64,000 bases of DNA. It comes from Candidatus Latescibacterota bacterium. Its GTDB lineage: Bacteria; Latescibacterota; UBA2968; UBA8231. The position numbers and the translations under genes are program-made. Below the pieces are notes generated by a model, which worked only from the letters and a program-made list of their open reading frames with translations, did not search any database and was not told the origin of the DNA. The DNA lies in assembly GCA_965261395.1 (NCBI GenBank), contig OZ253462.1, positions 3,008,001 through 3,072,000 of the forward strand, in the 5' to 3' direction. Below are positions 1 through 64,000 of this stretch, piece by piece; position 1 is the first letter of the stretch; the number at the start of each line of letters is the position of its first letter.

Positions 1-1
1 G

Positions 2-379
2 GCCCTGCGCGAGCACACCGCGGGCCGGGCCGGCATATTTGAAGGTAGCGGTGGCTTGCTGTTGATTGACTCCTTTCGCCGTGGCATTCGCGGCACCATT
101 CCCGGCGTCGAACTACTCGACGGCACGGTAGCCCTGTGGCGTTCCCTTGCTGCCGGCGACGAAGCGCGCGCGTATCAGATATATTTCCCCATCTGCGCCC
201 TGTGTACGTTGCAGATCCAAGGGGGCTTGGACGGCTTCATCGTGGTCGAGCGCTACCTAATGCACAAGCGCGGCCTCTTTCCCAACCAAGTCCACCGCGG
301 CCCCCTGAGCTTTGCGCTTGATGCGGAAACGCGCGCCGAGATAGATCGTCTATTCGATATGCTACAGGAAGTGCTATGA
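2..379 (+). CDS. Dihydrodipicolinate synthase (DapA)-family aldolase, C-terminal part, 5' truncated by the window edge
   Basis: Open frame from base 2: IFEGSGG...RGIRGTIPG...GDEARAYQIY...ERYLMHKRGLF resembles DHDPS-family C-termini. Confidence 0.6.
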   Translation, partial: ALREHTAGRAGIFEGSGGLLLIDSFRRGIRGTIPGVELLDGTVALWRSLAAGDEARAYQIYFPICALCTLQIQGGLDGFIVVERYLMHKRGLFPNQVHRGPLSFALDAETRAEIDRLFDMLQEVL

Positions 380-1542
380 TCGACTCAAAGCGCATGCAGG
401 CGGTACAAAGCCCGGTAATTCCGCATGTGGCCGCCCTCATCCGCGACAATCCGGGCACCATTTCCCTCGGCCAAGGCGTGGTGCACTACCCGCCGCCGCC
501 GCAGGCCATGCAGGCGATTGCCCGCTTCGGCGGCGCAATTGCCGAACACCACTATCAGGCCGCCCGCGGTCTGCCCGAACTCAGCGAAGAGCTGCGCCAA
601 AAACTCGCGCGCGAAAATCAAATCGAGGTGGGCGACGACCAGGTCCTGATGGTCACGGCCGGCTCCAACATGGGCTTTTACCACGCCTTGCTCGCCGTTG
701 CCGACCCGGGCGATGAGATCGTCGTGATGTCGCCTTTTTACTTCAACCACGAAATGGCCGTGGCCATGGCCAATTGCCGGGCCGTCCTCGTGGCTACGGA
801 CGACGCCTATCAGCTCGACCTCGGCGCGATTGAGGCCGCGATCACAGCGCGCACTCGCGCCATTGTCACGATCTCGCCCAACAACCCGACGGGTGCGGTC
901 TATCGGCCCGAGGACTTGGCGGCGGTCAATCGGCTCTGCCGCGAACGAGGCCTCTACCACTTTGCCGACGAGGCGTACGAATACTTTACCTATGGCGCGG
1001 CGCGGCACTTTTCGCCCGGCTCACTGCCCCACAGCGCGGAGCACACCATCTCGCTCTTTTCCTTTTCCAAGGCCTACGGCCTCGCCAGTTGGCGGGTCGG
1101 CTACCTCGTGGCCCCGAGGCACCTGCTGGGCGCACTGGAAAAAATCCAAGACACCGTGCTCATCTGCCCGCCGGTCATCTCACAACGCGCCGCGCTCGGT
1201 GCGCTTGCGGCCGGAGCCGCGTACTGTAGGAGCCATCTAGCGGGTATGGATGCGGTGCGTCGGCTCTGCCTAGAGCGGCTCGGCGTGCTCGGCGAGCGGG
1301 TGCAAGTGCCTGCGGCCGAAGGAGCTTTTTACTTATTAGCACGTCTAAAAACCGATCTCGACGCGATGGACGTGGTGGCCCGCTTGGTGCGAGAACACAA
1401 GGTTGCGGTCATCCCCGGCAATGCCTTCGGATTGAGCGCGGACTGCTATTTGCGCGTTGCCTACGGTGCCCTGCGCCAAGAGGATATGGCCGAGGGCATG
1501 GATCGACTCGTCGGGGGTTTGGAGCAGATTCTCTCCGCTTGA
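376..1542 (+). CDS. PLP-dependent aminotransferase class I/II
   Basis: ISLGQG, ISPNNPTG, DEAY, SFSKAYGLASWRVG (PLP lysine), LRVAY. Confidence 0.93.
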   Translation: MIDSKRMQAVQSPVIPHVAALIRDNPGTISLGQGVVHYPPPPQAMQAIARFGGAIAEHHYQAARGLPELSEELRQKLARENQIEVGDDQVLMVTAGSNMGFYHALLAVADPGDEIVVMSPFYFNHEMAVAMANCRAVLVATDDAYQLDLGAIEAAITARTRAIVTISPNNPTGAVYRPEDLAAVNRLCRERGLYHFADEAYEYFTYGAARHFSPGSLPHSAEHTISLFSFSKAYGLASWRVGYLVAPRHLLGALEKIQDTVLICPPVISQRAALGALAAGAAYCRSHLAGMDAVRRLCLERLGVLGERVQVPAAEGAFYLLARLKTDLDAMDVVARLVREHKVAVIPGNAFGLSADCYLRVAYGALRQEDMAEGMDRLVGGLEQILSA

Positions 1543-1568
1543 CATGGTGGATTATTTAGACGTATGTT
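1539..1568 (+). promoter_or_regulatory. Putative sigma70 promoter TTGACA-N18-TATGTT
   Basis: Perfect -35 overlapping the upstream stop; the -10 overlaps the ATG at 1564, favouring a later start. Confidence 0.45.
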
Positions 1569-1638
1569 TCGGCTAACAAAGAGCGACCTGAATCGGCGTA
1601 AAGAATACCTCAGGGGAAGTTTTCCACTCCTCTACGAT

Positions 1639-4401
1639 GTGGAACTTCGACAAATATTGTATTCGGTATTCTGGCCGGTTGGTCGCTCTTCTTTTTTTCT
1701 TCTGCTCGCCCTCCTGCTCCTGCCAACGGTCCTGCGCGCCCAATCCCTCGCTGTCACCCCGAATGCCCTCGATTTAGGTGTAGTTGGCGTCGGCGTGGAG
1801 GCGCGAGCGTCCGTTTTCGTCGAAAATCTGCAAGACGACGCGCTCGAAGTGATCGTCGGCATTAGCGGTGTCGGTTTTGGCGCGGTAGCGGATACGCTGC
1901 GCTTGGACGGCAAGAGCGTCAGCAGTGTCGAAGTGCGATTCAGCGCTGCCGAGGCCGGGGAGTATGCGGGTGAACTGATCTTGCAGGTAGTCGCCTTGTT
2001 TAAAGGCCAGCGCTTGGTCGTGCCGCTTCAAGCGGTGGCCGTCGTTCCGACCCTGGTAATTTTGCCGGCCGAAGGGCTGGATTTTGGCGCGGTGCCCGTC
2101 GGGCAAGCGGCGACGACAGCCGTTATCGTCAAAAACACCGGCACTGTGCCCGTGACGGCCGGGCAGATGGACGTTGCCGATCCACAGAGCCCCTTTAGCG
2201 TGGAGGGCGACGTCGGCCTTTGGCCTGCCCCAGGCGGTGAAACGCGGATCGACGTTGCGTTCGCGCCGACGCGCGCGGGGCAGGTCGCTGCTGAATTCGT
2301 GGTTACCTCGTCCGACTTTGGGGATTGGTCCATTCCCCTGCGGGGGAGCGGGCTGGTGCCACAAGCGGCCTTTTCGCCCCTCCCACAAGTGGGTCTCGAC
2401 TTTGGCACCGTCGAGGTGGGTCAGCGCCTAACGCGCCGCGTGACCGTCCTCAATCAGGGCCAAGCCGAACTGCACATTGAAAACGTCGCCATTGAGGGCG
2501 CGGCCTTTGCCCTTGGGGTCGGGGACTCGTCGGCGACCATCGCTCCCCAGGGGCGGCTCGACTTGAGCGCGGCGTTTGTGCCGCAGAGTGAAGGCGACCA
2601 AAGTGGCGTCTTGCGCCTGTACACCAGCGATCCGCAAGCCGCCGAGGTGGCCATTCCCCTCGCGGGTCGCGGCCAAATCAGTCCGCCGCGCATCGAGATT
2701 ATCAATGGCGACATTGACTTCGGCAGCGTATCCATCGGCGAGACTGCACGCGAGCATTTGCTGTTGTGGAACAAGGGCGGCCAGCCGGGCGTGGTGGAGA
2801 TCGCCGTGGCCGCGGACGAGGGCGTTGAATTCGATCTCGAACAGCATTCGGTCCTCGTTCAGCCGCAAGCCAGTGCCCCCGTGGGGCTGAGTTTCTCGCC
2901 CAAGGAATCCGGTCCGCGCCAAGCCATCCTCCACATCGAGGCCGAAGCCGAGCGCCAGACCATGCGCTTGCAGGGCGTGGGCCAGTTTTTCGCCCTCAAC
3001 CCGACAACGGTGGACTTCGGTCGAGTCGCCGTCGGCGAAAGCAGCAGCCGAGTCGTTGAAATAGCCAATGCGGGCAACGCCGACTTTGAGATTCACCAGC
3101 TTCGCTCGACGAGCGCCGAATTCACTGCCCACACCCCAATCGATGCCGACAACAAGTTCCTGCTACCGGCCCACAGCCAGCGCACCCTGCCGCTGCACGT
3201 GGCTTTTAGCCCATCGGCTCGCGGGGCGATTTCGGGGACCTTGCGCTTGGACGGCTTGGGCGCGAATGAGATGATGACGCTCGACGTCCTGCTCAAGGGC
3301 AACGGCGTGGCCGCCGAAATCGAGCTGAATCCGGCGGGCGTCGTCGATTATGGCTACGTGGTCTTGGGGGAGCAGGCGGAAAGGACCTTCGTGGCCACCA
3401 ACGTCGGCGATACCGTGCTGCAAGTAGAGGCGCATCCCCAAAGCAAGGAAGCCCACGTTGCGCCGGCGCAATTCGCGCTGGCTCCGGGCGAGTCCGCGCG
3501 CCTCACGCTCTTTTTTGCGCCCGATGCCTTGGGCGAGCGCCGCGGGCGCGTCTTGTTGGTCAGCAACGACGTCAAGGATCGCGCCCGTCCACTCGAATAC
3601 AAAGGACACGGGGTGCTCGCAGACATCGACTTGGCGCAGATTGTCGAGGTATTGGTCTCGCGCGGGGAGAAGACCCAGCCTTTGGCTGTCGGCTGGGACA
3701 ATGCCCCCATCGTGCAAAAAGACGGCACCAAAGTGGATGTGGCCTTTGCGATTCCCGACTCACTGCGGCAGGCGCTAATCGGTCGCGAGCTGGTCGTCGA
3801 GTGGACCTGGCTCGACGAAAACTACGCCCCCAAAAGCAAAGGCAGTACCCAAAAGCAGAAAGTCACAATCTACGAGTCGAGCGGCGGGCGCGTCCTAGCC
3901 GAGGATCTCAACTTGCTGCTGGCGGAAGAAGACAATCGCCGAGTGCGGCTCAAAATCACGACCCATAGCTACCCGGGTGCCCCGCCACGGAGCGTGTCGC
4001 AGCTTTTGGAAGCCGGGGGCTGGAAGTGGGAATTTGAGGCCAAGCCGCTGGTTTCCTTTTTGACGATTCGTCCCGGGCGCAATTATAAAGACGCCGACGG
4101 CAACCCGGTCCTAGGCAACACCGAGCGCTTGATTGGCTTGCCCGGCTTGGCCTTTGCCGGCTGGCACAACGTGGATAACCCGTTGATTTCCGGTATCCAT
4201 TTCACCGCCATCGGCAATGTCCTCGAAGCCCTTTCGACCGGCAACTCGCTGGCCATTTCTCTGGGTGTGGCCATTTCCTTTTACAAGGATCAGTTCCTCT
4301 TTGGCTTCGGCTGGGACATTTACGACAGCCGACCCCGAGTCAAGGAGAAAGGCTCACAGGACTACATTATGACCTTTAAGTACTCGGGGTTGTTCAAGTG
4401 A
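1639..4401 (+). CDS. Secreted/surface protein with about six tandem ASH (choice-of-anchor D) Ig-like domains and a beta-rich C-terminus; start uncertain (GTG 1639 or ATG 1564)
   Basis: Signal peptide (FFLLLALLLLPTVLRAQ); repeated LDFGxVxVG...NxGxxxL...FxPxxxG...LxGxG units. Confidence 0.8.
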   Translation: MELRQILYSVFWPVGRSSFFLLLALLLLPTVLRAQSLAVTPNALDLGVVGVGVEARASVFVENLQDDALEVIVGISGVGFGAVADTLRLDGKSVSSVEVRFSAAEAGEYAGELILQVVALFKGQRLVVPLQAVAVVPTLVILPAEGLDFGAVPVGQAATTAVIVKNTGTVPVTAGQMDVADPQSPFSVEGDVGLWPAPGGETRIDVAFAPTRAGQVAAEFVVTSSDFGDWSIPLRGSGLVPQAAFSPLPQVGLDFGTVEVGQRLTRRVTVLNQGQAELHIENVAIEGAAFALGVGDSSATIAPQGRLDLSAAFVPQSEGDQSGVLRLYTSDPQAAEVAIPLAGRGQISPPRIEIINGDIDFGSVSIGETAREHLLLWNKGGQPGVVEIAVAADEGVEFDLEQHSVLVQPQASAPVGLSFSPKESGPRQAILHIEAEAERQTMRLQGVGQFFALNPTTVDFGRVAVGESSSRVVEIANAGNADFEIHQLRSTSAEFTAHTPIDADNKFLLPAHSQRTLPLHVAFSPSARGAISGTLRLDGLGANEMMTLDVLLKGNGVAAEIELNPAGVVDYGYVVLGEQAERTFVATNVGDTVLQVEAHPQSKEAHVAPAQFALAPGESARLTLFFAPDALGERRGRVLLVSNDVKDRARPLEYKGHGVLADIDLAQIVEVLVSRGEKTQPLAVGWDNAPIVQKDGTKVDVAFAIPDSLRQALIGRELVVEWTWLDENYAPKSKGSTQKQKVTIYESSGGRVLAEDLNLLLAEEDNRRVRLKITTHSYPGAPPRSVSQLLEAGGWKWEFEAKPLVSFLTIRPGRNYKDADGNPVLGNTERLIGLPGLAFAGWHNVDNPLISGIHFTAIGNVLEALSTGNSLAISLGVAISFYKDQFLFGFGWDIYDSRPRVKEKGSQDYIMTFKYSGLFK

Positions 4402-5347
4402 GCAGGCGGCGGTACACCATGGCTGCCGCACACAAGTCCTGCGCTCCCATCCCCGTCAGATAGACTGCGCTCGGCGCTACTGCGCCAAGCCGCCCGCAGG
4501 CGGCGTCGCCGATGTCCAGCACCGTGCCCTCGGCATTGCGCGCCAAGGCGATCTGCTCGGCTTGGCCCTGCTCGGCCGCAAAGCGGAATTCCCCGGACTT
4601 CTGGGCTTGGGCGAGCACATCGACGACCACTGTGCGCTCGTAGAGCACTTCGGGTGCGAGTTGGCGCGTGCGACTATCCCCGGCGATGACCGCGAGGTAG
4701 GTGACCTCGGCCAAGGCCGCCGAGGTCAAGATGGGCTGCGGCGTCGGCACCGCCGTTAGCACGGCGTCGGCACCGTCTATACACGCCTCTAACGACGATG
4801 CTACCCGTAGGCGCGCTCGCAGGTCCGGTCCGACCGCTGCGGCAAATGCCGCCCGGTTCGCCGCCCGGCGACTCGTGCAGGCAATCTCCGCCAAATCAAA
4901 GAGCACGTCGCAAGATAGGGCCAAGGTCCGTGCAATCCGTCCGGTCCCCAGAATGGCGACTCGCTCGATGGCCGCGCCCGCTAGGTATTGGAGACCCAAC
5001 GCCCCGGCCGCCCCGGTGCGCCAGTCGGTGATGTGCCCGGCCTCTAGTCGCCACGCCCGGTCCTGTTGCAAATCTTCAAACGAGATATATGCCTCCCGCT
5101 TGGCCAGCCGCCCGGTCGCCACGTCTGAAAACTCTTCGATGATCTTTCGCGCGCGAAACTTTCCCGGCCATTCGGCTGGCATGTCCAAGCGAAAGTAGTC
5201 GAGTGCCCCGCGCTTTTGGATGGATTCGGTGCGCGGCGGATTGTCGATGACCCCCGCGCCGTACCGCTCGAACGCTTGGTGACAGGCGGCGAGAAAATCA
5301 GCCGTGGAGAAGCGATGTGCAAAGGTTTCTTCGCGTAGGAGATCCAC
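4394..5347 (-). CDS. Ornithine cyclodeaminase/mu-crystallin family protein, divergent
   Basis: ITDWRTGAAGALG, Rossmann ILGTGRIA, C-terminal TGMGAQDLCAA. Confidence 0.85.
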   Translation of the reverse strand: MDLLREETFAHRFSTADFLAACHQAFERYGAGVIDNPPRTESIQKRGALDYFRLDMPAEWPGKFRARKIIEEFSDVATGRLAKREAYISFEDLQQDRAWRLEAGHITDWRTGAAGALGLQYLAGAAIERVAILGTGRIARTLALSCDVLFDLAEIACTSRRAANRAAFAAAVGPDLRARLRVASSLEACIDGADAVLTAVPTPQPILTSAALAEVTYLAVIAGDSRTRQLAPEVLYERTVVVDVLAQAQKSGEFRFAAEQGQAEQIALARNAEGTVLDIGDAACGRLGAVAPSAVYLTGMGAQDLCAAAMVYRRLLT

Positions 5348-5411
5348 GTCTCATCCTTTTGTTTGCTTGACGTAACTTGCCGTTTTCTATTCATTAAATA
5401 ATGTTGGAGCG

Positions 5412-5876
5412 ATGGAACGAGAATACCCCAACGTGCAGGAGCTGATTTTGTGGGGGCTGGCCGCTGTGGCTATAGCTTTGCTCCTCAAGGCTGCCTTCTG
5501 GCCGCACTCTGCTGCACCCGAGCCAACGCCCCAGCGGGAAGTCTCCAAGCCAGCAACCACTCCCCAGCTCAGCCCCATTCGGGTCGAAATTCTCAACGGC
5601 GGGGGCGAACCGCAAATCGCTGCCCGCCTCCGCAAAAAGGCACGCGCCCTCGGGCTAGACGTGATTCACGAAGGCAATGCGCCCAGCTTCAATTACCTAC
5701 ACACTCTCGTCGTCGATTTGGACGGCGATATCGAGCGAGCCCGACAAGTGGCGGATGTCTTGGGAATACCCCATTTTATCCAGCAAAAGAAAGAAAATCA
5801 GTTCAGCTTGGCGAGTGTCTCGATTATCATCGGGCGAGACTATCGCCACATCGGCCTGCTCGACCCGGCCAAATAA
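5412..5876 (+). CDS. LytR C-terminal (LytR_C) domain membrane protein
   Basis: N-terminal TM; IRVEILNGGG...GNA...VSIIIGRDY. Confidence 0.85.
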   Translation: MEREYPNVQELILWGLAAVAIALLLKAAFWPHSAAPEPTPQREVSKPATTPQLSPIRVEILNGGGEPQIAARLRKKARALGLDVIHEGNAPSFNYLHTLVVDLDGDIERARQVADVLGIPHFIQQKKENQFSLASVSIIIGRDYRHIGLLDPAK

Positions 5877-5888
5877 CACCGCGAGAGA

Positions 5889-6296
5889 ATGGCTATGAGA
5901 CCGTGCCAAGAACCGCACATCGCCCGCGTCGTAGAAATTTTACAAGATAAAAAGGCCTTCGCAATAACCTTGCTGGATCTGCGCGATGTCACCGACACCT
6001 GCGACTACTTCCTGCTCTGTACGGGCACCTCTGAACAGCACGTCCGCAGCCTCACCGACGAAGTGCGGGACCGACTCACCGAGATGGGAGAAAAGCCCTG
6101 GCACGTTGAGGGCGCGGATACGCGGCGCTGGGTGCTGATAGATTGCGTCCATTTAGTCGTCCACATCTTTCGCGAGGAGGCACGCGACTTCTACGCCCTA
6201 GAGAGGTTGTGGGGCGACGCTGTGCGCACGGATTTTGCCGATGGGGACGTGCCCGAGGACGCGCCCGAGACCTCCTTTGAATTTTCGACCTTCTAA
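5889..6296 (+). CDS. rsfS: Ribosome silencing factor RsfS
   Basis: DKKA..I.LLDL, DYFLLCTGTS..HV, WVLID, VHIF...RDFYALERLWGDA. Confidence 0.95.
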   Translation: MAMRPCQEPHIARVVEILQDKKAFAITLLDLRDVTDTCDYFLLCTGTSEQHVRSLTDEVRDRLTEMGEKPWHVEGADTRRWVLIDCVHLVVHIFREEARDFYALERLWGDAVRTDFADGDVPEDAPETSFEFSTF

Positions 6297-7336
6297 TGCC
6301 GATGCAAACGCTCAGATGGCAGGACGATGCCCTGATCCTGCTTGACCAGACTCGCTTACCCGAAGAGCTGGTGTACGCAACCTATCGCCACGTCGAGGCT
6401 ATTGCCCACGCCATTGAAGGGCTGGTGGTGCGCGGTGCACCGGCCATTGGCTTGGCGGCTGCGTACGGCGTCGTGGTGGGCGCGCGGGCAGCGGTCGATT
6501 GCGCCCCCGAGGCCTTTTGCCGCCGTGTGGAAGACGCTATCGCCCGCCTCGCCCGCACCCGGCCCACCGCGGTCAACCTGTTCTGGGCCTTGGATCAGAT
6601 GCAGGAGGTACTGGCGGCGAATCGGAGCCGCGACAACCACGCCATCTGCGACGCCCTGCTAGAGACCGCTCACCGTCTCTTTGAGGAAGACCGCCGAATC
6701 TGTCGCCAGATCGGTGCCCACGGCGCGGCACTCCTGCGCGACGGCAGCCAAGTCATAACCCATTGTAACGCCGGCGGCTTGGCCACGGCGGACTACGGCA
6801 CGGCCTTGGGGGTCGTCTATGCGGCCCAAGAGGAGGGTAAGAAAGTCGCGGTGTTTGCCGACGAGACCCGCCCCTTGCTCCAAGGCTCGCGGCTGACGGC
6901 GTGGGAACTGATGCAGAGCGGCATCGACGTCAAGGTCATCTGCGATAATGCGGCCGCGGTCGTAATGAGGAGCGAGGCTATTGACTGCTGTATAGTGGGT
7001 GCTGACCGCATCGCCAAAAACGGCGACGTGGCCAACAAGATCGGTACCTATGGGCTGGCCATCCTCGCCCGCGAGCACCGCGTGCCCTTTTACGTGGCCG
7101 CTCCGGTCTCGACCCTCGACATGGCCTTGGCTTCGGGAGCAGAAATTCCCATTGAGAAGCGCGCCGCAGCCGAGGTCCGCGAAGGCATGGGCAAGCTCAC
7201 GGCCCCGGACGCGGTGCCGGTTTACAATCCGGCCTTTGACGTCACGCCTTGCGATTTGGTGTCGGCGATCATCTCGGAAAAGGGCGTCGCCCGCGCTCCG
7301 TACGAACCCGCCTTGCGCGCTTGGGTTGAGCCATGA
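6296..7336 (+). CDS. mtnA: S-methyl-5-thioribose-1-phosphate isomerase
   Basis: LLDQTRLP, VRGAPAIG, RPTAVNLFWA, THCNAGGLAT, ETRPLLQGSRLT, GADRIAKNGDVANKIGTY. Confidence 0.96.
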   Translation: MPMQTLRWQDDALILLDQTRLPEELVYATYRHVEAIAHAIEGLVVRGAPAIGLAAAYGVVVGARAAVDCAPEAFCRRVEDAIARLARTRPTAVNLFWALDQMQEVLAANRSRDNHAICDALLETAHRLFEEDRRICRQIGAHGAALLRDGSQVITHCNAGGLATADYGTALGVVYAAQEEGKKVAVFADETRPLLQGSRLTAWELMQSGIDVKVICDNAAAVVMRSEAIDCCIVGADRIAKNGDVANKIGTYGLAILAREHRVPFYVAAPVSTLDMALASGAEIPIEKRAAAEVREGMGKLTAPDAVPVYNPAFDVTPCDLVSAIISEKGVARAPYEPALRAWVEP

Positions 7337-8106
7337 GAACTTATTCGATCCTCCTGTTGCTGGCCCTGCTCGGCACGGCCCACTGCGCGAGCGCGCCGCG
7401 CTGGCGCAGTGACTCGGGTGACGCTGCACCTGTCAGCCGCGAAGAATTCGACCCGCGCACCCTCGGCGAAGACCCTTTGCTAATTGAGCCGGTGCAACGC
7501 GAGAGCCGCGACCAAGCCCAAACCCCAGCAGAGCCGGCGGTCCCCGCGCAAGATCGCGCTCCAGTAGCGCGCGCTGCGGTCTATCGCCTCCAGCTTTTGG
7601 CCCTGAGTAATGAAGCCATGGCCCGCAATCGCCGCGCCGAACTAGAACGCGCGCTCGGCGTGAGGGTCTATCTAGTGGCTCGCAACGAGCACTCGGTGCT
7701 GCAAGCTGGCCAATACGCCACCCGTGCCGAGGCCGCGGCTCTCAAGGAGCAGATTGCCGCACTCGGCCCGGATTACGCCGACGCCTATGTCGTCGAGATC
7801 CCGGCGAGCATGGTGCCCGACTCCGCGCCAGCGGAGGCCGCGCCCGAGCTGGTGAGTGCCTTTGGCTGGAGGGTGCTGATCGACCAGTTCCTATCCCACG
7901 ACGAGGCCAGCCGCCTCGCGGAAGAAGCCAAAAAGCGCCTGAAGCACAAAGACATCAACGTGATCTTTAAGGAGCCTTATTACAAGATCGAAGTCGGCAA
8001 CTACCGCACTGAGGCGCAAGCTCAGGCTGCGGCCGAACGAATCGGGAGGTACTACCCCAATGCCCTCAAGGTACGCTCCCAGATCCTCGTCTCGCAGGAG
8101 GAGTAA
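7333..8106 (+). CDS. SPOR domain protein with two SPOR domains, probable lipoprotein
   Basis: Signal peptide with Cys; YRLQLLAL...AGQYATRAEA and GWRVLI...YYKIEVGNYRTEAQA. Confidence 0.75.
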   Translation: MRTYSILLLLALLGTAHCASAPRWRSDSGDAAPVSREEFDPRTLGEDPLLIEPVQRESRDQAQTPAEPAVPAQDRAPVARAAVYRLQLLALSNEAMARNRRAELERALGVRVYLVARNEHSVLQAGQYATRAEAAALKEQIAALGPDYADAYVVEIPASMVPDSAPAEAAPELVSAFGWRVLIDQFLSHDEASRLAEEAKKRLKHKDINVIFKEPYYKIEVGNYRTEAQAQAAAERIGRYYPNALKVRSQILVSQEE

Positions 8107-8112
8107 CGCGCC

Positions 8113-9843
8113 GTGCGCTTGTATTGCTGTGCCATCGCATTGCTGCTCATGGCCTGTGCCCATGGCAAAAGCGCCGGGCCTTTGGTCTTCGACGAGACGA
8201 CCACACCTGTCATGCCTACGGTTGTGGACCCGCCGCCGGATACGGCTGACCTACGCGCCGTTCGCTGGCACTTGCTCCTCGCTATCGAAAGCCACGCTCT
8301 CGGGCAGACCCAACGGGCGCAAGAGGCCCTCGCCGCGGCCTTTGGCATTCTCGCCGACCTCGACGAGCACGACGCGCTCGTGGATACTGCACAAGCCGCA
8401 ACGCTCGGCTTGGCTATTGAGCGGGCATACTTCGACCTGTTGCCGCACTTGGAGCGCTTTCCCGCCGACAGCCCCTTGAACCTTCTGCTCGAGGGGCTAT
8501 TCGAGGAAAAAATCGAGACCCTGCCGGCAGATGCCGAGCCTTTGGTCCTCATCCACCAACTCGGCCGCCGCTGCGACATGCCCATTGACGCCAACGACCG
8601 CGTCGTGGCTAGTCTCCACTTCTTCCAGACGCGGGGTCGCAAGACCTTTGCCACTTGGTTGCAGCGCGCCGGGCGCTATCGCACGCTGATTGGCGATATC
8701 CTCCAGCGCGAGGGGATGCCCAGCGATCTTTTTTACCTAGCGGTTATCGAGAGCGGTCTCAACCCAAGGGCCTATTCGCGGTCGCGGGCCGTGGGGTTGT
8801 GGCAGTTTATGGCGCACACTGGCCGCATGATGGGCCTCAAGCGCACCCATTGGATCGACGAGCGGCGCGACCCGATCAAGGCGACCGTTGCCGCTTCCCA
8901 GTACCTAAAAGACCTTTTCGCAGAGTTCGGCGACTGGCGCTTAGCTTTGGCCGCGTACAACGCCGGGCCTGGACGAGTCCGCCGGGCCATTGCCCGCGCC
9001 GACACCAACGACTACTGGCAGCTCGATCTACCCCGCGAAACGAAAAACTACGTGCCGCTCTTCATGGCCGCGGCCGTCATAGCCAAGGATCCACAGCTTT
9101 TTGGTTTTGAACCCCAAGCCGCAGAGCCGGGCTTTGCATACGAGGAAGTCGCCTTGCCCAAAGACTGGCTTTATGTCGATCTGAAAGCGGCGGCCCAGCT
9201 TTTGGGTGTCGAACGCCAGACATTGCACGACCTCAATCCCGAGTTGCGCCAAGACATCACGCCGCCGGGGTCCCGCTCTCCTTATACTCTGCGGGTGCCG
9301 CCCGGCAAGGGCCGGCTCTTGCTCGACCAGTACGCTAGCCTGCCGGTCCCGCCGGGGGTAGCGATCCATCAGTACCCGGTGCAGCGCGGCGACACGATCT
9401 CTGGCATCGCCCAGACCTTTGGCGTTTCTACGCGGGTCGTTATCGCGGCTAATAGCCTCAAAAACCCCAACTCCATTCGGCCGCGGCAAATTCTCTATAT
9501 CCCGATCCCGTCCGCTCCGAGTGCCAAGCAAGCGGAGGTGCTGGGCGGCGGCGAGACCTACACGGTGCAGCCGGGCGATACGCTGTGGGAGTTGTCCCGA
9601 CGCTTTTCGGTTAGAGTCGCCGACTTGCAGGCGTGGAACGGTCTCAAAGAGGAGCTGATCAAACCCGGCCAAGAGCTAACCGTGGCCAACGAGCAAGCGC
9701 AGGTGTACACCGTGGTCACGGGCGATACGTTACACAGCATCGCCCGCAAATTCGGCCTCGCTCCCAGCGATATTGCCCGCCAGAACAACATCGGCTTCTC
9801 GGAGACGCTGCTGGCGGGCACGACTTTACAAATCCCGAGGTGA
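8113..9843 (+). CDS. MltD-like lytic transglycosylase (SLT domain plus three LysM), lipoprotein
   Basis: Lipobox LMAC; IESGLNP, AVGLWQFM, ALAAYNAG, LPRETKNYVP; three YxVxxGDTLxxIA LysM repeats. Confidence 0.92.
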   Translation: MRLYCCAIALLLMACAHGKSAGPLVFDETTTPVMPTVVDPPPDTADLRAVRWHLLLAIESHALGQTQRAQEALAAAFGILADLDEHDALVDTAQAATLGLAIERAYFDLLPHLERFPADSPLNLLLEGLFEEKIETLPADAEPLVLIHQLGRRCDMPIDANDRVVASLHFFQTRGRKTFATWLQRAGRYRTLIGDILQREGMPSDLFYLAVIESGLNPRAYSRSRAVGLWQFMAHTGRMMGLKRTHWIDERRDPIKATVAASQYLKDLFAEFGDWRLALAAYNAGPGRVRRAIARADTNDYWQLDLPRETKNYVPLFMAAAVIAKDPQLFGFEPQAAEPGFAYEEVALPKDWLYVDLKAAAQLLGVERQTLHDLNPELRQDITPPGSRSPYTLRVPPGKGRLLLDQYASLPVPPGVAIHQYPVQRGDTISGIAQTFGVSTRVVIAANSLKNPNSIRPRQILYIPIPSAPSAKQAEVLGGGETYTVQPGDTLWELSRRFSVRVADLQAWNGLKEELIKPGQELTVANEQAQVYTVVTGDTLHSIARKFGLAPSDIARQNNIGFSETLLAGTTLQIPR

Positions 9844-9844
9844 C

Positions 9845-10312
9845 ATGAGTGTGGTCCGCCATATTCTCTTGCTGGCATTCGCCTTCACCCTGCAAACTAC
9901 TTGGGTCGATTCCCTGAAGATATGGTCGATTAAACCCGATCTATTGATTATGACGTTGAGCTTTATCGCGCTGCGCAGCGGGCCGGTTGTCGGGGCTTAT
10001 ATGGGGCTAGGGATCGGCATCCTCCAAGACATCTACCTGCCCACCGACCTCGGAGTCAATGCGCTCGCCAAGTCGCTCATCGGCGCGGGCCTCGGCTACA
10101 GCCATTCCCGTATGGTCGCCGACAGCGTCCAAGTTCAGACTGCGCTAGTTTTTGGTGCCGTGATCTGCCATGATTTTATCTACTATGTGGGTGCCAGCGC
10201 CTATGTACCCTTTGAGGTGGGCAGCATCTTGGGTCGCGCCGTGTACACAGGCCTGATCAGTGCGGTTTTCTTCGCCGGCTTGACCCTCAAACGCCATCTC
10301 TTTCCCGCTTGA
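9845..10312 (+). CDS. mreD: Rod shape-determining protein MreD
   Basis: Hydrophobic, IKPDLL, GLGIGILQD, LGVNALAK; directly upstream of PBP2; ATG 9845 just after the MltD stop. Confidence 0.88.
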   Translation: MSVVRHILLLAFAFTLQTTWVDSLKIWSIKPDLLIMTLSFIALRSGPVVGAYMGLGIGILQDIYLPTDLGVNALAKSLIGAGLGYSHSRMVADSVQVQTALVFGAVICHDFIYYVGASAYVPFEVGSILGRAVYTGLISAVFFAGLTLKRHLFPA

Positions 10313-10314
10313 TT

Positions 10315-12090
10315 ATGGAACATCAGCTACAACAAGATCCGCGCTCATCCTTCAAAATCCTCCTCGCACCCGTCGTCTTGCTGTTCGCGATTTTGGCCCT
10401 GCGTCTGTTTTATTTGCAGGTTGTCACCTCGGCTGACTACGCTCGCGAGTCCGAGGAAAACCGCATTGCCCAGCGGCGCGTCAAGGCTCCGCGTGGGCTG
10501 ATTTACGATCGCGATGGCCGCATCTTGGCCCGCACTCGGCCGTTTTACACCGTCTCGTTAGAGCGCACCACGCGCAAGGACTACGACGCGGCCACCACGG
10601 CGTTTACAAAGGCCATCGGCGACCTAAAAGTAGAAGGCGAATACAGCCGCAAATATCGCACCATTCGCCTCAAGCGCGATGTTGATTTTCGCACGGTATC
10701 GATCGTAGAGGAGCGACTCAAGGCCGACTGGCCCCTGCTCGATATAGAAATCGAGACCCAGCGCTACTATCCCTACGGTACGGTAGCTGCCCATCTGCTC
10801 GGCTATATCGGCATCATCCAAGACCAAGATCTACAGGGCAAAAACGACAACGCCTATGTGCTCGGCGACTTTATCGGCAAGACCGGGATCGAGAAGGTGT
10901 ACGAAAACAGCCTGCGCGGCCGCGACGGCATGTTGTACGTCGAGATTGACGCGACTGGGCGTACGGGCCGGGAATTTCCCGAACGCGACCGGCTCCCCGT
11001 GCCCGGCGAGCCCTTGCACCTGACCATTGACTTGGAAGTGCAACAGGCGGCCGAACGCGCCCTGCCCGATAGTTTGGCCAGTGCGCTGGTCGCGCTCGAC
11101 CCACGCACTGGAGCTGTGCTGGCCTTGGCCAACAAGCCTACCTTTGACCCCAACATTTTCGTGTCGTTTCAGGCTCAAAAGGAGCGGCGGCGGGTTTTGC
11201 AGAGCAAGACCGTGCTACTCAACCGCGCCTTACACGGGCGTTATCCACCTGGCTCGACGCTCAAGATGGTCAGTGCCATAGCCGCGCTCGAGACGGGCGT
11301 CACCGATACGCGGAGCCTGTTTGAGCCCTGCTATGGTTCGCTGGCCGTGGGCAGGAGCAGGTTCCGCTGCCACAAGCGGACAGGCCACGGTGGCCTGACC
11401 CTCCCAGGGGCGATCGAGGCCTCCTGCAACGTCTACTTCTACCATTTGGCTCGGTTGCTTAGCATTGAAACGTGGCACGAGTACGCGGCCAAATTAGGCT
11501 TCGGCCAGCCGACCGGGATCGTCTCCTATCCCGAGGAATCCGCTGGTCTCCTGCCTTCGCGTCAGTACTACGAAGAGCGCGGCGGCTGGTCCTTAGGCCA
11601 TATGCTCAACCTCTCCATTGGCCAAGGTGCTGTACTGGTCACGCCCATTCAGATGGCCCGCTACGTGGCCGCCATTGCCAACGGCGGCTATTTGGTCACT
11701 CCACACATCAGCGGCGATCCCCCCCCCCGCCAACGCATTAAAGGCATTTCGCCGAAGACCTTCAACATCGTGAGAAAAGCCATGCTTCGGGTGGTGGCCA
11801 GTGATACCGGCACCGGTCGCCGAGCGCGGGTTGCCGGCGTCGCAATTGCGGCCAAGACTGGCACCGCTCAAGTGCCTAACCGAGACGATGACGCTTGGAT
11901 GGTGGCCTTTGCTCCGTACGAGAAACCCGCCATTGTCATAGCGGCCGTGGTCGAAGGGGGCGGCAGTGGTGGAGCGCGAGTCGGCCCGGTTGTGCGTGAG
12001 GTCGTCAAAGCCTTCTGCATCCAAGAGGGCATCATTGAGCCAGAAGCAACCGAGGCTGACACGCTCTTAACTAACCACGGAATGCTCTAG
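10315..12090 (+). CDS. mrdA: Penicillin-binding protein 2
   Basis: APRGLIYDRDG, YPPGSTLK (SxxK), SCN, KTGTAQ; between mreD and rodA. Confidence 0.95.
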   Translation: MEHQLQQDPRSSFKILLAPVVLLFAILALRLFYLQVVTSADYARESEENRIAQRRVKAPRGLIYDRDGRILARTRPFYTVSLERTTRKDYDAATTAFTKAIGDLKVEGEYSRKYRTIRLKRDVDFRTVSIVEERLKADWPLLDIEIETQRYYPYGTVAAHLLGYIGIIQDQDLQGKNDNAYVLGDFIGKTGIEKVYENSLRGRDGMLYVEIDATGRTGREFPERDRLPVPGEPLHLTIDLEVQQAAERALPDSLASALVALDPRTGAVLALANKPTFDPNIFVSFQAQKERRRVLQSKTVLLNRALHGRYPPGSTLKMVSAIAALETGVTDTRSLFEPCYGSLAVGRSRFRCHKRTGHGGLTLPGAIEASCNVYFYHLARLLSIETWHEYAAKLGFGQPTGIVSYPEESAGLLPSRQYYEERGGWSLGHMLNLSIGQGAVLVTPIQMARYVAAIANGGYLVTPHISGDPPPRQRIKGISPKTFNIVRKAMLRVVASDTGTGRRARVAGVAIAAKTGTAQVPNRDDDAWMVAFAPYEKPAIVIAAVVEGGGSGGARVGPVVREVVKAFCIQEGIIEPEATEADTLLTNHGML

Positions 12091-12093
12091 CTC

Positions 12094-13332
12094 ATGCGCC
12101 TGCCCCGCGGATTCGACTTCCCGCTCCTAATTGCGACGTTGGCGACCGTACTGATCGGTATCATCGCGATCTATAGTGCTACGTATCACAACGACTCCAC
12201 CGCGGTGCAGAACGCCTGGAGTAAGCAAATCCAATTCGCGATCTTGGCCGTTGTCGTGGCCTTAGCCGTCGTCTATATCCCGGAAAAGGTCATTTACAGC
12301 GTTGCTTACCTGCTATACCTATTCGGCATTGTGAGCCTAGTCGCGGTGCTGGCCTGGGGCACGGGCGACGCTACCCGCTGGTTGCGCTTGGGGCCGTTGA
12401 TGTTGCAGCCTTCAGAGTTGGCCAAGATCGCGACCATCATCGCCGTGGCACGCTATCTGAGCGACCGCAGCGTCGAACGTATCAACTCCTTTGGCGGCTT
12501 TCTCGGGGTCTTGTTACTCATATTGGTGCCGATTGCCTTGATTGTGCGTCAGCCCGACTTGGGAACCGCGGTTTCTTTTGGGGCGCCGCTTTTCCCCATG
12601 CTTTATTGGGCGGGGATGCGCAAGTTCTTCATCTTCCTCGTCATTTCTCCGCTCATCAGCGTCGTCTGCTCCTTAGATCCACTATGGCAATGGGGCACTC
12701 CTTACGTCTTCGCCACCTTCGTCGTCGGCAGCACTTTCTTAATCCACCATTTTCGTCGTCGGCTCTGGCTGACCATAGCCATGGCTCTCGTCAACACCTC
12801 GGCGGGTTTGCTCACGGTGTACTTTTTGGAGCACTTCCTGCATCCATATCAGAAGGCCCGTATTATGACCTTCTTCAATCCGGAGAGCGATCCGCTCGGA
12901 TCCGGGTGGAACATCATCCAGTCCAAGATCGCCATTGGCTCCGGAGGGCTGACGGGTAAGGGCCTCCTGGAAGGCACGCAGACCAAGCACCAGTTCTTGC
13001 CGGCGGCTCATACCGATTTCATCTTCTCGGTCATTGGGGAGGAGGGAGGGTTTGTTGTGGCCCTGATCGTGCTGAGCTTGTTCTTTTTTCTTATCTATCG
13101 GGCGCTGCACATCGCATCTACGGCCAACAATGCCTTTTATAGCCTGACGGCTGTCGGCTTGGCCGCGATGCTGACCTTCCACGTGTTTATCAATATCGGC
13201 ATGACCATCGGCGTCATGCCCATCACCGGCCTGCCGCTGCCCTTTCTCAGCTCGGGAGGCTCCTCGCTGCTGTCTAACCTCCTCGCCATCGGCTTGCTCC
13301 TCCACATCACCACCTACCGCCACGAGTTATGA
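12094..13332 (+). CDS. rodA: SEDS peptidoglycan polymerase RodA
   Basis: QPSELAK, QPDLGT, IIQSKIAIGSGG, HTDFIFSVIGEE, PITGLPLPFLSSGGSS. Confidence 0.95.
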   Translation: MRLPRGFDFPLLIATLATVLIGIIAIYSATYHNDSTAVQNAWSKQIQFAILAVVVALAVVYIPEKVIYSVAYLLYLFGIVSLVAVLAWGTGDATRWLRLGPLMLQPSELAKIATIIAVARYLSDRSVERINSFGGFLGVLLLILVPIALIVRQPDLGTAVSFGAPLFPMLYWAGMRKFFIFLVISPLISVVCSLDPLWQWGTPYVFATFVVGSTFLIHHFRRRLWLTIAMALVNTSAGLLTVYFLEHFLHPYQKARIMTFFNPESDPLGSGWNIIQSKIAIGSGGLTGKGLLEGTQTKHQFLPAAHTDFIFSVIGEEGGFVVALIVLSLFFFLIYRALHIASTANNAFYSLTAVGLAAMLTFHVFINIGMTIGVMPITGLPLPFLSSGGSSLLSNLLAIGLLLHITTYRHEL

Positions 13333-14391
13333 ATGCGCGTCGCTAGACAGGCCGTTTGCTGCGCCCTGCTCGGTGCGTTTGTCATCAGCAATCCGCAATG
13401 CGGTGCCTATCAAGCCGGGCATGCCCAGCTTGCGCAGGTCTATTTGCGCGACGGCCTCTACGACCAAGCCTTGGCCGAAACCCGCCGAGCCATCCGCCAA
13501 GATGGGCCGAACGACCGCTTGTTCCTCATCGCCGTCCTCGCCCGGTTGGGCCTGGGCGAAGTGGATACCGCGCTGGAACTGCTCGGACAAGCCATTGCCT
13601 TGGCACCGGACAACGACGATCTGTACAGGGCCCTGCGCGACATTTGCCAAAGAGAAGAGCGTTTCGCCCAAACCGAGGAACTTCTCTCGCAGCTGCACGC
13701 AGACCACGGGCAGAGCGCGTCGCTATGGGCAACCGAAGGCTGGCTCCACGCTAGTCAGGGGCGGCCCGACGTTGCCGTAGAAGCGCTGCGCCAGGCCATC
13801 CAACTCGACGAGCACCACCTCTTCGCCCACGTTGAACTCAGCCGCCTCTTGATTGCCGAGGGGCGACTCGCCGAGGCCGAAATCGCGCTCGCCGAGGCCG
13901 TGCGCATCCAACCTGATGACCCGCAACTCGTCCTCACCTTGGGGGATTGCCAACTCCGCCAGGGGCTTGCTGAGCGGGCCGCCCGCACTTTTGATCGCGC
14001 ATTGACGGCCGAGGTCGTCAGTGCAGTTGACATCGCCCGCATTTACTACGAGCGCGAACGGCCCGACCGCGCCGTTGAATACTACGAGCGTGCCTTGGCC
14101 GGTGCTCCAGACGACCCACTGATCCTCAACAACTTGGCTTGGACCTACGCAGAAGAGGGCCTGCGCCTCAGCTATGCCCTGAATCTGTCGATGCACGCGG
14201 TCAAGCTCGACGCGGAAAGCCCGGTCTATTTGGACACCTATGCGGAATTGCTGCATCTGTTGGGGCGGCACGCCCATGCGGTGGCCATTATGCGCCAAGC
14301 CCTCGCGCTCGAGCCGACCGACGGTGAGCACCGGGCCTATCTCGAAGGCCAGATGGCGAAATTCCGCCGCGCACTCGCCGCGCGCCTGTGA
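13333..14391 (+). CDS. Tetratricopeptide repeat protein
   Basis: Multiple TPR units; ILNNLAWTYA, YLDTYA. Confidence 0.85.
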   Translation: MRVARQAVCCALLGAFVISNPQCGAYQAGHAQLAQVYLRDGLYDQALAETRRAIRQDGPNDRLFLIAVLARLGLGEVDTALELLGQAIALAPDNDDLYRALRDICQREERFAQTEELLSQLHADHGQSASLWATEGWLHASQGRPDVAVEALRQAIQLDEHHLFAHVELSRLLIAEGRLAEAEIALAEAVRIQPDDPQLVLTLGDCQLRQGLAERAARTFDRALTAEVVSAVDIARIYYERERPDRAVEYYERALAGAPDDPLILNNLAWTYAEEGLRLSYALNLSMHAVKLDAESPVYLDTYAELLHLLGRHAHAVAIMRQALALEPTDGEHRAYLEGQMAKFRRALAARL

Positions 14392-14392
14392 G

Positions 14393-15421
14393 TTAGGTCC
14401 GGTAGTATTGGTAGTCGATATCGAGGTGGTCTAGCTTTGCGTACAGGCTTTTGCGCGACAACCCCACGTCTTCGGCCACTTGCGAAATCACCCCACGGTG
14501 TCGGTGCAGAGCCTCGCAGAGAAAGTGCCGCTCAAACGAGTTCCGCGCTTCCCTAAAACCGCGCTGGCTCAGGTCGGGCTCCTCTTCGTCCTTCCAATGG
14601 ATGATCTCTTCGGGCACGTCTGCCTCTCGCAACAAACTGTCCCCTGCGAGGAGGACCATGCGCTCGAGCGCGTTTTCCAACTGCCGCACATTGCCCGGCC
14701 ACGGATAGGCCAAGAAGTGGTTTAAGGCCGCGGCGTCGAGGCCGCGAATTTTGCACCCATTTTGTGCCGCTAGCCGGCGGATAAAGTATTCGATCAACAG
14801 CGGAATGTCTCCTTTGCGCTGGCGCAGCGGCGGCAGCTTGAGCGGCACGACGTTGAGTCGGTAGAAGAGGTCTTCGCGGAAGGTTCCTTTGCGGATCTCC
14901 TCCCGCAAGTCGACGTTAGTGGCGGCGATGATCCGCACATCCACCTGCAAGGTCTCCGCGCCCCCGACTCGCTCAAACTCGCGCTCTTGCAAGACGCGCA
15001 ACAGGCGTAGTTGCACGCGCATATCTGCCGCACCAATCTCGTCGAGAAACAAGGTGCCGCGATCGGCTAGCTCAAAGCGGCCTAAGCGCTGGCGGACTGC
15101 ACCGGTAAAGGCTCCTTTCTCGTGCCCGAACAGCTCGCTCTCCAATACGCCTTCGGGGAGCGAGGCGCAATTGAGCCGCACAAACGAGGCCCTGCGCCTT
15201 GGGCTGCGCTCGTGCAAGCGCCTCGCCACTACTTCTTTGCCCGTGCCGCTTTCTCCGGTGAGGAGCACGGTCGCTGGGGACTCGGCGACCCGGTCGGCTT
15301 GGGCTAGCAGGTGGCGGACTTGGGCGTTTTGGGTGATAAATTCGGGATGGTCAGCACAGCGGGGAGAGGACGAGCTCACTCGCGTAGCCGCGTCCGAATT
15401 AGCAGACGTACAAGAATACAC
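14393..15421 (-). CDS. Sigma54-dependent enhancer-binding protein (AAA+ plus HTH) with no N-terminal regulatory domain
   Basis: GESGTGKE, ESELFGHEKGAFTGA, LFLDEI, FREDLFYRLNV, WPGNVRQL, C-terminal HTH; strong SD (AAAGGGAGG) before the GTG. Confidence 0.93.
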   Translation of the reverse strand: MYSCTSANSDAATRVSSSSPRCADHPEFITQNAQVRHLLAQADRVAESPATVLLTGESGTGKEVVARRLHERSPRRRASFVRLNCASLPEGVLESELFGHEKGAFTGAVRQRLGRFELADRGTLFLDEIGAADMRVQLRLLRVLQEREFERVGGAETLQVDVRIIAATNVDLREEIRKGTFREDLFYRLNVVPLKLPPLRQRKGDIPLLIEYFIRRLAAQNGCKIRGLDAAALNHFLAYPWPGNVRQLENALERMVLLAGDSLLREADVPEEIIHWKDEEEPDLSQRGFREARNSFERHFLCEALHRHRGVISQVAEDVGLSRKSLYAKLDHLDIDYQYYRT

Positions 15422-15466
15422 AGGCAGCCTCCCTTTCTTATTTGGATGTTTAATACGAAAGTGAAT

Positions 15467-15503
15467 ATGATATGCGAATACAAACGATTGTCAAGAACAA
15501 TCG
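15467..15503 (-). promoter_or_regulatory. Putative sigma70 promoter TTGACA-N16-TATCAT with overlapping inverted repeat CGATTGT-N5-ACAATCG
   Basis: -35 at 15494-15489, -10 at 15472-15467; inverted repeat at 15485-15503. Confidence 0.55.
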
Positions 15504-15547
15504 GTATAAAAAAAACAGAAGGGGGGGATCAGGCTAAGATAGAGGGG

Positions 15548-16315
15548 CTATCGGTGCAGATCGGCGCAGATCTCGGAAACCAAGCTGTTGTAGTTGCTGG
15601 TGCCTCTCGATCCTGCGTCGTAGAGCACGACGGGCTGGCTGAAACCCGGGGCCTCGGCCAAGCTGATGTTGCGGCTGATGATCGTCTGATAGACCTTGTC
15701 GCCGAAGTGGTTGCGTACTTCTTGGGCCACGCGACGGCAAAGCTGCAAGCGATTGTCGTACAGGGTGAGTAAAACGCCCTCTATTTCGATAGTGGGGTTG
15801 AGATAGCGCCGCACCACGCGGATGGAATCGCTGAGCTTGCTCACGCCCTCTAAGGCATAGTACTCGCACTGCACCGGGATGAGCACGGAATCGGCCGCGC
15901 TCAGCGCGTTGATCGTGAGCAAGCCCAAAGAAGGCGGGCAATCAATGAGTATAAATTCGTACTGCCCCTTTACCGGGTGCAGTGCTTCGGCCAGCCTCTT
16001 GTCGCGCCCGACCATGGCGGCCATCTCCACTTCAGCACCTGCGAGGCGGATGTGCCCAGGCACTACGAAGAAGTCCTTTATATAGGTAGGGAAAGTCGCT
16101 GCGGAGGTGCTGAGCTGGCCTAGCAAAACCTCATAGGTAGAGGCGTAGTCGCTGCCGAGCGCGGCGTCGCAACTACTAGTGGCATTGGCCTGCGGGTCTA
16201 AGTCGATGAGTAGGGTTCGGTGGCCGGAAAGGGCTAGACAGGCGGCTAGATTGACAGCCGTAGTGGTTTTACCCACTCCGCCTTTTTGATTGGCGATGGC
16301 GATGATTTTGCCCAT
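15548..16315 (-). CDS. ParA/Soj family ATPase, no adjacent parB
   Basis: [54 protein letters not shown]. Confidence 0.93.
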
Positions 16316-16507
16316 GTCGATATTTTGCCCTGTGAAAGCCTGCAAAAAGGCTCAATCAGCTAGACCGGACCGCGCCCAAGCGCGACTCCATGCTATGTTA
16401 GTGAGCAACAAATCGAGCGGGCCGACTGACCGCTCCCACAAAAAAGGGAGCCGCCAAACTGTACTCGGGGGAGTTGTACAGAAGGCCCTAATCACCGCCT
16501 CTCATTC

Positions 16508-16535
16508 AATATAAAGAGGCGTAACGGCTCGTCAA
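16508..16535 (-). promoter_or_regulatory. Putative sigma70 promoter TTGACG-N16-TATATT for parA, implying a leader of about 185 nt
   Basis: Read on the minus strand. Confidence 0.5.
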
Positions 16536-16608
16536 GGGTTTGTGCCAATTTGGTTGCAGCTAGGTAGAAAAAGAACATAAGATTATATGAAATAAATATT
16601 TATATAGT

Positions 16609-16626
16609 TCAGCAATCGATTGCTGA
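16609..16626. promoter_or_regulatory. Perfect 18-bp palindrome TCAGCAATCGATTGCTGA, candidate transcription factor site
   Basis: Exact self-complementarity in the AT-rich divergent intergenic region. Confidence 0.5.
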
Positions 16627-16711
16627 TGCTATGTCGCGAGGTTTTGGAACTGCGGCGGGTGTAGTTCCTTATTATTGTTTTTCTTAATATTAAAACCAGA
16701 AGCGAAAGACG

Positions 16712-17512
16712 ATGCAAAACGATTCCACATTCTCAGAGTTAGTTGCTATCATGGCGCGTCTGCGTGGCCCCAACGGCTGCCCTTGGGACCGCAAGCAGAC
16801 GCATGCCACGCTCAAGCCCTACCTGTTGGAGGAGACGTACGAGGCCCTCGAAGCCATTGACGCGGAAGACGACGCCGAGCTATGCAAAGAGCTGGGCGAT
16901 GTTTTGCTGCAAGTGGTGTTCCACGCCCAGATCGCGGCCGAGGAGGGTCGCTTCGACATCGAGGCAGTCGGCCAAGCCATAGTCGATAAGCTGATTCGCC
17001 GCCATCCCCATGTTTTTGACGATGCGAGTGTGGACGGGGCCGACGAGGTCTTGCGCCGCTGGGAGCAGATCAAAAAGCAGGAGCGCCAGGAGCAAGGGGA
17101 AGCCGCGCCCTCTTCGTTGGAGGGCATTCCCAAGCATCTCCCCGCCCTAATGCGTGCCCATCAGATCCAAGCGCGAGTTGCACGGCAGGGATTTGATTGG
17201 GACGGCATTGATGGCGCACTCGACAAGATCGAAGAGGAATTCGCCGAAGTGCGCAAAGCTTGGGAGACGGGTGGGGCCGCGGCGGTCGAGGAGGAGTTTG
17301 GCGACCTGCTCTTCTCGTTGGTCAACGCCAGCCGCTTCCTCAACGTAGAGCCCGAACAGGCACTCAGGCGTGCCGTTGCCAAGTTCGAACGCCGCTTCCG
17401 CGCCCTAGAGGAAGCCGTGCATGCGCGGAGCGAGGAAGTATCCGCGCTCTCACTGGTAGCCCTAGACGAGATCTGGGACGAGGTGAAAGCACGCGAAAAG
17501 GCCGAAGAATAA
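16712..17512 (+). CDS. mazG: Nucleoside triphosphate pyrophosphohydrolase MazG
   Basis: GCPWDRKQT, EETYE, ELGDVLLQVVFHAQ, KLIRRHPHVF, EEFGDLLF. Confidence 0.96.
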   Translation: MQNDSTFSELVAIMARLRGPNGCPWDRKQTHATLKPYLLEETYEALEAIDAEDDAELCKELGDVLLQVVFHAQIAAEEGRFDIEAVGQAIVDKLIRRHPHVFDDASVDGADEVLRRWEQIKKQERQEQGEAAPSSLEGIPKHLPALMRAHQIQARVARQGFDWDGIDGALDKIEEEFAEVRKAWETGGAAAVEEEFGDLLFSLVNASRFLNVEPEQALRRAVAKFERRFRALEEAVHARSEEVSALSLVALDEIWDEVKAREKAEE

Positions 17513-17521
17513 GGAGGCGAC

Positions 17522-18235
17522 ATGGAACTGGCGCTCGACAGGGTTCCCCTCCGCGTTGACGCGCTCTTTTTCGCTGCGGTCTTGGGCGTTTTGGCGCTCT
17601 CGGTGCTGGCCGTGCGCGTCGCTGTCCAGCGCGCGGGACAGGCCGCCGACCTGTGGACGATACGGGCGGCTATTGGAGCGATGCTCTGGCTGGTGGCGAC
17701 CGGGCTGGCCGCGCTCTCGGGCGAGCTGCGGAGCTTTTCGCTACCCCTCTTCACAGGCTTGATGATCCTAACGGGCGGTGCGGCCTTTTCGCGGGTGGGG
17801 GCCGTGCTGATGGCTACGGTCGGCCCCGTCGGGCTGATTGGCTTCCAGTTTTTCCGCGTGCCGGCTGCCATGTTCCTCCAAGGGATGTACCAAGCTGGGC
17901 AGGCACCGGTGCAGATGACTTACGATGGGCTCAACTTTGACATCTTCGCTGGCTTGACCGCTCCGGCCATGGCTTGGCTGGTCTGGCGCGGCAAGGCGGG
18001 ATCCTACGCGATATGGGCTTGGAATGCGTTTGGGCTGGTGCTGCTGGCCGAGGCGGTCGTCGTCGCGGCCCTCTCCATGCCGACGGAGTTCCGCGTCTTT
18101 ACCAACGAGCCGGCTAGCACGTTTGTGACCTACGCACCCTACGTCTGGCTGCCGACGGTTTTGGCACCAGCCGCCCTATTGGGTCATTTGTTGGTATTGC
18201 GCTGGCTGGTGGCAAGCTGCTCCGGGTCGAGATAA
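17522..18235 (+). CDS. Hypothetical multi-pass membrane protein
   Basis: SD AAGGAGG; several TM segments, FQFFRV, GLNFDI, PYVWLP. Confidence 0.75.
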   Translation: MELALDRVPLRVDALFFAAVLGVLALSVLAVRVAVQRAGQAADLWTIRAAIGAMLWLVATGLAALSGELRSFSLPLFTGLMILTGGAAFSRVGAVLMATVGPVGLIGFQFFRVPAAMFLQGMYQAGQAPVQMTYDGLNFDIFAGLTAPAMAWLVWRGKAGSYAIWAWNAFGLVLLAEAVVVAALSMPTEFRVFTNEPASTFVTYAPYVWLPTVLAPAALLGHLLVLRWLVASCSGSR

Positions 18236-19716
18236 TCCATGGCCGGATCGAGTTTCCAGCGGCACTGGTCGGGAGGCTGGACGGTGCGGCCCCACGCGGC
18301 TAGGATGGGCCGGTCGGCGCGGAGCGCGGTCATGCGCGCGGTGATCCACTCTGGGTCCCACCCGTCTAGGACTTCGGCTTTGAGCGCGGCCAATATCTCT
18401 TGGTGCGCCGGGTCGGCCGCTAGGTCGCAGCGCTCGCGCGGGTCAGTTTGGAGGTCAAAAAGCTGGCAGGGCTGGCCGTGGTAGTAGTTGAGCTTCCACC
18501 GCCCGCGCCGAATCATGCGCTGGAAAATGCCCTCTGCTGGGAAGGGGCCACCGGCCCCGGCCGCGTCTTGGCAGAACTCGGAGAAGGCGACGTCGTCCCA
18601 CTCGACGTTTTTGGGATCTGCGAGTAAGGGCAGGAGGCTGCGGCCCCGCGAGTTGGGCAAGTCCGGGCAGCCCAAGGCGTCGAGCATGGTCGCGTTGAGG
18701 TCGAGTGAAGAAATCACCCGGTCGCAACGGGTGCCGGCGGGCAAGCGTCCAGGCCAAGCGAGTATGGCCGGCACCTTAACCGAGTCCTCGTAAAAAGTCT
18801 GCTTCCACCACAGCCCATGCTCGCCGACCTGTTCGCCGTGGTCTGAGGTATAGAGGACGAGGGTATTTTCCTCCAAGTCGTTTTCCCGCAGTGCGGCCAC
18901 GATCTGGCCGATCAGCGCGTCCATGCGGTGGACTAGCGCCCAATAGGCGGCGCGGGCGCGGCGGATCTCTTCTTCGCTGACTTCCTCGATATCGCAGGCT
19001 TGGCGCCAGCGCTTGATGTGAGGGTGCAGGTGATCGCCGAAGGGTTCGGGGGTTTGCGGCGGGGTGATGTTTTCATAGTAGTAGCGATAGTCTTGCAAGC
19101 GGGCGACAAAGGGCTGGTGCGGCAGCATGAAACCGACCGAGAGCGAGAACGGCTCCGCGGCTTGGCCGGCGCGCTTGGCGACGCCGAGGCGATTGAGGTA
19201 GTCAACAGTCGCGGCGGTGACGTCTTCGTCGTGGACTTGGTAGGCGCTCTGGCCGTGGCCGGACAGGCGCAAGCTGACGCGACTCGGCCCGGCCGTCCCC
19301 GTGAGCTGGCCGTGATCGACGCCTGCGCCCCCGGGCTGGTTGGGGCCGTGGTCGCCGACGAGCCGCTCCGCGTACCCGTGCAACTGATCCGGTCCAACCG
19401 AGTGCATGCGACCGACGAGCGCGGGGCGATAGCCGCCCGCACCCATAGAGTGGGCGAGGGTGGGGATGCCGGAATCGAGGATGTGGGTATTGGTCCAGAC
19501 TTGGTTGTCGCAGGGGTAGCGGCCCGAGAGCATGGACATCCGCGAGGGCACGCAAATCGGTGAGGGGCAATAGGTGTTGTCGAACGCCACGCCGCGCGCG
19601 GCGAGGGCATCGAGGTGGGGGGTCTCGACTAAGGGATCCCCATAGCATCCGGCGACGTAGGGGCTGTGTTGGTCGGAGTGGATGTAAAGCAGGTTGGGAG
19701 GGGGTGCTTGGCTCAT
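18184..19716 (-). CDS. Cys-type sulfatase (choline-sulfatase-like)
   Basis: PNLLYIHSDQH, CVPSR (formylglycine motif), YTSDHGE, GLWWKQTFYEDS. Confidence 0.92.
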   Translation of the reverse strand: MSQAPPPNLLYIHSDQHSPYVAGCYGDPLVETPHLDALAARGVAFDNTYCPSPICVPSRMSMLSGRYPCDNQVWTNTHILDSGIPTLAHSMGAGGYRPALVGRMHSVGPDQLHGYAERLVGDHGPNQPGGAGVDHGQLTGTAGPSRVSLRLSGHGQSAYQVHDEDVTAATVDYLNRLGVAKRAGQAAEPFSLSVGFMLPHQPFVARLQDYRYYYENITPPQTPEPFGDHLHPHIKRWRQACDIEEVSEEEIRRARAAYWALVHRMDALIGQIVAALRENDLEENTLVLYTSDHGEQVGEHGLWWKQTFYEDSVKVPAILAWPGRLPAGTRCDRVISSLDLNATMLDALGCPDLPNSRGRSLLPLLADPKNVEWDDVAFSEFCQDAAGAGGPFPAEGIFQRMIRRGRWKLNYYHGQPCQLFDLQTDPRERCDLAADPAHQEILAALKAEVLDGWDPEWITARMTALRADRPILAAWGRTVQPPDQCRWKLDPAMDYLDPEQLATSQRNTNK

Positions 19717-19862
19717 AATAGTCCTTGTCGGTTAGGCGGTGTGCGCGATAAGGTATGCGGCTGGTCGGAGCCGAGCAAGATGGGGCGGGGCGAGGTTTTT
19801 CTCGCGCTGCTGCCTTGTGTACGTTTGTTTGAACAGCGAACCGCAAGCGATGGAGATTAGGT

Positions 19863-20666
19863 ATGCAAAGCAAAAAAGCCGCCAAGTCGGCGAAGATGAA
19901 GAAGAAGGACTACGAGCGCGAATTGGCCAAGTTGCACCACGAGTTGGTCAAGTTGCAGCACTGGATCAAGGATCAGGGCTTGCGGGTCGTAATTGTCTTT
20001 GAGGGGCGCGACACGGCTGGCAAAGGCGGGGTCATCAAGCGCGTCACCGAGCCGCTCAATCCGCGCGGCGCGCGCGTGGTGGCTTTGGGCACGCCGTCGG
20101 ACCGCGAGCGCACCCAGTGGTACTTCCAGCGCTACGTGACCCACCTGCCGACCGCGGGCGAGATCGTGGTCTTCGACCGCAGTTGGTACAACCGCAGCGG
20201 TGTCGAACGGGTGTTAGGTTTTTGCACCGAGGAGGAGTATTGGGAGTTTCTCCACTCGTGCCCGGAGTTTGAGCGCATGCTAGTGCGCTCGGGGATCATC
20301 CTGCTCAAGTACTGGCTCTCGGTGAGTGAGGAAGAGCAAGAAAGCCGCTTTCAGGAGCGCGCCCGGAATCCGCTCAAGCGCTGGAAGCTCAGCGATATAG
20401 ACCTCAAGTCACGGAACCTGTGGGTCGCGTACTCCAAGGCCAAAGACGAGGCGTTTTTCTACACAGACATTCCCGAAGCGCCTTGGTACACGGTCGAAGC
20501 CGACGACAAGCGTCGGGCGCGTCTCAATTGCATTGCGCACATCCTCAGCCAACTGCCCTACAAGGATGTAATGCCAAAAAAGGTCAAGCTACCGCCGCGC
20601 CCGCCCCACGGCGAGTACCAGCGCCCGCCGCAGAGCAAGTTGCACTTTGTCGATGAGAAGTACTGA
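19863..20666 (+). CDS. ppk2: Polyphosphate kinase 2
   Basis: FEGRDTAGKGG, QWYFQRY, FDRSWYNR, DKRRARLNCI. Confidence 0.96.
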   Translation: MQSKKAAKSAKMKKKDYERELAKLHHELVKLQHWIKDQGLRVVIVFEGRDTAGKGGVIKRVTEPLNPRGARVVALGTPSDRERTQWYFQRYVTHLPTAGEIVVFDRSWYNRSGVERVLGFCTEEEYWEFLHSCPEFERMLVRSGIILLKYWLSVSEEEQESRFQERARNPLKRWKLSDIDLKSRNLWVAYSKAKDEAFFYTDIPEAPWYTVEADDKRRARLNCIAHILSQLPYKDVMPKKVKLPPRPPHGEYQRPPQSKLHFVDEKY

Positions 20667-20705
20667 AAAGCGATTTTGCAACTTGCCCGAGTGCAAGCGA
20701 TTACC

Positions 20706-22343
20706 ATGACAGCATCCCCCAAAAAAAGGAAGGCTGCTCCCAACAAATCTGAGTCTCAGGTTCGCAAAGCGGACTTAGGCATGCGCATAGTCGAGTTATT
20801 GGAAGCGCCTCGGGCGCAGTGCGGTATTCTCCTCTTTATTGTCGCAGCGGCATTTCTCTTGGGGGTCTGGACCTTCGACCCCAAACTGTCCCTGAGCGGC
20901 GATAACGCCGAATTCATCACGCTGGCGCGCAGTCTGGCCCAAGGCGAGGGGCTTTTGCACATCAACTCGCCCGATCCGCAGCCAGCAACCAAGTACCCTT
21001 TTGGCTTCCCCCTTTTGCTGGCTCCGTTGGTGTGGGCTTTCCCCGGCGATTGGGTGCCGATGAAGGCTTGGGTGCTGGTGCTCTTTGCACTGGGGATGGG
21101 GATGCTCTACCAATTGGCCAAGGAGCGGATGGGCGTCTTGCCCGGCTTGGTGGTGGTGACGCTGAGCGTTGTACTCGGCAAGAGCTATTTGACGCATGGA
21201 CCGACCGGTGCAGCCTACGGCCCGCTACTTCTGCACTACGCACACCAAGTCATGTCCGAAGTGCCCTATTTGACCTTTTCGCTTTTGGCGCTGTGGCTCG
21301 TCGAACGGGGCGTCGGGCGCGAGGGCCTCAAGGGAAATTGGTGGCTCGTCGGTGGGTTCGCCTGCACCATTTGGGCGTACTACATCCGCACAGTTGGGAT
21401 CGCGCTAGTGGCGGCTGTGGTGGTCTATCTGTTGCTCCGACGCGATTTCCGGCGGTGTTTGCTCTTTGGCGGCGCGGCGTTTGTCTGCTGGCTGCCGTGG
21501 ACCTTGCGCAATCAGGCGGTGGGCGGCGGTAGCGTTTATATCAAGCAGCTCTTCATGGTCAATCCCTACCACCCAGAGCGGGGTCTGCTCGATATAGGCG
21601 GCTTTGTCGAGCGCTTTATCGGCCATGCGTATCGCTATCTGACGCGGGAATTGCCCAATACCTTGGTGCCTTTTTTTGACGGCACCGGGACGATCCTGCA
21701 TCCCGCCCCCTTGTTGCTGATCGCGCTTGCCGTTGCCGCGACGGTGCTCTGCATTAAGCGCGGCGAACACCTGCTGCTCCTGCTCTACGCGGCGTTTTTC
21801 ATGGGTATCGTATTGCTCTGGCCTTGGCCGGGGGACCGCTTTCTGGTGCCTATTGTGCCGGTGCTGGTCTTATTGGGGGTCTGGGTTGTTTTGCAAATTC
21901 GCGATAGACTGGCTGGAGGCAATGTGGGCAAGTTGGTGGTATGGGGCTGCTTCCTCGCCTGCGTCATCGGCCAAGTCGGCGGCGTCAAACGCCTAGCCGA
22001 CTACGCCGCCGCCGACTACCCCCCGCCTTGGCTGCGCTACTATCAGGCGGGTCAATGGCTCAAAGCCAACGCGCCGGCAGACGCCATCGTGCTGTGCCGC
22101 AAGGGCTACTGGATGTACATCGTCTCGGGCCGGCGCTGCGTCGGCTTCCCCTTTGACGAGCCGGCAAAAGTGCTGGCCCATATGGAGCGCGAAAAGGTAG
22201 AGTACGTCGTGCTGGAGAGCCTCGGTTTTCCGCAGACTGGGCAGTACCTGTACCCAGCTATCGAGGAGTACGAGAGCCGCTTTCAGGTGGTGTGGCACGA
22301 CCCGGTGGTGCCGACGTTTGTGCTGCGTTTCCTCAAGCAATAG
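20706..22343 (+). CDS. GT-C fold membrane glycosyltransferase (ArnT/PMT-like)
   Basis: GDNAEFITLARSLAQG, KYPFGFPLLL, MSEVPY, many TM helices, RFLVPIVP. Confidence 0.75.
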   Translation: MTASPKKRKAAPNKSESQVRKADLGMRIVELLEAPRAQCGILLFIVAAAFLLGVWTFDPKLSLSGDNAEFITLARSLAQGEGLLHINSPDPQPATKYPFGFPLLLAPLVWAFPGDWVPMKAWVLVLFALGMGMLYQLAKERMGVLPGLVVVTLSVVLGKSYLTHGPTGAAYGPLLLHYAHQVMSEVPYLTFSLLALWLVERGVGREGLKGNWWLVGGFACTIWAYYIRTVGIALVAAVVVYLLLRRDFRRCLLFGGAAFVCWLPWTLRNQAVGGGSVYIKQLFMVNPYHPERGLLDIGGFVERFIGHAYRYLTRELPNTLVPFFDGTGTILHPAPLLLIALAVAATVLCIKRGEHLLLLLYAAFFMGIVLLWPWPGDRFLVPIVPVLVLLGVWVVLQIRDRLAGGNVGKLVVWGCFLACVIGQVGGVKRLADYAAADYPPPWLRYYQAGQWLKANAPADAIVLCRKGYWMYIVSGRRCVGFPFDEPAKVLAHMEREKVEYVVLESLGFPQTGQYLYPAIEEYESRFQVVWHDPVVPTFVLRFLKQ

Positions 22344-22355
22344 GTCATTTTCTCT

Positions 22356-24479
22356 ATGGATCACACTGATGAGTTACCTGTCGCGAAGGGTCGTTACGGC
22401 TGCTACAAGCGGCTGGCGGCCTGTCTGCTGAACGCCGGGCTGGCCGCATGGGCGGAGCCGGTGGCCGCGGAGTCAAACCCGTGCGCCAACGGTATCGTCG
22501 TATCGGAGCCGCAGGACCATCCCGGCTTGGTGGCCAACTGCGAGGTGCTCTTGGGCCTACGCGACCACTTGGCCGGCGACCGCGGCTTAAACTGGAGCGC
22601 AGACATACCCATTACTCAGTGGGACGGTATCGAGGTCGGCGATTCTGGTGTCAAAACGTTGGAACTCGGCGACAACGAGTTGACGGGTGTGGTCCCACCC
22701 GAATTGGGCCATCTGAGCCAACTGCAGTGGTTGAGCCTCTACGACAACAGGTTGACCGGCTCGATTCCACCCGAGTTGGGTCGTCTGAGCCAACTGGAGT
22801 GGTTGGACCTTAGCGGCAATGTGCTGATCGGCTCGATTCCACCCGAGTTGGGTCGTCTGAGCCAACTGGAGTGGTTGGACCTTAGCGGCAATGTGCTGAT
22901 CGGCTCGATTCCACCCGGACTGAGCCAACTGATAGCCCTGCGAGGGCTGTATCTCTACGGCAACCAGTTGATCGGCTCGATTCCACTCGAACTGAGCCAA
23001 CTGACAGCTCTGCGGGGGCTGCGCCTCGACAACAATGGGTTGACGGGTGTGATTCCACCCGCATTGGGTCGTCTGACAGAGCTGGAGGAGTTGAACCTCG
23101 ACGGCAACGCGCTGATAGGATGTGCACCGGAGACATTGGCCAGATGGGTCAACGATCTGCCGGTTTGCTCCCAAGTCTCGAAATCATTCGATGCGGCTGT
23201 TAGCGGGGTGACGGCCACTGTCCTGGGCGATGCGATCGAGCACTTAATTGTTGAGTTTGCACGTACCATCATCGGCCGCCAACCCGACTACGCTTGGATC
23301 GGTGTCACCGACGAGTTCGGACAGCTAGAACTGATCATCTCCAGTGAGGCTCCGGTGAGCGGCTACTATCAAGCCCGGGCTCGCAACGCCGATGGCGAGG
23401 TGGTGGGCCAGTGGCACAGCATTTTTCTCGACCAGGACCGGCACCAGAGCTTGGAGTTGACCTTAGGCGGCGGTGTGCAAGTGGTAGCCAGCCAAGTGCT
23501 GGCCAGAGGGGCCGAATTGATTGCCCACTACCCCTTCAATGGCAATGCCCGGGACGCCAGCGGAAACGAGTATCACGGTATCCTGTCAGGTCCCGTACCT
23601 ACAAGAGACCGCTTCGGCAACGAAGCTGGTGCGATTCTCTTCAACGGGACCAACCATCGCATCAACCTTCCACGCGAAGTGCTCAATGGCCGGACGGACG
23701 TGAGCGTCGCGTTCTGGTTGAAAACCTCCAAGACCGGCGCACAATCCATCGTCGGCGGTGCCAACCAGAAAAACGAAAACGAATATCTTATCTACTTCTT
23801 GAACAAAAGCCAGTTACTCTTCTATTCGCATGGGTCCGGACCTGGAATCCATGATGGACGGTGTGATGTAACAATCCAATCGATTGCCGACGGGAACTGG
23901 CATCACGTTGCCGTGGTTCGCAACGCTTCGCTGGGCCATGCCGACTTTTTTGTAGATGGCACGGGCTATGCCAATCGCTGTGGGGACTTGGTGTACAACA
24001 TGCTCGTGGTTGATGCGGGCGGGCTCATCATTGGTCAAGAACAAGATCAGGTCGGTGGCGGTTTCGACGCGACTCAGGTTCTCAGGGGCGCGTTGGACGA
24101 CCTCAGAATATACGATGGGATATTGTCGGCCATTGAGGTGCAGGCTCTCATGCGTGAAAGCGATCCAAACGATCCCGGTGCGGCCAAGGAGGTGACCTCG
24201 GTCGCCAGCGGCCTATATCCCAATGTCCCCAATCCCTTCAACGCCAGCACCCAGATCGCCTACCGCTTGGCCACCCCCGGCCCGGTGCGACTGGAGATCT
24301 ACAATATGCTGGGCCAGCCGGTGCGTACACTGGTGGATGAGTTCCAGGTCGCCGGCTTCCATCAGGTCCACTGGGACGCCCGTGACCAGCGGGGCTTTGC
24401 AGTCGCGGCGGGCGTCTATATCAGCCGTCTGCACTACCCCGGCGGAGTCCAGACCCGGCGGTTGCTCTTACTCAAATAG
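22356..24479 (+). CDS. Secreted modular protein: plant-type LRRs, an unknown domain, a LamG/pentraxin-like domain and an FlgD-Ig C-terminal domain
   Basis: LxxLxLxxNxLxGxIPxxLxxL 24-aa repeats; YPFNGNARD, WHHVAVV, GQEQD..GGGFD; PNPFNAST...IYNMLGQ...WDARD...GVY. Confidence 0.88.
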   Translation: MDHTDELPVAKGRYGCYKRLAACLLNAGLAAWAEPVAAESNPCANGIVVSEPQDHPGLVANCEVLLGLRDHLAGDRGLNWSADIPITQWDGIEVGDSGVKTLELGDNELTGVVPPELGHLSQLQWLSLYDNRLTGSIPPELGRLSQLEWLDLSGNVLIGSIPPELGRLSQLEWLDLSGNVLIGSIPPGLSQLIALRGLYLYGNQLIGSIPLELSQLTALRGLRLDNNGLTGVIPPALGRLTELEELNLDGNALIGCAPETLARWVNDLPVCSQVSKSFDAAVSGVTATVLGDAIEHLIVEFARTIIGRQPDYAWIGVTDEFGQLELIISSEAPVSGYYQARARNADGEVVGQWHSIFLDQDRHQSLELTLGGGVQVVASQVLARGAELIAHYPFNGNARDASGNEYHGILSGPVPTRDRFGNEAGAILFNGTNHRINLPREVLNGRTDVSVAFWLKTSKTGAQSIVGGANQKNENEYLIYFLNKSQLLFYSHGSGPGIHDGRCDVTIQSIADGNWHHVAVVRNASLGHADFFVDGTGYANRCGDLVYNMLVVDAGGLIIGQEQDQVGGGFDATQVLRGALDDLRIYDGILSAIEVQALMRESDPNDPGAAKEVTSVASGLYPNVPNPFNASTQIAYRLATPGPVRLEIYNMLGQPVRTLVDEFQVAGFHQVHWDARDQRGFAVAAGVYISRLHYPGGVQTRRLLLLK
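22757..22917 (+). repeat. Exact 72-bp tandem duplication (about 2.2 copies), one LRR per unit
   Basis: Units start at 22757, 22829 and 22901 with CGGCTCGATTCCACCCG; the first two are identical. Confidence 0.95.
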
Positions 24480-24511
24480 CCCGGAGCGTGGGTCGAAGCA
24501 TAGAGGTCATT

Positions 24512-25585
24512 TCATTCCCTAGCGGCTTCCCGCTCTTGAGCGGCCTCCACCAATTCCCGCATCGTCCGCTCGATGTCGTATTCGCATTCCCATTGGGGAT
24601 AGTGCGCTTGGAACTTGCGCACGTCGCTGATCCACCAGATGTGATCGCCCCTGCGAGCATCGTCCGCGAGCGCGTAGTCGAGCGACCGGCCCGCGAGGTG
24701 CTGCGCGGTTTCAATGGCCTCTAGCACGGAGACGTTGGCGCGGTGCCCACCGCCCATATTGTACACTTCGCCGGCGCGGGGATTTTGGCAGAAGTGCCAG
24801 AAGGCTGAGACGAGGTCGCGGCTGTGGATGTTGTCGCGCACCTGTTTGCCTTTGTAGCCGAAGATGGTGTAGGGCTTCCCGGTGACCACGCATTTGACTA
24901 GGTAGCCCAAAAAGCCGTGCAGTTCGGCGGCCGAATGGGCCGGGCCGGTTAGACAGCCGCCGCGAAAGACGGCGGTCTTGAGACCGAAGTAGCGGCCGTA
25001 TTCTTGGGTCAGGATGTCACCGGCGAGCTTGGATGCGCCGAAGAGGCTATGCTGGCACTGGTCGATGCGCAGGCTCTCGTCGATGCCGAACTCGCGGAAG
25101 GGGTGCGCTGCGTCGAGTTCATAGCGGGTCGCGCATTCCACCAAGGGCAGTTCGTTGGGCGCGTCGCCGTACACCTTGTTGGTGCTGGCGAAGATGAAAA
25201 CCGCGTCCGGACAGCAGCGGCGCGTGGCTTCCAACAGGTGGAGGGTGCCGTTGGCATTGATCGCAAAGTCCGTAAGCGGCTCGCGGGCTGCCCAGTCGTG
25301 CGAGGGTTGCGCCGCCGCGTGGATTACCAGCGCGATGGCCTTGCCGCATTCGGCAAACAGCGCGTTCACACCTTCCACGTCGCGGATGTCGAGATCGCGA
25401 TGTCGGTAGTTGGGCAATTCCTTTTCGAGCTGGGCGCGGTTCCAAGCGGTCGAGCCGTCCGCGCCGAAAAAGTACTGCCGCATGTTGTTATCCACGCCGA
25501 CGATGTCAAAGCCGCGCTCGTGCATGAAGCGGGCCGCCTCGCTGCCGACGAGACCCGCCGAGCCGGTGATCAGGGCGATGCTCAA
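24512..25585 (-). CDS. NAD-dependent epimerase/dehydratase (CDP-paratose 2-epimerase-like)
   Basis: [41 protein letters not shown]. Confidence 0.9.
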
Positions 25586-25644
25586 TGGAACAGTCTCCTT
25601 GTGGTACTCGTTTTATTCAGTGACCGCACGGCCAGTACAACGTT

Positions 25645-26715
25645 TTACTCGCTGACCGTAAGGTTAGTGAACATCGGGCGGACCAGATCGCCGTTGTCCA
25701 CCAGCCAAGTGTGGATGTCACCGACGATGTTTCGTGCAGTCTTTTGCGGGGTCCAGCCAAAGGCCGCCTGCGCCTTGGCATTGTCCGTGACGTAATAGGG
25801 GATGTCGGTCGGCTGGGTCTCAGGGACCGAGCCGATGGCGAGGGTGCGGCCCGTGGCCTCTTGGCAGAGCCGGGTGTATTCCACCAGCGAGGTCGAGCTG
25901 GCGAGGCCACCGCCGACGTTGAACACGTCGCCCGTCCACGCGGCTGGACAGGCCACTTGCGCCTCTAACAGGGGGAAGAGATCGTCCGGGTGCAAGAGGT
26001 CGCGCACTTGCTTGCCACGTCCGCCGAACCCCATGTAGCGCAGCCCCAACCCAAAGTAGTGGCCGGCGACCCACAGGGCGTACACGCCCTGATCGGCTCG
26101 GCCCCACTGGCCCGGTCCGGCGATGACGCCGCAGCGGTTGATCAGGGTATTCAGGCCATAGGCAGCGCAGTACTCTTGGACGAAGAGTTCGGAAGCCAAT
26201 TTGGTCGCGCCATACAGCGAGCGGTGACCGGAGGTGGCAAACGACTCGCCGATGCCCGCGGCCGACAGTCCCGCTGGCTGAGGGTCTTTTGGGTTGAGGC
26301 TAAAGCGCGTCTCCTCTTCGCGCAGGGGTAAGCTCCGAAGTGTGGGCAGCGAATAGACCCGCGAGGTGGAGAGGAAGAGCAAAGCACCAGCGCGCCGACG
26401 CGCCCACTCCAAGCAGTTGAGAGTGCCCTTGAGGTTGGTGTCGATCGCGTTGGTATCCGCGTGGACTGAAGGCTCGGCCGCCGCGTCGATGAGCAGGTCG
26501 AAGGTGCCTGTCAGCGATTCCAAATCGCGGGGAAAGCGCACGTCGCCGTGGATGAACTCTATGTTGTGCGCCCTGAAGTCGGCCAAGTTCAGCTCGGACC
26601 CGCGCCGGCTGAGGTTGTCGAAGGCGACGATGCGCCGGTTGGGGTAGTGCTGGCGGTAGCGGCGTGCCAAGCTCGCGCCGACAAAACCCGCGCCGCCGGC
26701 AATGCACAAGCTCAC
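25645..26715 (-). CDS. NAD-dependent epimerase/dehydratase, second CDP-paratose epimerase-like gene
   Basis: GGAGFVG, STSRVY, YGATK, GKQVRDLLH. Confidence 0.9.
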   Translation of the reverse strand: MSLCIAGGAGFVGASLARRYRQHYPNRRIVAFDNLSRRGSELNLADFRAHNIEFIHGDVRFPRDLESLTGTFDLLIDAAAEPSVHADTNAIDTNLKGTLNCLEWARRRAGALLFLSTSRVYSLPTLRSLPLREEETRFSLNPKDPQPAGLSAAGIGESFATSGHRSLYGATKLASELFVQEYCAAYGLNTLINRCGVIAGPGQWGRADQGVYALWVAGHYFGLGLRYMGFGGRGKQVRDLLHPDDLFPLLEAQVACPAAWTGDVFNVGGGLASSTSLVEYTRLCQEATGRTLAIGSVPETQPTDIPYYVTDNAKAQAAFGWTPQKTARNIVGDIHTWLVDNGDLVRPMFTNLTVSE

Positions 26716-27695
26716 GGCAGCGGGGCGTCGTCGCGGACTAAGCCCTCGTCGCGGAGTTCAGCCCAAAACGGCGGGGGAATCTCCCGAGTGAGCAAGTCGA
26801 AATTCTCTTGCACGCGCTCGGGCTGCCGCGTCCCGGGGATGATGCAGGTGATGGCCGGATGGGCGAAGACAAATTGCGAGGCCGCGGCCCGCAGATCGAC
26901 TTGGTGGCAAGCGGCCACGGCCTCTAAGGACTTGGCCCTAGCGGCGATTTCGGGTGGCGCTTCCCGGTAGTTGTAGGTCGCGCCCGGGCGCGCGCCTTTG
27001 GCCAAGATGCCGCTGTTGTACGTGCCGCCGGCCATGATGCCGATGTTCTTTTCCACGCACAGCGGCAAGAGTTCGTCGAGGGAGCCTTGGTCGAGCAAGC
27101 TGTAGCGTCCGGCGAGGAGGAAGCAGTCGAAATCGCCCTCGCGGGCAAAGCGGGCCAGCATTTCCCATTGGTTCATGCCCGCACTGACGGCTTGGATGAC
27201 GCCCTCGCTGCGCAGCTTGTCGAGCGCGGGGTAAGCACCGTCAATGGCTTCCTGCCAGTGGTTGTCCGGGTCGTGAATGTGGAGGATGTCGATGCGATCT
27301 ACGCCTAGGCGTTTGAGGCTGTCTTCAAACGAGCGCATGACGCCGTCGTAGCTGAAGTCGAACACGGGTTGGTACGGGGCCGGGTCGTCGAACGCGCCCA
27401 CCTGTTGGTCTTGCTCGGTGGGGACCAAGACGCGTCCCACTTTGGACGCGAGCACATAGCTGTCGCGTGGCACGCCCACGAGGGCCTGCCCGAGACGGAT
27501 TTCGCTTTTGCCCGCCCCGTACAGCGGTGCGGTGTCTAAGAGGTTCAGCCCCAAAGACAGGGCGCGGTGCACGACGGAGACGGCTTGGTCGTCTGGTATG
27601 TCGCCGTAGAGGCCGCCGATAGAGGCGCAGCCCAAGCCGAGGCGGGTGACGCGCAGGCCGCTGCTGCCGAGGGTGATTTTTTCGAGTGGATTCAT
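26712..27695 (-). CDS. Aldo/keto reductase (D-threo-aldose/L-fucose dehydrogenase-like)
   Basis: DTAPLYGAGKSE, SKVGR, FDFSYDGVMRS, HDPD, LAGRYSLL; SD AAGGAG before ATG 27695. Confidence 0.9.
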   Translation of the reverse strand: MNPLEKITLGSSGLRVTRLGLGCASIGGLYGDIPDDQAVSVVHRALSLGLNLLDTAPLYGAGKSEIRLGQALVGVPRDSYVLASKVGRVLVPTEQDQQVGAFDDPAPYQPVFDFSYDGVMRSFEDSLKRLGVDRIDILHIHDPDNHWQEAIDGAYPALDKLRSEGVIQAVSAGMNQWEMLARFAREGDFDCFLLAGRYSLLDQGSLDELLPLCVEKNIGIMAGGTYNSGILAKGARPGATYNYREAPPEIAARAKSLEAVAACHQVDLRAAASQFVFAHPAITCIIPGTRQPERVQENFDLLTREIPPPFWAELRDEGLVRDDAPLP

Positions 27696-27785
27696 GGCGT
27701 GCTCCTTAATGAGATGGCTTCTAGTGGAAAAACAAAACATAGGCTAAACCACCCGGTGCAAAAAGCCCGTCCCCTTAGGGTCTGC

Positions 27786-27814
27786 TTGACGCTCACAGGG
27801 GCATGACGTACATT
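27786..27814 (+). promoter_or_regulatory. Putative sigma70 promoter TTGACG-N17-TACATT
   Basis: Near-consensus with ideal spacing in a divergent intergenic gap. Confidence 0.6.
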
Positions 27815-27859
27815 AAGCGCCCTTTGTAAATGCCTCAGAACTCCTTGAATATAAAAGAG

Positions 27860-29293
27860 ATGTGTCAATTTAAGGCCAAGCTGCTGGTGCTGCTAATGTT
27901 GGCCGGGTGCACGGCCACCGAGGAGCCGCCGCAAGAAGCAATCCGCAGCGAGCGGCCGGCCTTGGCCGAGTGGCAGTGGGCCGATGGCGAGATGCCTTGG
28001 AACACTTGGGACGAGTCGTTGTTCGCACGCGCCCAACGCGAAGACAATCCCATATTGGTGTATTTGGCCGCCCCAGGATGCGAGGGCCTGTTTCCCGCGC
28101 CAACGCCGGCGTTGCGTCAACTAGTCGCCGAGAAATTTGTCAGCGTGCAGGTCGATCCATTCAAGCGGCCGGACATTGCTCGGCACTACGACAGCGGTGG
28201 TTGGCCGGCCTTAGTGGTGACCCTGCCGGACGGACAGGTTTTCGCGCGGGCCGTGGATATTCCGCCAGCCAATGTCGAGCCTTATCTGCGCCGGTTGCGC
28301 ATGGCCTACGAGGAAAAACGCGCGGTGCTCGTCGCCAAGGTGCAGCGCGCCGCCGCCCGTCCCGAGGTTGAGGGGCCCTTTGCAATAGATGACGTTTACC
28401 GTGCGTGCGCGGCCGCCTTTGACTCGGCCCACGGCGGTTTCGGCGGCCCGACCAAGTTTCTCGAGACTTCGGTATTGCGCTTCCTGCTCGTCTATGCCGA
28501 GGCGCGGGATGCAGCGCCGGCGCGGCAGATGGCCTTGGCCAGCTTGGACGCGGTGCTCGCCTCGCCGCTCGGCGATAGCGGTGGTTTTCGCGCGTACTCA
28601 TACTCGCCGGATTGGAGCGCACCCGCCAGCGAGCGGGACGCCCTCGATCAGGCGGCCATGCTGCATCTATTGCTGGAGGCCGACCAGTCCCGCTACACCG
28701 AGTCGGCCAGAGCACTACTCGGCTTTGTCGAGGGCACGCTCTTCGACAAAGCCGAGGGTGCGTTCCGCGGCCGCCAAGTCATGGCCGACACTTGGTGGAC
28801 CGACCCCACGCTCTACGCCGACCGCCAGGCGGCCCTGATACGAGCCTATCTCGCCGCTGCCGCTGCCCTAGGCGACGAACGCGCCGCCCAGGTGTCCCTG
28901 CAAGCCGGGGACGCACTCATCAACCGCTGTATTGACGGCCGCGGTCGGGTGCGGCACGTCTGCGACTCAGAGGCCGAGGGCAGTGCCGGCCTACTGGTCG
29001 ATCAATCCTTGGTGGCATTGGCTCTATGGGAGTTGGGCGAGTGGAGTGGGGAGGTGAGGTTTGCCACGGCCGCCGAGCAGGTCGCGCACTTTATGGAGCA
29101 ATCATACGATCACCCCGCGGCCCTCGGCCCGCTGTCGCACCGCGGCAACGCCCTCGCCCTCCAGCTCTACGGGCGACAGGGCCGTGCCGAGCGGGTGGTC
29201 GCCTTGGCCGGCGAGCCGCGCTTGGCGCAGGCGCCCGGCCGAGCGCATAGCTCGTGGGCGCGGGCGTTGCTGCTCTACGGCCCGCCGCTATGA
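27860..29293 (+). CDS. DUF255/YyaL-like lipoprotein (thioredoxin-like plus helical domain), divergent
   Basis: Lipobox LAGC; W..W....FARA, VD...RPDIA..Y..GGWP, FD..HGGFGG..KF. Confidence 0.72.
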   Translation: MCQFKAKLLVLLMLAGCTATEEPPQEAIRSERPALAEWQWADGEMPWNTWDESLFARAQREDNPILVYLAAPGCEGLFPAPTPALRQLVAEKFVSVQVDPFKRPDIARHYDSGGWPALVVTLPDGQVFARAVDIPPANVEPYLRRLRMAYEEKRAVLVAKVQRAAARPEVEGPFAIDDVYRACAAAFDSAHGGFGGPTKFLETSVLRFLLVYAEARDAAPARQMALASLDAVLASPLGDSGGFRAYSYSPDWSAPASERDALDQAAMLHLLLEADQSRYTESARALLGFVEGTLFDKAEGAFRGRQVMADTWWTDPTLYADRQAALIRAYLAAAAALGDERAAQVSLQAGDALINRCIDGRGRVRHVCDSEAEGSAGLLVDQSLVALALWELGEWSGEVRFATAAEQVAHFMEQSYDHPAALGPLSHRGNALALQLYGRQGRAERVVALAGEPRLAQAPGRAHSSWARALLLYGPPL

Positions 29294-30189
29294 GAATTTT
29301 GGTAACAGGTGCCACCGGCTTTTTGGGCCGCACTTTGCTCTCCTTGGAAGGGGAAGCCGAGTGGATGGGCTGCGGTCGCCGGCCCACCGCCGAGGGCATT
29401 TCTTATCGCCAAGTCGATCTAGCCGACCGCAAGGCCGTGACCGCACTCGTCGCCGAGCTGGCTCCGGATTGGGTGATCAACGCCGCGGCCATGACCGATG
29501 TCGATGGTTGCGAAAAAGACGCGCGGGCCGCGCGGCAAGCCAACGTCGATATTCCCGAGACCTTGGCCGTGGCTTGCGCTGCGATCGGTGCCGGCTTGGT
29601 CCATATTTCCACGGATTACGTCTTTGACGGCAAGCGTGGCCCCTACGGCGAAGGGGATGCAGCCAATCCGCTGTCTTGCTACGGCCAACTCAAGCTCGAA
29701 AGCGAGGGCATATTAAAGAGAATGGAGCGCGTGCTAGTGGTGCGGACCCTGTGGCTATACGGATATGTTCCGCAGGCTGGGTCCAACTTCCTCACTTGGG
29801 TGCTGCGAGGGCTGTCTGGCGCCCAGCCGCTACGGGTTTTTGCCGATCAGTGGGGCAACCCGACCTACATCCGCGATTTGGCCCGCGCCTTGGTGTCCCT
29901 GTGCAGCAAAGAGGCGCGGGGTTTGTTTCACGCAGGTGGTGCGACCTTTATGACGCGCTGGGAAATGGCGTGGGAACTAGCCTGTTTTTTTGGAATCGAC
30001 GGCGCGTTGATCGAACCCGTGCCGACCCGTGCAGCCGGGCTACCAGCCGAGCGCCCCCTGCGCTCTGGTCTGCGCACCGACGCGCTGGAAGCTGCGCTCG
30101 GTCGCCGGCCCCTGAGCTTTGCCGAGGGGCTACAACATCTCGCTGCGGACCCGCATTTTCGCCGCGACTTCCCCCAATTTGCCCGCTAG
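29290..30189 (+). CDS. dTDP-4-dehydrorhamnose reductase family SDR (RmlD-like)
   Basis: ILVTGATGFLG, AAMTDVDGCE, HISTDYVFDG, YGQLK, DQWGNPT. Confidence 0.9.
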   Translation: MRILVTGATGFLGRTLLSLEGEAEWMGCGRRPTAEGISYRQVDLADRKAVTALVAELAPDWVINAAAMTDVDGCEKDARAARQANVDIPETLAVACAAIGAGLVHISTDYVFDGKRGPYGEGDAANPLSCYGQLKLESEGILKRMERVLVVRTLWLYGYVPQAGSNFLTWVLRGLSGAQPLRVFADQWGNPTYIRDLARALVSLCSKEARGLFHAGGATFMTRWEMAWELACFFGIDGALIEPVPTRAAGLPAERPLRSGLRTDALEAALGRRPLSFAEGLQHLAADPHFRRDFPQFAR

Positions 30190-30190
30190 C

Positions 30191-30916
30191 ATGGAACCCA
30201 TACAGATTTCGCTGGTGACGCCCACGTACAACGAGCGGGAAAATTTGCTGCTGTTGGCCGAAGAAATCTTCGCAATCGTCGGCCAACAGCCGGATATCGA
30301 CTTGGAACTCATCGTGGTAGATGACAACTCGCCCGACGGCACCGGCGAGGTGGCCGAGTCGCTGAAGGCCCACTATCCTGTACAGGTGGTCCATCGGGCG
30401 GGCAAGCTCGGCTTGGGGTCGGCGGTGATGGCGGGTTTCGCGCAGTCGGCGCGGCCGCATCTCGGGGTGATGGACGCCGACTTGAGCCACGACCCGGCGA
30501 TCCTGCCCGAGCTCGTTCGCAGTCTGCGCGAATGCGATATTGCCATGGGCAGCCGCTTTGGAGCTACCAGCCGAGTCGAACAGTGGGCTTGGCACCGCAA
30601 GTTGATTTCGCAAGTCGGCGTGGGCGCGGCTCGCCTGCTAACCGGGGTCGAGGACCCGCTGTCGGGTTATTTCTGTCTCCGCCGCCAAGTGATACAGGAC
30701 TTAGTGCTCACGTCCTCGGGCTACAAAATTTTGCTCGAAATTTTGGTCAAGGGCCGCTATCAGCAGCATCGGTCCGTGCCTTTCGTCTTCCGCAACCGCC
30801 AGTTCAGCTCCAGCAAGCTGGACCTGCGCGAGTATTTGCTCTTTGCCAAACAGATCCTCTACTTCAGCGGCTACAAGCTCATGGGCCGCCTGCGAGGTGC
30901 TAGATCGTGCGACTGA
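30191..30916 (+). CDS. Polyprenol monophosphomannose synthase-like GT2 glycosyltransferase
   Basis: PTYNERENL, VDDNSPDGT, MDADLSHDP, DPLSGYF, GYKILLE. Confidence 0.9.
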   Translation: MEPIQISLVTPTYNERENLLLLAEEIFAIVGQQPDIDLELIVVDDNSPDGTGEVAESLKAHYPVQVVHRAGKLGLGSAVMAGFAQSARPHLGVMDADLSHDPAILPELVRSLRECDIAMGSRFGATSRVEQWAWHRKLISQVGVGAARLLTGVEDPLSGYFCLRRQVIQDLVLTSSGYKILLEILVKGRYQQHRSVPFVFRNRQFSSSKLDLREYLLFAKQILYFSGYKLMGRLRGARSCD

Positions 30917-32589
30917 GCGTCGTCTTCCTCAGCTACAATACCCGTGACCTGACTCGACAGGCCCTCAGTTCTGTGCTTGCAGCAGCCGAAGGTCTAGAGA
31001 TGGAGATCTTCGTCGTTGACAATGCCTCGGCAGACGGCAGTGCCGACATGGTGGCCGAGGAGTTCCCGCAAGTGAAGCTCATTTGCAACGCAGCCAATGT
31101 GGGTTTTTCGGCCGGCAACAACGTGGCCCTGCGGCAGGTGACCGGAGAATACGCACTGCTGATCAACACCGATACCATTGTGCGCCGAGATGCGCTGCGC
31201 ACAATGGTAGAGTTTTTGGACGCGCACCCGGAAGCCGGAGCCTGCGGGTGCAAGATCCTCGACCCGGATGGCACCTTGCAGCTCGACAGCCGCCGCGGCT
31301 TTCCCACGCCATTGGCTGCCTTCTGCAAGATGTCGGGCTTGAGCCGCCTCTTTCCCAAGCACCCGCTCATCGCCCACTACCACATGACGTATCTCGACCC
31401 CGAGCAAACGGCCGAGGTCGAGGTGCTGTCGGGTTCCTGCATGATGGTGAGAAAGTCGGCCATGGACCAAGTCGGCCTACTCGACGAGGACTACTTCATG
31501 TACGGCGAGGACATCGACTGGTGCTATCGCTTCCACCAAGCCGGCTGGAAGATCTACTACGTGCCGACGACCGAGATCATCCACTTTCGCGGCGAGAGCG
31601 GCCGGGGGACGCCCCTGAAAATTCTCTATCGCAAGAGCCGCGCCATGTCGATTTTTGTCAACAAGCACATGGCGCGGCGCTATCGCTTCTTCCCGCTGTG
31701 GCTTTTGCAGGTGGGCATTGCCCTGCACGGGATGTTCCGCTTCCTCGCCCGGGCGGGCCGCACCTTGGCCATGCCCCTGATAGACGCCGGCTTGGTACTC
31801 TGCGGCCTGAAGCTGGGTTTAGCGGTGCGCTACCACCAAGATCTGGTATCCTTCATCTACCGCGTTGAGCAGGTCGGCAACCTCTTCGGCTTCGACGTCC
31901 AGCCGACGCGCTGGCTGGTGCCGCCTCCGTACTCGGATTTGCAATGGGCTGCTGTGTACGGTGCTTCGACCTTGGTCTGGCTGTTGGCGTTTTACGCGTC
32001 GGGCTTGTACGACCGCCGCCGCTACTCAGTGGCGTGGTCGGTGGTGGGTGTGACGCTGGGGTTTGCCTGCATCGTGATGCTGGTCTTCTTCTTTAAGGCA
32101 TACAACTTCTCGCGGCTGGCCGTGGTCGCGGCTTGGTTTTGCAACTTGGTGTTAATCGCCGGTTGGCGCTTGGTCGCGCGTTGGTTTCTGCACCAGCGCG
32201 GCCGCGAGGGCCGGCTGCGCACCCTGCTGGTGGGAACCGATGCGGTCGCAGTGGATTTCGTCGCGCAGCTAGAGCGAGCGGGTATGGCCCACTGCAATCT
32301 GATCGGCGTGGTGGGAGAGGTTCCCGAGCAGCGCGATCGCCCGCTGGCCGGTCGCCCGGTGGTCGGTCACGTTGGCGAGCTGGAGGAGCTGGTGAACGAC
32401 TTTGCCATCGATCACCTCGTGTTCACCCCGAGTGCCATGGCGTCGTTCTTAGAGCAGCCAGTGCAGTCGCAGGGGTCGCGAGGTTTGTGCGTTAGCATGG
32501 TGCCGATTGCGTTTGCCGAGATGGTTGCCGATCGCGGCGCACACGGCTCTGCGCCCCTGCCCCTCGTGGAGATTAGGAGGGGCAGTTGA
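30907..32589 (+). CDS. GT2 glycosyltransferase fused to a WcaJ-type TM and CoA-binding-like region
   Basis: VDNASADGS, GFSAGNN, FMYGEDIDWC; C-terminal TMs, YNFSR, TLLVG. Confidence 0.85.
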   Translation: MRLSVVFLSYNTRDLTRQALSSVLAAAEGLEMEIFVVDNASADGSADMVAEEFPQVKLICNAANVGFSAGNNVALRQVTGEYALLINTDTIVRRDALRTMVEFLDAHPEAGACGCKILDPDGTLQLDSRRGFPTPLAAFCKMSGLSRLFPKHPLIAHYHMTYLDPEQTAEVEVLSGSCMMVRKSAMDQVGLLDEDYFMYGEDIDWCYRFHQAGWKIYYVPTTEIIHFRGESGRGTPLKILYRKSRAMSIFVNKHMARRYRFFPLWLLQVGIALHGMFRFLARAGRTLAMPLIDAGLVLCGLKLGLAVRYHQDLVSFIYRVEQVGNLFGFDVQPTRWLVPPPYSDLQWAAVYGASTLVWLLAFYASGLYDRRRYSVAWSVVGVTLGFACIVMLVFFFKAYNFSRLAVVAAWFCNLVLIAGWRLVARWFLHQRGREGRLRTLLVGTDAVAVDFVAQLERAGMAHCNLIGVVGEVPEQRDRPLAGRPVVGHVGELEELVNDFAIDHLVFTPSAMASFLEQPVQSQGSRGLCVSMVPIAFAEMVADRGAHGSAPLPLVEIRRGS

Positions 32590-32600
32590 GTCGGGTAGTG

Positions 32601-32629
32601 TTGATTTCTTGCCTTTATTTACGTATTGT
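32601..32629 (+). promoter_or_regulatory. Putative sigma70 promoter TTGATT-N17-TATTGT
   Basis: Intergenic, upstream of the GGGAG SD. Confidence 0.45.
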
Positions 32630-32658
32630 GAACGCGAGCATTCGCTGGGAGAATAACT

Positions 32659-33360
32659 ATGTCTGAGATGCGTTTGGCAGGCGGTCGGGAGATCGTGTTG
32701 CCGATGAGCAGAGCAGTGGAAATTAGTTTTCGCAGCCTGAAAATTCGCTTTGGCCGCTCGCTGATCACCACTAGCGGCGTGGTTCTGGCCATTGCCTTTT
32801 TAATGTCGGTGTGGAGCAGCAACGAAATCGTCAGTAGTCTGCGGAGCGCGGACAAAAGCGAGATCAACTTGCTGTTGCAAAAAAACGGCATTGAGACCGG
32901 CGTCACCGAGGCCGGTGACGCTTCCGCAGAGGCCGAGGCCCGCCTACAGGAAGAGCGATCCAAGCAGACTTGGCTCATTAGTCTCTCGCTCTTGGTCTGC
33001 GTCGTCGGCATTGCCAACGCTATGTTGATGTCGGTGACCGAGCGGTTCCGCGAGATCGGCACCATGAAGTGCCTTGGGGCCTTGGACACCTTTATTGTCA
33101 AGCTCTTCCTCCTCGAATCGACCTTTCAGGGGTTGGCGGGAACTTCGGCGGGGATCATCATCGGCTTCGCGCTGACGCTGGGGTTGGCGCTGCTTGATTA
33201 CGGCGGCTACGCGCTGGCCTATTTCCCGCTGGGCGGCATCGTCGAATCGGCCGGTTACGCCTTGGTGGTGGGGACCCTGCTTTCGCTAGTCGGCGCCATG
33301 TTGCCGGCGTATCGCGCAGCCAAGATGGAGCCGGTCGAGGCCATGCGTTCCGACACTTGA
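32659..33360 (+). CDS. FtsX/MacB-type ABC transporter permease, short
   Basis: GIANAMLMSVTERFREIGTMKCLGA; PAYRAAKMEPVEAMR. Confidence 0.9.
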   Translation: MSEMRLAGGREIVLPMSRAVEISFRSLKIRFGRSLITTSGVVLAIAFLMSVWSSNEIVSSLRSADKSEINLLLQKNGIETGVTEAGDASAEAEARLQEERSKQTWLISLSLLVCVVGIANAMLMSVTERFREIGTMKCLGALDTFIVKLFLLESTFQGLAGTSAGIIIGFALTLGLALLDYGGYALAYFPLGGIVESAGYALVVGTLLSLVGAMLPAYRAAKMEPVEAMRSDT

Positions 33361-33380
33361 TTCCTTAGAGGAGATCTGAA

Positions 33381-34151
33381 ATGACCGCAACCGCCCCGGG
33401 CGAGGTCGCTGTCCAAGAAGCGGAAAAACGCACGGTAGTACGGACTCAGCAGGTAAAGAAAATTTACTTGATGGGCGAGATTGAGGTTCACGCCCTGCGC
33501 GGGGTGGACATGGAGATCTACACCGGCGAGTACCTGTCGATCATGGGGCCTTCGGGCTCGGGCAAGAGCACTTTCTTCAACATGGTCGGCGGACTCGACA
33601 AGCCCACGGAGGGCAAGGTGTACATCGACGAAGTGGACGTCGCCCAGCTCGACGCGTATGAGCTGGCTTGGCTGCGCTGCCGCAAGATCGGCTACATCTT
33701 CCAGTCGTTCAACTTGATCCCGGTGATGACCGCGCTCGAAAACGTCACCTTGCCGATGGTCTTCGCTGGCCTGACCAGCGACGAGGCCCGCGACAAGGGC
33801 ATGGAGTTGTTGGGCAAGGTGGGCCTTGGCGAGCGGTACTCGCACAAGCCCTACGAGCTTTCGGGTGGCCAGCAGCAGCGCGTGGCCGTCGCTCGCGCCT
33901 TGGCCAACGACCCAGCCGTCGTCCTCGCCGACGAGCCGACGGGGAATCTGGACCTGCGCACGGGCACCGAAATCATCGAATTGCTCAAAGAGATGAACGA
34001 GAATTCCGGTGTGACGGTCATCTCGGCGACCCATGACCACAAGATGCTCAGCGTTTCCGACCGCGTGGTGTGGATCAAGGACGGCCAAGTCGATCACGTG
34101 CGCAAACGCGAAGAGCTCGATATCGAAGTAACTCAGGTAGAAGGCGAGTAG
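33381..34151 (+). CDS. ABC transporter ATP-binding protein (LolD/MacB-like)
   Basis: GPSGSGKST, LSGGQQQRVA, LADEPTGNLD, ATHD. Confidence 0.95.
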   Translation: MTATAPGEVAVQEAEKRTVVRTQQVKKIYLMGEIEVHALRGVDMEIYTGEYLSIMGPSGSGKSTFFNMVGGLDKPTEGKVYIDEVDVAQLDAYELAWLRCRKIGYIFQSFNLIPVMTALENVTLPMVFAGLTSDEARDKGMELLGKVGLGERYSHKPYELSGGQQQRVAVARALANDPAVVLADEPTGNLDLRTGTEIIELLKEMNENSGVTVISATHDHKMLSVSDRVVWIKDGQVDHVRKREELDIEVTQVEGE

Positions 34152-34939
34152 TGCTGCCGACCTACCCGCCCGCCTTCTGGGTCTGCGCGGTGGGGGCAGT
34201 GTTATTGATGGGGGTGGCCAAGGCCGGCTTTGGCGGCGGCATCGGGATTTTGGCCACCCCGCTTTTGGCGCTGATGGTTTCGGTAGCGGACGCGGTGGCC
34301 CTGTTGTTGCCGCTGTTGATTGCCTGTGATGTGTTCGCCGTCCGGCACTACCGCCGCACCTTTGACAAAACGAGCGTCCAACGGCTCCTGCCCGGTTCTG
34401 TCTTGGGGATCGGCGCTGGGGCTTTTTTTTTCGGCTACTTCAGTCAGCACGAGCGCGTCCTAGAGGTGGGCTTGGGCTGCATGGCCTTGCTGTTTGTCGC
34501 ATTCCAGTTCGGGCGGGCGGCGATTGTCGGAGCCGTGCGGAAGCAGCGCCCGGGGCCACTCGCTGGCGTGGTGATGGGCGCAATCTCGGGCTTTACCTCG
34601 ACAATTGCCCACGCCGGGGCACCGCCGGTGGTCATCTACCTGCTGCCGCAGCAGCTATCGCGCCACGTCTTCGTCGGCACCACGGTCATCTTCTTCGCCG
34701 CGCTCAACTTGCTCAAACTGCCGCCCTATTGGGGCTTGGGGCTTTTTCACGCCGACATTTTTAAGACCACTTTGCTGCTGGCTCCGCTGGCATACGCCGG
34801 GGTGAAATTGGGCGTGTTTTTGAATCAGCGGTTTAGCGACGTGTGGTTCAATCGAGTGGTGTATGGGATGTTGCTGGCGACGGCGGTGCAGTTGATTACC
34901 GGAGATAATTTACTGGAGGAAATGCTCAATGGACGATAG
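34151..34939 (+). CDS. TauE/SafE family sulfite exporter
   Basis: GVAKAGFGGG, SGFTSTIAHAGAPP, NLLKLPPY; GTG abutting the upstream stop. Confidence 0.85.
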   Translation: MLPTYPPAFWVCAVGAVLLMGVAKAGFGGGIGILATPLLALMVSVADAVALLLPLLIACDVFAVRHYRRTFDKTSVQRLLPGSVLGIGAGAFFFGYFSQHERVLEVGLGCMALLFVAFQFGRAAIVGAVRKQRPGPLAGVVMGAISGFTSTIAHAGAPPVVIYLLPQQLSRHVFVGTTVIFFAALNLLKLPPYWGLGLFHADIFKTTLLLAPLAYAGVKLGVFLNQRFSDVWFNRVVYGMLLATAVQLITGDNLLEEMLNGR

Positions 34940-35882
34940 ACCCTATTCCCGCCGCACCTTCCTCAAACTCTCGACCGCGGCGGCCGCCGGCCTTTCTATA
35001 AGCGCCGCTCCAAACCACAGCGACATGCCCCGCCGAATTTTGGGCCGCACCGGCGAAGCCGTTTCCCTGCTCGGCTTGGGCGGCGCGCATATAGCCCACT
35101 ACGGCAACATGGAAGAAAAGGCGGCCATCGCCTTGATGCACGCGGCCATCGACGAGGGGATCAACTTCTTCGACAATGCTTGGGGCTACTCCGACGGCGA
35201 GAGTGAGATACGCATGGGCAAGGCGTTGAGCGGCGGCCATCGCGACCGCGTATTTCTAATGACCAAGGACACGAGCCGCCACCCCAAGAGGGCGATTGCC
35301 CACCTCGAAGAGAGCTTGCGCCGGCTGCAAACCGACGCGATTGACCTCTGGCAGTTTCACAGTATCAGACAGCCCGACGACCCAGAGCGGATTTACGAGC
35401 AGGGCCTGCTAGAGGCCGCGCTTAAAGCGAAAGAGGAGGGCAAGATCCGCTACATCGGCTTCACCGGCCATACCTTGCCCGCTCTGCACGTGGAGATGAT
35501 CGAGCGCGGCTTTGCTTGGGACGCCACGCAAATGCCGATCAACGTGTTCGACCCGCACTACCTCAGCTTTGTCGAGCAGGTGCTGCCGGTCGCAGTAGAA
35601 AAAAACATCGGGGTCATCGCCATGAAGACCTTGGCGGGTTCGCCCGGAGCGATCCTCGCAACGGGTGCGGCAACGGCGGCAGAATGCTTGCGCTACGCCA
35701 TGAGCCTGCCGGTGACTACCGTGTGCTCCGGGATGGATTCGCTGGAAAAGCTGCGGCAGAATGCGGACATCGCTCGCCAGTTCGCGCCCTTGGCCGACGA
35801 CGAGCAACTCGCGCTTTTATCGCGCACGGAAGAGCTAGGGGCGCAGGGCGCACACGAATCGTACAAGGCTCGCCAACCCTGA
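34929..35882 (+). CDS. Aldo/keto reductase with a Tat signal
   Basis: SRRTFLK; FFDNAWGY..GESE, MTK, IDLWQFH, IGFTGH. Confidence 0.9.
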   Translation: MDDRPYSRRTFLKLSTAAAAGLSISAAPNHSDMPRRILGRTGEAVSLLGLGGAHIAHYGNMEEKAAIALMHAAIDEGINFFDNAWGYSDGESEIRMGKALSGGHRDRVFLMTKDTSRHPKRAIAHLEESLRRLQTDAIDLWQFHSIRQPDDPERIYEQGLLEAALKAKEEGKIRYIGFTGHTLPALHVEMIERGFAWDATQMPINVFDPHYLSFVEQVLPVAVEKNIGVIAMKTLAGSPGAILATGAATAAECLRYAMSLPVTTVCSGMDSLEKLRQNADIARQFAPLADDEQLALLSRTEELGAQGAHESYKARQP

Positions 35883-35887
35883 TCGTC

Positions 35888-38872
35888 GTGCGCCATATTT
35901 TTTTCTTCCTCTTTTTTGCTGTACCTCTGTGGGGACAAGACCTAGGTTCCGCTCCGGTCAAACCCGCTGGTCCTCCCAAGATGGAAAGTGCGCTGTGGGA
36001 ACTGGCCGCGCCCTCGGCGGCCAAGCCGACCCGCGCCGCAGACGGCTCAGATGTGGTCGTCATTTTGGTCCCTGCCGGGGGAGTGGCGGCCACTATTGAC
36101 ACTGCGTCTTTTGCCGACCTCGGCGTCGCAATCTTGGCTCGGTCCAAGAGCCTGATGCGCGTGTCGGTGCCGACCGCATCACTGCGGGCGGTATCTGAGT
36201 TGCCGAGCGTGGCCTTTGTCCGCAGGCCGTACCGTCCGCACTCGCAACAAACCCTTAGCGAGGGCTTAGCTCGCATCCGCGCGCTCGAACATCACGTCGC
36301 TGGGGCGAAGGGCCAAGGGGTCAAGGTGGCGATTATCGACGGCGGATTTAAGGGGGCCGATAAATTAAAGGAAGACATGCCGTCGCGTTGGTGGCACCGC
36401 GACTATACGGGCGCGGGGATATACGCTGGTACGGACGCCCACGGCACGGCGTGTGCCGAGATCATCCACGACGTGGCCCCGGAAGCTGAACTCTATCTGT
36501 ACAAGGTCGAGGATATAGTGGATATGGAGAATGCCAAAGACCGCTGCATACAAAACGGAGTCGCCATCGTAAACTACTCGGCGACTTGGGTGAACGAGGG
36601 CTTTGGGGACGGGCGCGGGATCATCTGCGACATCGTAAATGACGCGGCCGACAACGGCATTCTCTGGGTCAACGCCGTTGGCAACTACGCCCACAAGCAC
36701 TACGCGGGTTTTTGGCACGATAGCGACGCCGACGATCGGCACAATTTTGCCGCTGGCGACGACGCAGTGAATTTTGTCGCCGAGATCGGTGACTTCGTAA
36801 GAGTGACGCTGACTTGGGACGATTGGCCCACCACCACGGCGGACTACGACCTCTATCTCTACCATCAAGACGCATTCGGCAACATCAAGGAAGTCGCCAA
36901 AAGCACAGATGTTCAGGGGGACGGCGGCGCTCCTGTGGAGTTTATAGAATACTTTGCCGTGCAAGAGGGCACGTATGGCATTTCCGTCGTCCGCGTCGGC
37001 GAGGCAGAGCCCAAGAAGCTGCGAGTGTGGTCTTGGCACCACGACATCGAATATCCGGTCCCAGCTAGCAGCTTGGGGATTCCGTCGGACGCTCGCGGTG
37101 CGCTGAGCGTTGGGGCGATCCACCACGACCAATGGGATTTGGGCATACTGGCAAGCTATAGCTCGCGCGGCCCCACCGCCGATGGCCGCATCAAGCCCGA
37201 CCTCGTCGCGCCTTCGGGCGTGACAACGGCTTCTTACGGTGCAGATAAGTTGTTTGGGGGGACCTCGGCTGCGGCTCCTCATGTGGCCGGCGCGGCCGCC
37301 CTGCTCAAATCGGCCAATCCTTCGCTCTCGCGCGACGATCTGTGGAATGCCCTCGTCGAGGCCACCGTCGATTTGGGAGCACCGGGCAAGGACGACAGCA
37401 CGGGATACGGCAAACTCGTGTTGTCGGTTTCAGCGCCGCAAATTACGAGCGTCTCGCCTGCCCGCGCTCAATACCGCCAAACCGTTACCATCGTCGGCCA
37501 GGATTTCGGCGGTACCAAAGGGACGAGCAAAGTGGTCTTTTTTGCGGGAAAGGAACCGAGCGATTCCGACTATCTCACTTGGAGCGATGTGCAGATCCAA
37601 GTGCGCGTGCCAACCGGCGCGCGCACCGGCAAGGTGCAGGTGATAACCGGCGGCGGCAGCGACAGTGCGCAGGTAGTCGTCACATCCCCTTACATTGATG
37701 CGATCACCAATCACACGCGCATGGATGCGGGGGCCAAGACAGACGATCTCATCCAAATTACCGGGGACAATTTCGGCATCTCGCGGGACAGCAGTTCCGT
37801 GTGGATTGATTCGGTCGCGGTGTCTTCGTTTGAGGCTTGGTCGGATAAGACGATACGGTTCCGCGTTCCACTCAATGTGCCCTCGGGCGACGTGACCGTT
37901 GCGACGCTTGAAGGCACCAGCAATGCCGTCCGCATGGAAATCGCCAGCCCATACCTAGTGCAACTTGCGCCAGCGCAAGTACAGGCTGGCGAGTACCTGA
38001 AGTTGACCGGCGGTAACTTTGGCCAGGAGCGCGGCACGGGGTACGTTTTGTTTAACCCCAATGTGCAAGCGGCGGCTGACGATTATGCGGTCTGGTCCAG
38101 CGGCGTCATCGTCGTCCGAGTCCCGTCTCAGGCCCGCAGTGGCGCGGTGCAGGTTTTCACCGCCGATGGAGCCACCGGGGCTACGCACGTTGAGATTGGC
38201 AGCGAATGGCTAGAGCCGCTGCCGAGCAGTGGGATTTTCGGCTATAGCCCACCCACAGTTAGCAAAAATCCCAAAAACGTCAAGTTCGGTTTTGAAGGCA
38301 TCAATAGCGATGTCCTGTGCCAATTTTCGACCAAGGAAATAAGCGACAACGAGGTCGTCGTTTTCCTCAACGAACAAAGGTACGAAGTGCTCCTAGCCGG
38401 AGAGGATTGGCGGACTTGGTGTCTGGTCCTCGATGAAACATACCTTCAGTCTGGTCAAAACGTCATCGAGTTCCGCAATATCATCAACCAAGACCGCGCG
38501 GCATCCTTCGTCCGCTGGCAGTTGAAGGACGTGGTAGTGCTGTGGAAGCCGTTTAGCGCTAAGCTCGCCGCCGGGACGCGGCTTCTATCCAAGTTGCCGG
38601 ATGGTTTGGGCGATCCCTTTCCCACGCCGTTCAACGCCGAAGTTACCATTCCCTTTACCTTGGCCGAGGCCGGCCCCGTGCAGATTTCCGTCTATAATTT
38701 GATGGGACAGCAGGTTCGCGTGTTGGCCGATGGCTGGGTGGCTGCTGGTGCGCACCGCGTGCGTTGGGACGGTCGCACGGCTGCGGGTACAGAGGCTGCT
38801 TCGGGGGTCTATTGGGCCGTGTTGCAAGCCGGTGGTGTCGTTCAAACGGCCAAAGTGGCGTTGATTCGCTGA
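35888..38872 (+). CDS. Secreted S8 subtilase with three IPT/TIG domains and an FlgD-Ig C-terminal domain (paralog 1)
   Basis: Signal peptide from GTG 35888; triad VAIIDGG / HGTACAE / GTSAAAPHVAG; PTPFNAE C-terminal domain. Confidence 0.9.
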   Translation: MRHIFFFLFFAVPLWGQDLGSAPVKPAGPPKMESALWELAAPSAAKPTRAADGSDVVVILVPAGGVAATIDTASFADLGVAILARSKSLMRVSVPTASLRAVSELPSVAFVRRPYRPHSQQTLSEGLARIRALEHHVAGAKGQGVKVAIIDGGFKGADKLKEDMPSRWWHRDYTGAGIYAGTDAHGTACAEIIHDVAPEAELYLYKVEDIVDMENAKDRCIQNGVAIVNYSATWVNEGFGDGRGIICDIVNDAADNGILWVNAVGNYAHKHYAGFWHDSDADDRHNFAAGDDAVNFVAEIGDFVRVTLTWDDWPTTTADYDLYLYHQDAFGNIKEVAKSTDVQGDGGAPVEFIEYFAVQEGTYGISVVRVGEAEPKKLRVWSWHHDIEYPVPASSLGIPSDARGALSVGAIHHDQWDLGILASYSSRGPTADGRIKPDLVAPSGVTTASYGADKLFGGTSAAAPHVAGAAALLKSANPSLSRDDLWNALVEATVDLGAPGKDDSTGYGKLVLSVSAPQITSVSPARAQYRQTVTIVGQDFGGTKGTSKVVFFAGKEPSDSDYLTWSDVQIQVRVPTGARTGKVQVITGGGSDSAQVVVTSPYIDAITNHTRMDAGAKTDDLIQITGDNFGISRDSSSVWIDSVAVSSFEAWSDKTIRFRVPLNVPSGDVTVATLEGTSNAVRMEIASPYLVQLAPAQVQAGEYLKLTGGNFGQERGTGYVLFNPNVQAAADDYAVWSSGVIVVRVPSQARSGAVQVFTADGATGATHVEIGSEWLEPLPSSGIFGYSPPTVSKNPKNVKFGFEGINSDVLCQFSTKEISDNEVVVFLNEQRYEVLLAGEDWRTWCLVLDETYLQSGQNVIEFRNIINQDRAASFVRWQLKDVVVLWKPFSAKLAAGTRLLSKLPDGLGDPFPTPFNAEVTIPFTLAEAGPVQISVYNLMGQQVRVLADGWVAAGAHRVRWDGRTAAGTEAASGVYWAVLQAGGVVQTAKVALIR

Positions 38873-38903
38873 GTCGAATAGTGCCTACCGCAAATTCCTT
38901 GAT

Positions 38904-38931
38904 TTGACGCCTCGTTTTGAGGGCGTATTAT
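38904..38931 (+). promoter_or_regulatory. Putative sigma70 promoter TTGACG-N16-TATTAT with an imperfect inverted repeat in the spacer
   Basis: Read directly; ACGCCTC...GAGGGCGT. Confidence 0.45.
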
Positions 38932-39004
38932 AGCTCCATCGCACTCAGCATGACCGGCAAACATAGTACTATCACCTGTCATGCTGAGCGCAGCGAAGCA
39001 TCTC
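38931..39004. repeat. REP-like inverted doublet: GTCATGCTGAGCGCAGCGAAGCATCTC plus a degenerate inverted copy
   Basis: CTCAGCATGAC (38944-38954) is the exact reverse complement of GTCATGCTGAG (38978-38988). Confidence 0.65.
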
Positions 39005-39052
39005 ATACCGCTTCTACTGTCATGTACGTAGGCCGCTGCCAATCCGCGTTGG

Positions 39053-39069
39053 TTGGCATACCACCTGCT
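39053..39069 (+). promoter_or_regulatory. Putative sigma54 -24/-12 promoter TTGGCATACCACCTGCT
   Basis: GG-N10-GC spacing is exact; TGGCA and TGCT match the consensus; about 30 nt before the start codon. Confidence 0.65.
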
Positions 39070-39101
39070 ATATACACCCACCCCTAAAACATGGAGCGAC
39101 G

Positions 39102-42100
39102 GTGAAACTAATTAATCGTTATAGAATTATGACTGCCCTTTTCTTGGGCGTTTTTGGCTATGTACCCCTCTGGGGACAAGACATAGACTTTACACCTGAC
39201 AGGCCCGACGGCCCTGCCAAGATACAGAGTGCGTTGTGGGAGTTGGCAATACCGGGGGCGGCCAAACCGACTCGCGATTTACAGGATACTGTCGTCGTCA
39301 TCTTGGTTCCACATCCTGGCCAAGCGTCGGCTTCGATTGATACCTCGTCGCTGGCTGCACTTGGCGGGAGGGTTCTGGCGCAGTCCAAGAGTCTGATGCG
39401 GGTTTCGGTGCCAGCGTCGTCGTTGCTGGCGGTTTCGGAACTACCGGGGGTTCGCTTTGTCCGCAGGCCGTACCGGCCACACGCGCAACAGATCATCTTT
39501 AGTGAAGGTGGGAATCTCATCAAAGCGTATGATAATTACTTCGAGGGTGTGAAAGGACAAGGGGTCAAGGTGGCCGTTATTGACGGAGGATTTAAGGGGG
39601 CGGACGAACTACCTGGAAACATGCCGGACTCTTGGCGGTATCTCGACCATACGAGCGAGGGGATATATGCTGGCGAGAGCGTCCACGGCACGGCGTGTGC
39701 AGAGATAGTCCACGATGTGGCCCCGGAAGCCGAACTCACGCTTCTGAAAGTGGGGAACTTAGTTGACTTGGAAAATGCTAAGGATCTTTGCATACGAGAG
39801 GGTATTGACATAATCAATCATTCCATGACTTGGTATGGAACAGGCATTGGCGACGGGGAAGGAATAGCCTGCGACATTGTAGATGACGCCGCCGATAAGG
39901 GTATTCTCTGGGTAAATGCAGCAAGCAATAGCGCAAAAAGCCATTACTACCAGCCTTGGTCTGATCGCGATTCTGATCGTTGGCACAACTTTAAAGGCGA
40001 CGACGAGACGATAGGATTTGAAGCTGAGAAAGGGACTGAGATATCCGTTTACTTGACATGGAATGATTGGCCCGAAACCCGTGATGACTATGATCTGTAC
40101 CTCTATTTTTCTAACTCCTCCGGCGAGCTCGAAAGCGTTGACCAAAGTACAGATGTTCAAAGTGGTTCCGGTCGTGAACCTGTAGAATGGATCGAATACA
40201 CTGCAGAGAGATCGGGACAGTATCATATTCTTGTTCGTAAAAGCCCAGACGCCCGATCTAGAAGGCTGAAAATATGGTCATTTCATCGTAATCTCGATTT
40301 TGAATATTCGAGCCCGGAGGGCAGCATCGGGATTCCTGCGGACGCCGAAGGAGCCATGAGCGTTGGAGCGATCTATCATGATTATTATAACTTGGGTAGA
40401 ATTGAAGATTACAGCTCCCGAGGTCCCACCCTTGATGGCCGTATTAAGCCTGAACTCGTCGCCCCTACAGGGGTATCAACCGTTTCTTATGCACCGGATG
40501 GTTTTTTCGGAACATCCGCCGCTGCGCCTCACGTCGCCGGCGCGGCGGCCCTGATCAAGTCAGCTAATCCCTCGTACTCACGCACTCAATTGTGGGATGC
40601 ACTTGTCGATGCAACAGTTGACATAGGACCCCGGGGAAGGGACAACGACAGCGGATACGGCAAACTCGTGTTGCCGATTATGCAAGTTTCCGCAAACACC
40701 TCTCCTCGCATCAGCAGCGTCTCTCCGCAGACGGTACAGACGAATGGGATTGTTACCGTAAGCGGGAGTAATTTCGGTTCGTCGCGGGGGAGTAGTTCCG
40801 TGCGGATAGGTTCGGTCGTGATCCCTTCCTCTGCGTTTACCTCTTGGTCGAGTAGCAGGATACGCTTCCGCATTCCCGTCAATACGCCCCCCGGCAACCT
40901 GACCGTTAGAACGTCCCAAGGCACCAGTAATGCCATCCGCCTACAAATAACGAGCCCGTATCTGACGAGGATCTCGCCGACGCGAATCGAAACAGGGAAT
41001 CGCCTGACATTAACGGGCGGTAATTTTGGCGATAGACGGAGCACGGGATACGTTTTATTTATTTCCAATGTACGACCCTCTGCTGCGGACTATGTGAGTT
41101 GGTCCAACAGCAGAATTGTCGTCAAGGTTCCGGCTAGAGCGCGAAGTGGCAATGTACAGGTTACTACTTCGAATGGGACATCGGGGACGAAGCTGCTTCA
41201 AATCGAAAGCAGGTCTCCTCAAATCTCGTCTGTCTCTCCCCGCCGAGTCCAGTACAATCAGGTCGTGACCGTCACCGGCAGCAACTTCGGCTCGTCGCGG
41301 GGAAGCAGTACGGTTCGGATAGGTTCGGTCGTGATCCCCTCCTCTTCGTTGGCTAGTTGGTCGAATACCCGCATCAGGTTTCGCGTTCCCACGAACATGC
41401 GCTCTGGCAATGTAACCGTCCGCACTTCGACAGGAACGAGTAACGCCATCCGCTTAGAGATAACAAGCCCCTACTTGGCCAGTGTTTCGCCGAGCAGAGT
41501 CAAGCCAGGGGACCGTTTGACACTGACCGGGGCCAATTTCGGGAGCAGGCGGGGGAGCGGTTACGTTTTGTTTGCGCCCAATGCCCGGCCGTTAGCCAGC
41601 AGCGATTACGTAGTTTGGAGCGGCAGCCGAATTGTGGTTAAGGTTCCGGCTAGGGCGCGAAGCGGAGACGTGAAAGTCGTTACGGGGGCTGGAACTTCCG
41701 GGGGCAAACGTATTGTGGTCGAGTCTGTAGCTCCTCAAATCTCGTCTGTCTCTCCTCGCCAAGTGCTGTACAATCAGGTCGTGACGGTCACTGGAATCAA
41801 TTTCGGCTCGTCGCGGGGAAGCAGTACGGTTCGGATAGGTTCGGTCGTGATCCCTTCCTCTTGGTTGGATAGTTGGTCGAATACCATAATCAGGTTTCGC
41901 GTTCCCACGAATATGCGCTCTGGAAATCTCGTCGTCAGAACCTCGAAAGGTACGAGCAACGCCATCCTCTTGGAGATAATAAGCCCCTACTTGGGCAGTG
42001 TTTCTCCGAGCAGAGTCAAACCCGGAGACCGCCTGACGTTGACCGGGGCCAATTTCAGGAGCAGCCGGGGGAGTAGTTACGTCCTATTTGCACCCAATGT

Positions 42101-43445
42101 CAGGCCATCGTCCGGCGATTATGTGACTTGGAACGACAGCCGAATCGTGGTTAGGGTTCCGGCTGGGGCACAAAGCGGAGACGTGAAGGTGGCCGTTATA
42201 GGGGCTGGAGTTTCCGGAACCAAGCGCGTTGTAGTGGAGTCCGCCTCCTCTCCTCAAATCACTTCTGTCTCTCCCCGCCAAGTGCAGTACAATCAGGTCG
42301 TGACCGTTATCGGAAGCAACTTCGGCTCGTCGCGGGGGAGTAGTTCGGTGCGAATTGGCTCGGTTGCGATCTCTTCGTTCACCACTTGGTCGAATACCAT
42401 AATCAGGTTTCGCGTTCCCACGAATGTGCGCTCTGGCAATGTCACCGTCCGCACCTCGGCAGGAACGAGCAACGCTATCCGCTTAGAGATAACAAGCCCC
42501 TACTTGGCCAGTGTTTCGCCGAGCAGAGTCAAGCCAGGGGACCGTTTGACACTGACCGGGGCCAATTTCAAGAGTAGCCGGGGGAGCGGTTACGTCCTGT
42601 TCACGCCTAATGTCCGGCCAACGTCCGGCGATTACGTGACTTGGAGCGATAGCCGAATCGTGGTTAGGGTTCCGATTGGGGCGCAAAGCGGAGACGTGAA
42701 GGTCGTCGCTACCGGGTCTCAGTCTTCCGGGACTAAGCGCATTATTGTTGAGGGCGATGAAGGCGAAGTGGTGGAGTCACTGCCGAGTAGAGGACTTTTC
42801 GGCTACAGTCCGCCTGCGGTTACCAAAAATCCCAAAAACGTCAAGTTCGGCCTTGGGGGGGCTAGTCGCGATCTCGCGTGTTATTTTTCGGTAAAGGAAA
42901 TAAGCGATGGCGAAATCGATATTTTTCTTAACGAACAATCTTACGCCTATATTCCAGCGAGCGAGGATTGGACGCATTGGTATATCATCTTAGACCGCGC
43001 AGACCTGCGTTCTGGCACAAACATTATCGAGTTCCGCAATCTCTTCAACCAAAACCGCACCTCATCTTTCGCTCGCTGGCAGTTGAAGGATGTGTGGGTG
43101 GGGGAACCACCACCCAGTGCTAAGCCCGTCGCAGGGGCGCAGCTCTTGTCCAAGTTGCCGGATGGACTGGTTTCCGGCCTAAACGATCCCTTTCCCACGC
43201 CATTCAACGCGGAAGTGACCATCCCTTTTGCCTTGGCCGAGGCCGGCCCCGTGCGGCTTGTCGTCTATAATTTGATGGGACAGCAGGTTCGCGTGTTGGC
43301 CGATGGATGGGTGGATGCTGGCGCGCACAGTATGCGCTGGGACGGTCGTACGGCGGCGGGTGTAGAGGCTGCTTCGGGGGTCTATTGGGCTGTGTTGCAT
43401 GTCGGTGGTGCGGTTCAAACGGCTAAGTTGGCGTTGATTCGCTGA
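39102..43445 (+). CDS. Secreted S8 subtilase with eight IPT/TIG domains and an FlgD-Ig C-terminal domain (paralog 2)
   Basis: Same triad motifs; four A-B two-domain modules (PQISSVSP.../SPYLASVSP...); PTPFNAE C-terminal domain. Confidence 0.92.
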   Translation: MKLINRYRIMTALFLGVFGYVPLWGQDIDFTPDRPDGPAKIQSALWELAIPGAAKPTRDLQDTVVVILVPHPGQASASIDTSSLAALGGRVLAQSKSLMRVSVPASSLLAVSELPGVRFVRRPYRPHAQQIIFSEGGNLIKAYDNYFEGVKGQGVKVAVIDGGFKGADELPGNMPDSWRYLDHTSEGIYAGESVHGTACAEIVHDVAPEAELTLLKVGNLVDLENAKDLCIREGIDIINHSMTWYGTGIGDGEGIACDIVDDAADKGILWVNAASNSAKSHYYQPWSDRDSDRWHNFKGDDETIGFEAEKGTEISVYLTWNDWPETRDDYDLYLYFSNSSGELESVDQSTDVQSGSGREPVEWIEYTAERSGQYHILVRKSPDARSRRLKIWSFHRNLDFEYSSPEGSIGIPADAEGAMSVGAIYHDYYNLGRIEDYSSRGPTLDGRIKPELVAPTGVSTVSYAPDGFFGTSAAAPHVAGAAALIKSANPSYSRTQLWDALVDATVDIGPRGRDNDSGYGKLVLPIMQVSANTSPRISSVSPQTVQTNGIVTVSGSNFGSSRGSSSVRIGSVVIPSSAFTSWSSSRIRFRIPVNTPPGNLTVRTSQGTSNAIRLQITSPYLTRISPTRIETGNRLTLTGGNFGDRRSTGYVLFISNVRPSAADYVSWSNSRIVVKVPARARSGNVQVTTSNGTSGTKLLQIESRSPQISSVSPRRVQYNQVVTVTGSNFGSSRGSSTVRIGSVVIPSSSLASWSNTRIRFRVPTNMRSGNVTVRTSTGTSNAIRLEITSPYLASVSPSRVKPGDRLTLTGANFGSRRGSGYVLFAPNARPLASSDYVVWSGSRIVVKVPARARSGDVKVVTGAGTSGGKRIVVESVAPQISSVSPRQVLYNQVVTVTGINFGSSRGSSTVRIGSVVIPSSWLDSWSNTIIRFRVPTNMRSGNLVVRTSKGTSNAILLEIISPYLGSVSPSRVKPGDRLTLTGANFRSSRGSSYVLFAPNVRPSSGDYVTWNDSRIVVRVPAGAQSGDVKVAVIGAGVSGTKRVVVESASSPQITSVSPRQVQYNQVVTVIGSNFGSSRGSSSVRIGSVAISSFTTWSNTIIRFRVPTNVRSGNVTVRTSAGTSNAIRLEITSPYLASVSPSRVKPGDRLTLTGANFKSSRGSGYVLFTPNVRPTSGDYVTWSDSRIVVRVPIGAQSGDVKVVATGSQSSGTKRIIVEGDEGEVVESLPSRGLFGYSPPAVTKNPKNVKFGLGGASRDLACYFSVKEISDGEIDIFLNEQSYAYIPASEDWTHWYIILDRADLRSGTNIIEFRNLFNQNRTSSFARWQLKDVWVGEPPPSAKPVAGAQLLSKLPDGLVSGLNDPFPTPFNAEVTIPFALAEAGPVRLVVYNLMGQQVRVLADGWVDAGAHSMRWDGRTAAGVEAASGVYWAVLHVGGAVQTAKLALIR
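40700..42750 (+). repeat. Intragenic tandem repeat, four units of about 515 bp, two IPT/TIG domains per unit
   Basis: Units start near 40700, 41213, 41731 and 42250; 41448-41540 is identical to 42477-42569. Confidence 0.9.
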
Positions 43446-43452
43446 GCCGAAT

Positions 43453-43487
43453 CGTTGTCGCCACCAAGCGGACTTGGGTTGACAACG
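43453..43487 (+). other. Imperfect stem-loop after S8 paralog 2 without a U-tract
   Basis: CGTTGTCG..CCAAG-CGGA-CTTGG..TGACAACG. Confidence 0.4.
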
Positions 43488-43535
43488 TGAAAACGACTCT
43501 TGAATCTCCTACATAGTCCTAAAGAGGAGATAATC

Positions 43536-44096
43536 ATGTTTAACGAAGAAAAGGCTACTGAACTCGCTGCTAGCATTCTGTCGTGGGGCGGCTCGATGAA
43601 GTTTATCAAGCTGCTCAAACTCATCTACCTAGCTGATCGCGAGGCGCTGGACCGGGAAGGGCATAGCATCTCCACTGATCGCTGGGTATCGATGAAACAC
43701 GGCCCGGTGCCCATTCAGACGTACAATCTGATACACCAAGAAGACGACCCCGATCGCCATCCTGTGTGGAACCAGTACATCGAGAACCAAGCAGATTACT
43801 GCATCGGTCTAAAGAAAGAGATAGGAATAAACCACCTGTCTGAAGCGGAACAGGCGATCGCCGAGGATATCTGGAAGCAGTACGGCCATCTACCCCCTTG
43901 GGGTTCCAATGGTATCGTCGAGCTTACTCACCGTCTCCCCGAGTGGGAAAATCCCGAAGAAGATCCGCACGGTCCCCAAGCGACACCCATTCCTGTCCGA
44001 CGCATCCTGCTCGCCTTGAAGAAGAGCGACGAAGAAATCCAAGCTATCTTAGAGCTGGAACAGACGGACGCTTGGCTGGATGGGATCTTGGCGTGA
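43536..44096 (+). CDS. Panacea (DUF4065/SocA-like) domain antitoxin
   Basis: KLLKLIYLADR, MKHGPV, LTH.LPEW; SD GAGGAG before ATG 43536. Confidence 0.85.
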   Translation: MFNEEKATELAASILSWGGSMKFIKLLKLIYLADREALDREGHSISTDRWVSMKHGPVPIQTYNLIHQEDDPDRHPVWNQYIENQADYCIGLKKEIGINHLSEAEQAIAEDIWKQYGHLPPWGSNGIVELTHRLPEWENPEEDPHGPQATPIPVRRILLALKKSDEEIQAILELEQTDAWLDGILA

Positions 44097-44183
44097 TACG
44101 GGCTGGCACCGTCGTCCAGTCGAAAGTCGAACCCTACCTTGAATAGACGATCTGCCATAGACGGTGTTGATTCGCTGAACAGC

Positions 44184-44212
44184 TTGACAGGTGCGAGCGG
44201 CCCTTTTACTTT
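44184..44212 (+). promoter_or_regulatory. Sigma70 promoter of the trp/aro operon, TTGACA-N17-TACTTT
   Basis: Perfect -35 and ideal spacing; ends 9 nt before the leader ATG. Confidence 0.7.
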
Positions 44213-44221
44213 TGGCTCGTT

Positions 44222-44302
44222 ATGAATTTTTCGCCTTACATTCGTCGCTGGTGGCGCGCTTGGTATTCCCCGATCAGAGAGAAAGGTGCGTCCATCCGCT
44301 AG
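44222..44302 (+). CDS. trpL: trp operon leader peptide MNFSPYIRRWWRAWYSPIREKGASIR
   Basis: 26 codons with W-W-x-x-W, directly before the terminator and trpE. Confidence 0.85.
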   Translation: MNFSPYIRRWWRAWYSPIREKGASIR

Positions 44303-44328
44303 ACTGCGACGAGATGAATTTTCAATCC

Positions 44329-44360
44329 AACGCGGACGCCCTCGGGTGTCCGCGTTTTTT
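44329..44360 (+). terminator. Attenuator terminator
   Basis: AACGCGGACGCCC-TC-GGGTGTCCGCGTT followed by a T run, 18 nt before the trpE ATG. Confidence 0.9.
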
Positions 44361-44378
44361 ATGTACTTGGAGAACGCC

Positions 44379-46556
44379 ATGACCATTCACACGGAAACCT
44401 TTCGCACGGCTGGCGGCGTCGAAGTCAAGCGCCAGACCGAGGAATTGTCCATAGAAAGGCCACTAAAGTTCCTGCTCGAACGGCTCAATACCCACCGGGG
44501 TGCCGTCTTTGCCAGCGGCTACGAGTATCCAGGGCGCTATAGCCGCTGGGACATTGGCTTCGTCGATCCGCCGCTGGAGCTGGTGGCGCGTCAGCGCGCC
44601 TTTGCCTTCCGGGCGCTCAACGCACGCGGCGAGATGCTGCTGGAGACCTTTCGCCGCAGCCTCGCCAAGCACGAGCATGTGATGGAGCTGGAGCTAACCG
44701 ATGGCCAGCTCAAAGGCACAGTGGCCCCCATGCCCGAGTACTTCCCCGAAGAGGAGCGCTCCAAGCAGCCGACGATCTTCAGCGTCCTGCGCGCCCTGGT
44801 GGCACAGATGCGAGCCGAGGGCGAAAATCACTTGGGCTTTTACGGGGCGCTGGGCTACGACCTGGTACTCCAGTTTGAGCCGCTCCAACTGCACCATCCG
44901 CGCCGCGAGGACCGACCCGATCTGCACCTTTTTTTGCCAGACGAACTAGTCGTCGTCGATCACCGCAAGGAGCAGGCGCGGCGTTACCGCTATGAATTTG
45001 CCGCCGACGGGTTGTCAACCGAGGGCATGGAGCGAGGCACGGACGCCGTGCCCTATGTGCGCGGCGCGGCAACCGAGATCTCGTGCGACCACGCCCCCGG
45101 GGAATACGCCGACAAGGTGCGCGAGGTCATCGCCGGTACTGAGCGCGGCGACTTCTTTGAGGTGACGCCGAGCCAAGTGCTCAGCGCTGGCTATGCGGGC
45201 AGCCCGCACATCCTCTTTGAGAATATCCGCCGCAATAGCCCCAGTCCCTATGAATTCTTCATCAACCTCGGCGACGAGTATCTGATCGGTGCTTCACCCG
45301 AGATGTTCGTGCGAGTTAGCGGGTCATTCGTCGAGACTTGTCCGATTGCCGGGACCATCGGCCGCGGCAAAACCGTGATGGAGGACGCCGAGCAGATCCG
45401 CGACTTGCTCAACTCAAAAAAGGACGAGGCCGAGCTGAACATGTGTACGGACGTCGACCGCAACGACAAAGCGCGGATTTGCAAGGAAGGCTCGGTGCGG
45501 GTGGTCGGGCGGCGGATGATCGAAAAGTACTCAAAGGTCTTTCACACCGTGGACCAAGTCGTCGGCGAGCTGAAGGACGACTGCGACGGATTCGACGCCC
45601 TGCTTTCGCATATGTGGGCGGTAACGCTGACCGGCGCGCCCAAACCGGCGGCCATGCAGAAGATCGAGGAACTGGAAAACTCGGCGCGGCGCTGGTACGG
45701 CGGCTGCATCGGCATGCTGATGTTTAGCGGCGAGATCAACACCGGGATCACCATCCGCACCGTACACTTGGAGGACGGCATCGCCCGAGTGCGGGTCGGG
45801 GCGACTCTACTCTGCGACTCGGACCCCGACGCCGAGGAGCGCGAAACTCGGGCCAAGGCCGAGACTTTTATCAACGCGGTGACCGGTGCCGCCGACGCCA
45901 AGAAGAAGAGCACCCAAATCGCGACCACCGGGCAGGGCAAGCGGGTACTCTTCGTCGATAACCGCGACTCCTTCGTGCATACGCTCGGCGATTACGTGCG
46001 GCAGACGGGAGCGGAGGTGGTGACGGTGCGCGCCGCGAGGTCGCGCGACGGCAGCGGCGCGCGGGGCCTGCGCGATCCCCAGCGCGTCTTCGCCGAGTTT
46101 GATCCCGATCTGGTCTTCATCTCGCCGGGGCCAGGCACGCCGAGAGAATTTGGAGTGCCGGAGCTGGTCAACGAGTGCGTACGGCGCGCGCTCCCGGTGT
46201 TCGGCGTGTGTCTGGGATTGCAGGGCATCGTCGAGGCTCTCGGTGGCGAGCTAGGGGTGCTTTCCTACCCGATGCACGGCAAGGAATCGACGATCCGCTG
46301 CACGCCGGAAGGAATTTTTGACGGGTTCCCCGCGGAGTTTGTCGCTGGGCGCTACCATTCGCTCTACGCCGTGCCAGAAAAGTTGCCCGAGTGCTTGCAG
46401 GTCTTGGCGCAGACCGACGATGGGGTCATCATGGCCGTGGAGCATCGCGATTTGCCGATAGCGGCCGTGCAGTTTCACCCCGAGTCGATTTTGACGCTCA
46501 AGGGCGATCTCGGCTTGCGGCTGATCGCCCAAGTAATAGGGAGTTTAGCGCGTTGA
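44379..46556 (+). CDS. trpE: Anthranilate synthase, fused TrpE-TrpG
   Basis: SGYEYPGRYSRWD, PSPYEFFINLG, GASPEMFVRV, TCPIAGT, TLTGAPK; C-terminal GATase (DSFVHTL, GVCLG, QFHPES). Confidence 0.93.
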   Translation: MTIHTETFRTAGGVEVKRQTEELSIERPLKFLLERLNTHRGAVFASGYEYPGRYSRWDIGFVDPPLELVARQRAFAFRALNARGEMLLETFRRSLAKHEHVMELELTDGQLKGTVAPMPEYFPEEERSKQPTIFSVLRALVAQMRAEGENHLGFYGALGYDLVLQFEPLQLHHPRREDRPDLHLFLPDELVVVDHRKEQARRYRYEFAADGLSTEGMERGTDAVPYVRGAATEISCDHAPGEYADKVREVIAGTERGDFFEVTPSQVLSAGYAGSPHILFENIRRNSPSPYEFFINLGDEYLIGASPEMFVRVSGSFVETCPIAGTIGRGKTVMEDAEQIRDLLNSKKDEAELNMCTDVDRNDKARICKEGSVRVVGRRMIEKYSKVFHTVDQVVGELKDDCDGFDALLSHMWAVTLTGAPKPAAMQKIEELENSARRWYGGCIGMLMFSGEINTGITIRTVHLEDGIARVRVGATLLCDSDPDAEERETRAKAETFINAVTGAADAKKKSTQIATTGQGKRVLFVDNRDSFVHTLGDYVRQTGAEVVTVRAARSRDGSGARGLRDPQRVFAEFDPDLVFISPGPGTPREFGVPELVNECVRRALPVFGVCLGLQGIVEALGGELGVLSYPMHGKESTIRCTPEGIFDGFPAEFVAGRYHSLYAVPEKLPECLQVLAQTDDGVIMAVEHRDLPIAAVQFHPESILTLKGDLGLRLIAQVIGSLAR

Positions 46557-46560
46557 AGAC

Positions 46561-47124
46561 ATGTTGCTGATACTTGATAACTACGACTCCTTTACCTACA
46601 ATTTGGTGCATTATTTAGAGGAATTAGGGGCTGCAACCAAGGTCTTGCGCAACGACCAATTGACGGTCGCCGAAGCGGTTGCACTCGCGCCAGAGCGCGT
46701 CGTTATCTCGCCTGGTCCTGGCGGCCCAGATCAAGCTGGAATTTCGTGTGCGCTCGTCGAGCGGTTGGCCGGTGTGATTCCCATTTTGGGCGTGTGCCTA
46801 GGGCACCAAGTTATCGCCCAAGTTTGCGGCGGGCGCATCGTGCGGGCCGGTGAGATCGTCCACGGTCGCGCGACGCCGGTGCAACACGACGGCCGCACGC
46901 TCTTTGCGGGGTTGCCCAACCCGCTCGTCGCCACCCGCTATCACTCGCTGGCCGTGGAGCAGGAGAGTTTGCCTGAGTGCCTCGAAGTATCGGCCACGAG
47001 TGAGGATGGGACGATCATGGGGATTCGGCACCGGCGATGGCCTCTCGAAGGGGTGCAGTTCCATCCCGAATCGATTTTGACCATAGAAGGCAAACACCTA
47101 CTGGCCAATTTTCTTCGCTTATGA
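46561..47124 (+). CDS. Stand-alone glutamine amidotransferase (TrpG/PabA family)
   Basis: DNYDSFTYNL, ISPGPG, GVCLGHQ, RYHSL, GVQFHPES. Confidence 0.93.
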   Translation: MLLILDNYDSFTYNLVHYLEELGAATKVLRNDQLTVAEAVALAPERVVISPGPGGPDQAGISCALVERLAGVIPILGVCLGHQVIAQVCGGRIVRAGEIVHGRATPVQHDGRTLFAGLPNPLVATRYHSLAVEQESLPECLEVSATSEDGTIMGIRHRRWPLEGVQFHPESILTIEGKHLLANFLRL

Positions 47125-47135
47125 GGAGCGCAAGC

Positions 47136-48146
47136 ATGATACAAGAAGCTATAAAAGACCTGATCGCCGGAGCGGACTTGGGCCGCGCTAGGACACGGGC
47201 GGTGATGGAGCAGATTATGAGTGGCCAAGCTACGGACGCTCAGATCGGCGCGTTTCTCGTCGCCCTGCGGATCAAGGGCGAGACCATCGACGAGATCGCC
47301 GGTGGCGCCGAAGCCATGCGTGAGAAAGCCACGCCGATAGTGACGGTGCGCCCCGATCTCATCGACACCTGCGGCACCGGTGGCGATGATTCGGGGACCT
47401 TCAATATCTCTACGACGGTAGCCTTTGTCGCTTGTGGTGCCGGCCTAGCGGTGGCCAAACACGGTGCCCGCTCCATATCGAGCCAGTGCGGCTCGGCGGA
47501 CGTGCTAGCCGCGTTAGGGGTCAACGTCGAAGCCACGCCGGAAAAGGTCGGCGAGTGCATCGACGAAGTCGGCATCGGCTTCCTCTTCGCGGTAGCCTTG
47601 CACGGAGCGATGAAACACGCCATTGGTCCGCGCAGGGAGTTAGCTACCCGCACGGTTTTTAACATCTTGGGGCCGCTGACCAATCCGGCCGGGGCCAAAA
47701 GGCAATTGCTCGGCGTGTTCGACGGCGCGTTGACCGAGGCGCTCGCCGGGGTGCTGCGCGAGTTGGGATCGGAGCGGGCCTTGGTGGTACACGGCTCGGA
47801 CGGGCTGGACGAGATCACGCTGACGGGGCCGACGCAGGTCAGCGAGCTTAGAGACGGGCAGATCAGTACGCGCCAGATCCATCCGGAGGATTTTGGCTTG
47901 CAAGTAGTCTCCGCCGAGGCGCTCAAAGGCGGCGACGCGGACTACAATGCGTGCATCCTGCGCGAGGTACTCGACGGCAGGGAGGGGCCGCAGCGCGACG
48001 TGGTGCTGCTCAACGCGGCGGCGGCGATGGTCGTTGGCGGGCTGGCCGAGGATATAACCGCTGGTCTCGAACTGGCCCGAGCGTCCATCGACTCAGGCAA
48101 GGCACGCCAAGCCCTCGATCGGCTGGTCGAGGTAAGCAACTCCTGA
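47136..48146 (+). CDS. trpD: Anthranilate phosphoribosyltransferase
   Basis: DTCGTGGD, FNIST, AKHG, GSADVL, RTVFNILGPLTNP, DGLDEI. Confidence 0.96.
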   Translation: MIQEAIKDLIAGADLGRARTRAVMEQIMSGQATDAQIGAFLVALRIKGETIDEIAGGAEAMREKATPIVTVRPDLIDTCGTGGDDSGTFNISTTVAFVACGAGLAVAKHGARSISSQCGSADVLAALGVNVEATPEKVGECIDEVGIGFLFAVALHGAMKHAIGPRRELATRTVFNILGPLTNPAGAKRQLLGVFDGALTEALAGVLRELGSERALVVHGSDGLDEITLTGPTQVSELRDGQISTRQIHPEDFGLQVVSAEALKGGDADYNACILREVLDGREGPQRDVVLLNAAAAMVVGGLAEDITAGLELARASIDSGKARQALDRLVEVSNS

Positions 48147-48147
48147 G

Positions 48148-48927
48148 ATGGCGGATATCTTAAGCGAAATAGCCGAGTACAAGCGCGAGTTCGTCGCCGA
48201 CCGCCAGCGTCAGCGCAGTTTGGCCGATGTGCGCGCGCACGCCCGCGACACGCCCGCGCCAGCCGATTTTGCGGGTGCGTTGGCTGCGGACGGGATCGCG
48301 CTGATCGCCGAGGTGAAAAAAGCCTCGCCGTCCAAGGGCGTCATCCGCGCCGACTTCGACCCAGAGTGGATCGCCGATGCGTATGCCGCCAACGGCGCGC
48401 GCTGTCTTTCGGTATTGACGGACGAGGCGTATTTTCAGGGGTGTGATGCTTATGTACAGATGGCTAAAGAGGTTGCGGGCTTGCCGGTGTTGCGCAAGGA
48501 CTTCACCATCGACGAATACCAGCTCTACGAAGCCCGCGTCATCGGTGCCGATGCCATTTTGCTGATCGCAGCACTGATGGACTCCAGCCAGCTCGACGAC
48601 TACCTTGGCCTAGCTGGCGAGTTGGGGTTAGGCGCGCTGGTGGAAGTTCACGACGACGACGAGCTTTTGCGCGCCAAAGTAGCCGGGGCCGGCTTAGTGG
48701 GCATCAACAACCGCGACCTGCGAACTTTTGCGACGACTCTAGAAACCACTTTCGCTCTCTTGCCCCAAGTGCCCAAAGGCGCGGTCGTGGTCAGCGAGAG
48801 CGGAATTGGGGATCGCGGCGATGTGGAGCGGCTTGAGGCTGCGGGCGTCGATGCGATCTTGGTCGGCGAATCCCTGATGCGCGAAGCCGATATCGGGGCT
48901 AAAGTGAGGGAGTTACTAGGCACGTGA
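48148..48927 (+). CDS. trpC: Indole-3-glycerol phosphate synthase
   Basis: IAEVKKASPSKG, LSVLTD, LRKDF, GINNRDL, SESGI. Confidence 0.96.
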   Translation: MADILSEIAEYKREFVADRQRQRSLADVRAHARDTPAPADFAGALAADGIALIAEVKKASPSKGVIRADFDPEWIADAYAANGARCLSVLTDEAYFQGCDAYVQMAKEVAGLPVLRKDFTIDEYQLYEARVIGADAILLIAALMDSSQLDDYLGLAGELGLGALVEVHDDDELLRAKVAGAGLVGINNRDLRTFATTLETTFALLPQVPKGAVVVSESGIGDRGDVERLEAAGVDAILVGESLMREADIGAKVRELLGT

Positions 48928-49907
48928 AAAAACGAGTGTTTTCGGGCATTCAGCCTTCGGGCCATATCCATATCGGCAACTACATCGGGGCCGTCCGCAA
49001 TTGGTTGGCCAACCTAGAGGACCGCGACAACATCTTCTGCGTGGTCGATCAGCACGCGATCACCGGGCCCTACGACCCGGAGGCTTTGCGCCGTGGCACG
49101 CGTGAGGCCGTGGCCCTGTACATCGCCTGCGGCCTCGATCCACAAAAGTGCCACCTCTTCGTGCAGTCGCACATTCCGGCGCACACCGAGTTGGCGTGGC
49201 TTTTGACTTGTATCACGCCCATGGGCTGGCTGGAGCGGATGACTCAGTTCAAGGATCGGGTGGGTGCGCGGCGCGAGCGCGTCGGCACGGGGCTGTTCGT
49301 CTATCCGACGTTGATGGCCGCCGATATCCTGCTCTATCAGGCGCACGAGGTGCCCGTCGGCGACGACCAAAAACAGCACGTGGAACTGACGCGCGACATT
49401 GCCGAGCGCTTCAATCGTCAGTTCGGCGAGGTATTCACCGTGCCCGAGCCGGTCATTCCCACGGTTGGTGCGCGGATCATGGGGCTCGACGATCCGACTG
49501 CGAAAATGTCTAAGTCCGCCGAGGGTCGGTTTCACAGCGTCGGCTTGCTCGACGACCCGGATAAGGTGCGCAAGACGATCATGCGCGCGGTGACGGATTC
49601 GCAGCGGGACATTGTCTTCGATCCGCAGCGCCCCGGGCTTTACAACCTGCTGACGATCTATCAGTCGTTGACCGGCCTAGGGCACGCCGAGATCGAGGCA
49701 CATTTTGCCGGCAAGGGGTACGGAGACTTAAAAAAGGAACTGGCCGAAGTGGTCATCGCCGAGATCGAGCCGATCCAGACTCGCTATCGGGAGTTGACGG
49801 CGGATCCCGCATATATCGACGAGGTGCTCAGGCACAGCGTCGAGCAGTTGCGCCCGATCGCGGACGCGACCATGGACGCGGTCCGTCGGGCCATGGGACA
49901 TCGGTAA
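48924..49907 (+). CDS. trpS: Tryptophanyl-tRNA synthetase
   Basis: SGIQPSG, HIGN, YPTLMAADIL, VGDDQKQH, KMSKS. Confidence 0.97.
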   Translation: MKKRVFSGIQPSGHIHIGNYIGAVRNWLANLEDRDNIFCVVDQHAITGPYDPEALRRGTREAVALYIACGLDPQKCHLFVQSHIPAHTELAWLLTCITPMGWLERMTQFKDRVGARRERVGTGLFVYPTLMAADILLYQAHEVPVGDDQKQHVELTRDIAERFNRQFGEVFTVPEPVIPTVGARIMGLDDPTAKMSKSAEGRFHSVGLLDDPDKVRKTIMRAVTDSQRDIVFDPQRPGLYNLLTIYQSLTGLGHAEIEAHFAGKGYGDLKKELAEVVIAEIEPIQTRYRELTADPAYIDEVLRHSVEQLRPIADATMDAVRRAMGHR

Positions 49908-49917
49908 GGGAGAAACT

Positions 49918-50190
49918 GTGGAACTGAGTGACTGGCGCGAACGCATAGATAATATCGACCATCAACTGATTGATCTGCTCAACGAGCGCATGCAGTGCGC
50001 ACAAGAGGTCGGACGGATTAAAAAGGCTGCGGGAAAACCAATACGCGATCCCGAGCGTGAGCTCGATGTGATCGCCAAGATCAAAGCCTACAACCAAGGA
50101 CTCCAAGGGCTGGTTAAGGACGAGGCCCTAGAGGAACTCTACTGGCTGCTCATCGAACTGACCACCAACTTCGAGATCGAGGAGGATTAG
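49918..50190 (+). CDS. Chorismate mutase (AroQ type)
   Basis: R..ID.ID..LIDLLNER, IK, DPERE. Confidence 0.9.
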   Translation: MELSDWRERIDNIDHQLIDLLNERMQCAQEVGRIKKAAGKPIRDPERELDVIAKIKAYNQGLQGLVKDEALEELYWLLIELTTNFEIEED

Positions 50191-51287
50191 TCTTCTTCCG
50201 GCGGGCAGTCATCGTCGGCGTGGGCCTGATTGGCGGCTCGATAGGCTTGGCGCTCAAGCGCACCGGCTTTGGCGGGCGGCTTGTGGGCGTCAGTCGCCCC
50301 GCAACCATTGCCCGCGCGCTGGAGTTGGGCGTGGTGGACGAGGGCTGGGGTTACGACGAGCTGGAACGCGCGCTTAAAGGGGCCGACCTAGTCTTTATCT
50401 GCACCCCGATCAAGCGAATTCTCACGCTGATTGCAGAGGTGGGTCAGCTCGCCGAGCCGGGGACGTTGGTTACCGATGTGGGGAGCACCAAGCGGCGCAT
50501 CGTCGCGGCGGCCCAAGCCCATTTCAGCGACGAGGTGTACTTTGTCGGCGGCCACCCGATGGCCGGCTCCGAGAAGGCGGGCGTGGCCGCGGCCGATCCG
50601 TTCCTCTTCCAGAATGCGATCTATATTTTGGTCCCCGATCAGCAGGTGCCAGCCGACCGCTACCAAGCATTGACCGCGCTCTTGCGGCAGCTTGGAGCGC
50701 GGGTGATGGAACTAGACGCTGGGGCACACGACCGGGCGGTCGCCGCTATTAGCCACCTGCCGCAGATGTTGGCGACCTCGCTGGTGGGCATGGTCGGGCG
50801 GCTAAATGCCGAGCGCGATCACTTCCTGCCGCTGGCTGCTGGTGGTTTCCGCGATTTGACGCGGATTGCCTCCAGCCCGTTCGCGCCGGTGTGGGAGGAT
50901 ATCTGCGCGACCAATGCCGACGAGATCCGCGCGATGATTGACCGCTACATTGCCGCGCTCGCGGATGTGAGAGAGCGGCTGGAGGCAGCGGAGCTAAAGG
51001 CGGATTTCGATTTTGCCAATGAGATTCGGGGTTCCATCCCGAGGGATTCAAAGGGGTTTATCCACGTGCTGCACGAGATCTTGGTGCTCGCCGAGGACCG
51101 GCCGGGCGTCATCGCCGAGATCGGGCAGGCGCTGGGCGCGGAAGGGGTAAACATCAACGATATTGAGGTGATGAAGGTGCGCGAGGGCGAAGGAGGGACG
51201 CTGCGGCTGGGGTTTGACAGCGCGGAGAGCGCGGAGCACGCGCTGGGAATTTTGGCGCGGCTCGGGTATGTGGCACGGAGACCCTAG
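50190..51287 (+). CDS. tyrA: Prephenate/arogenate dehydrogenase with a C-terminal ACT domain; true start unresolved
   Basis: AVIVGVGLIGGS, TDVGSTK, GGHPMAGSE, HD...ISHLP, GFRDLTRIASS, DRPGVI. Confidence 0.9.
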   Translation, partial: VFFRRAVIVGVGLIGGSIGLALKRTGFGGRLVGVSRPATIARALELGVVDEGWGYDELERALKGADLVFICTPIKRILTLIAEVGQLAEPGTLVTDVGSTKRRIVAAAQAHFSDEVYFVGGHPMAGSEKAGVAAADPFLFQNAIYILVPDQQVPADRYQALTALLRQLGARVMELDAGAHDRAVAAISHLPQMLATSLVGMVGRLNAERDHFLPLAAGGFRDLTRIASSPFAPVWEDICATNADEIRAMIDRYIAALADVRERLEAAELKADFDFANEIRGSIPRDSKGFIHVLHEILVLAEDRPGVIAEIGQALGAEGVNINDIEVMKVREGEGGTLRLGFDSAESAEHALGILARLGYVARRP

Positions 51288-51290
51288 GCG

Positions 51291-52514
51291 ATGGAAGCAA
51301 TCGTAAGCCCAGCCAAGAAAATTGCCGGGCAAGTCTCGGTGCCCGGCGAGCGGGAGCCAGCCGCGCGCGCGCTCGTGTTGGCCGCGCTGAGCGAAGGAGA
51401 TAGCGTTGTCCGCAACGCGCCCATTGCCGCTGGCCGCGTGGTCGCTTTGTTGCGCGAGCTAGGTGTTGACATTGCCGAGCGCGCAGGCACCCATGAGGTG
51501 CGCGGCGTTGGGTTGCTGGGGTTTCAGCGCGTAGAGGCTCCACTCGACCTAGAAGGATTGGGGGATACCGTGCTGTTGTTGCTCCCCCTGCTCGCCGGAC
51601 AAACATTTCGTTCGCGGGTGAAGTTGGGAATGGAAGCCGAGCGGTGTCGGCCACTGCTCGACCTGCTGGCTCAGCTCGGGTTCGCCGTCGAACAGGAGAG
51701 TGCGGGCACCTTTGTAACCGGGGGTCAGCAGGCCAAAGGGTTCGTCCTCTCCGAGGTACCGCCGACCGACGCCCTAGCGCTGGGCTCGATGGTGGCCGCG
51801 CTCTTTGCCGAGGGGACGACTGCGCTGAAAGTCGGCAGCCGCGTGGAGCGGTTGTTGCGCGGGCGCGGGGTTGTCGTCGAGCGGCGCAAACTGCTGTCGG
51901 TAGAGGGCGGGCAGGCGTTACAGGCGACTGACGTAGAGGTGCCTGGGCAGCTCGCGTTGGCTTATCCGCTCATGGGGGCCGCGCTGTGCCGCAAGAGGTC
52001 GGAGCTAACCATCAGGCGCGTGGCCATTCGCCCTGGGCAGCGGGCCTTCTTGGATTTGCTGCGGCAGATTGGGGCACAGATCGCCGCGGAAGATCGCGGT
52101 CAAAACGAGTGCGATTTGCACGTGAGCGCCAGCCCGTTAAAGGCCACGCGCGTGGCTGGGGGGCGGGCAGCCAAAGTCGTCGACCAGATCGCGCTGCTAG
52201 CAGTCTTGACGACTCAGGCGACGGGGACGACGGTCATCCGCGATGTCGAAGGTGTGCCGCACGTGGAGCATTTGTGCGCCGCGCTGCGCTCGCTCGGTGC
52301 GCGGATTGGCCAGTTCCCGGAGGGGCTCGTCGTCAAAGGCGGCTTTCCGCTCCAGGGCGGTCAGCTCGACGGCAAGGGCGATCCCGGTTTAACCATGGCT
52401 TTTGCCGTGGCCGGGCTGTTGGCCGAAGGGGAGCTGACCATCCAAGGAAGCGAGTGCCTGACGCCCGTCTGGCCCGATTTTTTTAAGATCGTACAATCTA
52501 TTCGAGGAGATTGA
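51291..52514 (+). CDS. EPSP synthase (AroA)-fold protein with degenerate catalytic motifs
   Basis: Position in the aro cluster and overall pattern (G.V.VPG...RALVLAAL.EG; MAFAVAGL; WPDFF), but KS, GNSGT, SAQ, KExDR and DHR are absent. Confidence 0.75.
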   Translation: MEAIVSPAKKIAGQVSVPGEREPAARALVLAALSEGDSVVRNAPIAAGRVVALLRELGVDIAERAGTHEVRGVGLLGFQRVEAPLDLEGLGDTVLLLLPLLAGQTFRSRVKLGMEAERCRPLLDLLAQLGFAVEQESAGTFVTGGQQAKGFVLSEVPPTDALALGSMVAALFAEGTTALKVGSRVERLLRGRGVVVERRKLLSVEGGQALQATDVEVPGQLALAYPLMGAALCRKRSELTIRRVAIRPGQRAFLDLLRQIGAQIAAEDRGQNECDLHVSASPLKATRVAGGRAAKVVDQIALLAVLTTQATGTTVIRDVEGVPHVEHLCAALRSLGARIGQFPEGLVVKGGFPLQGGQLDGKGDPGLTMAFAVAGLLAEGELTIQGSECLTPVWPDFFKIVQSIRGD

Positions 52515-52516
52515 AT

Positions 52517-52669
52517 ATGAGAGGAATCTTTCGGCTTTTTGTGTGCTCGGCCGTGATGTTGTGCGGCGGCCTACTCGCCATTCGCCTGCTCTACGGAAAA
52601 TCGTGGCGCGAATCCTTCGAGATTGCCAACTGCTTCATTGAGGATTTGATTGAGGATTTGTTGGAGTGA
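52517..52669 (+). CDS. Small 50-aa single-TM protein, absent from the supplied ORF track
   Basis: SD GAGGAG at 52504; fills the gap exactly and overlaps the aroE start (GTGA); MRGIFRLFVCSAVMLCGGLLAIRLLYGKSWRESFEIANCFIEDLIEDLLE. Confidence 0.65.
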   Translation: MRGIFRLFVCSAVMLCGGLLAIRLLYGKSWRESFEIANCFIEDLIEDLLE

Positions 52670-53514
52670 TTTCCGGGACGACGCGGGTGCTCGGCGTCAT
52701 CGGCGATCCGGTCGCACACACGGCGTCGCCGGCTATGCACAACGCCGCGCTTAGGGCGCTGAATCTCAACTATGTGTACGCGGCGTTCCGCGTCGCTCCC
52801 GCAGCCTTGCCCCAAGCCCTAGCCGGAATGCGCGCGCTCGGCATGGTCGGACTGAATGTAACCGTGCCGCACAAACAGGGCGTCATGGCGCATCTCGACG
52901 AGATTTCCGCAGAGGCCCAAAGCATTGGAGCGGTCAATACTATTGCCAACCGCGATGGCCGGCTCGTTGGGTACAACACCGACGCCTTTGGGATCGTCCA
53001 AAGTCTCAAGGCCGATGGCGGCTTGGACCCGCTGCCGTCCAAGGTCGCGCTCCTCGGTGCAGGCGGCGCGGCGCGGGCCGTGCTCTACGCGCTGCTGGCG
53101 CGGGACGAGGTGGAGGAGGTGCTGCTGCTCAACCGCACGGTGGAAAAGGCCGCAGCCCTCGCTGGCGACCTCGACAGTGCTGGCAAGGTGCGGGTTGGGT
53201 CGCTGGCAGAGACCGGGCCGATTGGGGATGCTGGTTTGCTCATCAACGCCACGGCGCTGGGGATGCACCCCCGCGAAGACGTTTCGCCGCTGGCGGACCC
53301 GTCGTGCCTGCACGAGCGCATGCTGGTTGCCGACATTGTGTACAACCCGTTGGAGACCGTGCTCATGCGGCAGGCTGCTGCCGCTGGCGCGCCCGCGATT
53401 AACGGCTTGGGTATGCTCGCTTGGCAGGGAGCGCGCTCGTTTGAGATCTGGACGGGTGTCGAGCCGCCAGTCGAGGCGATGATTGCGGCCGCACTGGAGC
53501 ATTTCCCCGATTAG
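52666..53514 (+). CDS. aroE: Shikimate dehydrogenase
   Basis: HTASPAMHN, NVTVPHK, GAVNT, GYNTD, GAGGAAR, NRT, DIVYNP, GLGML. Confidence 0.95.
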   Translation: MISGTTRVLGVIGDPVAHTASPAMHNAALRALNLNYVYAAFRVAPAALPQALAGMRALGMVGLNVTVPHKQGVMAHLDEISAEAQSIGAVNTIANRDGRLVGYNTDAFGIVQSLKADGGLDPLPSKVALLGAGGAARAVLYALLARDEVEEVLLLNRTVEKAAALAGDLDSAGKVRVGSLAETGPIGDAGLLINATALGMHPREDVSPLADPSCLHERMLVADIVYNPLETVLMRQAAAAGAPAINGLGMLAWQGARSFEIWTGVEPPVEAMIAAALEHFPD

Positions 53515-53561
53515 ACCGTTGGTTGGATGGACGGAATAACGACAAACAACATAGATAACGC

Positions 53562-55277
53562 ATGATAACCGAATTATTAGAAACGCGCATCAGCGCGGCA
53601 CTGGCCCGAGCGGGCGCACCCGAGGATTCCCCGGCTCTCGTCGGTCCGGCCACTCGCCCGGAGTTCGGCGACTACCAAGCCAACGGCGTGATGGCCGCGG
53701 CCAAGAAGCTGAAGACCAACCCCCGCGTGCTCGCCACCCAAGTCGTGGAGGAACTGGATCTGGAGGACATGGCCGCGTCCGTAGATATCGCCGGCCCGGG
53801 CTTTATCAACATCCAGCTCAAAGGCGAGTGGCTGGCCGCTCAGCTAGGCAATGTGCTGACCGATCCGCGACTCGGCGTGCCCAAGGCCGCGCCGCAAAAG
53901 GTCGTAATCGACTACTCGCATCCCAACTTGGCCAAGGAAATGCACATCGGCCATCTGCGCAGCACGGTCATCGGCGACGCCATCGCCCGCGTCCTCAAAT
54001 TCTCGGGCCACGAGGTCGTACGCCACAATCACGTGGGCGACTGGGGGACGCAGTTTGGGATGCTCATCGCCCACTTGGACCAACTCGCGGACCCGGCCAC
54101 GGAATTGGCCGATCTAGAAATATTCTACCAATCGGCGCGTCAGCGCTTTGACCAGGACGCAGCCTTCGCCGACCTGTCGCGGGAATACGTGGTCAAGCTG
54201 CAAGGCGGCGATCCGCACGTGCTGCAGATGTGGCAGCAGTTCATCGACGAGTCGCTCGTCCACGGCCAGCGCGTGTACTCTACGCTAGGGGTCGGTCTTG
54301 AGCCCGAAGACGTGCGGGGCGAGAGCGCGTACAACGACGACTTACCTCGCGTGGTCGAGGATTTGCGAGCCAAGGGCCTGCTGGTGGAGTCCAACGGCGC
54401 GCAGTGCGTCTTTTTGGAGGAATTCAAAAACAAGGACGGCCAGATCACGCCGGTGATCGTGCAGAAGTCGGACGGCGGCTACCTCTATGCGACGAGCGAC
54501 CTCGCGGCCGTGCGCTATCGGGCCGGTGCGCTTGCTGCCGACCGCATCCTCTACATCGTCGATGCGCGCCAGTCTCTTCACTTGCAGCAGGTTTTCGCGG
54601 TGGCACGGGCGGCTGGGTACGCGCCCGCGACGACCGCTTTGGAGCACCACGCTTTTGGCGCGATTCTCGGCGCGGACAACCGGCCGTTCAGGACGCGAGT
54701 CGGCGGCACGGTCAAGCTGATGGATGTGTTGGAGGAAGGCGTGGAGCGGGCCTTTGCCCAAGTGAGCGAGAAAAACCCCGCGTTGGACGAGGCCGAACGG
54801 CGGCAGATCGCCCGCGTGGTTGGCATTGGCAGCGTCAAGTACATGGAGTTGTCGTTCAACCGCACCTCGGACTACGTGTTCGACTGGGACAAGATGCTGG
54901 CCCTCGACGGCAACACCGCTCCGTACATGCTCTACTCGTATGCTCGCATCAAGAGCATGTTTCGCCGCGCCGCCGTGGATGAAAGCGCGCTCGGCGGCGC
55001 GATAACGCTCGGCGAAAGGGCCGAGAGTGTACTCGCCATCAAGCTGTTGCAGTTTCCCGAGGTGGTCGCGGCCGTGGCCCACCAGTGCTATCCGCACTTG
55101 CTCTGTAACTATCTCTACGAGTTGTCCGACGCCTTTATGAAGTTCTACGAGCAGTGCCCGGTCCTCCGCGCGGACGAGCCGTTGCGCACGAGTCGGCTGC
55201 TGCTGGCGCTGCTGACCGCGCGCATCCTGCGCCAGGGTCTCGACCTGCTCGGCATTGAGACCCTTGAGAGAATGTGA
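53562..55277 (+). CDS. argS: Arginyl-tRNA synthetase
   Basis: FGDYQAN, AGPGFIN, PNLAKEMHIGHLRS, GDWGTQFG, GNTAPY. Confidence 0.97.
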   Translation: MITELLETRISAALARAGAPEDSPALVGPATRPEFGDYQANGVMAAAKKLKTNPRVLATQVVEELDLEDMAASVDIAGPGFINIQLKGEWLAAQLGNVLTDPRLGVPKAAPQKVVIDYSHPNLAKEMHIGHLRSTVIGDAIARVLKFSGHEVVRHNHVGDWGTQFGMLIAHLDQLADPATELADLEIFYQSARQRFDQDAAFADLSREYVVKLQGGDPHVLQMWQQFIDESLVHGQRVYSTLGVGLEPEDVRGESAYNDDLPRVVEDLRAKGLLVESNGAQCVFLEEFKNKDGQITPVIVQKSDGGYLYATSDLAAVRYRAGALAADRILYIVDARQSLHLQQVFAVARAAGYAPATTALEHHAFGAILGADNRPFRTRVGGTVKLMDVLEEGVERAFAQVSEKNPALDEAERRQIARVVGIGSVKYMELSFNRTSDYVFDWDKMLALDGNTAPYMLYSYARIKSMFRRAAVDESALGGAITLGERAESVLAIKLLQFPEVVAAVAHQCYPHLLCNYLYELSDAFMKFYEQCPVLRADEPLRTSRLLLALLTARILRQGLDLLGIETLERM

Positions 55278-55287
55278 GACTTGGGCC

Positions 55288-55821
55288 ATGACGAGGGGGC
55301 CGGTATTTCTGACTGGTTTTATGGGCGTGGGCAAGACTCGGGTCGGGCGCATTCTGGCGCGGCAGCTAGGGCGTTGCTTCTTGGACACCGACCGGATGGT
55401 TGAGCAGCGCGCCGGCAAGTCCATTGCGGAGATTTTCGCCGACGAAGGCGAGGCGCACTTCCGCCAGCTAGAGCGCGACTGCGTCCTCGAAACTTGTCAG
55501 CGCCTAGATGCCGTAGTGGCCTTGGGCGGTGGGGCGATCACCCGCGCCGACAACGTCGAGGCCGTGCGCTGCGCCGGCGTCTTGGTGTGCCTCAAGGCCG
55601 ACGTGGATACGATTTTTGCCCGAATCAGTCGGCGCACCAACCGGCCTCTGCTCGCCGGATTGGAGCCGAGGGAACAGCGCGCCAAAATAGAATCCCTGCT
55701 CCGCGCGCGCGCTCCTTTCTACGACCAAGCCCACATCGAACTGTACACCACGCAGACGCAGATGCCTGAGGATACGGCCGAGCAACTCCGCGACTTGCTG
55801 GAGAGCTATGCAAAGAATTGA
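55288..55821 (+). CDS. aroK: Shikimate kinase
   Basis: GFMGVGKT, DTD, GEAHFR, LGGG, RPLL, RAPFY. Confidence 0.95.
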   Translation: MTRGPVFLTGFMGVGKTRVGRILARQLGRCFLDTDRMVEQRAGKSIAEIFADEGEAHFRQLERDCVLETCQRLDAVVALGGGAITRADNVEAVRCAGVLVCLKADVDTIFARISRRTNRPLLAGLEPREQRAKIESLLRARAPFYDQAHIELYTTQTQMPEDTAEQLRDLLESYAKN

Positions 55822-56911
55822 CTTAGACATCACAGGGGCTGCATACCCCATCTTCGTCGGCCACGACATTCTCGGGGAACTGGGGCCGCGCTGCCGCGAC
55901 TTGGCCTTGGGCCGGCAGGTCGCGCTGGTGAGCGACGAGATCGTGGCGGCGCGCTATCTGCAACCTGCGGCCGCGAGCTTGCGCGCCGCTGGATTCGAGG
56001 TGTTGGAGATTGTCTATGCCGGGGGCGAGAGTGCCAAGAACTTGCTCGGGGCCGAGGGGATTTTCGCGCAGATGATCGCGGCCGAGTTCGACCGCGGCGC
56101 TTGGGTGGTGGCCCTCGGTGGGGGCGTAGTCGGCGACATGGCGGGCTTTGTGGCCTCTACTTATTTGCGCGGCGTGCCCTATGTGCAGGTGCCTACGACC
56201 ATTGTCTCGCAGGTAGATTCGAGCATCGGCGGCAAGACTGGGGTCAACCACGCGCTGGGCAAAAATCTGATCGGCACCTTTCACCAGCCGCGCTTGGTCT
56301 TGGCCGACACCAACGCGCTGCACTCGCTGCCGAGGCGGGAGCGGGTCGCGGGCATGGCCGAGGTGGTCAAACACGGGCTGATCCGCGACGCCGCGCTCTT
56401 CGCCTTTTTGGAGGAGCACTTGGAGGAAGTCGTGGATATGGCGCTAGCGCCGGAGACCTTGGACTGGCTGATCGGCCGCAATGTCGAGATCAAGGCCGAG
56501 GTGGTGGCTGCCGACGAGAAGGAGCACGGCTTGCGGGCCATCCTCAATTACGGGCACACCATTGGGCACGCGATTGAGGCAGCCACGGACTATGGCCGCT
56601 ACCGGCACGGGGAGGCGATAATTTTTGGCTTGATTGCCGCGGGCGAAATCGCCTGCCGCGAGGGTTTGTGGCCTGAAGCGGAAAGGCAGCGGCAGGACGC
56701 GTTGCTGGCGAGGTTGGGGGTGCCCGGAGGATTGGCCGAGGTGGATACGGAGCGGATTTTGGTCTGTGCCAAGGCCGACAAGAAGCGAGTGGATGGGCGG
56801 CTGCGGTTCGTGCTGGGTCGGCGGATCGGGGAGGTGGAGGTCGTGGAAGGAATAACCGATGCGATGGTGCGGTCGGCCATTGAATACGCGCAGCGCTTTT
56901 GCGAGGGATGA
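55808..56911 (+). CDS. aroB: 3-dehydroquinate synthase
   Basis: GGGVVGDMAGF, VPTT, DSSIGGKTG, KNLIG, EVVK, LNYGHTIGH, HGEA. Confidence 0.96.
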   Translation: MQRIDLDITGAAYPIFVGHDILGELGPRCRDLALGRQVALVSDEIVAARYLQPAAASLRAAGFEVLEIVYAGGESAKNLLGAEGIFAQMIAAEFDRGAWVVALGGGVVGDMAGFVASTYLRGVPYVQVPTTIVSQVDSSIGGKTGVNHALGKNLIGTFHQPRLVLADTNALHSLPRRERVAGMAEVVKHGLIRDAALFAFLEEHLEEVVDMALAPETLDWLIGRNVEIKAEVVAADEKEHGLRAILNYGHTIGHAIEAATDYGRYRHGEAIIFGLIAAGEIACREGLWPEAERQRQDALLARLGVPGGLAEVDTERILVCAKADKKRVDGRLRFVLGRRIGEVEVVEGITDAMVRSAIEYAQRFCEG

Positions 56912-56916
56912 GATAA

Positions 56917-58236
56917 ATGAGTGAAAACCAGCCTCACAAAGTTCACCTAGTCAGCTTGGGGTGCCCGAAAAATACGGTCGATTCCGAGCGGATGCTGGGG
57001 CTTTTACAAGGCCATGCCTATCAGATGACGGACGTGCCGGAAGAAGCGGACGTGGTGGTGGTCAATACCTGCGGCTTTATCGAGCCGGCCAAAGAGGAAT
57101 CCCTCGCCGCGATTATGGACGCGCATCGGCTCAAACAAGAAGGTCAGTGCGAGGGAGTGATTGTCACGGGGTGTCTATCGACGCGCTACTACGAAGAGCT
57201 CGCGCAGGAGTTGGTGGAGGCCGACAAGCTGTTGACGATTGCCGACGAGGCCGACATCGTCCGCCATGTTGACGACGTGTTGGGCGTCCAGCGGCCCGGG
57301 TACTTGGCCAGCTTGCCGCGGACCTCGCTGACGCCCAAGCACTGGGCGTACCTGCGCATATCGGATGGCTGCGATCATAAATGCGCCTTTTGCGCCATTC
57401 CCGCCATTCGCGGGCGGCACGTGAGCGAGCCGGTCGAACAGCTCGTGGCCGAGGCCGAGCGGCTGGCTACGGCTGGGGTGCGGGAACTGGTCTTGGTCTC
57501 GCAGGACTCGGTGCGCTACGGGGCCGATCTCTACGGCCGGCCGCAGCTCGTGCGCCTCTTACAAGCGCTCGCCGAGGTGGAGGGCATTGAGTGGATGCGC
57601 TTGATGTACACCTATCCGGCGTTCTGGACCGAGGAACTGATCGACTTCTACGCCACGTACGACAAGATGTGTCTGTACATCGACATGCCGCTGCAACACA
57701 TCTCCGACCCAGTGCTCAAGCGCATGAAGCGGGCGACGACGCGCCAAAAGACACTCGATTTGTTGGCGCAACTGCGGGAGCGGCTGCCGGGGGCTGGGCT
57801 GCGCTCGACGTTCATCGTCGGTTTCCCCGGCGAGACCGAAGCCGATTTTGCCGCCTTGCTGGAGTTCGTGGCCGAGACGCGCTTTGACTACGCGACCGGC
57901 TTTCTCTACTCACCGGAAGATGGGACTTCGGCGTATGAGCTTGGCGATCCGGTCGCCGAGGAGGTCAAGCAGGAGCGCTACAGCCGCCTGACGCAACTAC
58001 AGGAGCGCGTGGGCACGGAGAAAAACGACGAGCTCGTCGGCACGCGGCAGCAGGTCTTGGTCGATGCGCGCGAGGGAGAGATGTGCTATGGGCGGATGGA
58101 GCGCGATGCCCCGGAAATCGACGGCCAAGTCGTCATCGCCGAGGGCACGCCTCCGGTGGGTTCTTTCGTCGAAGTGGAGATCACCGCAGCCGCGCCCTAC
58201 GAGCTGAGTGCTAAGGTGGTGGGAGAACCGCGTTGA
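56917..58236 (+). CDS. rimO: Ribosomal protein S12 methylthiotransferase
   Basis: SLGCPKNTVDSE, NTCGFI, CDHKCAFC radical SAM motif, APEIDG TRAM domain. Confidence 0.95.
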   Translation: MSENQPHKVHLVSLGCPKNTVDSERMLGLLQGHAYQMTDVPEEADVVVVNTCGFIEPAKEESLAAIMDAHRLKQEGQCEGVIVTGCLSTRYYEELAQELVEADKLLTIADEADIVRHVDDVLGVQRPGYLASLPRTSLTPKHWAYLRISDGCDHKCAFCAIPAIRGRHVSEPVEQLVAEAERLATAGVRELVLVSQDSVRYGADLYGRPQLVRLLQALAEVEGIEWMRLMYTYPAFWTEELIDFYATYDKMCLYIDMPLQHISDPVLKRMKRATTRQKTLDLLAQLRERLPGAGLRSTFIVGFPGETEADFAALLEFVAETRFDYATGFLYSPEDGTSAYELGDPVAEEVKQERYSRLTQLQERVGTEKNDELVGTRQQVLVDAREGEMCYGRMERDAPEIDGQVVIAEGTPPVGSFVEVEITAAAPYELSAKVVGEPR

Positions 58237-58550
58237 ACAAGGTGAAGCCGCGCGACATCGCCGTGGACGGCCGGGCCGGCGAATTGGTCATCGCGTGGAG
58301 CGATGGCCGCGAGAGCCGCTACGACTTGGAGGGGTTGCGGCGCGAGTGTCCTTGCGCCCACTGCCGGGAATTGCGCGATACGAGCGAGGGCGGGTTGACG
58401 CTCTTGCAGCCCGAGGCGGTGTCGGCCACGGCCGAGGTGCTGGGGGTTAGCTACGTCGGGCGCTACGGCATTCGCATTGAATGGGCCGATGGGCACGATC
58501 ACGGCATTTATACGTTTGAGTTTTTTCGCGCCATAGACGCGGGCGGATGA
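58233..58550 (+). CDS. DUF971 / GBBH-like N-terminal Zn-binding domain protein
   Basis: WSDG, LRRECPCAHC, VGRYGIRIEWADGHDHGIYTF. Confidence 0.88.
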   Translation: MNKVKPRDIAVDGRAGELVIAWSDGRESRYDLEGLRRECPCAHCRELRDTSEGGLTLLQPEAVSATAEVLGVSYVGRYGIRIEWADGHDHGIYTFEFFRAIDAGG

Positions 58551-58577
58551 GGTAAGGCGGGTTTTTGGAAGCGAGCG

Positions 58578-58604
58578 ACCACCCCTAATGGGGTGGTTTT
58601 TTTT
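58578..58604 (+). terminator. Rho-independent terminator ending the supraoperon
   Basis: ACCACCCC-TAAT-GGGGTGGT followed by a T run. Confidence 0.88.
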
Positions 58605-60672
58605 ATGCCGCCTGGCGCGCCGGAACGTCGCGGGGGGCGCGGGCGATCCACTGTTCGGCGAGGAGGAGGGCGAGGGCCAAAATCAGGCATTCGCGCCACA
58701 GCTCGCGGCCGTGGCGGTTGCCCAAGACCGCGAGGCGCAGGTCGTCGCCCGGGTTGAGGAAATGGACTTCTGAGTCCGCGAAAACGCTCCGTACGTACTC
58801 GGGTACTACGGGTGCGAGCGCGGACTCACGGGCGTCGAGGTTGACGGCGAACGCATCGACCTCAGTGCCCGAAACGCGCAGTCGCCAGATGCCCGCCTCG
58901 CCGACTTGGGGAATTTTCCACAAGTATTGGCCACCGACGCGCTCCGGCTCCAAATGCAGTCGCTCGCCCGACGGCGTCTCGGCCTCTACCACAGCTTCCA
59001 TTGGCACATCGGCCAAGCGGCGATAGATCGTTTCCCCAACTAAGTAGGCGGTGTGACGCTCGGGTGGCAGGCTCAGCTCGCGCACCAAGCGGTGCAGGAG
59101 AGGGGCGAACAGCCCGCGTTGGTGCAGGTCGTTCCACTGCGGGTCGATGGGGAAGGCCGCGAGTGCGACGCGCCCCTGCCCCTTCCAAGCTAGCGCCATG
59201 GCGAGTTGTCCGTCGCCGAAGCGAGCCAAGGGCAAGAGGTCGGGTGCGGGGACCATGGCGAAATAGGCGTAGAAACGCGGTTGATCTTCGTCGCTGGCGA
59301 GGAGGTCGTTGAAAAGCCGGTGGTGCGGCTCATCTCCGTCTAGGACTTGATAGTTGGTCGCGTTGTCAGGCGCGCCGATCCGGTCTTTGAAGCGCCCTGG
59401 GGTCAGGCCGGGCAAGAGGTCGCGGTTGTAGTAGCCGAGGTCGCTGTGTGGCGCGGGAAAGAGGACCACGCCCCCGCCGTCGGCGACGAACTCGTCCAAG
59501 GCTGCCTTTTGCACCGTGCTCAGCCGCGCAAGGTTGCAGAGTACGATCACATCTACTCCAGCGAGGGTGCTGGCGTCGAGGTTGGCAAAGAGATCGGTGC
59601 GGATTTTTACGACCGGATCGGAGAGAGCCGCCGCCCCGAGTGCTCGGCGTGCATAGTACGCGTCTTCGGGCTGCTCGCCCAACAGCAGCACAGTGATGGC
59701 GGTGGGCAGGTCGAGGGTGAAGTAGCGGCGGTTGTCGAGTGCGAGGGCGTCGTCGGCGAGCGCGACGTGTCCGCTCAGCCGCCCGGGCCGTCGCGGTGAG
59801 AAGTTGAGTGGTACTTGGGTCGTGCCCGGTGCTCCGGGATCCACGCTCTGGCGGCGCACGCGCTGACCATCGACAAAAAGGTCGAGTGTTGTGCCCTCGC
59901 CGCTGTGCGCGATTTCCGTTTGCAAAGCAACCTTGGCGTCGGCAGCGAGCATCCAACTTGGGGCCGTGACTCGCTTGACGTAGGCATTCGGTCGAGTCTG
60001 GGCGCGAGGGCCAGCGACATAGACGCGCGTGCCGGCAAAGGACGGGACCGAGTCATCGAGTTGATCCCAGCTATATTGGGCTAAATCGGTAAAGATAAAA
60101 AGTTCGTGCGCTAGTGCGGATTCTTGGTCTAAGCGTTGGGCCGCCGCGTGCAAGGCGGCGCGCAGGTCCGTCGCCTCTTGCGTCGGCGCGAGTTCGGCAA
60201 TGCGCTCGGCCAAGTAGGCGCGGTCGCCCGCAAAAGGAGCATAGGGTCGTTGAGCAAAAGGCTGCACTGCCACTTGATCGCGCGAGGGCAAAATGGCCAG
60301 CAGGTCGCCGAGCTGACGCTGGAGCTGGTCGAAGAAGGAGTCGCTGGAAGGCCGCTGGTAGCGGGTGCTGTACGACAGATCCAAAAGCGCGTGAACGGCT
60401 ATTGGGCGATCTCCGCCTCCCCACCCGCCGCCGGCCTGATACGTCGGGCGGGCAAAGGCCGCGACGATGAGCGCGATGATGAGCGTGCGCAGCAAGAGGA
60501 CCAGCCACTGGCGTAGCTGGAGCCGCCGCATGCGGTTTTGCTGTAGTTGGCGCAGAAAGGCGAAATCGCTGAAAGGATGGGGCTGAGCGCGCCCTCGATG
60601 CAGCAGGTGGATGGCTAGAGGTAGGGCGGCCGCGACTAGTCCGAAGAGGATCGCGGGATTGAGAAACTGCAA
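58603..60672 (-). CDS. BatA (N-terminal double-TM) and vWA domain membrane protein
   Basis: FLNP...PLAIHLL, LLRTL..AFARP, LDLSYS, IFTD, DN.RY, C-terminal ELWR..L.LAL.LLLAEQW. Confidence 0.88.
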   Translation of the reverse strand: MQFLNPAILFGLVAAALPLAIHLLHRGRAQPHPFSDFAFLRQLQQNRMRRLQLRQWLVLLLRTLIIALIVAAFARPTYQAGGGWGGGDRPIAVHALLDLSYSTRYQRPSSDSFFDQLQRQLGDLLAILPSRDQVAVQPFAQRPYAPFAGDRAYLAERIAELAPTQEATDLRAALHAAAQRLDQESALAHELFIFTDLAQYSWDQLDDSVPSFAGTRVYVAGPRAQTRPNAYVKRVTAPSWMLAADAKVALQTEIAHSGEGTTLDLFVDGQRVRRQSVDPGAPGTTQVPLNFSPRRPGRLSGHVALADDALALDNRRYFTLDLPTAITVLLLGEQPEDAYYARRALGAAALSDPVVKIRTDLFANLDASTLAGVDVIVLCNLARLSTVQKAALDEFVADGGGVVLFPAPHSDLGYYNRDLLPGLTPGRFKDRIGAPDNATNYQVLDGDEPHHRLFNDLLASDEDQPRFYAYFAMVPAPDLLPLARFGDGQLAMALAWKGQGRVALAAFPIDPQWNDLHQRGLFAPLLHRLVRELSLPPERHTAYLVGETIYRRLADVPMEAVVEAETPSGERLHLEPERVGGQYLWKIPQVGEAGIWRLRVSGTEVDAFAVNLDARESALAPVVPEYVRSVFADSEVHFLNPGDDLRLAVLGNRHGRELWRECLILALALLLAEQWIARAPRDVPARQAA

Positions 60673-60690
60673 GACGGGGAAGGGGCCGCG

Positions 60691-61170
60691 CTAGTTCGCA
60701 GCAGGAATATCGCGCTCTGCAACTTCGATGGTAGCGATGATTTCCTCGGCCGAATTTGCTTCGATGAGCTTCTTTTTGAACGCGTCGTTTTTGAGCAAGC
60801 GCGAAATCCGCGCCAGCGCCTTGATGTGGGGGCCGGAGACATTGGCCGGGGAAACCAGCAGGAAGAACACAAAAGCTGGCTCGCCGTCGAGGGCGTCGAA
60901 ATCAACCCCGCGCCGCTGGGTGCCCATGGCTGCGACCAGCTCGGTCACCGCGGCCGACTTGCCGTGGGGGATGGCGATGCCGTCGCCGATGCCCGTGCTC
61001 ATGATCTTTTCGCGGTCGAGTACGGCTTGCAATACCTGGTCGCGGTCGGTGATGGAGTCGCCGACTACGAGCGAGTTGACCAGCTCGGAGATGATGTCCT
61101 CTTTGGATTCTCCTTTGAGGTCAACTATGGTTGATTCGGGCGACAGTATATCCAACAGGTTCATGCGCAT
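60691..61170 (-). CDS. PTS EIIA component (Fru/Ntr family, PtsN-like), stand-alone
   Basis: REKIMSTGIGDGIAIPH, GVDFDALDG, HIKALARISRLL. Confidence 0.93.
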   Translation of the reverse strand: MRMNLLDILSPESTIVDLKGESKEDIISELVNSLVVGDSITDRDQVLQAVLDREKIMSTGIGDGIAIPHGKSAAVTELVAAMGTQRRGVDFDALDGEPAFVFFLLVSPANVSGPHIKALARISRLLKNDAFKKKLIEANSAEEIIATIEVAERDIPAAN

Positions 61171-61231
61171 TATCTCCGGGTGATTTGTTGAAAAATAAGC
61201 CATCTCCACAACATTCGTCAACTACTCATTA

Positions 61232-61729
61232 TCATTGAGTTATGGCTTTTACGAGTCGCGGCACCACGAAATAGAGCAAGCGCCCGCGACTGATTTCTTG
61301 CCAAGAGTGGATGCCCAATTCGACCGCGGCTAGACCCGCGGTCGGCAGGTGGATGTGTGCGCCGGTTAGCTCGCGGATCCACTCCTCCTGACCTGGGTTG
61401 TGGGCGATGATGAGGCCGATTTGCGCGCTGTCCGGCAAGCCGGCCGCCGCTTGGGTCAAGGTGCTGGGGGACGAGAGGTAAAGCGCGTCGTCCAAGTGCA
61501 AGACACTCGCCGGTAGGCCGAGGGATTCGACCAGGCCGGTGGCTGTCTGGTGCGCCCGGCGCGCGGCCGAGGCCAGCACTACCTCGGGGCGCGGGCCGTA
61601 CGCTGCGAGCAGGCGGGCGATGCGCGGCAAATCCGCGCGACCGCGCTTGTTGAGCGGACGGTCGAAATCGTCGCTTATCCCGGGGGGATAATCCGACTTG
61701 GCGTGGCGCATGATTAGCAAGGTCTTCAT
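61232..61729 (-). CDS. sixA: SixA-family phosphohistidine phosphatase
   Basis: LLIMRHAKS, DFDRPLNKRG, S.A.RA.QT, AHNPG. Confidence 0.85.
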   Translation of the reverse strand: MKTLLIMRHAKSDYPPGISDDFDRPLNKRGRADLPRIARLLAAYGPRPEVVLASAARRAHQTATGLVESLGLPASVLHLDDALYLSSPSTLTQAAAGLPDSAQIGLIIAHNPGQEEWIRELTGAHIHLPTAGLAAVELGIHSWQEISRGRLLYFVVPRLVKAITQ

Positions 61730-61731
61730 GG

Positions 61732-61787
61732 GAATTAGGAATTGAGAATTAGGAATTGAGAATTATTAACTCGTAATTCGCAATTGG
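61732..61787. repeat. Heptamer tandem repeats in two opposed blocks
   Basis: GAATTAG GAATTGA GAATTAG GAATTGA GAATTAT, then TAACTCG TAATTCG CAATTGG. Confidence 0.85.
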
Positions 61788-61889
61788 GAACGTATTGGTT
61801 GCGTGAGCATTTACTAGAGGGTATTTTTGTTAGCAGCAAGATAGTGTGTGCCTGCACTTGATACAAACGCGACTCAGGATTTGTAATCT

Positions 61890-62960
61890 ATGGCTCCGCA
61901 ACCCGTAGAGCTCAATCTAACCATCCGCCCCCAGCGGCGCTTTGCAATCATCGACATCGCCGAGCTGATCCGCGAGCAAGTCGGCGACGAACTGCGCCCC
62001 TTTCGCAAAGCCGCGTACTGTTCGTTGCACACCACGGCTGGCTATATAGAGCAGGGCATGTGTAGGCGTTTGGGCCACAGCCGCAAGCAGATCGACCCAT
62101 TCATCCGCGCCATCAAAAAGATATTTCCCTACAACGCTGGCTATTTCCACGACCGCATGCAGCTACGCGACGAGCTCAGCGAAGGCGAAAAGGAGAAGGA
62201 GCCGGTCAACGCCGACTCGCACCTGACTTTTATCGCCGCGGGTCTCAAAAACTGCGTGACCTATATCCATCGCCCTGAGCAGCCGGTGTACTTCATTGAG
62301 CTAGACGGCATCTACAAGCACTACGTGCGCAGCAGGCACACCGCAGTCATGGCCTACAACCACACCGAAATCGTGCATCGCGGTCGGGTGGAGATTCCGG
62401 TGGGTGGCAGTCATGCGATTGACGCCTTCAACCTCAAGGACCCGCGCTACGGCCTCTTTGCAACGCTCGCCGAGCGGTTGCGGCAATCCGGCATAGACAA
62501 AGGCTGCATCGACATCCGCCTCGCCCCGGAGGAAAAGCACGTCGGCATGACCGTCAACGAGTACGAGACCTTGTTGATGCGCAACGACTTGCCCCAGGCC
62601 CTCAGCGATCCGCTGCGCTACGTGCTCCAGCACGGCAAGCGCCTCCTGCGGCACCCGGCCTCCATCCCCGGCAAAATGCACGCGTACGCGGCCTACGATT
62701 CCCTGCGCTTCTACAACGAATTGCTCGACCAAGTTCCGATGGGGCGGTCGGTCATCGACCGCATCTTTTCGGTGCTATCAACGCCGGCCCAGCGCATCTT
62801 GCGCCTGAAGCGCCACATCCGGCTGCTGATCTCAGACAGCGCGGGAGCCGGGGCAGATCGCATCCTGCAGGGCACCTACCAAAGCCCGATTCTGGTGCAG
62901 CACCAACCGGCGGCGGGCGGCGTGCGCGCGCTCGACATCACCCTGCGTCGCTTCGTCTGA
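61890..62960 (+). CDS. Hypothetical protein with two YjbQ/UPF0047-like halves
   Basis: HTTAG, NADSHL and FIELDG in the N-half; TVNE and GTYQ in the C-half. Confidence 0.6.
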   Translation: MAPQPVELNLTIRPQRRFAIIDIAELIREQVGDELRPFRKAAYCSLHTTAGYIEQGMCRRLGHSRKQIDPFIRAIKKIFPYNAGYFHDRMQLRDELSEGEKEKEPVNADSHLTFIAAGLKNCVTYIHRPEQPVYFIELDGIYKHYVRSRHTAVMAYNHTEIVHRGRVEIPVGGSHAIDAFNLKDPRYGLFATLAERLRQSGIDKGCIDIRLAPEEKHVGMTVNEYETLLMRNDLPQALSDPLRYVLQHGKRLLRHPASIPGKMHAYAAYDSLRFYNELLDQVPMGRSVIDRIFSVLSTPAQRILRLKRHIRLLISDSAGAGADRILQGTYQSPILVQHQPAAGGVRALDITLRRFV

Positions 62961-62962
62961 GC

Positions 62963-64000
62963 ATGCAGGTCGATCCTTCCATCTTCAAAGCGTACGACAT
63001 CCGCGGCATCTATCCCGACCCCCTGAGCGAAGAAGTGGCCTACGCCATAGGCCGCGCCTTTGTGGCACTGCTGAAGTGCGAGGAGGTCGTCGTGGGGCGC
63101 GACATGCGCCTTTCGAGTCCGGCGATAAAAGAGCACCTCTTGCGCGGCCTCATCGATCAAGGCGCGGACGTCATCGACATCGGCATGGTCGGCACCGATC
63201 AATACTACTATGCTTGCGCCACCTTGGACCGTCCGGGAGCAATGGTGACGGCTTCGCACAACCCGCCCGAATACTGCGGCTTCAAGATGGTGCGCCAAAT
63301 GCCCTATTTGCTCAGCGGTGAATCCGGGATCCAAGACCTGCGCCGCCTCGTGGAGGAGGAAAGCTGGGGCGTGAGTCAGAGGCAGGGCGCGGTTCGGGCC
63401 GAGGACGTGGAACAGGGTTTTACCGACAAGGTGTTGAGCCTCGTAGATCTGGCCCGCATCAAGCCGCTCAAGGTGGTGGCCGACACGGGCAACGGCATGG
63501 TCGGGCCGATCCTGCAAGACGTGTATGAGCGGTTGCCCATCGAATTTATCGGCATGTATCTAGAGCCGGATGGCCGGCTGCCCAACCACGGCCTCGACCC
63601 CATGCAGCCGGAAAACCGCGCCGACTTGGAGCGCCGCGTCCTAGCCGAAGGCGCAGACGTTGGCTTTGCCTTTGACGGCGACGGCGACCGCTTTTTCATC
63701 ATTGATGACCGGGGCCGCTTCGTGCCCGGCGACTTTGTGACCGCGCTGATGGCCTGCTACATGCTAGAGCGCCATCCCAGCACCAAGATAGTGTACGATG
63801 TGCGCTGCTCGTGGGCCGTGCCCGACCTCGTAAAAGCAGCCGGTGGCACCCCACTGATCGAGCGCGTAGGGCATTCGTTCCTCAAGCCGCGGATGTTTGA
63901 GGAAGGAGCCGTTTTCGCGGGCGAGCTGAGCGGTCATTACTACTTCCGCGAGTTCTTTGGCGCGGATTCTGGCATCGTGCCCTCGCTGGTGATGCTGGAG
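62963..64000 (+). CDS. Phosphomannomutase/phosphoglucomutase, 3' truncated by the window edge
   Basis: IFKAYDIRG, TASHNP, FDGDGDR, GELSGH; not in the ORF track because it has no stop inside the window. Confidence 0.95.
   Translation, partial: MQVDPSIFKAYDIRGIYPDPLSEEVAYAIGRAFVALLKCEEVVVGRDMRLSSPAIKEHLLRGLIDQGADVIDIGMVGTDQYYYACATLDRPGAMVTASHNPPEYCGFKMVRQMPYLLSGESGIQDLRRLVEEESWGVSQRQGAVRAEDVEQGFTDKVLSLVDLARIKPLKVVADTGNGMVGPILQDVYERLPIEFIGMYLEPDGRLPNHGLDPMQPENRADLERRVLAEGADVGFAFDGDGDRFFIIDDRGRFVPGDFVTALMACYMLERHPSTKIVYDVRCSWAVPDLVKAAGGTPLIERVGHSFLKPRMFEEGAVFAGELSGHYYFREFFGADSGIVPSLVMLE

Follow-up and report, generated by a model that had tools for sequence, protein, structure and literature searches.

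Retention of a catalytically degenerate EPSP synthase homologue between tyrA and a membrane microprotein gene in Latescibacterota

When a gene sits where aroA is usually found, immediately downstream of tyrA, and yet its product appears to have lost the active site of EPSP synthase, is it a broken gene on the way out, an enzyme with a new substrate or a protein kept for some purpose other than catalysis? This question arises in a 64,000-nucleotide stretch of a Candidatus Latescibacterota genome (hereafter the window: GenBank assembly GCA_965261395.1, contig OZ253462.1, positions 3,008,001 to 3,072,000), for which a preliminary description made from the sequence had singled out an uninterrupted, full-length 407-residue reading frame in the tyrA–aroA slot. 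In full-text literature searches, no account was found of a dead AroA conserved as a stand-alone protein, the nearest case being a remnant in Pseudomonas syringae; nor did searches on dead EPSP synthases or on the shikimate pathway of Latescibacteria turn up anything relevant. All coordinates below are those of the window and all features lie on its forward strand.

The aroA-slot gene and its altered active site

The gene (51291–52514) begins with an ATG 3 nt beyond the stop of tyrA (50220–51287), which encodes a prephenate dehydrogenase with a C-terminal ACT domain (PF02153, PF20463, PF01842). Its 407-residue product, here called pseudo-AroA, matches PF00275 along its full length (E-value 1.7e-39, 136 bits, profile positions 3–415 of 417) and finds the class II EPSP synthase 3rmt in a phmmer search (4e-46), so that the frame and its placement are as first described. 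Scores against the profiles for the working enzyme fall below threshold: pseudo-AroA reaches 148.1 bits against TIGR01356, the aroA equivalog, about half of the cut-off of 287.25, and 182.6 against the 902 of PRK14806. Nor does it belong with MurA, scoring 57 bits against TIGR01072, where the cut-off is 392.7.

The motif readings of the preliminary description were borne out by a HMMER alignment to 3rmt and a MAFFT column map. PGEREPAAR (residues 18–26; 51342–51368) replaces PGDKSISHR, with the Lys and Ser gone and the Arg retained; EGLGDT (residues 88–93; 51552–51569) replaces the GNSGTT loop; DPG (residues 364–366; 52380–52388) replaces DHR; and the position of SxQ is occupied by T-D-A, both in the alignment to 3rmt and in the map to E. 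coli AroA. KExxR is absent: an alignment of dead AroAs places a nine-residue deletion at the V322/P323 junction (52251–52262), which has removed the equivalent of the LRxKExDR loop. This deletion is restricted to close relatives of the window copy, LRxGxxD persisting in a subgroup of about 61% identity and in remoter dead copies.

For a residue-by-residue comparison we used 20 positions of E. coli AroA that we take to be its substrate-binding and catalytic residues (K22, S23, R27, N94, G96, T97, R124, S169, S170, Q171, S197, Y200, D313, N336, K340, E341, R344, H385, R386 and K411). On the MAFFT map most of them are lost in pseudo-AroA, which is identical at three (R27, G96 and D313); on the same map, another AroA in the genome, described below, keeps 17. 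The ‘RP’ motif of R124 is paired with window R120-P121 by HMMER but not by MAFFT, and the equivalent of R120 in relatives is Q, P or Q. From 77 columns conserved in at least 90% of 105 canonical class II sequences, pseudo-AroA retains 27, mostly Gly, Pro and hydrophobic residues. The window protein combines clear homology with loss of essential catalytic residues, as a pseudoenzyme does.

A second AroA, and selection on the operon copy

A profile search of the genome returned three PF00275 genes: pseudo-AroA, a separate murA (L002) and a canonical, class-I-type AroA at G000:C1:5501866-5503095. The last of these, which the preliminary description had suggested might be encoded elsewhere, lies 2.4 Mb from the window gene and carries KS..R, GNSGT, SSQ, ETDR and DHR; judged by these residues and by the 17 of 20 functional positions that it keeps, EPSP synthesis in the window lineage can be assigned to this protein. 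Some pipelines (JGI names) label the dead family ‘3-phosphoshikimate 1-carboxyvinyltransferase’, a label that would lead reconstructions of the pathway and glyphosate-class predictions astray, since the reaction here falls to the class-I-type copy outside the operon.

The two genes differ in ancestry. On a quick maximum-likelihood tree, unrooted as to the order of class I gain versus loss of the site, the stand-alone AroAs cluster with E. coli class I (support 99), and the dead clade lies beside class II and a set of active operon AroAs, which branch basally in the class II clade; the dead copy of family f4 is misplaced on a weak branch. These active operon AroAs occur in families f5, f7 and f9 (loci L081, L098 and L080), where the operon slot holds a protein that keeps PGDKSISHR and DHR, with tyrA adjoining in f7 but not in f5 or f9. 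All four such genomes checked (one of f5, one of f7, two of f9) have just that AroA and MurA. The stand-alone AroA is present not only in the window genome but also in both other dead-copy genomes searched with PF00275 (two of f10), and dead and class I AroA co-occur in all dead-copy genomes examined. Because the slot is still filled by an active AroA in f5, f7 and f9, which have no second one, the dead copy appears to descend from an ancestral class-II operon aroA.

Loss of the site has not been followed by loss of the frame. Orthologues of pseudo-AroA were found in 23 of 24 genomes of the same genus, every one with an intact frame, and the remaining genome is 58% complete. ‘Stops’ flagged inside three orthologue matches (G021, G003, G008) were rejected as ORF boundaries. 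Across 14 genomes, dN/dS (NG86) was 0.233, with both halves of the gene alike (0.21–0.24), compared with 0.086 for tyrA, 0.105 for aroE, 0.086 for trpS, 0.097 for argS and 0.110 for the true AroA. The preliminary claim that the gene is still under selection is upheld, the ratio being far from 1, although this selection is weaker than that on neighbouring genes, with dN/dS about 2–2.7 times theirs (roughly 2.5-fold), and part of the sequence may therefore be drifting. RNA-library contigs from four libraries in two studies (90–99% identical) run from the dead aroA through the microprotein gene described below into aroE; as such libraries can hold DNA, transcription of the three genes is only hinted at.

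The AlphaFold 2 model of pseudo-AroA is confident (pLDDT 94.3, pTM 0.90) and predicts the two-domain enolpyruvyl-transferase fold of PF00275. Its best TM-score, 0.84, is to an open, unliganded AroA (3roi_B of 3roi; Foldseek E-value 4e-37), and the best 50 Foldseek matches are all EPSP synthases or MurA. In the sister families f2 and f3, tyrA is followed by a gene for 215–227 residues, corresponding to the N-terminal strand joined to residues ~215–407: a clean excision has taken out the middle domain and left a complete EPSP synthase domain, modelled as one compact domain (pLDDT 94.5; TM-score 0.80–0.82 to one EPSP synthase domain). Since one of the two cleft-forming domains is all that f2 and f3 retain, their proteins can have no cleft. 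The dN/dS of this half form is 0.136 (12 sequences), next to 0.140 for aroE in the same families, and values of 0.233 and 0.136 for the full-length and half forms indicate purifying selection rather than a decaying pseudogene. With intact frames and a confidently predicted fold, they agree with the earlier reading of a pseudoenzyme, not a broken gene. We consider it highly probable that the gene in the aroA slot encodes a folded copy of EPSP synthase that is dead for EPSP synthesis, maintained by selection and displaced by the separate AroA.

The membrane microprotein downstream

Tightly behind pseudo-aroA, as had been pointed out, comes a small gene for a protein with a transmembrane segment (52517–52669). 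The gap is 2 nt, once the start is set at the ATG at 52517 in preference to a TTG at 52511: a Shine-Dalgarno-like GAGGAG (52504–52509) lies 7 nt upstream of this ATG, and an equivalent ATG is found in every relative. The 50-residue product has a hydrophobic helix that carries a GG motif, followed by a conserved SWRES..IA..F..DLL tail, to which an in-frame 12-nt tandem duplication (ATTGAGGATTTG twice; 52637–52660) adds IEDL. This duplication is missing from the microproteins of relatives, as it is from the contigs of all four RNA libraries; 50-residue forms occur in the nearest relatives, and lengths range from 46 to 50 residues. The TGA (52667–52669) overlaps, as GTGA, the GTG start of aroE (52666–53514), which encodes shikimate dehydrogenase (PF08501, PF18317, PF01488).

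A search of 168 genomes from the phylum found the microprotein gene in 145, with frame and residues conserved and dN/dS of 0.10–0.30. The protein has no match in Pfam or NCBIfam; its best score in the ESM Atlas, 0.84, is under the useful range and points to no family, and homologues in public sets are named ‘hypothetical protein’. Its conservation and the spacing of the reading frames mark the ORF as a genuine gene for a membrane microprotein, with translational coupling to both neighbours. Apparent fusions of it in some genomes (open frames of 470–881 residues) were rejected as the long frames of high-GC DNA, the genes lying in different frames.

Each of the 80 loci fetched by means of the microprotein has an AroA-type gene that ends shortly before the microprotein gene; 59 of these genes are dead but full-length, 19 are half forms and two are active. 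Where an insertion detaches aroE (L032), the microprotein stays beside the dead aroA. The link to AroA is not strict: in f13 the microprotein gene lies before aroE with no AroA beside it, and in f6 it has neither neighbour. A predicted complex of dead AroA and microprotein scored 0.00 in both runs, which gives no verdict. As a new, phylum-specific family encoded between aroA and aroE, the microprotein offers a handle for finding the partner of the dead enzyme.

What the retained protein may do

Most likely, the window protein acts without catalysis, as a structural module or as a partner of other proteins. The ancestral operon would have been tyrA–aroA(class II)–microprotein–aroE, with the window ORF as the relic of its aroA; this operon copy has lost its S3P/PEP site but is retained as a folded protein under purifying selection. 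Its survival may reflect a second task apart from catalysis, in protein interaction or as a structural module, presumably located in the EPSP synthase domain built from the N-terminal strand and the C-terminal half and most likely involving the coupled neighbours, TyrA upstream and/or the microprotein and AroE downstream. The microprotein gene is found behind active operon AroAs too, in other families, so this role probably predates the loss of activity. Against the preferred reading, the window clade has lost LRxGxxD, a loop conserved by other dead copies, and has changed three residues that are nearly invariant in the dead family (E313, D323 and E341). We think it probable that the explanation as a whole, a displaced class-II relic kept for a second, non-catalytic job, is right; the choice of TyrA and/or the microprotein and AroE as the specific partners is tentative and somewhat less likely than not. 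A further proposal, that domain 1 of the dead AroA and the microprotein form an adaptor anchoring or organising TyrA and AroE in a membrane shikimate/tyrosine metabolon, a moonlighting role inherited from the active ancestor that became the sole job after the class I takeover, is speculative and rather doubtful. A search among longer proteins for a fused dead AroA found just three canonical TyrA–AroA fusions of 28–30% identity and no fused dead form, a weak negative, and a scan of 46000–58500 for promoters and terminators gave counts equal to shuffle level and so uninformative.

Of the interpretation first offered for this gene, the pseudoenzyme, the true AroA elsewhere and the coupling to a small membrane protein have stood; the ideas of a ligand sensor and of a new substrate turned over at the old site are disfavoured. 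A new small-molecule function, whether as an enzyme for a different substrate or as an allosteric ligand sensor using the EPSP synthase cleft or a new pocket, would suit a fold that is intact and predicted open, that retains R26, D298, D364 and perhaps R120, and whose family has conserved polar residues of its own in the C-terminal domain (R251, R258, T286 and R287). However, the old binding positions vary freely even inside the genus (R or Q at 21, D or N at 92, TDA or AAE at 159–161), and the 38 polar columns invariant in canonical class II AroA show a pairwise identity of 0.30 in the dead family against a background of 0.35; a former active site conserved no better than background argues against a sensor or a new enzyme. 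The proteins of f2 and f3, without a cleft, are under selection equal to that on aroE, and the window clade has itself replaced E313, D323 and E341, which are conserved in at least 90% of the dead family. Taken together, we regard a function of this kind as unlikely.

A dN/dS 2–2.7 times that of the neighbours, an erosion by steps (loop deletion in the window clade, loss of a whole domain in f2 and f3) and tight start/stop overlaps that tie the downstream genes to the frame are what might be seen in a functionless relic on its way out, kept in frame only for the sake of translational coupling or of an intact operon, or because of the cost of misfolded products. Yet a need for coupling would not by itself keep dN/dS as low as 0.23 (0.14 for the half form), nor would it preserve the Gly, Pro and hydrophobic columns of the structure with an identity of 0.59 between dead clusters that are 28–53% identical to the window copy, or yield models with a pLDDT of 94. 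Moreover, clean excision has left a complete fold unit and no random stump, and the dead form occupies 78 of the 80 microprotein loci, among which no frameshifted copy was seen; a relic without function is thus decidedly improbable. Dead paralogues that activate live counterparts are known, among them the AdoMetDC prozyme (PMC5201418), and a comparable partner that modulates the active class I AroA by hetero-association would accord with the coexistence of the two proteins in every dead-copy genome examined. Against it, the genes lie 2.4 Mb apart, their products belong to different EPSP synthase classes and the dead copy is coupled instead to tyrA, the microprotein and aroE. EPSP synthases, besides, generally act as monomers, and we consider such a partnership very unlikely indeed.

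Our preferred reading, a displaced relic kept as a non-catalytic module, can be set against several known systems. With class II EPSP synthases (Bacillus halodurans 3RMT; Coxiella burnetii 3ROI/3SLH) the window protein shares full-length homology and the two-domain fold, and its gene follows tyrA like the aroA of many bacteria; unlike them, it keeps three of 20 positions, lacks the KExxR loop, reads DPG, scores below the cut-off and has a second AroA in its genome. The active operon AroAs of f5, f7 and f9 precede the same microprotein as the dead copy does, and in f7 likewise follow tyrA, but they keep their motifs and are the sole AroA of their genomes. Within one phylum, the operon AroA occurs in an active state, dead at full length and reduced to a single domain, with selection measurable in each; this provides a clean natural series on the persistence of dead enzymes.

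In the fungal pentafunctional AROM protein, the EPSP synthase domain serves as a structural hub that holds the shikimate-pathway enzymes. The role proposed here resembles it in having an EPSP synthase fold hold other enzymes; the AROM domain, however, is active and covalently fused, whereas the association in Latescibacterota is a supposition. If the metabolon proposal were true, the adaptor would be a bacterial counterpart of the AROM-type enzyme-as-scaffold, made from a dead enzyme and a microprotein.

The closest precedent is the TyrA–AroF(EPSPS) fusion of P. syringae, in which, according to passages of Song et al. (2005, BMC Biol 3:13, PMC1173090), the EPSP synthase domain lost some 200 residues after the gain of a stand-alone EPSP synthase; the authors suggest that the remnant could turn into a regulatory domain, and a figure legend has some P. 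syringae gene boxes outlined in the style of pseudogenes. The likeness is that an EPSP synthase beside TyrA loses catalysis after a second, non-congruent (laterally acquired) EPSP synthase arrives (PMC1173090), and the loss of about 200 residues resembles the half-size form of f2 and f3. The P. syringae case, as described there, concerns a fused domain in one species; in Latescibacterota it is a stand-alone gene, of full length in the window and conserved in five sampled families, with measured purifying selection and an adjoining microprotein gene.

A degenerate AroA kept intact by selection

The aromatic amino-acid gene string of the window runs on the plus strand as trpG, trpD, trpC, trpS, chorismate mutase, tyrA (50220–51287), a degenerate aroA (51291–52514), a small ORF (52517–52669), aroE (52666–53514), argS, aroK, aroB and rimO, with the degenerate aroA tightly coupled to tyrA, the small ORF and aroE. 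From trpG to rimO the genes are packed on one strand and a promoter/terminator scan revealed no convincing terminators. As called from a TTG at 55255, the aroK ORF shares 23 nt (55255–55277) with the end of argS. In four RNA libraries of close relatives, contigs extend across the degenerate aroA, the small ORF and aroE, a kind of evidence that cannot prove transcription.

The degenerate gene, whose product we call the dead AroA, is a 407-aa frame without interruption and aligns with Pfam EPSP_synthase over its whole length (136 bits, profile positions 3–415 of 417), in agreement with the preliminary description of a full-length EPSP synthase homologue; on the aroA equivalog model it scored only 148 bits against a cut-off of 287. 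The closest solved structures are class II AroAs (3rmt, 4e-46; 3roi, 5e-38). Mapping relied on the E. coli AroA sequence as reference and on 20 of its positions that we take to be substrate-binding or catalytic, three of which are kept (R27, G96 and D313). The motifs agree with the preliminary description: PGEREPAAR and EGLGDT are present, S-x-Q is replaced by T-D-A, the KExxR loop is deleted and DPG stands in place of DHR. HMMER, unlike MAFFT, paired R120-P121 with the R124 ‘RP’ motif, and R120 is variable among relatives. At a conservation of 90% or more, 105 canonical class II sequences share 77 columns; the dead AroA retains 27 of these, most of them Gly, Pro or hydrophobic.

Full-length orthologues (60–89% identity) were found in 23 of the 24 other genomes of the genus, the exception being a genome that is 58% complete. 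Internal stops flagged in three orthologue matches proved to be ORF ends, the ORFs being intact at 411, 400 and 404 aa. Pairwise Nei–Gojobori estimates for 14 genomes of the ~85%-identity group gave a dN/dS of 0.233 for the dead AroA (dN 0.073, dS 0.322), compared with 0.086 for tyrA, 0.105 for aroE, 0.086 for trpS, 0.097 for argS and 0.226 for chorismate mutase. As the value is even along the protein (0.21–0.24 in each segment), selection is relaxed ~2.5-fold yet clearly purifying. Thus the gene is not decaying; decay was the outcome that the preliminary description had named as fatal to its reading. An AlphaFold2 model built on a 25-row family alignment was confident (pLDDT 94.3, pTM 0.90) and superposed best on an open, unliganded form (3roi_B, TM 0.84).

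A conserved microprotein behind aroA

The small ORF encodes a 50-aa membrane protein (the microprotein), probably from the ATG at 52517, which has GAGGAG upstream and lies 2 nt past the dead-aroA stop; the sequence GTGA holds both its own stop and the aroE start. The tight spacing behind aroA noted previously was therefore correct, and the gene is kept across relatives, where it encodes 46–53 aa comprising a GG-containing hydrophobic helix and a strongly conserved tail. A 12-row alignment from four families contains 16 invariant columns (M1, L7, G17, G18, I22, R23, Y26, S29, W30, E32, S33, I36, A37, F40, D43 and L44). The microprotein dN/dS is 0.30 in the window’s group and 0.10 in family f2 (f numbers denote Latescibacterota families). 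At 52637–52660, a 12-nt in-frame tandem duplication extends the tail, so that IEDL occurs twice; it is common to the nearest relatives (50-aa forms, 92–96% identity) and is missing both in relatives further away and in each of the four RNA-library contig sets.

A six-frame profile search detected the microprotein in 145 of 168 genomes of the phylum (two matches in three genomes, one in the others), but not in families f8, f11, f12 and f14. In public sets it is a ‘hypothetical protein’ without a Pfam family. Pattern scanning across 185,579 species genomes yielded 80 loci, each of them in metagenome-assembled genomes labelled Latescibacterota/Latescibacteria or, in some cases, Gemmatimonadetes/Gemmatimonadaceae or ‘bacterium’; as these are the best matches to the microprotein alignment, the window’s class is over-represented. 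In all 80, the gene ending just upstream is of AroA type. Judged from motifs and by eye, full-length dead copies account for 59 (among them one truncated at a contig end and three whose ORFs were called too long), half-size copies for 19 and active ones for two.

Some arrangements depart from this order. In one relative (locus L032), a two-gene cassette (L032:5453–6636; presumably a DarT-like ORF and, after it, a macrodomain-like one, judged by eye) parts aroE from the microprotein, which remains beside the dead aroA. In f13 the microprotein precedes aroE without an AroA. In L084 (genome G044 of f6, a family with ~2-Mb genomes) it stands alone, away from aroA and aroE, with an AroA elsewhere in the genome, so its role may not be strictly tied to shikimate genes.

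A second AroA and the history of the operon copy

The genome, a single 6.55-Mb contig, carries three PF00275 genes: the dead AroA, MurA and a true AroA. The last, the second canonical copy that the preliminary description had proposed looking for, lies at C1:5501866–5503095, carries every canonical motif and 17 of the 20 mapped positions, and shows a dN/dS of 0.110 (12 genomes). In a quick, unrooted maximum-likelihood tree of 52 sequences, stand-alone AroAs of f1, f2, f4 and f13 cluster with the E. coli class I enzyme (support 99), and dead copies make up a separate group (support 92) next to the class II clade, at the base of which lie the active operon AroAs of f5 and f9; the f4 dead copy is misplaced, with a branch support of 35.

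An active class II AroA (PGDKSISHR...DHR) directly precedes the microprotein in f5, f7 and f9, the order in f7 being tyrA, aroA, microprotein. In the genomes examined with an active operon AroA (G043, G047, G049 and G050), the sole other PF00275-type gene is MurA-type, whereas the window’s genome and two f10 genomes with dead copies (G051 and G054) have an extra stand-alone AroA. In this small sample of related genomes, the distribution is consistent with a second AroA having displaced the operon enzyme, which then lost its site but was retained as a protein. Behind the active operon AroA and microprotein of G047 (f7), the open frame at L098:1801–1950 is only a 49-aa C-terminal aroE-like fragment; aroE may be truncated there, or the contig faulty. 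In G050 (f9), tyrA is not adjacent to the active operon aroA, upstream of which L080:5417–6246 holds two small ORFs resembling, by eye, a HEPN/nucleotidyltransferase pair.

What the dead AroA may do

The dead family is old. A search of representatives of 50%-identity clusters across the whole library returned ~21 full-length dead-copy clusters (P0020, P0122–P0145), 89% identical to the window copy for P0020 and 37–53% for the remainder, followed by canonical class II AroAs (28–37%) and a handful of further, partly degenerate forms. A separate group of EPSPS homologues of ~456–464 aa (P0147, P0151, P0167 and P0181) may represent intermediate stages or independent loss; the two that we read, P0147 and P0151, have a ~40-residue charged insert, and the active site is partly degenerate in P0147 (PGDRSISHQ, GNSDTT, DHL, with KETDR kept) and fully so in P0151.

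The preliminary description had also entertained a ligand sensor or an enzyme with a new substrate. Within the dead family, mapped functional positions are unconserved (position 22, for example, is R, Q, A, L, K, F, V, T, G or P), and at 38 polar columns with an invariance of 90% or more in canonical enzymes, pairwise identity is 0.96 in those enzymes versus 0.30 here, below the family background of 0.35, while 36 invariant Gly/Pro/hydrophobic columns remain at 0.59. This pattern, that of a fold apparently preserved without its pocket, speaks against sensing or a new enzymatic activity at the old site, and both options are disfavoured. The few residues whose conservation is particular to the dead family (R251, R258, T286, R287, E313 and G340) all lie in the C-terminal domain, although the window’s own clade lacks E313 and, through a 9-residue deletion, the ‘LRxGxxD’ loop.

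In f2 and f3, which belong to the window’s class, tyrA and the small ORF flank a gene that encodes only 215–227 aa. By alignment, the N-terminal strand is fused directly to residues ~215–407 and the middle domain is excised, leaving exactly the EPSPS domain made from both termini. With a dN/dS of 0.136 across 12 distinct sequences, it is constrained as strongly as aroE (0.140) and tyrA (0.115, n = 4) in the same genomes. Structure prediction gives a single compact domain (pLDDT 94.5), which aligns with one EPSPS domain at TM 0.80–0.82 and rmsd 2.4–2.7 Å. Because a one-domain protein is unable to form an interdomain active site, whatever selection maintains must reside in this N-plus-C-terminal domain.

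Loss of the functional site, purifying selection, a confident fold and a second AroA together support the pseudoenzyme originally proposed. We infer that the dead AroA would work as a non-catalytic interaction module, acting via its N-plus-C-terminal domain, the likeliest partners being TyrA and/or the microprotein and AroE. A precedent comes from Song et al. (2005; PMC1173090), who describe a Pseudomonas syringae TyrA–EPSPS fusion that lost ~200 residues of its EPSPS domain upon gain of a non-congruent stand-alone EPSPS gene and suggest that the remnant might act as a regulatory domain. On that account, the two cases are alike in that an EPSPS linked to TyrA is degraded while a separate EPSPS gene is present.
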